The translations under genes were made by a program, and so were the position numbers. From contig OZ336877.1 of the NCBI GenBank assembly GCA_965287045.1, positions 53,816,001-53,880,000 of the forward strand: 64,000 bases of DNA. The letters run 5' to 3'. Below the pieces are notes generated by a model that saw only the letters and a list, made by a program, of their open reading frames with translations, had not been told where the DNA came from and did no database searches. Origin of the DNA: Carcharhinus amblyrhynchos. Lineage: Eukaryota. This document shows, in pieces, positions 1 to 64,000 of the stretch. The stretch's first letter is position 1. Every line of letters begins with the position of its first letter.

Positions 1-329
1 ATAAATTAATTTCCGTGTTTTTATAATTTTCTAATCTCACGCTGTTGCATTCAGTAACTAGTCCAACATATTGGACAAGGTTTTAAGATATCACCAGGGT
101 GATGGTGGGTGGGTGAGGCTGAAGAATTTTAGCTGGAATAGATCACCTCTTCCATCAATGAGTGATCCATGTCTGTCCATATGTTTCACTGTCCACCTCT
201 AAGGACCCTTGCTTTCCATTACCATCTCTGCCTTCTTTACAGTGTCACCAACAAAGATTGGAAGCTCACGTGTCAATATTTGCATGATATTAAAAAGTAA
301 AACAAGTTAACATTTAGAGGTGGAATAAA

Positions 330-1760
330 CTTCAGTCACTTCTAATGCTCCCTTGAGGCCTCAGATGAATTGAGGCAACCTTCTCACTTGTCTCTGCCTG
401 CAGAGGACCTATTGTTTTGGATGTGCCATTGGAGTATCATCCAAGGGCTACACCAGCCACAATGCAGGACAGCCTATGTATCTGAACTCAGTGGCATTGA
501 TGGTCTCTCAGTTAGAGGGTCCAAGAAGCCCAATGATGATGATATTGCTCCATGACTGCTAGCACCATAAACCTCCTTGGTGATTGACTCAGTCCATGGA
601 TGGCATTCTGGCTGACTTGAGGGGAATAGCAGCTGGGGCCAAATTGTATCTCGTCCAAACATCTCTGTGCCATCAGCAGCACTGATCTGCCAAGACCACA
701 GAATTTGGCATGCATTCTGTACTCCCAGTGTGCCTTTCCTGAATCTACTCAGAATGCTATTGCATGTGGATCTTCATGAGGTAGACCAGTCTCTCAATGA
801 AGGTACTCATGTTCAAAACCCTGAATTAGGTCATGCACGTAAGATGATTAGATTCCTCCATTCTCAACCCATAAACATGTATTTATTCTGGGAACTCTGA
901 CATGTGGGAACATATGTGTGCTGTTGTTCTAAGTAGAATCTTCAATCCACGTGACTCCTGAGGCTCCACATCAGCAGCCAGCTGAGCAAGGCTGTTTTAG
1001 TCCTCCATCTTCAAAAGAGACAGCCATGGGTGCCTCATCACCTTTCAGTCATTCCTGCTATTTGATGGGGAGGAGTATGATCCACTCCTTCTCCTCTCCA
1101 CCATGAATGCCGATCTCACCTTCTCTGTCTTGGTCGTGAGACTCACCTGACAAACTCTGTGGTCATTCAGAAGAGCAGATGGAACACACTTTCTCCTGGC
1201 ATCGCTTTCTCAGGCATCCTAAGCTCCTTTTTTCCTGCCAGGAAAAAGTGATTAGGCACCGATGGCCTCTGTAACCAATACCAGTATCTCATTGACATAG
1301 GAAGCTGCATGTATCAGCTCTGAAAAGTGCTCAATACTGCTGGGCTCTGAAACTTGTAGAATCAGAAGGTACACTGGGCATGTTTCATGTTCAAGAGCAA
1401 TATCTGCTCTCGGGCTCCTTAGCCAGTTTGTCTGCTGGAGGTTGAGTACCTAGAGGCATGTCATGAAGGCCTTGCGTTGCACTTACCTTGTTCAAGCAGC
1501 TAAACGGACTGAACCTTTTCTGGCTCTGAACCTCATTCCTGCTGACCACATTTCAGCTGCAAATGTTTTCAGCATCTCAATACTTGGTTGAGTGGGTGGA
1601 CTTCCCCACTCTCCCTCATTGCATCAAGAGGGACTTCCACGCCAGTGTCGACAAAGTGGTTGGCAGTCCTGCCTCAGATTTCAGTCCTCTGCCTTTCATC
1701 TTCCATCAGAGCTGTTTCAATTCCCAGTCATGGTGTGCTGAAATTGAGCCTGCACTTATG
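330..1760 (-). mobile_element. Decayed PIF/Harbinger-type element, Myb/SANT-like gene relic
   Basis: The minus strand from ~1705 reads MEDERQR..RTANHFVDTGVEVPLDAMRE...RNEVQSQKRF..NK followed by donor gtaagt, then an acceptor before EKR at ~1230. It contains stops and frameshifts and has the same layout as the relics at 29.7 kb and 59 kb. Confidence 0.55.
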
Positions 1761-1974
1761 CAGCTCAGTGTCCATTTTGTCTGATTATATAAACACTTAC
1801 TGTTCAACTGAAAATATCATGAAACGAAGATGAATGTTAAAGTTGCCAGTTTATACAAATTATTTTCATTCTGCAAATTATTTTAATTTGTTGCCAGTGA
1901 TGACACTCTTTAATCCTGTCAAACTATCAGTCTTCATAAATGCTGCTAACTGGAGCAATGCAAAAATATGTTAT

Positions 1975-2335
1975 CACAAGCCCTCCTGATGATTCAGTGC
2001 ATAAGCATGGCCTGTGTTCTGAGGCTTGAAAAGCAGGATTAATCCCTGTTCTGTTAGCTGACCTGAACAGAGATAAATGTAAGAAGATTTTCATTGGCTT
2101 CACTGCTATTCCCTCAGTAGGGAAAGAAAAAGATCAGACAGGATTCCCATTTCTCAGTGCTATCCCGGATGGAAAAGGTGCACGTGTGATCATCCTGTGA
2201 ACATAAGATCAGGCTGTATTGTGATACCCACACAGCATAAATAACCTTCATTATGAATTCACTCATGAAGAATGGCCTTTGTAGCGAGACAATGAGGACT
2301 GCAGCATCCTATAGAACCGAATCGCAACATGATTC
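1975..2335 (+). mobile_element. Old SINE-like interspersed repeat (family not named)
   Basis: Shares collinear blocks (gttagctgacct, agggaaagaaaaagatcag, gatcaggctgtattgtgat) with copies at 21.6-21.9 kb (-), 25.2-25.5 kb (+), 41.35 kb (+) and 61.7 kb (-). Confidence 0.55.
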
Positions 2336-2492
2336 ACTATTTTCAAGTGAAGTGACTCCGAATCATAAAACTAACTTTGTATATTATCCTTTTGAAAAGA
2401 AAACCTTGGAGCGATGTCAAGGCAACAGAAATTCAACCTTGCTGTGTGGTTTCTGATGTTAGCCCGATTGATAAGATTGCTACATTTTTAAT

Positions 2493-2565
2493 TGTTGCTA
2501 GGTAACAATTGTTTAACATACACTTGTCGTCACTCTGAGATTATCTCATCGTTGCCTAGGGAAAA
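2493..2565. promoter_or_regulatory. Candidate RFX X-box pair
   Basis: GTTGCT-A-GGTAAC at ~2494-2506 sits inside the near-palindrome AATTGTT..AACAATT, with a second GTTGCC-TA-GGGAAA at 2551-2564. Motif match only. Confidence 0.35.
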
Positions 2566-2959
2566 ACTTCACTTCCAACATCATTTAGTATTCACAATTC
2601 ACCTGGGCAACAATGGGCATTACTGTTTCAATCAATTTATATATTTCCTCTGAAAATGTTTTCACCTCCTCAGGAATAAGTTTAGTCAGGTCTCCACTCC
2701 CACTAGTATTTTTTCTGAACTCAGCCCTCGATGTTTGTGGGATGCAATAAAAACTGAGCCAGATTTTCATTCCCTGATCGTGCCATTGCGATGAAATGTG
2801 GTTCGGAATCAATCACAGGAATCTTGAGGAGATTTTGAAGTGTTGGGTGGAATTCATAGAGGGGAGAACCAATTGGACCGCCCAAAGCTTTGGGCAGCCT
2901 GCAACCCCATCGGGAGAGTTGGCATTGCCAGTGTAATTAGGAAACTGGAGAGCACCTCA

Positions 2960-3482
2960 AGATTTGTTTTGATTTTATTTGATTTATTGTTGTCACATGT
3001 ATTGGTATACAATGAAAAGTATTGTTTCTTGCGCATTGTACAAAGCATACCATTCATAGAACATATAGGGGAGAAGGAAAGGAGAAGGTGCAAAATGTAG
3101 TGTTACAGTCGTAGCTAGGGTGTAGAGAAAGATCAACTTGCTATAAAAGTAGGTCCATTCAAAAGTCTGATGGCAGCAGGGTAGAAGCTGTTCTTGAGTT
3201 GGTTGGTATGAGATCTCAGACTTTTGTTCTTTTTCTTGACTGAAGAAGGTGGAAGGGAGCATGCCCAGGGTGTGTAGAGTCTTTGATTATGCTGGCTGCT
3301 TTGTCGAGGCAGCAGGAAGTGCAGACAGAGCTAATGGATGGGAGGCAAGTTAGCATGATGGACTGGGCTACATTCACAATCCATTGTGGTTTCTTGGGTC
3401 TTGGACAGAGTAGAGCTACACCAAGCTGTGATATCTCCAGAAAGGATGCTTTCTATGGTGCATCTGTAAAAATTGGTGAAGG
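2960..3482 (-). mobile_element. Rex1/Babar-like non-LTR retrotransposon 3' fragment
   Basis: There is an (AAATC)n-like tail at ~2960-2985. The body (aagctgttcttgag...tctttgattatgctggctgcttt) resembles the reverse of Rex1-type 3' ends recalled from fish and shark genomes. Confidence 0.6.
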
Positions 3483-4549
3483 AGACAGCCTCTGAAAACT
3501 ATTAAAAGCTTAAAAGTAAAAGGTAACCACAACTGTCAGGCCTTCATCGTGGAAGTGAAATTGCGCCACAAGATGACTTGTGACTGTAGTTCTGACCCTC
3601 TGGCAATGTCGCTACTGGGTGGGTGTGAGGGAATAGGAAAATTAAAAGTGATTTTGCTAGCTCCGTGGTTTATTATCTTAGGGAGTTGCCTCCATTCATC
3701 TGTTGGATTCGGCCTCAGACAGAAGCCTGCCACGTAGAAAATTCCAGATGGCATCTGATAGGCTGAATTTTCATGGATGAGAGGGTAGGACCAAAGGAGG
3801 ACGTGCTGGCAATTTTACGCTATCAGCTGGCATGCCAGTCTGCCCGTATGTTCCCACCATTGGTATATTTTCATTCAGGGTGCGTGGGCAGTGCTATCCA
3901 CCTGACAGAGGCAGTTTGTCAATTCAAGCAATTGAAATGTTTAGAGGGCATTCATCAAAGGCTGTCTGGAAGAGAATTCAGGTTAGTGATGGGAATGGAA
4001 TATTTTCTGTTTTATTTAACTCAGTATCATAATGAAACATGCCCTAGTTAGAATCAGTACAAATCTAATAACACATGACTTCTGCACAATTTGTTCAGCC
4101 TCAAGGACTGTAATTTCTTTCTTAGTGTACAGAAAGCTGAACAATACATTCTGTTCAGACTTGTGTACGTGATTTAAGTTAAATGAGAACAGTTTTCATT
4201 CACAATCATTTATTAAGAAGTTGGTCATTGCAATTTCACACATGATGTATTTTCTGTCTCAACTGGGTTATCAGTCAAGGTGCTTTTATGTTTCAAAAGC
4301 TGCAGCTGACAGCAAACTTGTGGTTCTGTTGACATTAGCTACAGTTGGAAACAAACTGTTCAAATTGCCTTGTTCTAGTGGTGGTGGAGACGTACTTTTT
4401 TTGAGTTCATCAGGTTGTCTTGTAAGCTTCAGTTCTGCCCATTGCTTGATGAGAAATATAGAGATGGAAGTTCCTGCTGTCCAAATCCAACAATGTAATA
4501 TAAAGGCGCTTATGGAGGCTACATAGTTCTGCAAAGAGTGTAATCAAAA

Positions 4550-5545
4550 TCAACATTAACAACTTGTTTTTAATTACACCTTTAGTGCAGTAAAATATAG
4601 AAAGTCACTTCACAGAAACATGACCCAAGCAGAAACCATAAGCTTGGTCAACGATCTAGTTGTTAAGGAGCATCTTAAAGGAGGAGGCTGAGTTGGAGAG
4701 GTGAAGAGATCTGTGGATGGAAATCCAAAATTTTAAAATTTTGGCAGCTGATGGGCACTAGTCATGCAATAATCAAAATCCGAGATGCTCAAGAAGCAAA
4801 AATTAGGGTTGGGTCGGACTGGAGGAGATTACAGGAATGCAGAAGGGCAAAGCCAGGAAGGGATTTGTAAACAAGATTGAGAATTATTAGATCAAGGCAT
4901 TGCTTAACCAGGAGCCCAATGTAGATCAATGATAGGTATATGGGACTTTATGAGTTAGAATGCAGGCTGCAGAGAATGGTTACAGCACAGGAGGAGGCCA
5001 TTTGGACCATCACATGGATCCTGCTGACCCTCAAATGAAACAGTTCAGCTAGTGGCACTGCCTTGTCATTTCTCTGGAGCCCTGCAAATCTTTCCTTTTC
5101 AGGTAATGTTCTAATTCCTTTTTCAAATCTTCAATTGATCTTGCCACCATCTCACTCTCAGGCAGTGCATTCCAGATTCTACCAATATACTGTGTGAAAA
5201 AGTTTTCCTTCCTAGTGCCATTACTTCTTTTGCCAACGACCTTTTATCTCTGTATCTTTTATATCTGTGGTGTCTGGTTCTCGATTCCTTCACCAATGAG
5301 AATAGTTTCTCCCCATCTACTCTATCCAGACCTATCTTGGTTTTGAATAGCTCAGAAGGTAGATTGGGGAAACTAGCTTGGAGTGCATTGGAGTAGTCAA
5401 ATCTAGAGGTAATAAAGGCATGAATGAGGGTTTCAGCAGCAGATGAGTTGAGGCAGATGTGGAGTCATGCACTATTACAGAGGTAGCAAAAAGTTGTCTT
5501 AGTAATGGCATAGATATGAGGTCAGAAGATCATGTCAAATATGTC
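4550..5545 (-). mobile_element. L2-like LINE 3' fragment, interrupted by a CR1 3' end
   Basis: The minus strand at ~5385-5430 encodes LIHAFITSRFDYSNAL, a typical L2 ORF2 C-terminal motif. L2-like sequence continues at 4550-4970. Confidence 0.7.
4972..5352 (-). mobile_element. Old CR1 3' fragment nested in the L2
   Basis: Contains acagcacaggaggaggccatt (reverse of the CR1 3' stem-loop) and agtgcattccagatt...tgtgtgaaaaagtt (reverse of the FFTQ..V..WNAL motif). Confidence 0.7.
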
Positions 5546-6454
5546 AGTTACCAGGGAGGAGGAAAATCAAGGGCAACCACATAAAACAATCTGATATGAA
5601 TCACATGTTTGGAGGTTTCTGGTCTTTTTGCCTTTGGAAGGCATCCAGTGCAGAATGGTTTCAAGATTAAAAAGGAAAGGAGTAGCAAAGCAGAGCATGT
5701 AAAATACGTTATTAAATATCGGCATAAGTTTCAGCTTAACATAATATTCAATTGTTTTGTACAAAATTCCAGTGTTATTGCTACTTTAAAAGGAAATCTT
5801 CAGGTAGGATATATTCCAAGAAGAATTAGGAATAGTTTTCTCCAAAAGCTATATGAATATCCAATAATTTGATCATTAGGATCACTTTATATCTGTATAG
5901 AAATTTATTTGCCACATTGCAAACCTTTTAGCTGTTATCTACTTTTTCTTTCTTCCTAAGAAATGCTTTCCAAGTAGATAAAACTCTATGTGCAGAGCAT
6001 ATTTTTATAAGCGTGGACAAGTCAGGGAGGCTGGGGGTGGGGGGCAGATTGTTTGGGGATGTGAGAAGGTTTTGGGGACCTGTGAAGGACGTGACAGGGC
6101 TGTGAGGAAATCATGGGCTGTGGAGAACCTTGGGAGAGCCCACCCAGTCATGGGCAGGAGGGAGGTAGGGTCCAGTTACTGGGGAGGTTAACAAATTAAC
6201 TTGGGGTGCAGAGGGAAAGCAGGGTGCTCCTCCTGGGCCACAAGAAGTGCTGCAAAACACTAATCGTTTGCATTCAGCATCTTTCACTTTCTTTTAGCAC
6301 CAAGTTTCCTGAGGCCTGAAAAATAATAGCCAACAAGTGTTACAGCTGAAACACAGAAAAAGTCTGAGGCACGAAGCCTCATTAAAATATTTAAATTAGT
6401 GATCCACCCTGGCAATGGTTTGTTTTCCCCCCTGACTCTCACCTCTGTTAAAAC

Positions 6455-7078
6455 GCACTACTGAGTAGGGTGGTGGAGGCAGGCACGTTGGACTTGTTTA
6501 AGGTTTACTTAGATAGACACATGAGCGAAACAAGGATGGAGGGTTATAGTAGGGGGTATTAAATAGGGTCAGAGCCTCGGTAGACACCGGAAATGCAGAC
6601 TTATATGTTAACGTTTTTGTCTTTTTATTCCGCAGGTGGCGGTCCACCTTGTTGTCAAACAAGGGGCATGCACACGGTGGGTCGTGCGTGGGCTGCTCTT
6701 GGAGGTTCCGGGAGTGGCCTAGTACTTCGTGTCGGTGTGTGTGCTTGATCCTGGACCGGAAGATGGGCGCCGCAACAGCTCAGTGACTAGCACTGCTAGC
6801 TGTGCAGATACATGGATTTGGGCCTGTGTCTGTAGGAGTTTGTGCATTCTCCCTGTGGTTGCGTGGGTTTCCTCCGGGCGCTCCGGTTTCCTCCCACACC
6901 CCAAAGATGTGCTCTTAGGCTGATTGGTATATCAAATTGACACTATTCTCCCCTGAATCTGGCTAAGTTAGGGGTTCCACTCGCATACACGCAGGGCAGG
7001 GTAGGTGTAGGAGGATGCGGCAGTGTGGGCTCGTTGGGCCGAAGGGCCTGTTTCCCGTGCTGGGTTGTTCTTTGTTCT
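6455..7078 (+). mobile_element. Young 5'-truncated CR1 with an extended 3' region containing a V-SINE-like block
   Basis: TSD TTAAAAC at 6448-6454 and 7079-7085. Intact ORF2 C-terminus (N)ALLSRVVEAGTLDLFKVYLDRHMSETRMEGYSRGY* with TAA at 6560-6562. SINE-like block from 6765. CR1-type end gggccgaagggcctgtttcc followed by (TTGTTCT)n. Confidence 0.8.
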
Positions 7079-7639
7079 TTAAAACCAGAAATTTGTCGAC
7101 GATAGTTCTGCTCTGCTTTTAAATATTCACTCTCCCAGAAAACGGAAATGTGGGGGTAAAGTTGGTCCATGCCAGAAGCATGAGGCAGGTTCATTGTAAA
7201 TGGACAGCTAATAATTCATTACATCTTTCCACTGACATTCACAGAAAGATGGTTCAAACACTTTTTGGAGACTCATTTCCTTGTCTCACTGTAACTTTCA
7301 GTTAATTGTTGAATTAAACATTTTGGCAATATTTTTGAGGTCAGTGGAAAATAAAACCTGGCACAGTGTATGTCAGACTCCGAGTTTGCTGTGAACCCAT
7401 TTCACACTGCTGACATCGACTTATTTTACTAGTTTTCCTTCATATTCAAATGGATAAGGGTTGGAGAGTTCAGAAAAAAATATCTTTTGCTATAAAGCTC
7501 TTCAATATTTCAACAGTTATTTGAACTGCTGCTGCCCCTGGTGCTTGCAAGTATTCAGTGGTAGATGACTGGGTCTTATTTTATCATCAGCGTGAATGAG
7601 AGTGGCTGGTAGAGAAGCCTTCACATGAAATTCTGCAGA

Positions 7640-8105
7640 GTGACTTTTTTAAGAATGCTAATTGGTAGACAATCCAAATGAACCTTTATAAAACACTTAC
7701 TTGGCCTCAACTGGAGTATTGTATCCATCCTGGGGGCCACATTTATGAAAAATATGAAGGGATGCAGATTAAAGAGGGTGCAAGAAAATATTACAAGAAT
7801 GGGAGAAGGGTTGAGAACCTAAGACCAATTTAAGTTGATTGGCAAAAGAACCAAAGGCAAAATGAGGAAAATGTTTTTAAGCAGTGACTGTTTTGGATCT
7901 CGAATGCACTATTTGAGAGTGGTGGAGGAAGGATCAATTGTGGCCGACAAAGGAGAATTGAATAATTATCTGAAGAGAAGCCATTTGAAGTGTTACAGGA
8001 AAAAGGCAGGGAAGAAGGAATAGCTAAGTTGTCCTTGCAGGGAACTAGCATAGAAACAATAGACTGAATGGCCTCCCTCTCTACTGCAACCATTCCATGA
8101 TGCAA
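7640..8105 (+). mobile_element. Decayed CR1 3' fragment
   Basis: cctcaactggagtattgtatcc (PQLEYC motif) and a degenerate CR1 3' end (gactgaatggcctccctct). Confidence 0.7.
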
Positions 8106-9030
8106 TATTTCTGTAAGCTTCAATGCTTCTGTTTTGTTTGATCCTTATGACAGAAAAGCTCAAAGCTTTTATTTCAAAACCCTTAGGGACCGGAGAATCG
8201 ACACAGTACAGAATTATTTCATCTCAATGCAGATATTTAATGTGGATCATCTGGAAAACTAGTTTTATTATTGATTACAATCAAAACAATGTATTTGTAT
8301 TTGAAATTGTAAACTTTTAAAGTAGACAGCCTATGTTATACTAAAAAACTATTAACTGCATCTTAGCTTGCATTTGTATTTTTGTGATCAAAGTTAAAAT
8401 CTATTCAACAGTAAGGCTATCATTTGTAGGGTTCGTGTGTTGCTGTACTATGCAGGACACATCATCTCTACAGGATGTGAAAGGGTTCATTGATACTTAA
8501 AGTCAGTAAAACTGCAATCCAGCCTTTCCTTGGCTAGTGAAAGGGATATTCAAACAAATGTGGTTTATTTCAGTCGGATCTTGTGTGTGATCCTGAGTAT
8601 AAGAGAGAAGGCGTGAAGGAACTTCCTGTTCCAATGAATTGGCAGACCTTCGAGGGAAACAGCTCAACTGTTTTGACTCCCGCAATAGAATATTGACAGC
8701 TGTTTTTTCTGACGGTTTGCCAAAAGATCTGCTTCTGAATAAGCTCATTGGTTGATTATGATCTGACACACATTTCCGTGAAGAATCCATTAATGAGGTT
8801 GGATTTCATCCCTGGTGACAGTATCTACAGTCAAATTCTGCACCATAGCTGGTGTCAATCTGGCAAGTTTCTGGGACTTTGATGACAATAATGCCATATC
8901 TTTGTTACATGGGTATAGAGAAGGCAGACATCATTTTTTGTATGTTACAATTCTTTGTTGTCCTAGATTCTTTCTATCTTGTTACGGAGGTGATCTGTGT
9001 CTTGCTGATTTGCCAAGAGGTGTGCAGTTC

Positions 9031-9347
9031 ATAGAATCCCGACAGTACAGAAGGAGGCCATTCGACCTGTCAGGCCTGCACCAACAGCAATCCCACCCAG
9101 ATCCTATCGCCGTAAACCACTATTTATCCTGTTAATCTCCCTGACTTTAAGGGGCAATTTATCATGGCCAATCAACCTAACCACTGCATTTTTGGAGTGT
9201 GAAAAGAAACAGGAGCAACCGGAGAAAACCCATGCAGACACAAAACGAATGTGCAAACTCCACACAGACAGTCATCCAAGGCCAGAATTGAACCAGGTCC
9301 CTGGCGCTTTGAGGCACAGTGCAAGCCATTGTGCCACCATGCTGCCC
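9031..9347 (-). mobile_element. HE1/V-SINE-type SINE
   Basis: tRNA-like head (gggcagcatggtggcacaatgg...ggttcaatt), V-domain (gtgtggagtttgcac...gggttttctccggttgctcc) and CR1-type tail. Confidence 0.88.
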
Positions 9348-9356
9348 AAAATAAAC

Positions 9357-9429
9357 CTCCCCCCATCAGGGAATTGAATCCTGGTCTCCACATGACAGGC
9401 AGGGATACTAACCACTATACTAATACAGG
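9357..9429 (-). pseudogene. tRNA-Asp(GTC) pseudogene
   Basis: The reverse complement cctgtattagtatagtggttagtatccctgcctGTCatgtggagaccaggattcaattccctgatggggggag aligns to vertebrate tRNA-Asp. The anticodon is at 9394-9396. Differences are mostly CpG decay, and the acceptor stem and B-box are damaged. Confidence 0.85.
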
Positions 9430-11423
9430 CGCCATTCATTAGGACCATGTTTCTTCTAGACGTGCCCTTGTGTAGAAACTATTGTTTACCTTGCTGAGAG
9501 ACAGAGGTGACGATTACAAATTAAATTCACATATTAAGTTTGTCTTTTTGAGACCACTATTTCAGTGCATCAACTTTGTAGGGACAAATATGTAAAGTGG
9601 ATTAATTGCAGTAGCCCAGTGAAGAACTGTACTATAAAGTACTACAAATCAACGAGTTTGAGGATGCAAACTCTGTGCTCAATGCTAAAGTTCTTTAGAT
9701 GTATAATCCTGAAGCACTCTTCTAGAAAGAATATGGATATGCTTATAAAAGGTAATTCCTTGAATGTTCCTTAAAAATAATTTATTTTTAGTCTAACTCT
9801 CTAAAAGGTTCAAAACTCATTGGATAGTTTTTAATGCATATACTTGGAGCTAAACTATGAACATCTAATTGTCATGTTGTCATGAATGTTGAACTTTCCA
9901 AAATGCTTACACTTTGAAATGTCCCTGCATACCTAAAGTGGAAAAAAATTCTGGAAAGACTATAATTGGAAGTCGTGATAAATGCCTCAATTTGGAGAAG
10001 TGCCTTATGATTTTAGGTAACCATTGGGGATGAGAGCTGAGAAGGGATAAAAAGTCAAGTAAAACCTATTGACATGTTGAGTTGTAGTTCTTAGCACCTC
10101 TCACAGGAAGGCCACAACTCTGAGGAAAATCTGTTGCTGAGAAGCAAGGAGAAAAGAATTGGAGCACTTCTCAGAACAGGTCTTCTTTGTTCTGTAAGAA
10201 ATGGGGAGCTCAGGGTGGCAATTGGGGTGGTCAGTGGGGGGAATAGTGGGAGATCTCTCAGTATATTGGGTACACTAGCGAGTAACATGACATCTCCTGT
10301 TATATATCTCACTGAAAAAAAATGAGAAAACCTATCAGGGAGTTTCAACATGACATGATGAGGAGAGGTGAACCTCCGCAGGTGAGCTAGGAGTGAATTT
10401 GAGACTGCCCCTTTAATAGTATATATCTGTGAATAGTATGGCATAGAGTAAAACTGTTTATAGGGCATGTTCTGTTTGCATTAGTTGACAGATATGTAGT
10501 ATTAGTTAATGCAAACCTACCTTTTTCTTTGATATAAAAATTACCTCTTAATTAATGTTTGATCTACATTGGTTTTAGTTTGTTACAGTAAAATTCTTAA
10601 AATGTGGAATCTAGTCCTTTGTATATTTTTGTTGGCATTCTGGGACTTTATTTCAAAAGTTAGCAGTCTTTGTGGGGATCATAAAGTAAAAGAAACTAAA
10701 AGCCTACCACTATGGGCAGTTAGAGCACCTTGGGTTTTGATGTAATATGAAATGTGAGAACTATGAATTTGTAATGGAGTCTTTCTACATTGAACTTTAA
10801 GTCTGTTTTGATTACACATCCTAATTGAAACCTAACACCTAGATTGCAAAGAAACAATGTGGCAATTACTTCTGCATTCCACCCAATTTTGTGAGAGAAA
10901 AATGGTTGGAAAGGGCCACCTTTTCCTTTGTATTTAAACTTGTTTAGCAGCAGTTTAAGGAATTATGGCAGAGAGATGCTATGCACGGATTTTATGGCGC
11001 ATCTGGGATTTTTTGCCTGTAGCAACAGAGGAGCGCATCCGTGTTAGAGCAACTAGATGCATATTATAGCATAATGTATATGCAGCATATTTCATATTAT
11101 TCACACCTTAGGTTGTCTGAATTGTCATTGCATTCCTAGCATTGCTAAGTAAATGAGAGAATGTGGAATGAAGCACTTCTACTTAATTGATTGTACTAGG
11201 CAAGCAATATAGTAGTAGGTTTCATAAACTTTGTTTTTGATGGTGTCACAGCTGTTTTCTGTTTTTGCTGCAGTGCTGATGAATGGGATTAGTGATGTAA
11301 AGCGACTACTTTTCTTGCAAGCGCCTCAGGCAGTATTGCCTTCACAGCTACCAAATGGGGATAGATGCTGGTCCACATTGTCACTTGCCTGCAGATAATG
11401 CTTTCACCAACCTGCAATGTTAA

Positions 11424-11695
11424 GTTTAACTTTACTTATTAGTGTCAGAAGTAGGCTTACATTAATACTGCAGTGAAGTTACTGTGAAAATCCCATAGTC
11501 ACTACACTGTTCTGGTACAGTGAGGGAGATTTTAGTAACCTAACCAGCACATCTTTTGAGCTATGGGAGGAAACTGGAACACCTGGAGGAAACCCATGCA
11601 GACACGGGGAGAAACTTCACACAGATAGTGACCCTGGAATTGAACCTGGGTTCCTGGTGCTGTGTGGCAGCAGTAAACACTGTAAACACTGTAAA
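11424..11695 (-). mobile_element. V-SINE-type SINE, alternative-tail subfamily
   Basis: V-domain plus a tail that reads ttcacagtaacttcactgcagtattaatgtaagcctactt...(AAACTT)n on the element strand, different from the CR1-type tail. Confidence 0.85.
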
Positions 11696-12024
11696 AACTA
11701 AACACTGTGTCCCTATGTTCCACTCGCACCATTAGTCTTCTCCCAACAAGTATTCAGAAACACTTTGTTTACTTTGCAAAATTGTAACAATGAACTGAAC
11801 ATGGAAAATTTCCTTTAAGTCAGTATAATCCCCTATCAAACTATAAGATTGTAAATTGCACCTATATAAGTAAATCTGCTTGATGGTTTTTTACAATATT
11901 CCTTCTCATTTCCCCTCACTGTACACAGCCCTGTTTTTTGCAGTGCATTGTCCCTTTTTGTTGCAGTGATGCATGTGTGTATCTTACAGGGACCGCTGCT
12001 TGTGCCAATTTGTCACCAATGCCA

Positions 12025-12079
12025 CACATTCCCAATTTTTGTGCAGCCTCACATTCCCAATTTTTGTGCAGCCTCACAT
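12025..12079. repeat. Perfect 25-bp tandem duplication (2.2 copies)
   Basis: cacattcccaatttttgtgcagcct at 12025 and 12050. Confidence 0.9.
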
Positions 12080-12695
12080 CCATCTACCTTACAGGGAACA
12101 TTGCTTGCAACCTTACATTTCTTGTACAAAGTCTTATTTTGACAGATTCAGTTAACTTCCTGGCAAAATTCTCTAGTTTCCCAGCTGCGTGTTTCCTGGT
12201 AGTGGAAGGTGGTATGCTGTTTACTGGCAGCGGGATTCTTTGGTCCCACCGTTTCTATTGGCATTTCCCATTCATGGCACCCCATGCTACTGTGAAACCC
12301 CTGCACAGTTGCGCGCTGCAGGTAGAACTGAAGAATCCCATCGGCATGAGCGGCTGGAGATCGATAAACATATTTGTTTGGCACTACATGAGAAAGTTAT
12401 CAGACAACATGTGATATGATCCATAGACTTGTTTCTATGTTGGCCAGAAACATGGACCTGAATCTTGCAGTCAGCAGCAATGCTGTGCCCATTGTCCCTG
12501 CCCGTGAGATTTCCTGATCCAATCCAGCACAATTTTCCTGGGATAGTCCATTCCCAGCAGAAGAAGAAAATGCACAACAGTGCTTTTCCGGGTGAACTCC
12601 AGTAATTTTTTTTATTTATTCGTGAAACATGGGCATTGCTGGCTGGCCAGCATTTATTGTCCGTCCCTAGTAAAATCACAGTAGAGTAGGGAATA

Positions 12696-12982
12696 GGGGA
12701 CACACCTCCTTTCACAGCATTAGCACTCTGCCTCACAGTGCCACATTCCCAGTTTGGGTCACTGTCAGTGCGCAGTCTGCAGTTTCTCCCTGTGTCTGCA
12801 TGGGTTTCCTCTGGGTGCTCTGGTTTCCTTCCACAGTACAAAAGATGTGCTGGTTAGGTGCATTGGCCATGCTAAATTCTCCCTCCATGTACTCAAAGAG
12901 GCGCTGGAGAGTTGCAACTAGGGGATTTTCACAGGAACTTAAGTGTAAATGTAAGCCTATTTATAATAAATAAACTTATTTA
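12696..12982 (+). mobile_element. V-SINE-type SINE, alternative-tail subfamily
   Basis: V-domain at ~12775-12840. Tail ctaggggattttcacag...aatgtaagcctattt..aataaataaactt. Confidence 0.82.
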
Positions 12983-13559
12983 AAAGTACAATCTTCTAAT
13001 GAATGGGTCTGCATTAATGAATGGGTGACTGGATGAACAGGGAGTGAGTGAATGAGTGGGTGAGACAGTAGCTGCATAAGTGGGCGAGGTGGGTAACTGG
13101 ATGAGGAGGTAGTCAGACTCTAGGGCTGAAGGGCTTGCTGAGTGTTTGGTGATAGTTAGATTTGGTCAGGGATGGTGGTATTTGGATCAGGTCAAGGGGG
13201 TGGGTCTGATCATTGGAATAGTATGGTGGTCAAAGGCCATCAAAATAGGTCAGGAGGCTTGGTGATGGTGCAACCAGGTAGTCATGGGGGTACACAGGTC
13301 TGGTTGGGGTATAGTCAGGTACAGTTGGGATATTGCGGAGGATGGTTCTGGGTAGTGGTCTGGGTGGTGACTGGGAGGACTTCAGTTATGGAGTTGTTCT
13401 CGTCAGTCCCTCTAAGTCAAAGATAACTTGTTTCCAAACTAATAATGAGTTCTCAGGTGACTGGGGAGTCCAAATCTGTGACCTACAGTCTCTGTCACAG
13501 GTATGGCAGATCGTGGTTGGAGGAGTGTGTGGGTGGAGTCTCTGGGTTGTTATGTATTC

Positions 13560-16500
13560 CTTTCGTTGTTGACACTTGACTTCAACTTACTCTTGCTGAT
13601 GAAACCCTGAGTGTTCAGCTTCTTCCGAGATGCTTTGTCTCCACTTCGGGTGTTCTTGGGCCAGGAATTTCCAGGTATTGGTGGGGATGTTGCACCTTTT
13701 CCAGGAGGATTTGAGGGTGCCCTTGAAGTGATTCCTCTGCACTCCTGGGGCTTGTTTGCCATGTTGAAACTCTGAGTAGAGTGCTTGTTTCAAGAGCCTT
13801 ATGTCAAACATGTGTACAATGTAGCCCGTCCTCATGTGGCCCATAGAGCTGTTTGAGCATAATCTATGCTTTGATGCTGGGGATCTTGGCCTGAGTGAGA
13901 ACTGACATTGGTGTGCGTATCCTACCAGTGGATTTGATCTTATCCATTGCTCCGGCCTGGGAGGGCAGGTATCATGACTGTTCCGTAGACCGTGAGCATG
14001 GCGCCAGGTCTGAGATCTTGGTCTTCAAACACTGCTCCTTAAATGACCAAAGGCTGCACAGCACACTGAAGGTGGTTGAACCTCATTGTCAGTGTCTTCC
14101 CTGAGGTTCCCAAGGCATGGAAAGTGGTCCACATTGTCCAAGGCCCTGTTGTGGATTTTGATGTGATGTGATGGGCGAGGTGGTAGTTAAAGCCAAGCAT
14201 GGCAGCTAAAGGAATGTATGGCAATCCAGGCACTCCACCCACACACTCCTCCAAACACCATTTGCCCCACCTTAGGTTACGCATTTGGACACCGGAGAAA
14301 TAATTTTTAATTTGGAAGTAAGTGTTATGTGGCAGAGGCAGGTTGGCAGAGGACCTTTTGCACTTTTGCCTTACGGGTGTTTAATATAAGGCCCATGCTT
14401 TAGTACGTCTGTGTGAAGGTGTTGATAATGACTTGGAACTCAGCCTCTGAGTGTGCACAAATACGAGCATCATCCATAGTTCAATGACAGATAGGATGAC
14501 CTTAGATCTGACCTGCAGGCAGTGGAGATTGAACAGATTCCTGTTTGTTCTGTGGTTTAACCCCATTCCAATGGGGAGCTTGATGAGGATGAAATGGAGC
14601 ATTGCAGCAAGTAAAATGGAGAAAAGCTTCAGCGTGATTACACAGCTTGACCCCAGTCTGAACATGAATTGGGTCTGGTGGATCCATTGATCAGGATCAC
14701 AGCTTGCATGTCATCATATAGCAGGTGGAGGATAGTGACAGATCTTTGGGGGAAGCCAAAATGTAGGAGAATGTTCCATAATCCCTCATGATTGACAGAA
14801 TCGAAGGCCGTTGTGATGTCAAAGAAGGCTATGTACAAAATGCTGTTGCCTGCATTCCTCTTGAAGTTGCTGCAAGGTGAAGATCATATCTGTTGTGCCC
14901 CCTAGTGTGCAGAATTCACATTGTGATTCTGGGGGGGGCGCTCTTCAGCCAGTGGATAAAGGTGATTAAGGAGGGCTATTGCAATGACTTACCCTGTGGC
15001 CAACAGCAGGGAAATTCCTCTTCAATTACTGCAGTCAGACTTATCACCTTTTTATGAAGATTATGGCACCTCTGAGGTCTCTCGGCATGTTCCCATTGTT
15101 CTAGATCAGGCAAAGAGGTCGTGTAATTGCGTCAGTAGTGCTTCTGTACCATGTTTTAGTGCTTTGATGGGGTTTCCATTTGCTCCTGATACATTATGCT
15201 TCTTTGCTGTCAGATGGCCTTTTCTACCTTTGCTGGATTGGGGTTCTGCTGAGATAGTGACAAGGTAGTATGCTGTGGTATGGAGTTGAGGACAATCATA
15301 TTGCAGACAGTCTCTGCTATAGAAGTATTTGAAGTGCTCTTTCCAACTGGTGCTGATTGCCTCACTGTTCTTGGTGAACACCTCTATGTTCTTGGCCACC
15401 GTTGGGATTGGATCCTGGGTGCTTGGGCAATAGGTGGTTTTGACTGCACTAAAGAATCCTCGCATGTCATTGTTGACTGCTAACTGCTAGTTCTCCTGCG
15501 CTTTCTCCACTACCATCCATTCTTTAGGTTGCAGGTTTTTACTGGACCTTAGCCTTCAACTGTGTCAAGAGCTGTTTTCTTGCCCTCGAACTGAGTTGCT
15601 GTTTCAGGTTCGGAAAAGCCGTGCTTGTGGGTTATGAGGTCTTGGATCTCATGGTTGTTCTCATCAAACTAGTCTTGGTGTTACCTTTTGAGGCCTTCTG
15701 CATCCTTGTGTACATTCCCTTTGACTAATTACATCTCTCCCCCATCCTCAGAGTATAAATTTCTCCTGATATTCTCTGCTCTTAGTTCTGACAAAAGGTC
15801 ATCTAGACTTGAAATGTTGGCTCTATTCTCGCTCCACAGAAACAGATTTTCCAGCGTTTTCTGTTTTTGTTTCAATTTCCAGAATCCACAGTACTTTGCT
15901 TTTATATCAGTCTTGGTGTTTCCTGGTCAAGTCACCAAGTATTTCTTTGCAGGTGCTGATTATGGAGATCTCGAGTGCAGACCAGGCTCTGTGGACACTG
16001 TGTCTCTGGGTTACCATGAGTGGTCAGGTTGGAAGTGAGGCACTGGCTGAATTGGGCTTTCTTGTCAACATCTTTGAGTGCCTCGGTGTTGATTTTCCTG
16101 CAGCGTTGTTTCTGTTGCTGTGGCTGCTTTGGGGTTATATTGATGTTGATCCATGCAGAAGTCATCAGCTTCTGCCAAGCGTGGGTGATACACATGTTCT
16201 TGCAGTCTCTCGCATGGATGATAACATAGTCGGGCAGGTGCCAATGCTTGGAGGGAAGCTATTGTCATGAGGCTTTGTATTTGTCCTTCTGGCAGAAGTA
16301 GGTGTTGCTTATTAAAAGGTCGTGTTCTAAGCGTTTTGTCAGCAGCAGAGCACCATTATTGCTGAACTTCCCGACCCCCTCTTTGCCGAGTAGACCTCTC
16401 CAGAGGTTTGTGTCCAACTCTGGTGTTGAAATCGAACTCAGGCCAAGGATCGTTTGAGGCTGGAATAAAATTCCTCTTTGGACTCGTCCATAATTTGCAG

Positions 16501-16900
16501 TGTTACGACGTATGCACCAAGGACGGCAGCGCACTGGTTCTGGGCTAAGGTGAATCAAAGATCATGAGGCATTCCTTTATCCCACATGGAAAACCTCTGA
16601 GATGGCCAACTAGTTTGTTTTTAATGGCAAAATGCCTGAACTCCTAGGCGACGATAGTAATACATTTTTCTGGCCTGTCACTGTTAGGTTTGTCCCTGAG
16701 GGTCCTGAATTTCACTTAAAGGATTGGATGATGCCTGTGCATGGGTTCTTTGAATGTGGGATGGCCATTGCACACCAGCTACCACACTGGATTGACAGAA
16801 CAAAGCCTTGGTCCAGTAGCAAGGGGGTCCAAGACAACTGGAGACCATGCTCACCTGTACAGTTCTAGATCATACATAGTATACACATACATACTTCTAT
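13560..16900 (-). mobile_element. Decayed near-full-length RTE-clade LINE
   Basis: Minus-strand fragments run from the endonuclease (LGAYVVTL..DESKEEFYSSL; GKEGVGKFSNNGALLL...LISNTYFCQKDKYK) through RT (MRGFFSAVKTTY; YIAFFDITTAFDSVNHEGLW; VQTGVKLC) to the C-terminus (GYIVHMFDIRLLKQALYSEFQHGK). Many stops and frameshifts. Confidence 0.88.
15720..15908 (+). mobile_element. Penelope-like terminal repeat fragment nested in the RTE, with a decayed hammerhead-like core
   Basis: ctgacaaaaggtcatctagacttgaaatgttgg...ttttccagcgttttctg is the same repeat as at 55.1 kb and 61.9 kb. Confidence 0.65.
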
Positions 16901-17644
16901 TGTCCTCCTTTCTCCTTCCCGCAGGACCTCGCTTCCTCTGATTCATAAGGTGGAGTGATGGCCTTGTGAGCTCCTGAGGGTGGCATTGGCCTCTCACTGT
17001 TAATGGCCTTGTTGCTCATCTCTTGCTGTTGTGTTCCCATTGCTCCTCTCTCATTCTTCTGGGTAGTGGTTATTGCCTCTGGGTCCTCTGTTCACCCAGG
17101 TGTTAGACCAGGTTTTAAACTGTCTAGCATTTCTTGGGTATCAAGGTAAGGCATTCTGTTCTGTCCCAACTGCCTGACTCTAGCTCAAGATCAGAGACAT
17201 TCGCGAAAGGACCAGGCCAGCAAGGTGTCAGCACATCAGAAGTTTAAACTTCTTGAGAACTCCCACATACTTCCATAGGGTTTGGATGCATATCTTCGGT
17301 TGTAAGTCTGGTGTCTGACAGAAGAGACCAGAAGATTTGGACCACAGAAATATCATAGCCAATTCCTACTGCACTATAGTCACCTTGTCTTTCTATACTT
17401 TTTCTGTAAGGCAGCTCTTGAGGTGATTCAGATGTTTTCACTAAGCACTGTTGAGATGTGACAGCTCAGAAGACTATGTGAGTTGGTCCAAACGTTTATG
17501 TTTTCAGTACCCCATCTGCCCATTTTCTGCACTGCTTTATGTGTGCAGGTTGCAAGAATAAGGAAGAACATAAAATTTTTATTGTAAATTTGGATTTTCC
17601 TTTTTCTTCAAACTGTATATAAATGTAACATCACTGTTTGAGAA

Positions 17645-18362
17645 ACAAGAGAGAGAGAAAACTGGGAACTACATACCAGTTAGCCTAATGTCAGTCAGTA
17701 GGAAATTGCTGTTATCTATCATCAAGGAAGTCTTAAAAATGCATTTAGAAAATCATAGTATGATCAAATATGGTCAACTTGGTTTTACAAAATGAAATCA
17801 CGTTTGATAAATTGATTAGAAATGTTTTAGGATGTAACTAGTAGGTTGGATAAGACAGAACCAGTATATGTAGTATACTCAGATTTCCAAAAGACATACA
17901 ATAAGGTACCACACAAGTGGTTAATACACAAGATAAGAGCTCATGGAGTTGCGAGCAATACATTAGCACGGATTGGTTAATGGACAGAAAGCAAAGAGTG
18001 GAATTTAATAGGATATTTTCAAGTTAGCATGTTGTGACCAGTGGAGTGCTCCAAGGATCACTCCTTGGGCCACATCTAATTACAATTCATATTAACAATT
18101 AGACAAAGAAGAAATGTGTCTAGGTTTGCTGATTATACAAGTCTAGATGGGAATGTAAACTGCCAAGTGGTCACAGAGAGGCTGCAGAGAGACATAGACA
18201 GGTTAAGTGAGTGGGAAACAAAAATGGCAGATGGAATATGGGGAAGTGTTAGGGTAATCAACTTGGCAGTAAGAATAGAAAAACAGAATATTTTTTAAAA
18301 GTCGCGAAACTTATAAATGTTGATATGCCAAGGGAGTTTGGTGTACTTGTACAAGGAACAAA
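17645..18362 (+). mobile_element. Decayed CR1 RT fragment
   Basis: Remnants of the motifs NY.PVSL, DFQK, GV.QGS.LGP and SRFADYT...ERLQRDIDRLSEW. Confidence 0.85.
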
Positions 18363-20377
18363 GAGGCTGGGATTTTGTGGTCCAGTGAAGGAGCTGGATT
18401 TGTAAATAATATGGTTGCAGAGACATGAGAAAGGAAGTCCCACCTCTGTTTCTGTCTCTGCCCATTTTCAGTGGCGCAGGAAAGGAAGTGGATCAGAAAC
18501 ATGTCATGTGTTTCATTAGAAGCTGTCACTGCCATTGTAGAAATAAGCATTTTGGAACTTCTAGAATTTTCATGGAGTGGCTGTGTTTTGATATGCCTGG
18601 GAAAACTAATTTCAGTTCTCTTTATCACTTGATAAGCAAAAGTAGCTACATATGATGCACTATAAGGATCAATCATGCTTGCCACATTTTCTGAAGTACC
18701 TCTCCAGGTCTACAAGTTAACAGCATGAAGGTGATAGCATTGTCTGCCCCAAGTGTAAGAAGGACATTTGTTGTAGGTGAGAAACAGACAGTGACCTTAG
18801 TTATGTTTTCACATGATAGTGAAAGAAATAGTTACTTGGGTATAGGTGAAACTTTTAACACATTTCTTTACATACTGTCACCATTCTTTCAAATATAATC
18901 AGCATTGCTATTTTTGTATAGAGCAATATTTCTGCTGTGAAGAGAACTTTAGAATATAGTGCAGTTTTTCAAACATTTAGTTGTTGCTTTCATGATTCAA
19001 ATTAAATGGCTACAGCACTTCACATCTTAGCAATTTGTATAGTTTGTTAAGGCTTAATTTTGAAAGAAGAAAGAAAGGTATTTCTTGTTCCTAATGGTAA
19101 ACTTACGGGGCAAACTTTTAACTATCTTTATGGCATGAGACAGTGCAGATCATATACTTATACCTTTATGACATTAACTTACTTTTGTTTTTACTTTGTT
19201 CATTGAATTATTTTCAAAAGGTGTGAAGCTTCATTTATTGGCCAAATTTAATTATCTGTGAAGCTTTAGTTCTATGTAAATTTAAAAAGATGTTACATTA
19301 TAGTAACAGTATACTTAGGAAAAGTAATATTTTTAATGGGAGATTGAATGGTTAAGTGCTATCACTGACTGATCCTAGATTGTTATTGAGACTTACACTT
19401 GGCCCTGTATCCTTTTCCTAGTTTTCAATGGAGTGGGCTACATGTGCTGAACTGATACAGAGCAAATGATCTCTTTGTGACTCATCTGGTCGCTGTATTA
19501 GGTTACTAATCTCTTTAGAGGCTGGTCATTAGCTCATACTCAGCAGAGATCTGGAGGGGAGCATGATAAAGCACCTAAATTCACTCTTCAACTAATATTT
19601 TCAAAAACTTTCAATGCGGTTGAACCATAAACACTGATGATTTTTAATGGAGTGTTGGCTTGCTTGAAATTAATTATTTTTAAACCATTAGAAGCCCTAA
19701 CACCAAATTCAATGAACAAATGTTATGGAATGTTTTCACCTTTACCGCTTAGGCAATAAGCTGGTGGAGTGGATCGCCCATTTGATTTTTCATCATATTA
19801 AAATCAGTGGGATGAAAATTGGGGGAGTTCTATCATAAGTGGATGGACTGCTCCCTTGGTATTTTATTGCCAAGTGATGATGATGAAAATCGTCCCCTCC
19901 ATCTTTAAGTGTATAAAAATCAAAATGACTTATAAGCGTAACAGTACATGAAATAGAATAGGCAGTATTACAAATGTCTTTATTTATCACTCGGTCAAAT
20001 TATATTTCAGCACTTCAGGAAGACAGATTAAGTGCAATACTCCAGTGTAGTTAACCATAAATGTATAAAACACAACATAACTTTTCTGAAATATCAATGT
20101 AAAGACATACTGGAGTAAATCACAAGTTCAAGCTACAATTTTAGTATCAGGGTAAAAAACACAGTTTCTCAATCAAGTACTTTTTAGATTTCTGTAGATT
20201 CAGATCAAAGAACTTTAAGTTATCTGGATATTTTTATAGCAGTTGCCATATTTCTTATGTGTCTTTGTATTTACTTGCTGCTTATAAATTCATAAAGACA
20301 ATAACCAAAATACAGTAAGTTCATAGGGAAACTCTTTTTTGAAAGTAAAAATTGTAACAAATTTCTTCTGTCTACAG

Positions 20378-20670
20378 CCCAGAAGGGAATTCTACATCTC
20401 TCCCCTGATGTTTATCAAGAAATGGAAGCAAGTCGTAACAAGGCAGCACCTACAATGAACTATTTGACATCTAAAGAAATAAACCAAGGATGTAGTTCAT
20501 TCTTCAGCACTACCAGCAACACTGCAACTATTGCAAGGGAGCTTCTTTTGAATGGGACATCCCCAACTGCAGAAGCTATAAGTTTGAAAGGAAAAGCACC
20601 TGCTTCCCCCTGTTCAGCAGTACAGCCCTCTCAACAACTTGAGTACTTAGCCAGAATCCAAGGTTTCCAG
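20378..20670 (+). CDS. STAU2: STAU2 internal coding exon (tubulin-binding region / Staufen-swapping motif / start of dsRBD5)
   Basis: Acceptor tttcttctgtctacag ends at 20377 and donor CAG|gtgggg starts at 20671. The frame reads QKGILHLSPDVYQEMEASRNK...ATIARELLLNGTSPTAEAISLKG...PCSAVQPSQQLEYLARIQGFQ, closely matching vertebrate STAU2 as I recall it (PKGILHLSPDVYQEMEASRH...ATIARELLMNGTS...QPSKQLEYLARIQGFQ). 293 nt, phase 1 in, phase 0 out. Confidence 0.96.
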
Positions 20671-21599
20671 GTGGGGAAAGTGAAACTCTTTAATGGTTAA
20701 TTATTTTTTAAAAAATCTTATAGTATTTGGAACTATACATAGAATTTTCCATATTCAAATTTGTTTCCCAAGATTAATGGGGCACCAATGTATCCACATA
20801 TGAAATATTTATTGTATCAACAGGTTATGTCCAAGCATAATCACTTCTATTTGTCATTTTCCTGCTCATTTTCTTTCTCAGATCAGCTTATAAAAGGGAT
20901 TGCAAGTTTCAATAAGTTGAAGTTGAGAAATGCATTGTGAGCTAAATTAGCTCACAGTACGACTTAGTCCTATGCTTGGAAGCTGTCAGGCAATCCAATT
21001 AGTTGGAAGTTCTAGCAGTCCCAGACGAGAGCACCAAGAACTGGTGAAACCACCTCACCCAATAGCCTGCCTTACCTCAGTCTGGGATCCGTTGGGATCC
21101 CTTCTTATGACTCGTTGCAGTCCTGGCAGCACTGGGATCCCAGACTGAGGTAAGGCAAGATATTGGGAGGAGCAGGTTTGGCCAGTTTAGGGTTGTGAGG
21201 TAGAGGGGTGGATGTTGGAGAGCAGGGGGAGGGGGGCTACTATCTTGGGGGCTGTCCCCAATGCATAAAGTAGTTGCACTTCCTTCCTGTCCTTTTGAAA
21301 AACTTACTAAAAAAAATAATCTTCCCAATCCTGCTTGCCCGCACTCACCAACCATATTATGATGTGGGCAGTGTATTATCGATTCAGTTGACTTGTTAAC
21401 AAGCTCAATTGACACTCATTCAATTCATATGCTGGGCAGGCTGCCCACCTACCCTGTTTATGGGAGTGAGCTCAGGGATGGAAAGGGAGGTAGTGGGCTG
21501 GGCACCTACTCTAATTTGCATGCCCACCCCAGCTGAAACACATTCTGCAGGGGGCATGTAAGGTCCAACCCATTGTCTCATGCTGCGTGAAGTTTCATG

Positions 21600-21890
21600 G
21601 TGCCAGCAACCCTCAAGTAATGGTTATTATCTGTAAGCCACACCATCTGTTTCAGTAGGATATTGAACTATAGAGGGCATCACAACCAAGCCAGACCCTT
21701 TCCTCACCCAACATATGAACAAACATACTTAACAGCTGGAGATCTCAGACAGTAATCGGTGGAGGAATGTGAACATTTTATTTCACCTTCCTATCCAGGC
21801 TTTTGAGAAGAATTGTTGCCACCTGAGATAAACATGCACCATAAATCAAATATGAAACATTTTGATTCCATGGCTATGTATCTGACAATG
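21600..21890 (-). mobile_element. Old SINE-like repeat, same family as 1975-2335
   Basis: gggcatcacaaccaagccagaccc is the reverse counterpart of the gatcaggctgtattgtgataccc block. Confidence 0.5.
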
Positions 21891-23299
21891 CAGACTCTTC
21901 AACCAATTAATAATCAAAACAGCCAGTGTTTACTGTTGTGTTAGTATTTTCCTTAATGAAATTTAATTTTTATTACACTTTTTCCTCCATAGTGATCCAT
22001 AGCTACAATTTTAAACTGTAAAGTAATATTAGCAGAGCCCAGCCAGGTTAAGTGTAAGCTATATGACAGAGAACAGTAGTTTTCCGGTACTGTAATCTGA
22101 TTACTGTTGAATCAGTATAAACAATATAATTAGTCACTACAGCACCATAGAATTCTGGTAAATTGGTGAATTAAGGTTACTTTAGATTCTTAATTGTGTC
22201 ATCAACATGCGCTGACGTGAAGACTGGATTTTCTGTCTCCCGACACACACACTGCCCCCCTCATCATTCTCCCTCCCTCTTCATCATTCCCCCTTTCCCA
22301 CCACCACACTCCAGGGACCAGGATCTAAGTCAGGAAGGCAAGTCCTGGCTCCACCATGCTTCCAGGACACTTTTGCAGAGATGGTATCAGGGCCTGAGGC
22401 TAGTAGCCAATCAGACTCATTAAGAGCCAAATTGAGGCCAGGTAAAGGAAAGTTCTAGTTGGCCTCCTGGTTCCTGCACTGACAAGAGCCATTTTAGTTA
22501 CCAGGATGCAGTCACTCAGCAAAAGGGTGGGTGTTCTGCATTCCACACAGGCCTAGAAACTCTTATCAGCCTGGATACATAGCCAGCACATAAAGGTGGC
22601 CTGTAAGAGGGTTGCTCCCTACTATGTTGTTCCAGCTCCTAAATCTATTTTTAATTTAAGATTTTAAAAAGCTGGGGAAAGGGCATCTTCATTTTTAAAC
22701 ACCTTCATTCTTACTTATCTACCATTGCAGTTTGCTGTTCCTTTAAGGTTGTAAGGCTGCTAATTGTCCCACCAGCTTCAAGCGCCCACTCGCCGTTCTT
22801 AATTGGACAGAGAAACTGATTGGAATTGTCGAGCCAGGCATGCCACATTACTGCTGCCACTGCTTATTGTTATCTTTTTTGAAGCAGAAACAATCCCAAA
22901 TTTACAGGAGTAGAATGTAAAAGCACTTTTATTGCACCATCATTTTACCATTATGATTCGCATTGTACTAAATTAATAATGTTCTGATGAGCCATCGACA
23001 TATACACAACTTTAGGTCATTATTGCATGAGAAGCCACCAAGAGATTTGGGTCTGGTATCTGAAGGACAAGCAAATAAAATGCCTGATTTAGTATGGATT
23101 TGATCTTGGTAACCTCTGTTACAGTTTTGTATCACATTAAACATTGGACCAGATTTTGTGATCAGTAGCAAACAAATGGCGAGGGCCATTTGTTACACTT
23201 GCCCATAGAGCTGTGGGTTTTTGCAATTACTTTTCTAGTTGTTAGAGAGTCGCAAAAGAATGGAACTCTTTGAAGAGGATCTGTAGCCTTTTTGAACTG

Positions 23300-24205
23300 A
23301 GGACATTGTGGCTAAGTTTGCAGATGATACAAAGAAAGGTAGAGGGAAGTGTAGTATTGAGGAAGTGGGGGAAGCTGCAGAAGGACTTGAACAGGTTAGG
23401 AGAGTGGGCAGATGGAATACAATGTGGGAAAATGTCAGGTTATGCACTTCGCTAGAAAAAATAGAGGCGTTGACTATTTTCTAAATGGGGAGAGAATTCG
23501 GAAGCACACAGGGACTTGGGAGTTCTAGTTCAGGACTCTCTTAAAGTTAACTTGCAAGTTGAATTGATGGTAAGGAAGGCAAATGCAATGTAAGCATTCA
23601 TTTCAAAAGGACCAGAATACAAAAGCAGGGACATTTTGCTGAGTCTTTATAAGGCTCTGGAAAGACCAAAGTTAGAATATTGTGAGCAATTTTGGGCCCC
23701 ATATCTAAGGAAGGATATGTTGGCTTTGGAGAGGATCCAGAGGAGGTTCACGAGAATGATCTCAGGAATGAAAAGCTTGATGAATGAGGAGCCTTTGAGG
23801 AATCTGGGTCTGTACTCGATGGAGTTTAGAAGGATGAAAGGGAATCTCATAAAAACTTAGAGAATATTGAAAAGCCTGGATAGAAAGGGGAAGATGTTTC
23901 AATTAGTGGGAGAGATTGGATTTGAGGGCCGAGCCTCAGAGTAAAGACGCAATCTTTTAGAACTGAGATGTGGAGGAATTTCTTCAGCCAGAGGCTGGTG
24001 GATCTGTGGAATACTTTGCCACAGAAGGCTGTGGAGGCCAGGTCATTGAGTGTATTTAAGACAAAGATAAATAAATAGGTTCTTGATTGGTAAGAGGATC
24101 AAAGGTTACAGGGAAAAGGTAGAGAAACATATCAGTCATGATTGAATGGCGGAGAAGACTCAATGGACTGAAAAGCCTAACACTGCTCTTAGATCTTATG
24201 GTCTT
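23300..24205 (+). mobile_element. CR1 3' fragment of intermediate age
   Basis: KFADDTK, LYKALERPKLEYCEQFWAPYLRKDMLALERIQRRFTRMI, and a 3' tail (tcttagatcttatggtctta). Confidence 0.92.
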
Positions 24206-25194
24206 AAGGAAACTGGGCAACTCAGTTACCAACTTCATGTTTTATGTTTTTTGTGTTTAACATGTACATATGCCAGAGGTGGCTGTCCAATTTGTTCTTT
24301 AATCATGATGAGCAAAAGCCTTACTGTTAATTCTCCCTAATAGGTTTAGATGACAAGAATATTTTTAATTGATAATTTTGGGATCTCATTTGCCATTCAT
24401 GCCATGTGCACACTACAGCAAGGTCGGAGAATTTGGCGACCAGCCAAATCTCCATTCATTGCAGCGGGATGGAAAAATCTCACCAGCGTGAACGGTGACG
24501 AGATTCTGGCTTTTTGATTAAATTGTACGCTCGATAAATTGAATGTACAACATTCAGGAGCACAAAAAAAATTTGCAATGGGTATCATCATGTGCACAGC
24601 CAGCAGGGAAGGGGAATCATAATTAATTGTAAATTATCAACTTGCCACATGAATTTTTTTATAATTTTTAATTTATCATGGTCAAGGATCACAGTGACAA
24701 GTTTAGAAATTAAAATTACTCTAATTGTGGAACATTCCTTACAATAGGATCAAATTGTTGTGTAATTCTCATAAATTAGAGAATTTTGAAACCACTAAAG
24801 GATTGAAAAGAGTGGTTTTCCTTATTCTTCTGCAGATTACAGAGAAATTTCAAGACTTGTATACAACATTGAAAATCAATGAGGAATTGAAGAAAACATC
24901 ATTGGCTTAATTTCTGGAAATATTTTCTTTCATAAATGCTTTACTGCAATCTGTATGACTGTCCTAATTACCAACCATAAATTATCAAATGTATTTTCTT
25001 CTCAAACATCATGGATACCGAACCTACCTGCTAACAAATTGTACATAATCTGCTCATTAAAAATTAAAAAGCAATATTTTGGTATCATGACCAAATACTT
25101 CGGCAATGCTGACAGAAGTGGAAAGAAAGTAATTTACGAAAGGATAATGCGGGCCGGAGAATTTTCTGGCTATCCCATTAGGTATAATATTGGG

Positions 25195-25530
25195 TGTTGT
25201 TGAGCCATACAGACCAGTAAAGCCGCTGCTTTGATCTCTGCTGTGCACTGAGTTAGATTGTCTCAACTGAAGCAGTGGTAGGCTTCCCAGTGGCCAGAGC
25301 ACATTGGACCAGTGAATTTTTTAAAAAGCCGATGTTTCAGTTTCTATTCACTGCACAATAACCTCTGCAAATACATGCTGAGAGAGAGGGTTCAGGTGTG
25401 ATTCCTTTCATGGAAAAATAACATACTGGCACATACTAAATTGGTAGTGATTACTTTGTACCAGAGAGCTGCCAGCATCTATGAATTGAGTCCCTAGCCT
25501 TGGGGACAACAAATGAGAAAAGAAGAGAAA
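25195..25530 (+). mobile_element. Old SINE-like repeat, same family as 1975-2335
   Basis: Head tgagccatacagaccag...ctgagttagattgtctca and shared downstream blocks. Confidence 0.5.
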
Positions 25531-25979
25531 ATTAAAGTAAGGATAAGGTGCCAAAGATAAATTTATTTGCTGCAAGTCTTCTTTCTAAATACCTTTTTAG
25601 CTTATAATTAAAGTCCTAAGCTGCTGAGGATAGAACTCCAGCTATGTGGAAAAGAAGCTTGTTTTTAATTTCTTATCTTTTACACTTTGCCATAGAATGA
25701 ACATGGTTTCCACTAAATGATTCAGAGAGGGGCTTGGTTGTGGTGTGTCCTAGACTAACAGAATAAATAAAATCTGGAATAGAAAGTGAGGCTGGGATTT
25801 TGTCAACAGCACACCATTCCTGATGCTATAACCAGAATTGTGTGCCACTTGCACTTTTACTTTTTTCTGTTTCCCACATGATTACAATTAAAATTCAAGT
25901 GCCAGCAATGTGCATGCAAAACAGATTTGATTTAGCAGCAGGTGAAACCACCGTCAACTGACAAAACTGCATCTATATA

Positions 25980-26280
25980 GGGCAGCACTGTGGCACAGTG
26001 GTTAGCATTGTTGCCTCACAGTCCCAGGGGACCAGGTTCAATTCTGACCTTGAGTGACAGTCTCTGTGGAGTTTGCACATTTTCCTTGTGTCTGTGGGGG
26101 TTTCTCTGGGTGCTTCGGTTTCTTCCCACAGTCCAATGATGTGCAGGTTAGATGGACTACCCATGGTAAAAATGTTACAGGAATAGGGCAGGGGAGAGGG
26201 CCTATGTAAGATACTCTGTCAGAGAGTCAGTGCAGACTTGAGCTGAATTGTGTCTTTCTGCACCGTAGGTATTCAATGAT
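25980..26280 (+). mobile_element. HE1/V-SINE-type SINE
   Basis: A-box gtggcacagtgg, B-box ggttcaatt, V-domain and CR1-type tail. Confidence 0.88.
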
Positions 26281-27019
26281 ACAGGCACTATATTAAAGAG
26301 CTAGCTGGTCAAACAGGGTGTCTCCACAGCCACAACCACAACCTTCCTGACCAACTCCGTTGCCATTAACGTAAGAGCACAAAGATGGCACGGGTGTTTG
26401 CCAAGATTAAATTTTACTTAAAAACGTTTCACATTACATTGGTTTCACTTTATTCAGCATTATTTGTTGAGACTGGCTTAGAGAGCTAAATGTACTGGCA
26501 TGCCTCACATTGGCACACATTGATGTTTACTGGGGAGTTGGGGACTTTTTCTTTATTGTGGAAGAAACTGTGCTATGTTTTTTTAATTCACTCTTTATTA
26601 AATGTTCATGTTAATGTCCATTGTTGTACTCCACTCTGTAGGACTCTTGCAAGCTCAGCTGGCCCTCTCTATCATTGTAAAGGACATTGAGATAATTGAA
26701 ATATTGTAAGTGAACTCAATGCCCTGTAAGGAGTCTGCCTGGCAACATCCTGAGATTGAACAGTACTGATACCACCCTTTAAGCCCCTTATTTTCTTAAC
26801 TCCCCCCCCACCACACCGTGCACCCTCCCACATCACCACCACCACCACCACCCAAAACAGTCCTCCCAAGACATTCAATACACCACATGTGAAGGCAAAG
26901 CTCTGTCTTCACAGAAGATATCTTGCATCACGTGTGGCTCAAAACTAGGAATCCGTGATGTGCTGTGGGCCACCAGCAGCATCACAATTGTATTCCGACT
27001 CAATCCATAATCCCATAGT

Positions 27020-27335
27020 TTAGAATCATAGAGATGTTGCAGCACAGAAGAAGGGCATTCAGCCTATTGTGTCCACGCTGGCTCTGCTAAGGGATAATTC
27101 ATGTATTTCCACTCTCCTGTTCTCTCCCCAAATCCCTGCATATTCCTCTTTTTCAGATATTTAGAAAATGTAGAAAAGTCAATGGCACAAAAGGAACCAC
27201 TCTGCCATTGGGTCTGCACCAGCTAAAATAAACAGCCACTCTGCCTAATCCCATTTTCCAGCATTTTATCTGTAGCTCTGGACTCCAGATGCATATCCAA
27301 ACACCTTTTTAAATGAGTTGCAGGTTTTTGCCTCT
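27020..27335 (-). mobile_element. Two adjacent old CR1-type 3' ends
   Basis: tagaatcatagag...gcagcacagaagaagggcattcagcc and atggcacaaaaggaacca are both reverses of CR1/HE1 tails. Confidence 0.55.
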
Positions 27336-27579
27336 TATACTGTTTGTACATATATCTATTTATACATGGCTTGTCAGATCCCTTACTCCACCATTTCAAT
27401 CAAGCCTAGTTCATTTAGGAGTCTAGAAGGACACGCCTGGAGCAGCATCAGGCACACAGAAAAGTGGGGTACTCACTTAATAAAGTTATAACACAGGACG
27501 ACATGGATCTAAACAGTGGCAAGAGTGTGTGCTATTGGCCAATAGTTTAGGCTCCAAGATCTCATAGCCTTGGTCCAAA

Positions 27580-28705
27580 TAAGGGAAAAGGAAATTAATT
27601 AATTTAAAGATGTGGGTGATTGGTCTTAACATAAATCTACATTTGACTGCATGTGGCATTAAGGAACCTGAGTCTAATTGAATTTAAGAGGAATCTAGGG
27701 AAAATTCTTCACTGATAGAGTCATAACTAGCACAAAGGAGGTGGATGTTATTGGAGGTTAATCATCTCAGCTCCAGGACATAGCTACAAGAGTTCCTCGG
27801 GCAGGGTCCTGAGCCCAACCATCTTCAGCTGCTTTATTAATGACAGAAAGTCAGAAGTAGGAATGTTCAGAGATGATTGCTCTATTCACAACTCCCAAGT
27901 TAATACAGTAGTCCATGCCCACATGCAGCCAAACTGGGACATGACTCAGACTGAGGCTGATACATTGCAATTGTCAGGCAATAACCATCTACAAGAAATA
28001 ATTGACATTCATTTGCATCATAACAGCCGAATCCCTCACTATTAATATCCTTAGGTCAATCGCCTTTGACCAGAAACTTAACTAGACCAGTCACACAAAT
28101 AATATGAGCCATAAAGGCAAATCAGAGGCTGGAAATTCTGTGGTGAGTGAGTCACCTGACTCCCCAAAGCCTTTGAACCATCTGCAAGGCACAAGTCAGG
28201 ACTGTGAGGGAATGCTTTCCACATGCCTATATGGGTGCCTTCCAACAGCACAAAAAAGCTCAAAACCATCTTGAACAAAGTAGCCACTATAATTGACATC
28301 CCATCCACTACCTTAAATATTCAGTCCCTCCACTATTGGTGTACAGTGACAACGGTGTATACTATCTACGAGATACTCTGCAGGAAGTCTCCAATATGCC
28401 TTCAATAGAATGTTCCAAACCCATTACCATACCACCTAAAAGAACAAGGGCAGTAGACGCATGAGAAAATCACCATCTCTTAACTGCAGATGATGTGAGT
28501 TGGAGCTGTACCATCATTCCTTCACTGTCATGAGTCAAACTCTTGGAGCCCCCCCCACCCCATCAATGCTGTGGGTGTAGTACACTATATAGACTGCAGC
28601 AGTCCCACGAGGCAGCTCACCACCACATTCTCAAAGGTAAGTAGGGATGGGCAATAAATGCTGACTTTGCCAGTGATGCTCACATCTCATAAATGAACAA
28701 CAAAA
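27580..28705 (+). mobile_element. Decayed non-LTR retrotransposon RT and 3' end (clade uncertain)
   Basis: Remnant motifs FDCMWH, VPRAG..PTIFSCFIND and MFRDDC. The 3' end gggatgggcaataaatgctg..ttgccagtgatgctcacatc also occurs as isolated tails at ~12606-12670 (-), ~47095-47160 and ~61460. Confidence 0.75.
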
Positions 28706-29281
28706 TATATGTTTACCTCTCAAATTGCATGTTAAAATGGGAATGTATATGAAATGATCCTAAAATAAATTCACTATGGAAATGCAGAAATGAAAAAATG
28801 CTTATGTGAACTGGAACAATTATGCTGATCCTCATAAAAGTTTATGATTATCAGTTTGTCAACTGCATGGCACATGATGTTCTGGATTCAGGTAAAATCA
28901 GCAAATTGCTGCTCTGTAAAATAGTTGCGGTGACGGGAAACTCTGCGTCATGCCCTCTATCAAGTTGGAGCCAGGCTCTTGTATGTTGCTTGACAGTGAC
29001 AGAAGGCTGTTTGGCAGGTTAGCCAATTACCCAGCATCTTGTTGTGCATACCAATCAATGGTCTCATGTATGCCACCCCATTAAGTTCCTCATCTGAGTC
29101 CTCCACAGCAGAACTCGTCTGCGATCTGGTCCTCCATGTAGCTGACAAATTAACTGTCCCCAATCCACCCCAAGGGCAATCAGTCACAGCACCTAACTTC
29201 CATGGGAGCAGCCTGCTAAACGGCTGGAGGGCAGGTTAGCTAGCCAATTGGCAGCCATCGGGAACAGAGTTAGGATTGTTA

Positions 29282-29586
29282 GGGCATCACGTTAACACAG
29301 TGGTTAGCACTACTGCCTTACCATGCCAGGGACCTGGGTTCAATTCCCAGCTTGGATAGCTGCCTATGTGGGGTCTGCACATTCTCCCTGTGTCTGCATG
29401 GATTTCCTCCCACACTCCAAAGATGTATAGGTGAGGTGGATTGGCCATGATAATTTGCCCATTAGTGTCAGGGAGATTAGCAAGGTGAATATGTTGGGCT
29501 ACAGGGATAAGGCCTGGGTGGGATTGTTGTCAGTGAAGGCTTGATGGGCTGAATGGCCTCCTTCTGCACCACAGGGATTCTATGAC
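29282..29586 (+). mobile_element. HE1/V-SINE-type SINE
   Basis: acacagtggttagcactactgcct..gggttcaattccc, a partial V-domain and tail gggctgaatggcctccttctgcac..gggattctatga. Confidence 0.85.
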
Positions 29587-29589
29587 TAA

Positions 29590-31190
29590 AAATGAGCAGG
29601 CCAGATTTAAGGCAACCATTACTGTGTCTGCCATTTTGGAGATTTTCTTGCTGTCTTTAACATGGAGCAGAAAAGGCAGAGGGCTGGAACTAGGGGGGAC
29701 GGGGGGCTGCCCCCCCTTAATGCAGACTTAGAGGTGCTCCTTAAGGTAGCGAGGGAAAGGAAGGAGATCCACTTTCTGGAAGGTGGTGCGAGAAGGCCAA
29801 CCTTAGAGACCAAGCAACGTGGATTGGGACGGGGACAGCAGACAACACGTGGTTCAGTGGAACTTGGTCTAATGCAAGAAGAAATTCAATGATCTTATTG
29901 ATGCTGGCAATGTCAGACCTTCAGATCAGACTTCTGGGTATTGAACCTCCAGTAGACAAACCAGCTGAGGATCCTGAGAGTGCATGCTGCTCCTGAATAT
30001 GGGAGGAATGTGAGGCCAGGGCACTTACTGAACCCTCAGTAAGGTTCATAGCCATAGTGATGTTGAGGACATACCAACGTTGATACTGGCACTGTTCATA
30101 GAAGCCAGAACTATCCGAACTCACTCACTGCTTTGCCCTTGTAGGAGAAATGGGTTCAACGTCCATAAAAAGATCCCGTCTGAACCTTTTTCACATCAGC
30201 ACCACCATAGAAGAGGGAACCATGGAGATCACCAGCATTGCTGACAAACAAGTCAGTAAAGGCAAAATGAATAGAAATGGGAATGCATTGATTAAAGAAG
30301 TTCATTGTACTCTACCCCATCCAATAGCGTATCAGAGGCTAGTGTTCTGATCTCAAAGACTCATTCTCCTAGGCTCTTGTAGTGTTTTCTGGGGTTCTGA
30401 CATCAATGTGTGAAAGACTTATTCTTGTACCATCGCTGAGTCAAGCACTGCCAAATACCTCACAACATGCAGCATCACACGCTTACAAGTACACCCTGCA
30501 GCAGCCCAGGTACAGTCAACATTGTAGGTCCTGTGCATATGTATTGGTAGAGTGGAATTGAGTACTCCGCATGTTATAAGTGTAGAGGTGACAGATGCAG
30601 CTGTGATCTGCCCCCCTCTGAGAATTGAGGACAGACACAATTTTGCTCAGTTGGGTACAGATAAAAGACCTCAGAAGTTAGAGGAATGAGGTCCTACCTA
30701 CACCAGCAGCACCCACATGTCAAGAGTCCCCAAAGGTAGTGTGCAGTCATAGGTTGAGAATAGAGGAGTCTATCCAGCTTGTATGCACTACCATGGCTCA
30801 GGGCTTTGAGTGCATAGGCTGCTCCATAGAGAAAGTGGACAACCTCATGGAGCTCCATATGTGTTAGCACAGGAAATGCAGTCCTCTTCACAGAATGAAT
30901 GCACACTATGAAGCTAATACTGCTCAGTGGCACTGATGGCACAGAGATGTTTGAAAGATAATAGCAGTTGTGACGCAGCTGATGTTCCCAGCCAGCCAAC
31001 TGAAACACCATCAAAGGGCTGAGGCTGTCACTAATGGGAACGGGGGTGCCAGTCCTCATGAGGCATCATCATTATCTACCTTGACTGTACTGAACGGGGA
31101 GTCTCTGAGATCCTGCCACTGGCACCTGCACAACAAGGACGACTGCTGTATGCACCTCAGCTGTAAGCTGGGACAAGTTATATATTTTCT
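29590..31190 (+). mobile_element. PIF/Harbinger-type Myb/SANT gene relic
   Basis: 29662 onward reads MEQKRQR...LNADLEVLLKVARERKEIHF..GARRP..ETKQ, then after a frameshift W*CKKKFNDL, with an acceptor ttgtag|GAGAAA (EK) at ~30145. This matches the Myb-like protein encoded by Harbingers. Confidence 0.65.
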
Positions 31191-31690
31191 TTGGTGATAC
31201 TGATTGTTTTCATTCTTTTAGCCATTTTATGTCTTGATTTTCTACTATTCTTGGGATACATTTCGTTTTCTATCAGGAAGATAGATGCAAAATACTTGTT
31301 CAGAGTCTCTGCCATTTCCGTATTTCCAATTAATTTCCCAGTCTTATACTCTTGGGAATCGATGCATACTGTTTGGTTTTTTAATATTCCTTACTCTCCT
31401 ATTCTAATTTCTCCTGTATTTTCTTCTTAGTCATCCTTTGCTGGTTCTAAAAATGTCCTCAATCTTCAGACAACTACTAATCCTTGTACATCTTTGTGCA
31501 ACATTGTACACCTTTTCTTTAAATTTGATGCCATCCTTAACCTTCTTAACGAATCAAATATTGTGTATCCTTCTTATAAAGTCTTTCTTTTTCAGTGAAA
31601 TGTATTTCGATGAATCTTTGTTGAGAGTTTGGAAATATCTCCTTAAATATCTGCCACTATCTTCCAGCTACATTCTCAGTCCACTGTAGC
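31190..31690 (-). mobile_element. Decayed CR1 ORF2 middle fragment
   Basis: aaatacttgttcagagtctctgccatttcc is the reverse of EMAETLNKYF, homologous to DMAKVLNNFF of the young CR1. Confidence 0.7.
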
Positions 31691-34689
31691 CTCATTCCCA
31701 AGGTCTCTTATTCTCTTATGCTATCTTAGCGCTAACTGATGCCAACCATAACATCCCACACCTCATTGCCTTAGTACCTCATTAACTTAGTACCAACATA
31801 TGCCAATCCATGCCAGCCACCCTTTACTCTTACACCCTTCATGCCAACTCATCCAGTGTCCACCATGGGCAAACCTTAGGTTATGCTGAGATTAAATAAA
31901 ATTCTATATGTAATATATACTTCCTCCAGGTACCATGTCCCAAGAGCCTGTTGCTGCCTAATATGAAATTCACCACATTTTAAAAAAAGTATCGTAGATG
32001 AAAGCCCATCCAGTATATTTAAATCCATTCAAGTATGTAAACACTTGCTAAAAAAAATTGTATTAATAGTCCTACAAGAAAAACAGCTAATTCCACAATG
32101 ACCTCTTAGAATTGTCAACAAAACTGTGAACATAGTGCTGCTGTCATAATGCTGGGTTGTGGAAGCAGTCAAACAGCAATAACATATTGATGAAGTTCCA
32201 GCTTATGTCAACAAAGAGCTATTGTAATTGCAAGCTGATTTTTTTTCTCTCAGAACTGCAGCAGACTTTTTTTTAAAAGTTAAAGAGCAAATGATTGAAA
32301 TAACTTGACAGTCCCACAGTTCTTATCTACCTTTATTGCACATTCATATCTACTTCTAAAAATTGTAAGGAACATAGCAGGAAATGGGCCTCGTATCAAC
32401 AAAAATTAGGCCTGTTTGACTTCAGCACTTGGGTCAAATGGCCCTGCTGCATTTCTATTTCCCCCATGGTGAAAATAAGATCTGCTGGAAATGGGGCATG
32501 TTTTCAGGATTCAGAATACTGCCACCATTTTAGCTAGGGATGAATTTGCAAAAATCTGGGTCTGGGTGAGATTTATGTTAATTTTTTTTTAATTGTTAAA
32601 AATGAATATGATAGCAAATCTGAAGAAAATTATCTTTATTAAAATACCTGCCTTTCCCTCACCTGCAGTATTTTTATGTTGTTTTCAGAAATATTCATTA
32701 TTCTTTAAGTCTGGAACTCTGACATCCCTAGTGAATGTAATCTTGCAATTTATCTTTCACAATATAAATTCAAAATAAGTTGCATACTATACTTTTGATT
32801 TTGTTTGCATTGCATTTTCCAGATTATTATTGCCATTTTTTATGATTATTAATGATAGTTTATTTACAAATTCATCTGTACCATTCATCTGTAGTACAGT
32901 GATAATAAAATACAAAATAATTTGACTTGAAAAGCAATACATCAATAGTTTCCTATAGTTATAGTAAAAGAAATGCGATATTCAGAGATTTTTCTTTCAT
33001 TTCAGAAGCCTTAATATATTTTTGAGTGTTTTAAGCTTGAGTGCTGAACTTTACATTGTACTGTAAAAGTACCTCAAAATGATGCTGTGTATTTTGAAGA
33101 ATAATGGGGTATATCTAATTTCACAAAATTTTCTGAGTAACTAAAAATGGGCTTTAATTATTTTGACACTGAAATCACCAACCGTTAGCAAAAATTTAAT
33201 ACAAAAGCAATCTGTGTCTCAGAGTTACAGCAGAAATCAATCCACATGTAATTTGAATTTATGTCTGCATCCTGAACTGCATAGTTTCTACTTGATTGCG
33301 GTTATTTTTCAGTTCATTTTTCCTGATACTTGTATAACTAGATCAGAGAATTTTCACCACAAATTTCATTCAGTGCAAATCAAGTTTGTATTGTCTTAAA
33401 AGCATTATGCTATAAGCTAGCCCTTTCCATAAAATTAGTTATGCCCCAGGGCGAAATAATCATCACTGGGAGTTCCTTTGTAAGCCTTCGAGGAGATTCC
33501 AAAAATTAAGTTGTAACCTTTTGGGCATGGGGCCACTCATAAGTACATTTTGAAAGGTAGGAATTTTTTTTAAGAAAGGAATTGACCAGATACTTCTGCA
33601 TACTTTTAAACAAGTTATTTTCAGTAACTTAAAATTCGGATACTCATAAGTGATAAATTAACACTGTCATTTAAAAGGGATATTTTGTGTAACAAACCTA
33701 TTTTCAGATCTATTAATCAAACTTAATTAAGTTACCATTCTTAAATAGATCAAGGATTATTTTTAAAGCAGCATTTTTGAAAATAATGTTTTGAAGCATT
33801 GCCTGTATGCATTGGTTCACAACAGATGTTTCTGTTTGATGAAATGCAAATGAGTTTGGGCAGAAATATGGTGAAAAGACACTTTTCAAAATGGGCTCAA
33901 TTTGCCTTGCAATCACTAATTACTGGTTTGCAAAATCTCTACCTAAAAGTGTTCTATTTCTAAGTCTAAATTTGGATCCAAATATAATTTATAATTAAGC
34001 TGAACCAACTCCCATTCTTTAGTCACAGTGATAACACTTTTTCTACTTTAAGAAGAATCCCAATGTTAGTCAACCACTGATGTCAAACTGACTTGTTAAG
34101 TAAGTAACATTCAGTTGCAGTGTTTGAAAATGTAGTACATTGGCTGTGTGTTATATTTTTAAGGCTGATTTGGGAAACTTCCGTGAGATATTAAAAAAAA
34201 AGTTGTTAGTTAGTTGTACTTAGCATGGATTATTTTCTGTCCATTACCAGTTGCATGTTTTTTGAACATGGCCAATTTATCTTAGATCATCAAAGCCTAG
34301 AAAAATAAAGCTCAGTGGTAAAGAATTTCCTGTTTGACATTTGCAATGAAATTATAATTGTGCATGTACAGTTTTGCTGCAAATAGTGAGGAAAGTAAAT
34401 ATTCTCCAGTGTATTTTTAATCCATTCTTGTTTTACACAGAAGTGTGTAGCTTATTTCTGCCTTTGAAGACAAAAATACAAGTTTTTATTAAAAAGCAAT
34501 AATTGTAACAAATTTAGTAGTTGGAGTTTAAAGCATTGATAACTTGTGGAGCTTTCTGTTAGATCATTTGCTTTTGAAATGTCTTATTTTTAAACTCAAA
34601 AATTATTAAAAGAAAAATGAAATATATAAGTACTTCATGAGTGGTATTGAAATAGCTAAGGATAGCTTTGAAAGGTGTCTGGGAATTTT

Positions 34690-35250
34690 AATAAACTTAC
34701 TGTTCAACATGTCGAGCAAGTGCAGAGCTGCAATAGAAGAATCAAATAAATTGCTGAAACATATAGCAGGAGCAATACAGTACAAGTGAGAGACAGTCAT
34801 ACTCAACCTGTATAATGTTCTATCACACCTTAAGCACCCAATCAAGTTTTGGTCATGGAAACATAAAGTTAAGAGGAAAGGCACAAGGCTGATCCTTGAA
34901 GTTTTAAACTGAGTTATTAGAAATTTGGAGAAATGCATTTTAATCTTGAAAGGCAACCAAGTATTGACTTTAAAGGTATATAACATAATGAAAGATAGGT
35001 TCAGAACACTAAGTCAAAGAAGTAGGACATCAGTTCAGACTTAAATGGTAAATTTAGAATTTATGCCATAAAATTATGTTATGCACGCAAATTAGCAATA
35101 CATAGAGTGATCTTCTGGTTAGAGTTGTTGAGGGAAACATTCTGAAATCATTTGATAAACATTTGGATCTTATGATGGGAGGACTGGAGGGTCTTTCTGA
35201 ATGAATAAATTAGCAAAGGTTGAATGACCTTCCTCATCTATGCTTATCTT
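34690..35250 (+). mobile_element. Very old CR1 3' fragment
   Basis: Degenerate IAGAIQYK..VILNLYNVL..P and KF.S.KHK, followed by a decayed tail. Confidence 0.55.
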
Positions 35251-37489
35251 GTAACTTCATGCCCCCTCCTCTCCCTTCCCCATCCTAAACAACTGATTGG
35301 GCTTGAGTAAGTATGTTTCCTGTTATCCAATAGGGATCAACACTGACCCTCACCATGGACAGCTCTCTGGCCCAGAATACCCCAATTCAACATCCCCAAT
35401 GTAGGAGGAAAGTATGGAGGTAACGAAGCTGTGAAAGATGATTAAAAATAGAGGTAAATGTTTTATAAAACATTATTTTGACATGATAGGAGCTTTTTCT
35501 GTCTTGTAATTTGATCAGATTATAATATTAAACAGTAGTAATGAGCAGGTTTACTGTATGCTCTTATTTACTACAACACAGATAAAGGAAATTGTCCCAA
35601 GTTGTGTTCCAATCTTTTAAAATATAAAAAGTGAGGCAGTTAAAAATTGATCAAACAGAAGAGTTATTTATGATTTACTTCCAGATTAAAAATCAAAAGC
35701 TTAAGACAGAGTATCATTATCATAACTGTTTGACTGAATTTCAGTTTGCCAGAAGAAGATTCTTTCAATTTGGGTAAAATGAAGGTGCTCATGTGACCTG
35801 TTCTGAAGTCTGCCTGACAACAGCCCTGGGTGACATGGCTGTCAAGGATTAATGAGTGACCTAGTTATTATGCTGGAAAGAAAATGCAAGGTGTGCACAT
35901 TTGGAGTCAATGGCAGAAGCATCTCTGTTTACAGTAGTTAGATTGTAAGTCCCAAAGAGGTGTTGAGAATGTTGAGTTATAAACAGTTATGCTTTAACTG
36001 ATAAAAAAAGAGTAAGGGTCTGAAGAATAACTAATGGCATTTCACCTGGATTTAAGGCTTATGTGATTCTTGTTGCCATGGAGGTGGGATTTGAGAGGGG
36101 AAGAGCTTCTAAGATATCCTTGGAGACTCACAGACACAGTTAGTCTATCAGGATTCAAGAGAGATGGAGCAGCTCAAGGCTGAAAGTTTCTGTGGTTCAC
36201 CATACAAGAATGCAGGTAAACTCACATTTGAATTCATGGGGATTTGAAACATGTCTGGAAGATTTGACAGCTTGTGCTACAGGAGAATCTTCAGGAAAAC
36301 CCCTCACATGAAAGATAGTTTGGGGGTTAAAAGTTACCAGGCTAGGAAAGGAAAAGAATTGAATTAAGCAGAGCTAAGAATCACTTTGGACTGGTTTGTC
36401 TACTTAAGGGACTGTGTAGAGTGTCCCTGTGAAATGGGATTTTTAGTTGTGATAAAAGTAAAAAGGGGAAAGTTCTGTAATTTAAAACATAACAATAGTG
36501 TTTAGTCAATTTTTTAATTGTTCCAGTGAAAGTGATAAAAAGTGAAATTGTCATGTTACCCTTTCAGTTGCCAACTGAAAGTTCAAATTTCTTATTTTTA
36601 AAGTTATTAGTCTTTACAGTGATCATGACAATTGAGAAATGGAGAGAGAACCCGCCAAATAGTGTCCTCTCCAATGTTGCAGTCAAACCTTCTACTGATT
36701 CCAAAAGTGCATGCAGATTGAGATATCCAAACAATTTTTCAACCATTATACTGAAAGAAAACACAGTACCTATCTGCCTACATAAATAATGGTCCCTAGA
36801 GATGTTAAGGTGCAATTAAAGAACCCAATAATCACATATATAGCAACATTTGAAGTCTATCTCTGAACCTTCTCTGGGCATTATATTTTTCATTTATCTT
36901 GGTTTCTTTCCTGTTTCCACTTTGTTGGTGAGGGAATTTTGGACCATGGCGTTTTGATTGTGTCTTTTTTTGGCAATTATGAAATTTGGTGCATTGGGTA
37001 CCCAAATAGAAATTGTTATTTTATTCCTATTTTTTGCTGGCAAGGCAGGCTTGTACAGCGGTGAACAGCTCCCACCTGCTAGTACCTATCCTTGCACATT
37101 TAAAGGCAAGGTTACACTTATCTTGTAATGACCATGCATAACTAACTAAATGAATCTTGTGTCAGAAAATACAGAGCCATGTCATTGGCAGTTGCAGATG
37201 CCATGTACCGAGGGGATGGCATATTAGTGGCAGTAACTATCAACGGGCACCCTGAACTCATCTTCCTTTATCTTGTTACAAGTGTGTTACAATATTCTAT
37301 AAGGAGGTAGCTCTGGAATGGCAATTAGACATCACTTTCATTTTATTTTGCACTACTTCCACTTCACTGGTGATCTGACAGGTTTGAGAGTTGTCACATG
37401 GCCTTAGGGGTGGTTCCTGTAACAGCATTTATTGTGCCAGTATTGGGTTGTGCTTGCCAATTTTGTTACTTGAAAAGCTTTTGTAAGTT

Positions 37490-37815
37490 TCTGTCTTACT
37501 CTTGTTTTGCCCTTGCTTTTGCTTTCAAAAGGCAATGTGCATCATTCTGCCATTCACACCTCCCCTGGACATATATTTTGTTTCTTGTCCTTTTCTTTGG
37601 TCCTGCACCCCAGGTCACGTGTCATATAATCTCTCCTGCCTGTAACTCCAATCATCGAATCATCTCTTTTGTTTTTCCACTACCACTCCCCACCTGTTTA
37701 AAGCCTGTTACATTTTAACTTTTTTTCAATTCTGATGCTGCCTGAATTGCTGAATCCTTTGAGCACTTTTTTTTATTACAGATTGCCAGCATTTGCACTA
37801 TTTTGGCTCTGTATT
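37490..37815 (+). mobile_element. Penelope-like 3' / terminal repeat fragment
   Basis: Pyrimidine-rich body ending ttctgatgctgcctgaattgctga...cagattgccagcatttgcactattttg, as in the other copies. The hammerhead portion is deleted. Confidence 0.55.
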
Positions 37816-40058
37816 AATATTGCATTTGCAAAAGCCAGATAGGGTCGTTACATTTCAATTTCATTATCCCTTTAAATTCACCCATTGTTCCTTATATGAT
37901 GGATAGGTAATTGACTTACTGAGAAATCTTCATGGTTGCAGGTGCCAAATTGTAATGACAATACAAATTAAACAAGTAACCTTAATGCACGACCGAGTAA
38001 TAGACAATCATGAAAGTAAAATAACCATAAATAATGCAATAGGTTGCAAATACAGGCTTCTTTCTTTATTTTACAGAATTGAAATTAAAGGTCTATAGTA
38101 CTTTGCATTTTTATTAAATCCGTACATTATATATTACCATTGAATTCTCAATCAATTATATACTAGTTATAAGCTTTAGAAAGCCGGGGATTATTCAACA
38201 GCGGTTCTTTCATAACTATTAAACACTGAATATGTCAATTTGCGATGTTTGAGAGGATGTAGCATGTGAAGTCTTTAATTTGTCCCCTGAAGCATTCCAT
38301 GAATTTAGTAATCCTATTTGAGATCATTTTGAATCTAGATTCTTCATAGTTGAATGCATGCTTGTTGTGAAATCTCAGCAGCAGTATAAGGGCTCTTGAC
38401 AAATGATTAACTCCCCACACCCTCCCCAACCCCACAAGTGACAGACCTGATATATGCCTGGAGCTTGCCCAGGATATTTAAATCAAGCTAACCTTACAAG
38501 ACCAGAGGAGGCCAGTGTGCTAAAATATTCAGCCAGCTATTAATAATGCATGGGTTGTATAATACCTACTTGGAAAATTGACACCAGTATATTAGATGTG
38601 TTGATAAATGGCTTTATGCGGGTGGAATAACAGCAACAGATACTGACAGATTTGGAATTAGTGGTCTTGCTATGGTGGCAATGATAAAATAAAGGAATGC
38701 ATTGGAAGATGCTACTGTATGGTTCAGAAAAAATATACTTTTCTTCTAACTTGGACCCATTTCCATAAAAGATATTACTAATTAACAACATTGGTAACAT
38801 AATGTGAAATTAATTGAATGTCCAATAACTAACAAGAAATGTCACTGTGCTTCTTTAAATATGAATTTATTCCAGCAAAATGTCAATTTGTGGAGCTGAA
38901 AACTATTCATTGGGACAGCCCACTGTTAAAAACATATCAATCTTTTAACTGATGATGGTTAAAGATAGCTGGCCTGGGGTGCATCTAGTTTCTGCTATTA
39001 GACGACAAACAATTACTGTCAAGTCTTATAAATTGTTTCACATTATGTAACTAGTTGGGACCCTATGAAGAGTACTTGTATCAAACACATGTCTTTTTGA
39101 CATGATGATTGGGTAATATATCACTTACAAATGTGTAGTCCTTTATCCTTCCCTAATGATCTAATAAGAAATGCTTTTAAATTGTGGATATTTTTCACAC
39201 TCTCCTTGGGACATTCCACAGGGGGGTGACCACTAAAAATGTCTGATGGACATGATGTTAGTCTGCATCCTACTGAGATTAGTAAAATACTAAATTTAAT
39301 GGTCCCACACACATCAAGGAACTCCAGCATTGCAGGAAATGGCTTAACGTTTAGGTTTTTTTGGAATCTTGTTTTTAGAATTGGGAGCAGAACATACTCC
39401 TAGATCTCTGTTAGCAACCAAATGTATGCATCTGGCTTGATCCTTTTTAATAATAGCCTCTTTTCAAATTTAGAATCTCTATACAAAAGAGCAAAATGAA
39501 TCCTGACCATTGATACTTGCTTGGCTTTTCTCTGGCATCTGAAACGCAGTTTCCCATATTTAATGTGGTCCTTCAGCCCAAATCCCAGCAAATGTGCTGC
39601 AGCAATAGATCAAATGACTGCCTCCAAGTAAAAATTATAACATCTTGCTCATTCCATGAAATATAGACTTCACAGAGGCTGATGTCACAATGTTTCAGTC
39701 ATCCCTGAATAGACAAATGATTTTGCCTTGGAACTGAAGAATAGTCAGTGCATCACCTTGGTTCAAGAAGGGAGAGCAGAAAATGGGTGTAACCAAGTAT
39801 CAGTACTGAATTCACTTTTCTGTAGTGTGTATATAGATTTTTTTAGATTTGTGAAGCACAATCTCAAAATGTGGGTGCTAATGACGCAAAAGTTAGAGGG
39901 CTTTCGTAAACTGCACGGACAACTAAAAGAACTTGCAAGAATGTAGTCAGGTCACTGAAATGGGCAGTAAATGCATTGTCATCGCAGGAAGCGTAGTAAT
40001 ATAATTCAAAGGGAGAAACAATGTATTAGAGTATACATTCATAGAATCATAGAACCCT

Positions 40059-40377
40059 ACGGTGCAGAAAGAGGCCCTTTGGCCCATCGAGTCTGCACCG
40101 AACACAATCCCACCCAGGCCCTACCCCCGTATCCCTACATATTATACCCACTAATCCCTCTAACCTCCGCTACCCTGGACGCTAAGGGGCAATTTCTTAG
40201 CATGGCCAATCAACCTAACCCGCACATCTTTGGACTGTGGGAGGAAACCGGAGTACCCGGAGGAAACCCATGCAGACACGAGGAGAATGGGCAAACTCCA
40301 CACAGTCAGTGACCCGAGCCAAGAATCGAACCCAGGACTCTGGAGCTGTGAAGCAGCAGTGCTAACCACTGTGCTAG
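40059..40377 (-). mobile_element. Young HE1/V-SINE-type SINE inserted in an old CR1 fragment (~39840-40540)
   Basis: CpGs retained, intact B-box gggttcgattc, V-domain and (TTCTATGA)n tail. Confidence 0.92.
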
Positions 40378-41537
40378 TTAGATGCTGTAGGTTCCAATTA
40401 CCTAATTTTCAGAAAGTGGTGGTGCATGTAGATAGAACCATTAAAAAGGCCAGTGACATTTAGATTTTATCTATAACAGCACTGAGTACAAAATTAATGA
40501 TAATCTGTACAAAATATTGGCTAGAACACAGTTAGAATGCTTTCAAGAATCTACCAAATTTGCTTTTGAAAAATAGAATTATTTCCTGCACGATTTTCAG
40601 GCAGTGTGTTCTGAATTACAACAACTCAGTGTTTTAAAACAAATAATTCAGGATGTCATGTTTTTGGAGTTTCACGGAATATTCAAAATGGTGTCAAAGA
40701 CATGGATATTAACAAAATTAAGGGTCATCTTTATCAACAATTTTGAAGTGATTGATCTTAGCATATCAAAATTTGTGGGAAGTTTTTTAGTTTTGAGCAC
40801 GCCATTGTAGTAAAGACAAGAATGCCATTAAAGTATGCAATTCATCAGAATGATGCCACTGATTGGAAACCATAGTTATTAGGGGAAACCTGAGATGTGG
40901 ACAGTATTGCGATTGGTACAGAAAGGCTAAGATGAAGTTTAATAAATGTTATTGAAATTATGACAAGTTTTGATAAAGTGAACAGAGAAAGACAATCTCC
41001 TGAGCTGAGTGGCCATCTTCTAATTTGCAGATGTTTAAAGTTCAATGTTGAAATTTAATGTCAATAGGTTTTAGGTAACAAATTTGTACTGAAGGACCTT
41101 TTTCCAGTTACAGTCCCATCACGCATTTTTTAAAAATCCGATTTCTCTAAGTCACAAACCAGAATGTTAATAATTTTGTTTTCAAAAAGTATCATTTTTG
41201 TTATATAAATTTGTCAAAAGATTTAGGCAGAAACAGGAATAAGAAGTTAGACCTCAGATCAGCCATGATGTCATTGATTGGCAGAACAAGCAGGAGGGGT
41301 TAAATGTCTTACTTCTGTTCCTTTGTTTGTTTCTGAACTGTGCTGAGTTGAACTGATTTCAATCACAGCAGTAACTAGAATCTTAAGGTGGCTTTATCAT
41401 CCCTTTTTAGCAAGAGGGGAAAAAATTCAATCAGTGTTTGCATTTTAATGGTTACCCGGTGAATTCTGAAGACAGGAGGGAGCATGGGAAAATATCCAAA
41501 ATTTAAAAGGATTTATTTTTAGGATTTTTAGGACTAT

Positions 41538-41822
41538 GGGTAGAATTTTCTGCTCAGGCACAGCATGTTTAGCAGCAGCAGAGGCAGCCTGCCACAGACT
41601 GGCAAAGGGATCCTTCAGTACTTCCACTCGCTGTCAGCATTCTCCACAGTAAGAAGTCTCACAACACCAGGTTGAAGTCCAGCAGGTTTATTTGGCCGCA
41701 CAAGCTTTCGGAGTCTCGCTCCTTCATCAGGTGAGTTCTCCACTGCCAGGGAACTGTGTCGGGGTGACCTTCAGTAGGTTCAGAAGATCCCACTGGCAGG
41801 AACAATTGGAAAATCCCACTCT
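41538..41822. mobile_element. Non-autonomous Harbinger-like MITE
   Basis: Ends gggtagaattttc and aaaatcccactc, with internal inverted blocks (ctggcaaagggatcctt / aagatcccactggcag) also seen at ~12165-12350 and 42533-42718. Confidence 0.5.
41648..41735 (-). mobile_element. 88-bp solo Penelope-like terminal repeat with a minimal hammerhead core
   Basis: Direct repeat TTCTCCAC at 41640-41647 and 41736-41743. The minus strand has CAC-CUGAUGA-A-GGAG-cgaga-CUCC-GAAA-GC-UU-GUG followed by AATAAA. Confidence 0.75.
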
Positions 41823-41847
41823 ATAGGTTTGAATCTATAGGTTTGTA

Positions 41848-42190
41848 GGGTGGCACATGATTAGCACTGCTGCCGCAGAGCACCAGGGACCCAAGATCAA
41901 TTCTGACCTTGGATGACTCTGTGTGGAGTTTGCACCTTCTCCCCATGTCTACATGAGTTTCCTCTGGGTGCTCCAGTTTCCTCCCACAGTCCAAAGATGT
42001 GCAGGTTAGGTGGATTGGCCATTCTAAATTGCCCTATAGTGTCCCATGATGTGTAGGTTTGAGGAATTAGTGGCATAAATACGTGGGGTTATGGGAATAG
42101 GGCAGTGGATGGGCCTGGGTGGGAGGCTTTATCGGAGGATTGGTGCAGACTTGGGCTGAATGGCCTCCTTCTGCACAGTAGGGATGCTGT
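41848..42190 (+). mobile_element. HE1/V-SINE-type SINE
   Basis: tRNA-like head, V-domain and CR1-type tail. Confidence 0.88.
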
Positions 42191-42532
42191 AATCTAAAAC
42201 CACAAATCTGTAAGCAGAAAAGAAGACCACTTGGTTTATCTTTGATTGAGCACTTCAAAATAATTCCATTGCTCTGCTTTCTTCACATGGTCTTCTTTCA
42301 ATATTCATCATTTGTCTGTACCTGCGATGAAACATTGCATGCTGGAATGAATCACCACATGACTAAATCTCTTCTAACTTTTTCCCTCTCTTTTAGAGAC
42401 AGTTAAATAATTGATGACCACCTCACCACTGCTGCCCAATCAAATGAATAGTTTCCCTGCTCAGTCTCTCAAAACTTTTCAGATGATTAAATCTCCTCTT
42501 AGCTTTCTCTGTTCCAGCAGAAATGGTTCCAT

Positions 42533-42718
42533 TGGGTGGGATTTCCCACATGCCCCAGAATGTGCTTTGCAGTCGTGTAAGCAGCCTGCCGTTGACCAAC
42601 AGTGGGCAGTTTACTGTTGTATGCACCCTCCGCTAATGGAAAACCTGCAGTGGGGGTTCACTGTCAGCGGGCGGGACTGGAATATCCACTGGCAGGAACA
42701 GCTGGAAAATTCAGGGCA
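42533..42718. mobile_element. Non-autonomous Harbinger-like MITE
   Basis: Imperfect inverted ends gggtgggatttcc / gaaaattcagggc, and body similar to 41538-41822. Confidence 0.5.
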
Positions 42719-42744
42719 TTGTCTGGAATTTCTCCTCATAACAT

Positions 42745-43055
42745 GAGTTCTCATCCTAGTATGAAAATCAATTGTGAAAGCTTGCTTTCACTGGTTGGCA
42801 AACGGGCATGGAGTCAAGATTATCACTAAAGGGGAAGTTATTTAATATAGGGTTATTAGGACATGGAATTCTTTATCACAATTGATGAGGTAGAGACTTC
42901 TGTATAATGTAAAGGAAATTGGATAAATGTTTGAAAAGAAGAAATATAAAATGTATGGGGGACAAACAGGAAATTAGATTAGAGTGGTTGATTGCAATTG
43001 GAGAACTGTTAGTGGCATTATTGCAGTGGCTGAATAGCTTTCTGTTCTGTAAATT
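42745..43055 (+). mobile_element. Old CR1 3' fragment
   Basis: Degenerate RV..TWNSLSQ..VE...CKRKLDKCL and tail gtggctgaatagctttctgttctgtaa. Confidence 0.55.
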
Positions 43056-43461
43056 TTTGAATTTTGTCATCCTTTGAAAAGAGTTAATTTCTACATCAGT
43101 ATTGTGCTTTTGTGCTAAATGAAAAAGACTCAGGTTTAGCTGTGATCCACTCGATGGAGAACAACGAATCAACATGAATTGTAGAGACTCATCTTTAGAG
43201 AAGCCATTTGGTTGCGGTGCTACATGTTGTTGGTAGCTGTGGAACTGTGTCAGCTTGCTTCAGGAGCTTAAGGTTGAGGAGGGGACAGGAGGACAGGAAA
43301 ATCATAACCACTTAGACTAGGATTAATTTCCTTAAAGGCATTAATTAGCAGTGATATCACTACTGTAACTTTTGCCAATATCAGTGGCAGTAGAAGTTGA
43401 CTTGTAGACATATTCCAGAGTTTGCCCCTGCTTCTACCAAGACCAAATGAGGCAGCTGCCT

Positions 43462-43790
43462 ATAGGAACAGGAGTGGGCCATTCAGCTGCTTGAGTCTGT
43501 CTGCTATTTGTGATTCAATTCCATTTATCTATCTTAGGTCCACATCTCTTGATACGTTACTTAACCAAAGTCTGTGAATCTTGGTCTTGAAAACGTAAGT
43601 TAAATTGTCCCGTCGGGGAGACAGTTCCATATTTCCACTACCCTTTATTTGAAAAATTGCCTTCCAATTTCAATCCTGAACAGCCTAGCTACAATTTTAA
43701 GATTATGCTGTCATGCTGGATTCCACCACCAGGCAAAATAGTATTTTTAAGCTACCCTATCAAATTCTTTTGCCACTTTTAAACACTTTA
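43462..43790 (-). mobile_element. Old CR1 3' fragment
   Basis: ataggaacaggagtgggccattcagc is the reverse of the CR1 3' stem-loop. Confidence 0.7.
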
Positions 43791-45400
43791 GGTAGAACTT
43801 TACATGCATATATACCTGGGTGACCTTCCTGCCTCCTACTTAAATGCAACTTTATGGTGGGCAGTGAGGCCTCGGATGTACTGCTTGCCTTCACCGCAGT
43901 TAAGACCTTAATTAGTCAGTTAATGGCCACTTGATACTTCCTACCCAACTCAATTTTTTAGGTCAGCAGGTGGAGGTCAGGGACTGGGGAAAACCCAGCA
44001 GGCTATCCTGCTCAGACTTTACGTAGGAACATAGCGGGGAGTGCATCCCCTGTGTGCTCCTTTCATAAGGAAGTTGGCCCCCTCTCCCCACAAGGTCTGC
44101 CACCTCCCCCTCCCTTGTCCTCCCTCACCACTACCTTTCCAACACTATTTTCTGTGTAGAATCTTACCAAAGGATGTCATTGTAGATAGCATCCATAGGC
44201 ACTCCTGTACCAACTGAGTGACCTCCCCACAAAATTCAGTTGTTATTCAGACATGATCTATCCATTACAAACTCATGTCGACTCCAATTAGTTCATTATT
44301 GCCGGAGTGCTCAATCACTTGGTCCATAATGACAGATTCCAGAAACGTGCCTGCAACTGACAGTCACAGTTTTGTTTCGATCTCTATCCCTGGAGTTACA
44401 TTTACGGTTTTCCAATTTAACACAGTTCTTAAATCAAAAGTGCAATTCCTCACCTGTGTGTTTTAATGCTTTGGGGTGGGAATCATTAGATCCTGGAAAC
44501 CATCAGCTCTTGGAGATTACTGTCTATTTTAAGCCCAATTATTTTCTTCAATATCATCTTTTTTCCTTATTTGAAATAAATTCCTTCCCATATTGAGTTA
44601 TTTTAAAATTCCTTTTAGTACGAAGATTTATTCAAAGTGCTCCCTTAACAATCCTGCCAATTCCTTTTGTTGATTATAGTACAACTGTGCCTGCCTTTAA
44701 TAGACCTACATTCTTCTTCACCACTCTCTTTAATGGATTCATAGAAATATTTCACTCTACAAGGGGAAAGTCTCAGAACTGACTCAGCACCTGACTGTTT
44801 TCTCTTTGGTAATCCCACAACTAAAGCTAATAAAACCAACTAGAGACTGATTTTATTCCCACCAGCATTTAATGTTTCGCTTTTATTACACAACGTCTCC
44901 CATCAAACACAGCTGCAGTTGAATAACATATGTCTCTGTGTGATAGAATACAAGTGCAGCTGTACTTTCAATTGTTTTGTTTATTTTGCTCTGCTGCAAT
45001 GCACTCTGGAATGCAAGGTGAAGTTACTTTGCAAATTGATTCTGCTGTTTAATTACCATTAAATACAACAAATTTATTTAGTAATCATTTCATCACTATC
45101 TTGAATGCTAGTTCTGTCTGTTACACTGTTTCACAATAACTGTAAATAGAGTAAAAATTTGCCTCAAAGGGATCACTATCTTTTAATGTATTACTTCGCT
45201 CCTAGCCATGCATTCATGCTGTGTCTGTTATTCCCAAGGTCAACATTGCCACACAAACAAAATATTCATCAACAACTATTGATGATTGCTGGTATAGCAA
45301 CTTGATAAAGGTTGCAGTAGGCTATACAAAATGCTACTTTGTAGAATAGAATTAATATTACAGTGAAACAACTACTCTAATACATAAAGAATAACCACTT

Positions 45401-46120
45401 CAGAGGGATATTAGAGGGTATGGGGTCCTTGTGCATGAGTCGCAAAAACCCAGCCTGCAGGTGCAGCAGGTGGTCAGGAAGGCTAATGGGATGCTGGCCT
45501 TCATAGCGAGGGGGATTGAATATAAAAGTAGGGAGGTCTTGCTGCGGCTGTATAGGGCATTGGTGAGGCCGCAGCTGGAGTACTGTGTGCAGTTTTGGTC
45601 GCTGTACTTACGCAAGGATATTTTGGCCTTGGAGGGAGTGCAGAGGAGGTTTTCTAGGCTGATACCGAGTTGAGGGGGTTGAGCTATGAGGAGAGGCTGA
45701 ATAAACTAGGCTTGTACTCGTTAGAGTTTAGAAGAATGAGGGGAGATCTCATTGAGACATATAAGATGATGAATGGGATGGATAGGATAGAGGTGGAGAG
45801 AAAGGACAGTAGGACTAGGGGGCACAGCCTCAAGATAAAGGGGGGGCGGTTTAGAATGGAGTTGAGGAGGAACTTTTTCACTCAAAGGGTGGTGAATCTC
45901 TGGAATTCTCTGCCCGTTGAGGTGGTGGAGGCTGCCTTGCTAAATATTTTTAAGACGCTGGTTGATGGGTTTTTGATAAGCGAGGGGATTAAGGGTTGTG
46001 GGGAGAAAGCGGGAATGTGGAACTGAGCCACGACAGGTCAGCCATGATCTTATTGAATGGCGGGGCAGGCTCTAAGGGCTAGATGGCCTACTCCTGCTCC
46101 TATTTCTTGTGTTCTTATGT
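45401..46120 (+). mobile_element. Young CR1 3' fragment, same subfamily as 59304-61153
   Basis: Highly similar to ~60424-61150, with a 1-bp frameshift near 45667, an in-frame loss of LFPLK and a (TTCTTATG)-type tail. Confidence 0.95.
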
Positions 46121-48509
46121 ATCTGTGGAAATGTACCATTGAAAACCTGCCTCATATAGTGCTTTAAGATGGACAGTGTTCCAAGGTTCTTCGTTGAAGC
46201 ATCATCAGTTGATGTAGACACGAAGCCGAGGAATAGGAGAAGGTGACTAAAATCTTGGTCAGAGGTAGATTTTATGGAGAGAGAGCATGGTTTAGGGAGA
46301 GAACTCAAGAGAGTAACCATCATTAATTGAGATAAGTGGGCAGGAAATTAAAGACGAATGGGAACTTCATGAAAGATAACTTAACCTGTCCTATATACAC
46401 GGGGGACAGGTGAATGACCATGTAAATGTACAATAAGTCATGAAAGATTAAATTGAATCTGTTGCCTTTTGTAACTTTGCATTTAAAATAGAAAGCTTCC
46501 ATGTTTGTTTGGTATTTTGTGTTCAGTTATGATAAGAGTCATTACTTTGAATACATTTGATATAATCTTTAGGTATTCACAACATCTTGATTGCTTTCAT
46601 TTCAGTAGAATTTAAAATGCTGAATACGATGCTGACAAGAGATAACAAGAAGTGAAAAACAGTTCAAATTTCTTAACCTATTAGCCAGCAATTTTTAAAT
46701 GATGTATTTTTTTCTATAAACTTTCTTAATGGGGCCAATAGGTTGCAAGGTTTGAAAGTTATCCCCCAAACTAATAGCAATGTTGCATTTGTAAGTGCTG
46801 TAATTTATGAAGTTTCAGTCTAGATTTCACTTTATCACTTAGTGTACAACTGTTAATGACAGTCTGTAAATCCCTTTGATGTTGTCTGAGAAATCATTAC
46901 ACAATGCTTTGTAGTAGAATGAACTGTTAAATTATTAGACAATTTCAGCTTTTTTTCTCTTAGTTGGCTCATGAGATTAATTTTGTACATAAGAGTGGAA
47001 GTTTGGATAGTGGCATTATTAAACTTTACACTGATGGTGGGAAGAGACAGGGTAATTACAATATTAAATAAGATGTTGGATCTTCTTCAAGGTGACTTAA
47101 GATGGCAACAAATGTTGGCTTTGCCAGTGGTACCCACATCCAATGAAAGAATTTTAAAAATCAGATGACAATAGAAAGTGGGGTTTTGGCATTTCTAAGG
47201 GTGGGTATTTTTAGGAACTGTTTGTGATGTGTCTCTAAGCTTACAACTGTGCATAGAACATAAAACTAAACTTTTAAGTACACAATTAACTTTTTTAAGG
47301 CTTGTATAGGATTTGAACTTAGGTTTATCATTTCCTTGCCACAGCTATGGTACCTGGAAATGGTGGGTAATATAGAATGAAGGAAGTAGAGTAAGCAACT
47401 GTAAAATGTGAACAGTAATAATAAAAATAAAAACATGAGTAGAAATATTTTATTTTCTTGCTCCTGTATTTCTGCTTATGAGCAGTAGTGAAGTGCTACT
47501 TATACCCGAGTTTGCTCATATTCACTAGGTTTCCTTTTCACCTCTTTTTAACATGTGATCTGTAGACTAATGATGCATAAATGTACTGTTTGATATAGGA
47601 GGGAGCTTTTTGCAATCAACAACCAGTTAAGATGATGGCCTAATTTTTGATCAATTAACTTATTAGAAAAATGTAATGTGTATTACAGTGAAGTAAATTT
47701 CTTGGAACCATTTACAACTTGATCCTGAAGTTTAAAATTATGCACTACGCTACAATTATGAGATTAAATAAAAGAAGATCTGTATGTATTTTCGCTCAGA
47801 ATTTCTGAAAATATCAGAAATAGTACTGGAGATCAAGATTTGCATTTATATTCACCATTTCTGTACCATAATTTAAATGCACCATTCTTTTGCAAATAGC
47901 TCTCTATACTTGGACATATTACCATGAGAAAAGCTATTCTGTAATTATAGCAAGATCCTCCTATTAATAAAGATACAAGTTTCTGAAGCATTTGTTCAGA
48001 GTAAATGTAGTGGCTCATTTCATTGCTGTGAAACATGCACATATTGATGATATACATGCTGAAACAGTATTAATCTTGTCAATTTTATTTTATCTTCATT
48101 ATATCATCCATATCCTTTGTAGCATGATAGAACCACACCTATTTTGCACAAGTTGGATGAAATACAGAGCGAGAATGAAGAGTTCAGAGAGTATTTGATT
48201 AAATAATGGAACAAAGACTTGTTGGAATTTCATAGCAATGAGATGAGCCACTGCATTTACTCTGATTAAATGCTACTGGAATTGTATCTTTATTGATAGG
48301 ACTGTTGGAGTTTTAAACACTAATACAAAATGCTTGAAACGACAAAAGCTTTTCCATTTACAAAAATGAAACAGTATGATTTTAGCTGATGGTCATCATC
48401 TGTCCTCCTTTCCACGCGCATGAGCACAATCAATTTACTGCTAAATATTCAACATTAAAGAGTATAATAATATAATATAACAATATAAAGGGAACTTTAT
48501 ATTTGTATT

Positions 48510-48654
48510 GAACATAAACATAAGAACATAAGAAATAGGAGCAGGAGTAGGCCATCCAGCCCTTCGAGCCTGCCCCGCCATTCAATAAGATCATGGCTAT
48601 ACAGCTGCAGCAAGACCTCCCTACTTTTATATTCAATCCCCTTCGCTATGAAGG
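48510..48654 (-). mobile_element. Internally deleted mini-copy of the young CR1
   Basis: The 3' UTR and tail (48510-48598) are joined directly to the ORF2 segment FIAKGIEYKSREVLLQLY (48597-48654). Confidence 0.9.
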
Positions 48655-49244
48655 ATGAGTCTGCCAAGTTATATCCATGAACTCTGTGCTTAATTCTCCA
48701 GTGCAATATATTTATTATTGCTGTTTGACTAGTTTCTCACAGTCCATTAAAAATTATAATTTTTTTGCTTTATGTTTAATATATCAAATTTTCAAGTTAC
48801 AAGTATGGAATTTACTAATAATTGCAGATTTTATCTGTATTTTTGGGGCTTCAGAAATAAATTGCCTCAAATCAAATAATAGAATCCTGTAATAGTTTGG
48901 ATAATTGAGAATGCTTCATAATCACTGATGGTATGCTGAGGGGATTGATTGGTTTGTACCAGTGTTAGAACTGTGACATGTAGGAGCATCTCACAAGACT
49001 ATTTTCTATCAGAGCTTTCTGCTCTCAGCTGGATTAAATCACTCAAACCCTGTATGATTTTAACAGACATTATTCACTTTGCAGTTATGTTTGTATATTT
49101 AAAAATATATAAAAAGTAATTTACTTTTGAAAAGTTGATACTAATTTCACCATAACATTTTATTTGAAATCAGTAAACCTTGAGTCCCTGAACTTGTGTG
49201 ATCAGTAGTTTCAGTTCCTGTACTGTCTTTCATTATTCTTACAG

Positions 49245-49358
49245 GTGCAATACAGTGATATGCAGAATGGCAAAGAATGTATGACGTACCTGACACTTTC
49301 ACCTGTGCAAATAACTTTTCATGGCATAGGAAGCTCCATTGAAGCTAGCCGTGATCAG
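49245..49358 (+). CDS. STAU2: STAU2 internal coding exon, beta-strand part of dsRBD5 (114 nt, phase 0-0)
   Basis: Polypyrimidine acceptor ...cattattcttacag ends at 49244 and donor CAG|gtaacc starts at 49359. Translates VQYSDMQNGKECMTYLTLSPVQITFHGIGSSIEASRDQ, matching the recalled mammalian VHYCDRQSGKECVTCLTLAPVQMTFHAIGSSIEASHDQ. It is in frame with the previous exon and absent from the ORF track. Confidence 0.95.
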
Positions 49359-52300
49359 GTAACCAAAAATGTAATCTATATGAAAACTGAATATAAATGG
49401 TACATTTCTCATTTCCATTTCTGATGCATCCACCAAGACTAAGAAGACAGATTGGTGACCAAAAGTATCATCAGGGCCTCAGCTGCTGAGGAATACTGAA
49501 ATACGAAGCCTAGACGTTTTTATTCATTCTTTTGATCACTTGGCCTGTCTAACGATAGTATGACGAAACATCGGGAATCCATACATTAGCAAAGAATATA
49601 ATTTAAGTTTTAATCTCCAAATGCATGGCTCAATACTGGGTGGTTTTTTGTTCATCTATTTATTTTAGTAGTAACTACCCAAAGTTTAATCTATGTAGGA
49701 TTTCATAACATAATGCTTTTAGGAAATTTGAGTGAGATGTATATAGACAAAAATGCTGGTTTACACCAGAGTAGGAAACTCTGTAGAAAATGTAACTGAA
49801 TTGAAATTTTATTATTCCTGAATTCATTACAGTTAAGTACTATAAAGATAACATCAGTTTCATTCCAACATTCAGGTAGGAGGACTAGATTCATTGTTGA
49901 TCCCTACTGAAGCATGAAATTAACTCCACAGAAGATAGAGTCTACTGTGTTCATATATTATGATCCTAAAGCTTCATATTCTGTTGAAGGTTTTTCATTA
50001 CTGCTAATAGATTTGCCATTGTATATTGTAAATGAGTAACAATTTTCATTATGATGATAAATGATTTCTTAAGTATATCTGGCTTTTGAGACTAGCGTTG
50101 CATGAGAAATGCTAAAGTTCAATTGGTGCCAGAGAGAAAGGAAAATTGCCGTCATAAAAGATTACCCCTCTCCCCCCAAATCCTGTTCCAATAAAACAAA
50201 ATAGCCATTCACCTCCATCAAGGAGAGTGGACAATATAGATTCCTAATTGGCTTTTGACATCAGTCATCTGTTCACCAGAGACCTATTGCTATCAGTGAA
50301 GAGGGTCAAGGGCAATTGCTGTTAAAATAATTGATAGTTGCCCCTTCCCTTCCTGCCCCCTCCAATCCACTCCCACCTACCTCCCTCTTCCCCCGCACCC
50401 ACCCCCCAACACTCTCACACATGCGTGTGCACACAAACCCCTCAAGAAAATAGTTAAAGATTAGAAAAGCTCATCATTATAAGTTTGAAAAACAGGTTTG
50501 TGAATTAGTTGGCTGAGATGAAATCAGTGAATACAGGGGTTGAAAATTCCTTTGGTCACTGGTCCTTTGCTCTATTTTGAGGTGGTTTAAGCTTGCAAAG
50601 GTATAAGGAGTAGTTAAAAATTACGGCAAAAATGTTACACTTGGGTTTTTCCCAATATCGTCTACTATCCTGTTTAAGAAGGTTACCAGCAGCTTCTCAT
50701 GTCAAGAATTGTTAAAAATGCTAAGAGAATCCAAACATTTTGTCTGAGAGTGTGATGTTTTGGTGAGGGTGAGATGAAGGCGAGAGCTATTTGACTAAAT
50801 GGCTGGACAAGCATTCATTCAACAGAATCAGCAATGTTTTCCAATGATATAGCAAGTACTTTACTCTCAGTATTAATCGGCACTTCATGCAATCATGATA
50901 CAATTTGTTATACATGTTATTTGAAATTATGGGGCGACGACGTTTAATACTTATAGACTACTTAGCAGTGCAAGAATATTTTTCCTGCAGGAGTATTCTG
51001 GTTAATTTGACTGAACCTACTCTTCCAGTCACTAGCAAACAAAAGGTATCTATAGGATATGTTAATCAATTGATTTATCATTCAGAATGTTTATTCTGTT
51101 TATGTTTATTCTATGAATTATATATTTGGGTGCAATTAACTGATAATGTGTATTATCAATAGATGTTGTATTATTTTTTACTATTTAGCCTATGTGTTTC
51201 ATTTTTGCAATATTTAAAAGCATCTGTCAGGGAAGTACTAATTATACACTTTATAAAATTCCAGTGCAGTCATTCAAATATCTAGTTTTTCCTTACAAAA
51301 AAGAAACAGATTTCCTGTTAAAGGTGCAATGTTTGTTTACCAACATCCCTTAGAGAGATAATCAAATCTAAATAATGCAACTTTTGCCTTTGTTCTAGAG
51401 CTTTGTATTTTCTGGTGAAATAATAAGCTCTTTTTTCCAAGTTGATATCTGGTCTCTTTTGTTTATAGATCTGATCTCCCTAATAACTGTTGTGAGATGA
51501 CACAAAGACAAACTCCTCGTACTCCCCCTGTGGTGCACGTTCAGGTGGCCACTAAGGGAGTAAGAAGTAGGGTAACCTGCTTCCCCCATACTTGCTATTT
51601 GTGAAATTATGGGTTCCATGTGCCAGTGCACCTTTTCATATTTGTTCTTCTCTAGTCTTATTCATGTGCAGTTCTAATTCATCTGCCCCACACCCCCCTG
51701 CAATTATGGAGCATTTCATTCGCTGAAGATTGAGGTCTTCAATTAAGAATCAGAGTTGCATGATACAGTACATTTATTATACCTGCCTATTACCCTTAGG
51801 CATTTTTCTTTAATAATTGTATAGAAAACATGCAATAATGTTTGATCCTCAAAAGTGCTTAGTCATATAAGTATATTCTGTGGAATAAATAGCTCAGGTT
51901 TGTTGCATGGACCGTTGACACCTGTTTATTAGTCACTGACAGTTCTGATTCATGACTGAGTGACTGCTGGACTGGTCTTCAAATGAACCCTGTTGTGAGC
52001 TCTTCTACCACCTACTGAATGCAGACTGTTTGAAGTTTCTTTTAAACATTTCTGAGACATTAGTGCAGCAGGACATCTCCAGTGGGGTCCTTAATGTCAC
52101 CAAGTCAGCAGCTGTTGAAGTCTTTTCACTCTGGAATGAGCTGTCTTTTTCTTTAAAGGCTGTATTCCAGTTAGCATTACTGATAATACATTACTTCAGT
52201 TAGACAAAACAATAACAAAATAAGTCAGTTGTGAGAAGAACTTTTTTTTTGGTAGTTGTGCAAATACAAATTTCCAATAGTAATGTATATATAACAGAGA

Positions 52301-52834
52301 AGCTGCCTTAGAAGATCTTTTTGTGCTCGAGTATTATGAACACAGTTTCAATGTTAGGTCAAGCCTTCATTTCAAAATTTTGAAAGCACGAGTGGAAATT
52401 TAAGGAAATAATTTGAAGGGTCTTTGATCCATTAATGTTAAATATTGCATTCTGTCATCAAAGCTAACAGTGTAAAGCAGTTAGTGCAGATGTATTAAAT
52501 TTGCCTCTTGAAGAGGTTTTATGTTGGACAAGGAAAAGTGGGAGGAATTTATTTCCAGTTGTTGCCTGTCCCAGCATAATTAGTCCCATTGCGTAATTTG
52601 TATGGCTCAGATCTTCCAGTCTCTGGATCATGAGGACACAGTGGAAATGCTGATGCATGAAAATTGCCTGAGAAGATTAAACTTCTGATGGGCTGATTCT
52701 TTGCTGCCTCTGAACCTCTGTGAATATTTCCAAGCTGAGGGACTTGCCTGCATATTTACTTTGGAAACGTTAAGACAGTTTAATACCTGGTGTAACTCAA
52801 TGGTTAGCCAGAGTAACTCAACTAAGCACCACCA

Positions 52835-53580
52835 GCCCAATCACTTCTGGCCCCAAAGACCCAACTAGCCCCTCACCTAACCAACCACTCTCTCCCCAGA
52901 CTCCCACATCCAATTACCCCCTCCTGACCCCTGACCAACTACCCCCCACGACATGACCCAGGTGCCTTCTCAATCACCTGGTCTATTCCAAGTACCTCCA
53001 TGACCGCTTCCCCTGACTTGACTCAATCCAACTAAGTCCCCAACCACCCAACTACTCCTATGTATAACCTGAGCCAACCACCTCCCCGACCACCCAACTA
53101 CTCCCCCCAATTGACCCAACTACCTCTCCCACAACCTGACTATTCCCCTAACTTGATCCAACTATCCTACCAACCACCAAATGACCCCACCAAACAACCC
53201 AACTACTCCACTCAACCTGAACCAACTAATCCCAAACATGCGGCTACCACCCAATCTGACTACCTGTCCCTCCCGACCATCCATCTACCATTTGACTATC
53301 CCCCACCCCAATCACTATCCCTCGACCAGATCAAACTGCACACCTCTCTGACAACACCGCCCCCCAACCACCCTCCCCCACCCCCCGTCCCTGTTCCCGT
53401 TCCCGTTCCCATTCCCCCCCCCCGTCCCCGTTCCCGTCCCCCCTTCCCCCCGTCCCCTCCCCTCCCCCCGTCCCCTTCCTTTCCCTCCGCCCCCGTCCCC
53501 TTCCTTTCCGTCCGCCCCCGTCCCCTCCCTCCTCCCCCACCCCCGTCCCTAATTGCCCGACTGTCCTCCCAACCTGCTTC
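52835..53580. repeat. C-rich low-complexity tract: degenerate (ACCCAACTA)-like units followed by (CCCCGT)n
   Basis: Seen directly. A similar tract in G-rich orientation lies at ~13020-13380. Confidence 0.8.
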
Positions 53581-53994
53581 AGCCAGGTTCAGAAGATACA
53601 GCTTAAAATAGGCAGTATTGTCGGGGCAGAGGGTACTTCAGAGACAGTGGCATTGCTGCTGACCAGATGTTCAGATTATATGTCATAAATGAAAAACATT
53701 GTGATGCTTTGTGTTCAGATTCCCTGCACTGGAAGAGTAAATTTCACATTCAATTTAGCTGTACCAGCATATTTGTCCTCTTACTTCTAATTCCCTAAAG
53801 TTAATGATGAATTATTTGAATTCAGACAACAAACTTTCTTGGTTAATCATTTTGTAAAAGGTAATGCTACTGCACAATGTCTGCTGAATTGTTGCATGGA
53901 ATGGTCATAATTTGAGTGCAGCATGAACAGGGTATAAAAATTGGGAATTTGGTACGTAGCCAATTTGTATGCCTTTTCCTTAGATCTAATGATA

Positions 53995-55635
53995 TCTAAT
54001 TTCCTTTGTAAACCATGGTTTGGCCACCTTTCACGTTTTACTTTTGGGGCCAGACAGGAAGAAAGAATTGTTGCAGTTTACCCATGCACTCTTTGAATGT
54101 TTGCTATTGCCCATCTACCTTTAAATAATGTTTCCAATCTATCATAGCTAACTCTCCTTGATTAAGTTTCAGAACTCTTATCTCAGAATCAACTACATCT
54201 CTCTCCATCTTGATGAAAAATTCTATCACATTATGATCGTTCATCCCAAGGGGTCTTGCACAACTGGTTTGCCAATTATTCCTTTCTCATTAGACAATAC
54301 CCAGTCTAGGATGGCCTGTCCTGTAGTTGGTTCCTAAACATATTGGTTCAGAAAACCACCCAGTATGCACTTCAGGAGTTCCTCCTCTACAATATTGTGA
54401 CTGATATAATTTGCTCAGGCTATATGAAGATTGAAGTCCCCCATAATTACAGATGTTCTTTTATCATATGTGTCTCTAATTTCCTATTTAATGCCATTCC
54501 CAATATCAAAATGACAGTTTGGGGTCTATACTACAACACCCACTAATGTTTTTTGCCCCTTAGTGTTTCTCAGCTATACCCATAGAGATTCCACAGTGTT
54601 GGAGCCAATATTCTTCTTTGGTATGGTGTTAATTTCCTCTTGAACCAGCAATGCAACTCCACCATCCTTTCCTTCTTGTCTGTCCTTCCTAAATACTGAA
54701 CACTCCTAGACGTTCATTTTCAATCCCTGGTCACCCTGCAGCTTTGGTTCCATAATCACAACTGTATCATACCCGTTTACAACTATTTACGCAATTAATT
54801 CATCTACTTTATTGTAAATGCTACTCACATTAGGGCACTAGGCCTTTAGGCTTGTCTTTTTGAGATTATTTGTCCCATTTGCACTACTTTTCACTGTGGC
54901 CCTGATTGGTTCTGGCCCTTGATTCCTTTGCCTATCAATTATCCTATTCCCCTTTCTGTATTTTTTTCTTGTCCCTGATTCCAGCTCCTCTGAATTCTTG
55001 CATCAGTTCCCATTCCCCCTGCCATTTTAGTTCAATTCCTCCCTGACCACTCTAGCAAATAATCCCCATGGGAACTAAAAGAGAAAATGTTGGAAAATCT
55101 CAGCAGAGCTGGCAGCATCTATAAGGAGAGAAAAGAGCTGACATTTCGAGTCCAAATGTCCCTTAGTCAGAGCTCAACTTGAAACATCAGCTCTTTTTCC
55201 TCCTTATAGATGCTGCCAGACCTGCTGAGATCTTTCAGCATTTTCTCTTTTGGTTTCAGACTCTAGCATCCACAGTAACTTTTTTTTGCTTTTAATCCCA
55301 CTAGAACATCCATCCCAGTCATGCCAATGTGTAATCCATCCAGTTTACACTGGTCCTGCCTCCCCCAGAACAAATCTCGATGTCCTAGAAATCTGGAACC
55401 CTCCCTCTCACACCATCTCTTCAGCCATGTAATCATCCGATATATCTTGTTATTTCTACTCTGACTAGCATGTGGCAATGGTAGCATTTCAGAGATCACT
55501 ACGTTTGAGGTTCTACTTTTCAACTAACTTCCTAACTCCCTATATTCTGCTTTTAGGGCCTCATCCTTTTTTTTAATCCTGCGCTGATTGTACCAATGTG
55601 TACCACACCACTGGTTGTTCACCCTCCCCCTCCAG
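53995..55635 (-). mobile_element. Decayed CR1 5' half (ORF1 esterase and ORF2 endonuclease)
   Basis: KSRTSNVVISEMLPLPHASQSRNNKI..MITWLKRWCEREGSRFLGH...LDGLH is an SGNH esterase-like motif typical of CR1 ORF1. Endonuclease remnants follow (YDTVVIMEP, VVV..P, IMGDFNLH). Confidence 0.85.
55073..55292. mobile_element. Inverted pair of Penelope-like terminal repeats nested in the CR1
   Basis: The ~79-bp arm at 55073-55151 is the imperfect reverse complement of 55177-55255. Confidence 0.75.
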
Positions 55636-55736
55636 AATGCGGTCCCTAATCACATCTTACCATGAATGTCCATCTCACCATGTATGACTTCCTTATGACC
55701 TGTGATCCTGGTTGTATCAATTGTTCACATCTCTTA

Positions 55737-56760
55737 AAGAACATAAGAACTAGGAGCAGGATGAGGAAATTCATCCCCCCGAGCCTGCTCCCCAATTCAA
55801 TACGATCATGGCTGATCTTGTCTTAGCCTCAACTCCACTTTCCTGTCTGTTCTTCATAACCCTTCAACCTATTACTAATTAAAAAATCTTTCTACCTGCT
55901 CCTTTAATTTGCTCAATGTCCCAGCGTCACTGCACTCTGGGGTAGTGAATTCCAAGAATCACGATCCTTTGAGAGAAGTAGCTTCTCCTCATCTCTGTTT
56001 TAAAGCTGCTACCCCTTATCCTCAAACTATGATCTCTTGTTCTAGATTACCCCACAAGTGGAAGAATCCATTCTATGTCTACTTTGTCAATACATTTTAT
56101 ATATTGCAATCTCCATTTATTTTTCTAAACATTAGAAAGTATCAGCCTAAACTGCTCAATCTCTCTTTATACAACAAACCCTTCATCTCTTGTGAACCTC
56201 CTCTGACTGGCTCGGATGCCACTACATCCTTCCTTAAATAAGGGGACTAAAACTATACACAGTACTCCAGGTGTGGTCTCACCAATGCCATGTATAGTTG
56301 CAACAACACTTCCTTACTTTAATATTCTATTCCTTTAGCTATAGATGCCAAAATTCCATTTACTTTCCTTATTACTTGCCATTACTGTTTTCTGCAACTT
56401 AGGCACAAGGACACCTTCTACACTGAAACACCCTGAAGACTCTCTCCATTTAGATAATAAGGGGACTTTCCATTTTTCCAACCAAAATAGATAACCTCAC
56501 ACTTATCCAAGTTAAACTCCTTTTGCCACATTTTGGCCCATTCACCTATCCTATCTATAACCATTTGTAAATTTCTTATTTCCTCATTACAGCTTACCAT
56601 CCCATCTATTTTAGTGTCTTCTGCAAATTTGGCTATAGTACATTCTATCCCTGCATCCAAGTCATTAATATAGATTGTAGATAGTTGGAGCCCGAAGACC
56701 CTGTGACACCCCACTAGTTACATTTTGCCAACCAGGAAAACACTTATTTATCCTGACTCC
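55737..56760 (-). mobile_element. Decayed CR1 RT / 3' end
   Basis: TIYINDLDAGIECTIAKFAEDTKIDG..., HLEYCV and a tail at 55737 (aagaacataagaac). Confidence 0.9.
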
Positions 56761-58000
56761 AGACGATCCCATTGACTGGACCCCATTCTTCTGAAGCCGT
56801 TGTAAACCTTGGTGACATGGTGTCACGTTGGTGTGGTATGAATATTTAGTAAGGGGGAATTATGTGGTGGGGAGGCTCATTAATAGTAGTCAATCTTATT
56901 AAAATCCATTTGTTACGTCACTGGTGAGGCGATGGAGAAAATCGGAAAAGAAATCTCACTTGCAGTGAACACAGGAGCAAAATTGTCCCTAATGTTTATA
57001 TAATTTTCAATGCATTAAAAAAACTATGTTTTGGCCAATCATGTAGAAATGATACAGTATTGAACATAAAGTATGTCACAGGTGACATGCCCTTGTTCTA
57101 TTCAAGTTGCCTTAAAATTACATTTGCATACTGCGTCTTGGTGCCCCCACCCCACTCAAATGGGCTGCACCTAGGAGGATGCATCCAGCGCTGTGGGTGG
57201 GCATTCCTCTGACATCTTGACATTCACCAGAAGAGGCACCCAGGCACTGGTGTTCTGATCTTGAGCCTCCCTGAAAGGAGCCCACAGAGATGACAGGCAG
57301 CTTGCCCTCCAGAATGAGATGTGTTTGGACCTCTTTGATCACCATTGATGGACAAACAACTAGCTGAGAGACCAAATGCCTCATCCATCTCTCACACTGG
57401 CAGTGACCTCCTGAGTTCCGTGACAGTGTAGGGTTACAGGTCCAATCACAACCCCAGGAACTCCAAACTGTTCCTGGAACTGCCTCGCCATGAGTTACAA
57501 CTCTCTCCACGAAGGAGGCTATGTGCTTGGTCCTGCATGTCAGCGCAGTGCTCATACTTGGCATGGACTCCTCCATGACAGAGACCGTGTCACGTCAGGT
57601 TCTCTGACAAATCTCCCCATACACTCTGCTGGACGTCCAGCATCTTCTTCCTGATGGAGGACTCCAGAGGCTTGTCACCTGCCTTGGACTCAAGTCTCCA
57701 GTTGTCCTTCGACTTATGGTGCCCTGGGCTTCTCTTCTGCCTCTGCAAGCTCCTTATGCGGGTGTGATATGCCCTCACCACTGTGCAATACCTACAGAGC
57801 CAATGACTTAATGCCCACCAATGTATCAGTACCTGTGCTGGAGCTTGCTTCAGGGGGTGTGACATTGGTGCAAGTGTCAGTGTCTCATCATCAAAGGTTA
57901 AGGAGTGGGCTTTAAGATCACCAGACATTCTGCACCTGTGGGAAGAAAACAACATGTCAATACATTCAATCATCACATTGTCAATGTGTAAGCTAGGCGG

Positions 58001-58446
58001 GCTGATAAACTAGGCTTGTACTCGTTAGAGTTTAGAAGAATGAGGGGAGATCTCATTGAGACGTATAAGATGATGAATGGGATGGATAGGATAGAGGTGG
58101 AGAGACTCTTCCCGCTCAAAAAAGACAGTAGGACTAGGGGGCACAGCCTCAAGATAAAGGGGAGGCGGTTTAGAACGGAGTTGAGGAGGAACTTCTTCAC
58201 TCAAAGGGTGGTGAATCTCTGGAATTCTCTGCCCGTTGAAGTGGTGGAGGCTGCCTCGCTAAATATTTTTAAGAAGCGGGTTGATGGGTTCTTGATAAGA
58301 GAGGGGATTAAGGGTTATGGGGAGAGGGCGGGAAAGTGGAACTGAGCCACGACAGATCAGCCATGATCTTATTGAATGGCGGGGCAGGCTCAAAGGGCTA
58401 GATGGCCTACTCCTGCTCCTATTTCTTATGTTCTTATGTTCTTATG
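58001..58446 (+). mobile_element. Young CR1 3' fragment
   Basis: Almost identical to ~60711-61151 (I find about 3 differences) with a (TTCTTATG)3 tail. Confidence 0.96.
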
Positions 58447-59303
58447 AATTACAGCATGGTCTCATCTGGATTGGAGCTTCAGTGGGCATTTTGCTGGGAC
58501 ATTTCCATTTCAGATCAGAGGACCCCACAATGTTTGCACTCCCCACTGCACTCACAGCTGTTCACTGCACCCTTACCTTCATCCGAGATCCTTGCCTCAC
58601 CACAACCAGAGGATCGAGCTCTGTGGTGGCAATTCATCCCAAATCCATCTATCCTGTAGCAGGTCAGGAGATGCAGATGGGGAATCCCATTGACCATTCT
58701 GCTGTCCCACTGCCCGTTCCTCTGTCCTCTGCTGCATTATGGCTTCTGTTCTGAAAGGGAAGAATAGAATGCATCATTAGTGCTCCCTCTCCCTGAAGCA
58801 CCGTTCTAGTTTATTCACGTCCCCTTCCCCATCCAAGTGCCAGGTTGCAGGGTGCACCTCACTCTCCAGTGCACTCAAGCAAAGCATGCAGACCCAGCCT
58901 TGCAGACACAGGCTTCAGTGCCAGTTAGCACGCACACTCTTGCACTCCTGAGCATCTCAAGGAATGTCCACCTGATTACACATCTCTCTGCACAGTTCCA
59001 TGCCACCATCTGTACTCACCTTTGCAGAAGTTTGTTGAACTTTTGTGGCTCTGAATCCACATTTGTCACACCACACTGTGCCCAGGCTTTCTTGGTGACA
59101 TGTGGCAACTTCCTCTTTCTTTCTCTGGAAATCAAAATGTCCCATCTGGCACTGACCTCCTCCACCATAATTCCAAGGTATTCACTGAGGAAGGTTGAGT
59201 GCTGATTGGAATTGTTCTCCAACCTTCTGTGCCCACTAAGTGCTACGACCATTATTACTTCCTTACTGCATTGCAGAAAATCCACTCTACCTCACCTACA
59301 ACA

Positions 59304-61153
59304 GAGTTTTTATAAATATATAAAAAGGAAGAGGCTGGCTAGGGTGAACGTTGGTCCTTTAGAGGATGAGAAAGGGGAGCTAGTGGTAGGGGATGGGGAT
59401 ATGGCTAAGGTCTTGAATAACTTTTTTGTTTCTGTCTTCACGGAGGAGGACGTGAATAATTTGCCGGGTGTTAGCGATGGAAAGGTGGTAGGAATGGAGG
59501 GTCTTAATGACATTACTGTTACTAGAGAGGTGGTGCTCGACAGACTGGAGGGGCTGATTGTGGACAAGTCCCCAGGACCGGATGGAATGCATCCGAGGGT
59601 TCTGAAAGAAATGGCGGAGGTGATAGTGGATGCCTTGGTGGTTATTTTCCAGACGTCGCTGGATTCCGGGGAAGTGCCGGAAGATTGGAAAACGGCTAAT
59701 GTTACGCCGTTGTTTAAGAAGGGTGCCAGGCAAAAGGCGGGGAATTATAGGCCGGTTAGTTTAACGTCTGTGGTAGGTAAAATGTTAGAATCCGTCATTA
59801 AGCAGGAAATTGCGAGGCATCTTGAAGGGAATTGCTTGATAGGGCGGACGCAACACGGTTTCATTAAAGGGAAGTCGTGTCTGACAAATTTACTGGAGTT
59901 CTATGAGGATGTGTCTAGGGCAGTGGATAGAGGAGAGCCGGTGGATGTGGTCTTTCTGGATTTTCAGAAGGCGTTTGACAAGGTACCTCACAAGAGGTTA
60001 TTGCAGAAGGTCAGGGGACAGGGAGTTGGGGGTAGGGTGTTAGCGTGGATAGAGGATTGGTTGTCAAATAGGAGGCAGAGAGTGGGGGTCAATGGGTGCT
60101 ATTCGGATTGGCGGTTGGTGACTAGTGGGGTGCCCCAGGGGTCGGTGCTGGGGCCTCAGCTATTTACCATTTATATAGATGATCTGGAGGAGGGAACCGA
60201 GTGCAGGGTGTCGAAATTTGCTGATGACACCAAGATTGGGGGAAAGGCAAATTGTGCGGAGGGTGTGGAGAGTCTGCAGAAGGATCTAGATAGGCTGGGC
60301 GAATGGGCCAGGAAATGGCAAATGGAATTTAATGTTGGCAAGTGTGAGGTGGTCCACTTTGGTAGGAAGAATGGTAGGAAGGACTATTACTTACGTGGAG
60401 AAAAACTGCAGCAGGCGACGGTGCAGAGGGACCTCGGGGTCCTTGTGCATGAGTCGCAAAAACCCAGCTTGCAGGTGCAGCAGGTGGTCAGGAAGGCAAA
60501 TGGGATGCTGGCCTTCATAGCGAGGGGGATTGAATATAAAAGTAGGGAGGTCTTGCTGCAGCTGTATAGGGCATTGGTGAGGCCGCAGCTGGAGTACTGT
60601 GTGCAGTTTTGGGCGCCGCACCTGCGCAAGGATATTTTGGCCCTGGAGGGAGTGCAGAGGAGGTTTACTAGGCTGATACCGGAGTTGAGGGGATTGAGCT
60701 ATGAGGAGAGGCTGAATAAACTAGGCTTGTACTCGTTAGAGTTTAGAAGAATGAGGGGAGATCTCATTGAGACGTATAAGATGATGAATGGGATGGATAG
60801 GATAGAGGTGGAGAGACTCTTCCCGCTCAAAAAAGACAGTAGGACTAGGGGGCACAGCCTCAAGATAAAGGGGAGGCGGTTTAGAACGGAGTTGAGGAGG
60901 AACTTCTTCACTCAAAGGGTGGTGAATCTCTGGAATTCTCTGCCCGTTGAAGTGGTGGAGGCTGCCTCGCTAAATATTTTTAAGAAGCGGGTTGATGGGT
61001 TCTTGATAAGAGAGGGGATTAAGGGTTATGGGGAGAGGGCGGGAAAGTGGAACTGAGCCACAACAGATCAGCCATGATCTTATTGAATGGCGGGGCAGGC
61101 TCGAAGGGCTAGATGGCCTACTCCTGCTCCTATTTCTTATGTTCTTATGTTCT
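59304..61153 (+). mobile_element. Young 5'-truncated CR1 LINE (HER1-like)
   Basis: TSD TACAACA at 59297-59303 and 61154-61160, uninterrupted ORF2 portion, 3' stem-loop, (TTCTTATG)n tail and retained CpGs. Confidence 0.97.
59305..61056 (+). CDS. CR1 ORF2 reverse transcriptase, N-terminally truncated (583 aa, no endonuclease domain)
   Basis: Motifs KSPGPDG, NYRPVSLTS, QHGF, DFQKAFD, GVPQGSVLGP, FADD and RPQLEYC. The first 33 codons of the track ORF (TTG start) are flanking host sequence. Confidence 0.9.
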   Translation, partial: SFYKYIKRKRLARVNVGPLEDEKGELVVGDGDMAKVLNNFFVSVFTEEDVNNLPGVSDGKVVGMEGLNDITVTREVVLDRLEGLIVDKSPGPDGMHPRVLKEMAEVIVDALVVIFQTSLDSGEVPEDWKTANVTPLFKKGARQKAGNYRPVSLTSVVGKMLESVIKQEIARHLEGNCLIGRTQHGFIKGKSCLTNLLEFYEDVSRAVDRGEPVDVVFLDFQKAFDKVPHKRLLQKVRGQGVGGRVLAWIEDWLSNRRQRVGVNGCYSDWRLVTSGVPQGSVLGPQLFTIYIDDLEEGTECRVSKFADDTKIGGKANCAEGVESLQKDLDRLGEWARKWQMEFNVGKCEVVHFGRKNGRKDYYLRGEKLQQATVQRDLGVLVHESQKPSLQVQQVVRKANGMLAFIARGIEYKSREVLLQLYRALVRPQLEYCVQFWAPHLRKDILALEGVQRRFTRLIPELRGLSYEERLNKLGLYSLEFRRMRGDLIETYKMMNGMDRIEVERLFPLKKDSRTRGHSLKIKGRRFRTELRRNFFTQRVVNLWNSLPVEVVEAASLNIFKKRVDGFLIREGIKGYGERAGKWN

Positions 61154-61789
61154 TACAACATCCAGTAGGCCTCAGGGTGCTGTCTGCAGAGTCTTTTAAC
61201 TGCTTGCTGGATCCCCATTGGACCTGGCACCCAACTAGTTCCCACCCAGCCTGCACTGTCAGGCTAACTGGAAAATGCATTTCACGCTTGGCATACTTTA
61301 ATTGGTCACCCAGCGTGAAATTGTGTTGATGATGCGATCTCACCCAGAGGCAGATTCTGCATCCGCTTCTGGGCCTGCTGACTTTGAATCCACGCCAGGC
61401 ATGAAATTCAAGCCTAAAAGGTTAACGTTCAATATTTTGAAGAGGCTAACCTTCTCAAGGGCAGCTAAGGATGGACAGTAAAATTAAATGGTGAAAATAC
61501 ACAGCAGAACTATCAACATGAGAAGAAGAAGCAAACCATTGGACATTTCAGATAGAAAACATTGCTCGCAGTGATCATATCACAAGAGTGAATGTAAAAT
61601 GCCAAAAAAATCCAGCTGGAGTCATTGAATGATGATTAGAATTGAAAACTGTGGCTAATTGTTTTCCTTTCCCTAGCTTGCAATGCTGAGGCCCATTGTA
61701 ATAGAACTTCTACTCTGGCTGAGATCAGCTAACTGTTACGAAGTTAGTATATTTGTACTGTGGACTTTTTCCTGCTGATCTCCCTGCTC

Positions 61790-62195
61790 CACGTCCTCCC
61801 TTTGTTTTGGTTAGCTTTATAAAGGGGTTCTTCTGTCGGCAGTCAATCAGATCTGACAAAAAGCTTTCTGCCTGAAATGTCCAACGGCCTTTTCTCTTTC
61901 AAATGTTGACAGACCTGCTGTGTATTTTCAGTATTATTTATTTATATTTGGATAAAGGTACTATTAGACAAGGGTGTTACTATAATTAAAGGACTTTAGA
62001 TTTGTTTTTGTAGACTTGGATGAATGTATCTTTGTAAAATAAAATCTTGTTTGGATCACACACACAAACCCTTGCTTTGCAGTCAGACTATTAATTAGAA
62101 ATAAAAACAGAAAATGTTGCATAAACTCAGCAGATCTGGCAGCATCTGTGGAGAGAGAAACAGAGTTAAAATCTCGTGTCCATTGACGCTTTTGT
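61790..62195. mobile_element. Two Penelope-like terminal repeat fragments in opposite orientation
   Basis: The + copy at ~61790-61945 has ctgacaaaaag..cctgaaatgtc..cagacctgctg. The - copy at ~62098-62195 has aaaacagaaaatgttgc..ctcagcagatctggcagcatctgtggag. Confidence 0.65.
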
Positions 62196-64000
62196 TAATT
62201 AGGTTGTTTTGTAAGGAAAGGCTGTGAAGATACAAAAACAACAGCTTAAATGTTAAATTGTTTTCCAATAAAAAAATTATGAAAATAACAATTCACAAAC
62301 TTTTGCTTTCACTGATATAGCACCTGTTGCAATGCAAACTTAACAATTCCACATTTGAACAGCATTAGATTTTCTAATTTCAGCTATTTATTTCATAACC
62401 TCAAGTCATATTGGTATGAAAGGGCTGATGGCAAACTGATGTTCCAACTGTTGGGAACTACTGAGTCAGGAAGGCTGGTAAGCAGAGCCTGGAGCTATGC
62501 TTGATTGTAATGTTGTTCTAACCTCTGACTTACTGACACCCAGGAAACAGCAGGGATACAAAATGGCGAGTTGGTGGGGGGAACTGTTGTAAAAATAAAT
62601 GATTGGAAAGCTGCTTTAACTCCCACCTTTAGCTGAGAAATGCAAGAGAAATTAGTGGAGATCAGGACAGCCAGAGAGAGATGATACAGTGACATGTAAA
62701 TTACAAAGATAAATAGAATTAAAGCTCTTATTTTAATAGAATTGAAGTTGAAAGATATCTTGTTGGACTATGGTAAACATTAAGTAAAAATGGAAAGTTG
62801 CCTTGTCAGATCAGTCTATTATAACAGGCCCATACCAGTCTGGCCTATCACTGATAATGTAATAGAATTCTATCTTCACTGAATTTTTGAATCACGCCTA
62901 TAGCCTGTAACTTATTAATTATCCTCAAACTGAAGATCTATTCGCATTGCACCCTTATTTAATACTGGGTTGGCAAATGAAGTCAGGACAAATTGTTCTT
63001 TTCCAGTATGTCTGTCTTCTAAATCAAGCGTATAATAAATGGATTATATTACCTTATATAGATCAGTTTAAACTATGCTCTGTAGTTAAACATTCCTTAC
63101 AGGATGATATTGTGTAAATCAAGGGTCGGATTTCAGTGGGAGGCACAGGATTGTACAGCACCCATTTGTCAACTTGATGGCACTTCCATGAGGTTGCATC
63201 AGCTTTTCTTTGAAGAAGGGGGAAATTTTATGCAAGACCTTCACTATCATTTACGCCTACACCCACTCCCTTCTTCCAGATTCTCAGATAATTCAAGGTA
63301 ATGCCATGATACAATCAGTCAGTAGAAGTATGTGACAACTGTTTTCAGGAAAACATTTCTAATTTAAAATTGTTGACGCAGTGAAAATGAGGGGGATTAA
63401 CACAAATGTGTCCAGTATTTCCTTTGAATTATTGCAAATCACAGATCTCTTAAATAATTGAGTTTTTCTGCTTGCAGAATTGCCTCGGGCAAGAAAATAA
63501 TTTGGTTTCACATTTCAGATGGTGATTTAATCAGAATACTTTCAACCATTTGCTAAAAGGAGCAACTCACCATGATGATTAGTTTAGTAATTTTAGTTGG
63601 TAAAACAGTATAAGATACAGAGCAGATCAAGATCAAGCATTTTATTAATGATTTTAAATATAGTTTGTTGCCTACAAGTTATTGTGTTCATGCTGTTTAA
63701 GAAAAGTCAGTGAAGAGGTTTGGATAGTTCAAAGCAGAGTACTGGAACACATTGTCTTCTGATAGCTCATGTATTAAACAGTAGTTTTCACAACCTTATC
63801 TATGCAATTTTTTTTAATACTATGAAACCGTTAACTATGAATTGTGCAGAAATTAATTCAAAATACAAGCAAAGTAGTGTTACTGTATTTAATATGCCAG
63901 TTTTCAAAACAATGACTATTAATAAAACATTCTTCCTCTCTGGAATTCAGGTACTGGGACAATTCTTCCAAATAAATTCTAAGTGTCGAATTCACGTAAA

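Follow-up and report, generated by a model that had tools for sequence, protein, structure and literature searches.

Sequence usually flows from LINEs to SINEs, with SINEs borrowing the tails of LINEs, and BovB lineages with added SINE or CR1 fragments reportedly exist as well. One of the closest described systems is HE1, a V-SINE of sharks and rays whose partner LINE is HER1 (parts of PMC3747384 and PMC4824008). The locus described here lies at 6448-7085 of the window, by which we mean the whole 64,000-nt stretch of Carcharhinus amblyrhynchos DNA that was analysed. It resembles HE1 in having the remnant of a tRNA-derived head, a central V core, and a tail made of a CR1-type hairpin and a repeat. 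In contrast to HE1, it has no B box and no target-site duplication (TSD) around the SINE block, and the block lies where a CR1 ORF2 has its 3′ UTR, set off from the coding end by 200 nt of unrelated sequence. We take the SINEs elsewhere in the window to be HE1, having set them beside HE1 and HER1 by description rather than by consensus sequence. The locus also differs from these local SINEs, to which its head and post-core are only 49-59 per cent identical.

The other point of reference is the canonical chondrichthyan CR1, described in a 2026 survey of the group (PMC13343379) and represented in the window at 45.4, 58.0, and 59.2 kb. The locus shares with these elements a homologous ORF2 C-terminus, 5′ truncation, and a tail hairpin followed by a microsatellite. 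It differs in that its ORF2 ends four residues earlier, the distance from stop to hairpin is 473 nt instead of 51 nt, and the UTR contains a predicted folded element and a SINE fossil. The text portions of the survey mention no SINE in a CR1 UTR.

LINE consensus sequences with a SINE-like segment are also on record. For Ingi-3_AC and R4-1_ADi, the available part of PMC5786205 has the author suggesting possible LINE–SINE recombination; the segments there are short RTE- or Ceph-like pieces, located in 5′ UTRs and in other clades, whereas here a whole head-core-tail SINE stands at a CR1 3′ end. The same source states that nothing similar to conserved SINE bodies had been found. The chimeric L1-BovB of cattle likewise fuses different kinds of retroelement in one unit, but it is described in the excerpt of PMC6036668 as a nested LINE-in-LINE with little evidence of transcription, while the present locus has a SINE fused at the priming end. 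Going by these partly available sources (PMC5786205, PMC6036668, PMC5729268), LINE–SINE mixing has precedents and the locus is not a new kind of system. We found no report in the literature of a V-SINE in a CR1 3′ UTR, and the family may already be catalogued in repeat consensus sets.

Layout and boundaries of the composite element

The window is repeat-rich and of vertebrate type; it contains several pieces of CR1-like LINEs, and one SINE with a tRNA head is present in seven copies. Within it, the composite element is made up as follows.

6448-6454, + strand: 5′ copy of the TSD, 7 bp, last 3 nt shared with the first ORF2 codon
6452-6562, + strand: end of a CR1 ORF2, last 36 codons and stop, of a clade ending 4 residues before the commonest CR1 ORF2 end found here
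6563-6635, + strand: start of the 3′ UTR, with no remnant CR1 tail; U-rich tract and acceptor-like AG at 6634-6635
6640-6758, + strand (sense): predicted structured RNA with a closing helix and hairpins at 6647-6664 and 6665-6745
6764-6834, + strand: eroded SINE head of tRNA origin, with an A box at 6776-6786 (2 mismatches) and no B box
6835-6927, + strand: V-domain core, 86 per cent identical to the local V-SINE consensus, 4 of 5 CpG sites kept
6928-7020, + strand: post-core segment, length as in the local SINEs, about 49 per cent identity
7021-7078, + strand: CR1-type tail, hairpin at 7035-7050 with a 4-nt loop and two 7-nt terminal repeat units at 7065-7078
7079-7085, + strand: 3′ copy of the TSD, 7 bp, first 2 nt carrying on the tail repeat

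The repeat TTAAAAC at 6448-6454 and 7079-7085 is a 7-bp TSD that overlaps both ends of the element. In the 624 bp between its copies, 36 open CR1 ORF2 codons come first, then about 200 bp unique within the window, the body of a V-SINE, and a single tail of CR1 type. A bare 7-mer repeat is weak evidence, with five two-copy 7-mer families present in the 731 bp from 6400 to 7130. This one, however, sits on both element boundaries: a match within ±5 nt of two set points occurred in 0.9 per cent of 100,000 random draws, and one within ±10 nt in 3.4 per cent. The last 3 nt of the 5′ copy double as the first ORF2 codon (microhomology at the truncation point), and the first 2 nt of the 3′ copy extend the tail repeat (microhomology at the 3′ end). 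Microhomology at both ends is what is expected of a single target-primed insertion.

A sequence-only reading of this DNA had proposed that one 7-bp TSD surrounds an ORF2 end, a CpG-rich middle, a V-SINE block, and a CR1 tail, all mobilised as one unit. This layout is confirmed at 6448-7085: a single TSD and a single tail are present, the SINE is not framed by a TSD, and no vestige of a CR1 tail follows the stop. The same reading had named a TSD belonging to the SINE block as the sign of an independent nested insertion; no repeat longer than 5 nt links 6730-6790 with 6940-7100, a weak test given that the five local SINEs checked also lack a clear TSD. There is likewise no second tail inside the composite element. 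The locus is a single insertion. Tested as a CR1, it shows 5′ truncation and a TSD. The short 3′ UTRs previously noted for the other young CR1s were also found, the hairpin lying 51 nt past the stop in all three young window CR1s checked, as against 473 nt in the composite element.

The CR1s available for comparison in the window include a very young copy at 59206-61156 (+) with 616 open codons and an RVT_1 domain. A 446-bp 3′ copy lies 1 kb upstream (57998-58444, +) and is 99.3 per cent identical, and a third copy at 45422-46120 is 94 per cent identical. We take the RVT_1-bearing ORF2 to be CR1.

The ORF2 end and the folded middle segment

The coding part of the element consists of 36 open codons (6452-6559) and a stop at 6560-6562; 36 codons stay open in 6.8 per cent of shuffles. 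It matches the window's young intact CR1 weakly (36 per cent identity, E 0.2). A search of 1.84 billion representative proteins gave five matches, of which P0001 is real (83 per cent identity across all 36 residues, E 4e-10) and the other four, unrelated repetitive proteins, were dropped. The sequence-only reading had called this C-terminus intact, and the 36 open codons, the family stop, and the 83 per cent identity to P0001 bear it out. Follow-up searches brought in three longer relatives and twenty-three shorter ones (P0001 among them).

We built a tree from twenty of these twenty-six distinct proteins together with the ORF2 end and the window's intact ORF2, leaving out P0023 and P0026-P0030 as short or partial; the alignment has only 62 columns. 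The ORF2 end groups with P0001, P0006, P0007, P0009, and P0010 (support 98/96), on a stem of 0.49 and with an end branch of 0.044 of its own. P0006 is an open 194-aa piece of ORF2; it shares 62 per cent identity with the C-terminal portion of the ORF2 in the window that bears RVT_1, and 81 per cent with the ORF2 end over 36 aa.

In this clade, five of the six rows terminate 29 residues past a VEA motif and the sixth, P0009, is cut short. Among the other rows, eight proteins share the most frequent complete end, which comes 33 residues past the motif and has a tryptophan close to the terminus. Because five of the six clade rows end at the same residue, the stop at 6560-6562 is the clade's own, and the junction with the middle segment therefore sits exactly where the clade's 3′ UTR begins; the relatives in the clade are protein sequences, which carry no DNA context. 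The short ORF2 end is not confined to the clade: P0011 has it yet falls outside, and 0 per cent of bootstrap trees unite the six short-ended rows. Among shark CR1 families, one whose ORF2 ends like that of P0011 carries a short UTR.

A codon-position test against the window's CR1s was uninformative, these being too distant (18, 10, and 17 differences). An antisense frame of 93 codons that crosses the junction (6501-6779) had no match in the protein collection among two candidates. ORF2 patterns gave forty-four pattern matches in GTDB, none of them confirmed, and no match was found in phages and plasmids; all of these collections, that of the proteins included, hold little shark sequence, and the negatives are weak.

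Downstream of the stop, the segment 6563-6763 is unique in the window, with blastn, nhmmer, and a one-sequence covariance model (filters off) finding only the segment itself. Its CpG observed/expected ratio is 0.87 against 0.23 for the window, in keeping with its earlier description as about 200 bp of CpG-rich sequence unrelated to CR1. The next covariance-model scores fall on 55096-55232 and 21054-21172, which are DNA palindromes that score on both strands and have no sequence likeness to the segment. The former is a near-perfect 137-bp, MITE-like palindrome with a related sequence at 62098-62182, and the latter is a long inverted repeat.

Of 200 shuffles, none folds as well as the segment 6563-6763 (z -3.3), a feature that the sequence-only reading had not noted. 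The signal centres on about 6640-6758 in the sense direction, where the predicted energy is -66.8 kcal/mol (z -6.8) against -35.0 kcal/mol (z -2.0) antisense; this interval was picked as the best from a scan in 20-nt steps. The predicted fold has a closing helix, a short hairpin (6647-6664), and an 81-nt hairpin (6665-6745) whose arms are far apart in sequence. Of its forty-eight pairs, forty have a probability above 0.9. Eleven are G-U, three tandem UG/UG motifs among them, and the stem contains no A-C apposition. As a decaying DNA palindrome should give G-T and A-C equally, the presence of G-U without A-C suggests that selection on an RNA, if it folds as modelled, lies behind the bias. The stem is A-poor (7 of 81 nt), a composition that favours G-U. 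Among the regions compared, this predicted fold is the strongest, and in a coarse control scan none of 534 windows went beyond z -4.9. Among the eight best controls after refinement, 61221 (-) reaches z -6.0, and 8641 (+) has eleven G-U pairs at z -4.0. The former belongs to a second strongly folded, strand-biased segment at 61221-61340 (-), just 3′ of the young CR1 (z -6.0 against -2.5).

Rfam 15 gave no match in the window at the gathering score, and only chance-level matches (E 1-9) for 6440-7100 and 6600-6800, so a known ncRNA or ribozyme in the middle segment finds no support there. ARAGORN found no tRNA gene. If it folds as modelled, the middle segment would most likely serve the retroelement RNA in cis, in stability or RNP packaging.

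Two further features of this segment were followed up. A U-rich, pyrimidine tract before the AG at 6634-6635 makes it a strong predicted 3′ splice acceptor, at a level reached by 15 of 8514 AG sites. A crude acceptor–donor scan for host exons listed ninety-six candidates, none of them recognisable by eye as a gene. The motif ACCGGAA, which we take to resemble ETS sites, flanks the folded unit at 6586 and 6755, these being two of the three such sites in the window. As an inner TSD the pair is indistinguishable from chance, given five two-copy 7-mer families in the 731 bp.

The SINE-derived 3′ end

The V-SINE block starts at about 6764, and from head to tail it is colinear in length with the local SINEs (about 315 nt). 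Its core matches six other SINE copies in the window (E 1e-22 to 1e-11); the match to a seventh is split into two short stretches. Against a consensus of five local SINEs, the core at 6835-6927 is 86 per cent identical (those copies, 82-90 per cent), whereas the head reaches 59 per cent (local copies 76-84 per cent), the post-core 49 per cent (72-83 per cent), and the tail 58 per cent (77-85 per cent). The value for the head depends on gap placement, and the other register gives the same message.

The head is about 19 nt shorter than those of the local SINEs. It retains an A box with two mismatches (6776-6786), and its alignment stands above shuffles for three of the five local heads, where 2, 6, and 10 of 500 shuffles score as high, and not for the other two. 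We also scored the heads against the B-box consensus motif. Nothing better than three mismatches was found in this head, while four of the five local heads have an exact B box and the fifth has one with two mismatches. The sequence-only reading had placed a V-SINE-like block with a degenerate B box from 6765. The block stands, from about 6764, and the B box is absent rather than merely degenerate, which leaves the Pol III promoter dead. Lacking this box, the block does not qualify as a Pol III SINE of the ordinary sort, and the loss speaks against a SINE that carried along a 5′ transduction.

Two unrelated SINEs with intact tRNA heads, on the GTDB contigs L001 and L002, share 36-37 bp of the core at 92-95 per cent identity. 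They are the only two loci that the V-core pattern retrieved from GTDB, and both are free-standing SINEs with no ORF2 nearby. These animal-type, tRNA-headed V-core SINEs (L001:1230-1730, -; L002:1300-1800, +) sit in contigs of two Sedimenticola MAGs and are probably host DNA contaminating the bins. The V domain is widely conserved among SINEs, according to the available part of PMC4824008. Within the window, V-core SINEs at 11449-11683 (-) and 12745-12962 (+) have in common a post-core and tail unlike those of the other five copies, and so form a second SINE subfamily.

The tail of the element aligns best with local SINE tails, at scores of 44 and 36 that none of 500 shuffles equalled, and next with CR1 tails, at a score of 29 that 1-2 of 500 shuffles equalled. 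Seven to eight codons across its hairpin translate identically to the read-through CR1 proteins P0008 and P0017. The hairpin and the two 7-nt units match the CR1 3′ end as characterised in the portion of PMC5729268 at hand, namely a hairpin followed by a short tandem repeat with no poly(A). This hairpin is common to SINEs and CR1s and fits either a SINE or a LINE origin of the tail. None of eleven tails matches 6560-6660 above shuffles (58 of 500 shuffles equal the best of them), and no trace of a CR1 tail was thus found after the stop. A 3′ transduction, in which the element's own 3′ end comes before the flank, is not what this arrangement displays.

The composite element is one that works like a CR1, having every CR1 feature that could be tested; its 3′ part is derived from a V-SINE and falls outside the V-SINEs on the B box.

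Origin and age of the element

The CpG content speaks to the age of the insertion. Its observed/expected ratio is 0.62 in the composite element, 0.61 in the intact CR1 at 59.4-61.1 kb, and 0.18-0.26 in old CR1s, and it ranges from 0.44 to 0.86 across all four segments against 0.23 for the window. The V core keeps four of five scorable CpG sites, against zero to three in the seven local SINE copies, and is 15 per cent divergent at non-CpG sites. These values describe what appears to be a young copy of an already divergent template, and an unmethylated source locus would look similar. The earlier view that retained CpGs mark a recent event thus holds for the insertion (0.62 against 0.61) and does not extend to the capture of the SINE, which the CpGs do not date. 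The capture looks old, because the head and post-core have drifted to 49-59 per cent identity and the two arms of the long hairpin are distant in sequence.

We consider it probable that the locus, as far as the one copy examined can tell, is a 5′-truncated copy of a CR1 lineage whose 3′ UTR of about 515 nt absorbed a V-SINE. The sequence-only reading had left this standing next to a SINE with a 5′ transduction. The LINE lineage is favoured, because the SINE lacks a B box and the ORF2 end comes from a clade of its own with a shared stop.

Under this explanation, a V-SINE would long ago have become the 3′ end of a CR1 master, either through a reverse transcriptase jump from SINE RNA to CR1 mRNA or through read-through into a downstream SINE. 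The fusion would have been viable because CR1 ORF2p recognises a hairpin and microsatellite tail, which such SINEs already share. Stringent LINEs need their cognate tail hairpin, as shown for zebrafish L2s (PMC4176376, in part), and HE1-type SINEs have their tail in common with their CR1 partner HER1 (PMC3747384, in part); a SINE–CR1 fusion would therefore stay mobile. The unit would now be transcribed by Pol II from the LINE promoter, which would let the SINE B box and head decay while the V core and tail hairpin stay recognisable. For the present copy, ORF2p would have made a nick in the target and used 2 nt of homology to prime on the tail repeat; it would then have copied 624 nt and completed the insertion with 3 nt of homology inside ORF2.

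Against a lineage, a single copy was seen, no DNA ties the ORF2 of any relative to this UTR, and this genome holds another joined CR1 product, a one-off, at 48512-48654 (-). V-SINE families differ outside the core by definition, and the donor could be a SINE family absent from the window. In a bolder version, an autonomous and long-lived shark CR1 clade domesticated its own parasite, with a promoter-dead V-SINE as its 3′ end and with the V domain and a previously undescribed 120-nt three-helix RNA element under selection within a Pol II LINE mRNA. We put this forward tentatively and regard it as possible, with the balance tilting against it.

Three other explanations were weighed against the CR1 lineage. 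The locus might be a one-off or low-copy chimera, with no lineage carrying this UTR. It could have arisen by CR1 read-through into a CpG-island flank and an old same-strand SINE, with priming on the SINE tail, or by one template switch at this insertion. The middle segment is single-copy in the 64 kb, as such a chimera would have it, and the joined product at 48512-48654 is a local example; an unmethylated source locus would also retain CpGs, and template switching by the CR1 reverse transcriptase has been proposed for bird SINEs (PMC5729268, in part). A transduction, however, should keep the CR1's own tail after the stop, where none of the eleven tails matches 6560-6660 above shuffles, and a random switch would have to fall within a few dozen nt past the stop. 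An old genomic SINE would also decay evenly, as the five local copies have, rather than keep a core at 86 per cent against 49-59 per cent elsewhere. Finally, a random flank is not expected to fold on one strand at z -6.8, although one of the eight refined controls reached -6.0 (0 of 534 beyond -4.9 in the coarse scan). We judge a chimera unlikely.

We think it less likely still, and rather improbable, that 6563-7078 or 6636-7078, the middle segment together with the V body and tail, belongs to a separate family of non-autonomous retroposons, one copy of which became joined here to a CR1 end on its 5′ side. In that family the dead tRNA promoter would have given way to a new head, structured and GC-rich, or to a Pol II promoter. 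The folded unit is sharp-ended and adjoins the SINE head, and the ACCGGAA sites at 6586 and 6755 that flank it are ETS-like. This pair may be chance, however, with five two-copy 7-mer families in 731 bp. SINEs with GC-rich heads of unknown origin do exist (PMC5786205, in part), but here the CR1 part is also inside the TSD, and the middle contains no spaced pair of A and B boxes, its best B-like matches having two to three mismatches. The remaining explanation is that an old CR1 end, unique DNA, and a SINE were inserted independently, nested or side by side, within a chance 7-mer repeat. Such repeats are common, and inside the window the ORF2 end finds a poor CR1 match (E 0.2). The repeat nevertheless coincides with both boundaries, which happens by chance in about 1 per cent of cases; there is no SINE TSD, no second tail, and no CR1 tail past the stop; and CpG retention is raised in all four segments against the window's 0.23. 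Independent insertions are highly improbable on these grounds.

If the preferred explanation is true, a LINE lineage with a whole SINE as its 3′ end would reverse the usual flow from LINE to SINE. What conserved SINE bodies do and where they come from is treated as an open question in the available parts of PMC4824008 and PMC5786205 (section 24). Should the V core be retained at 86 per cent in a LINE UTR despite loss of the Pol III promoter, its role would be post-transcriptional; and if the domestication is true, V-domain function would be independent of Pol III and could be assayed inside a self-mobilising element. Repeat annotation would split such a family into CR1, unique DNA, and SINE, and counts of shark SINEs would be inflated. 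If the locus is a one-off chimera, it is a minor curiosity.

Two other loci in the window can be described briefly. The joined product at 48512-48654 (-) is a young bipartite CR1, in which 58 nt of ORF2 (matching 60512-60569 at 98 per cent) and the last 82 nt of the 3′ UTR (99 per cent) meet over a 2-nt overlap, the outcome of an internal deletion or a template jump. A CpG-rich, low-complexity, C-rich stretch at 53001-53700 has an observed/expected ratio of 0.84 in 53001-53500 and contains proline-rich frames, and may be a promoter island or a repeat.
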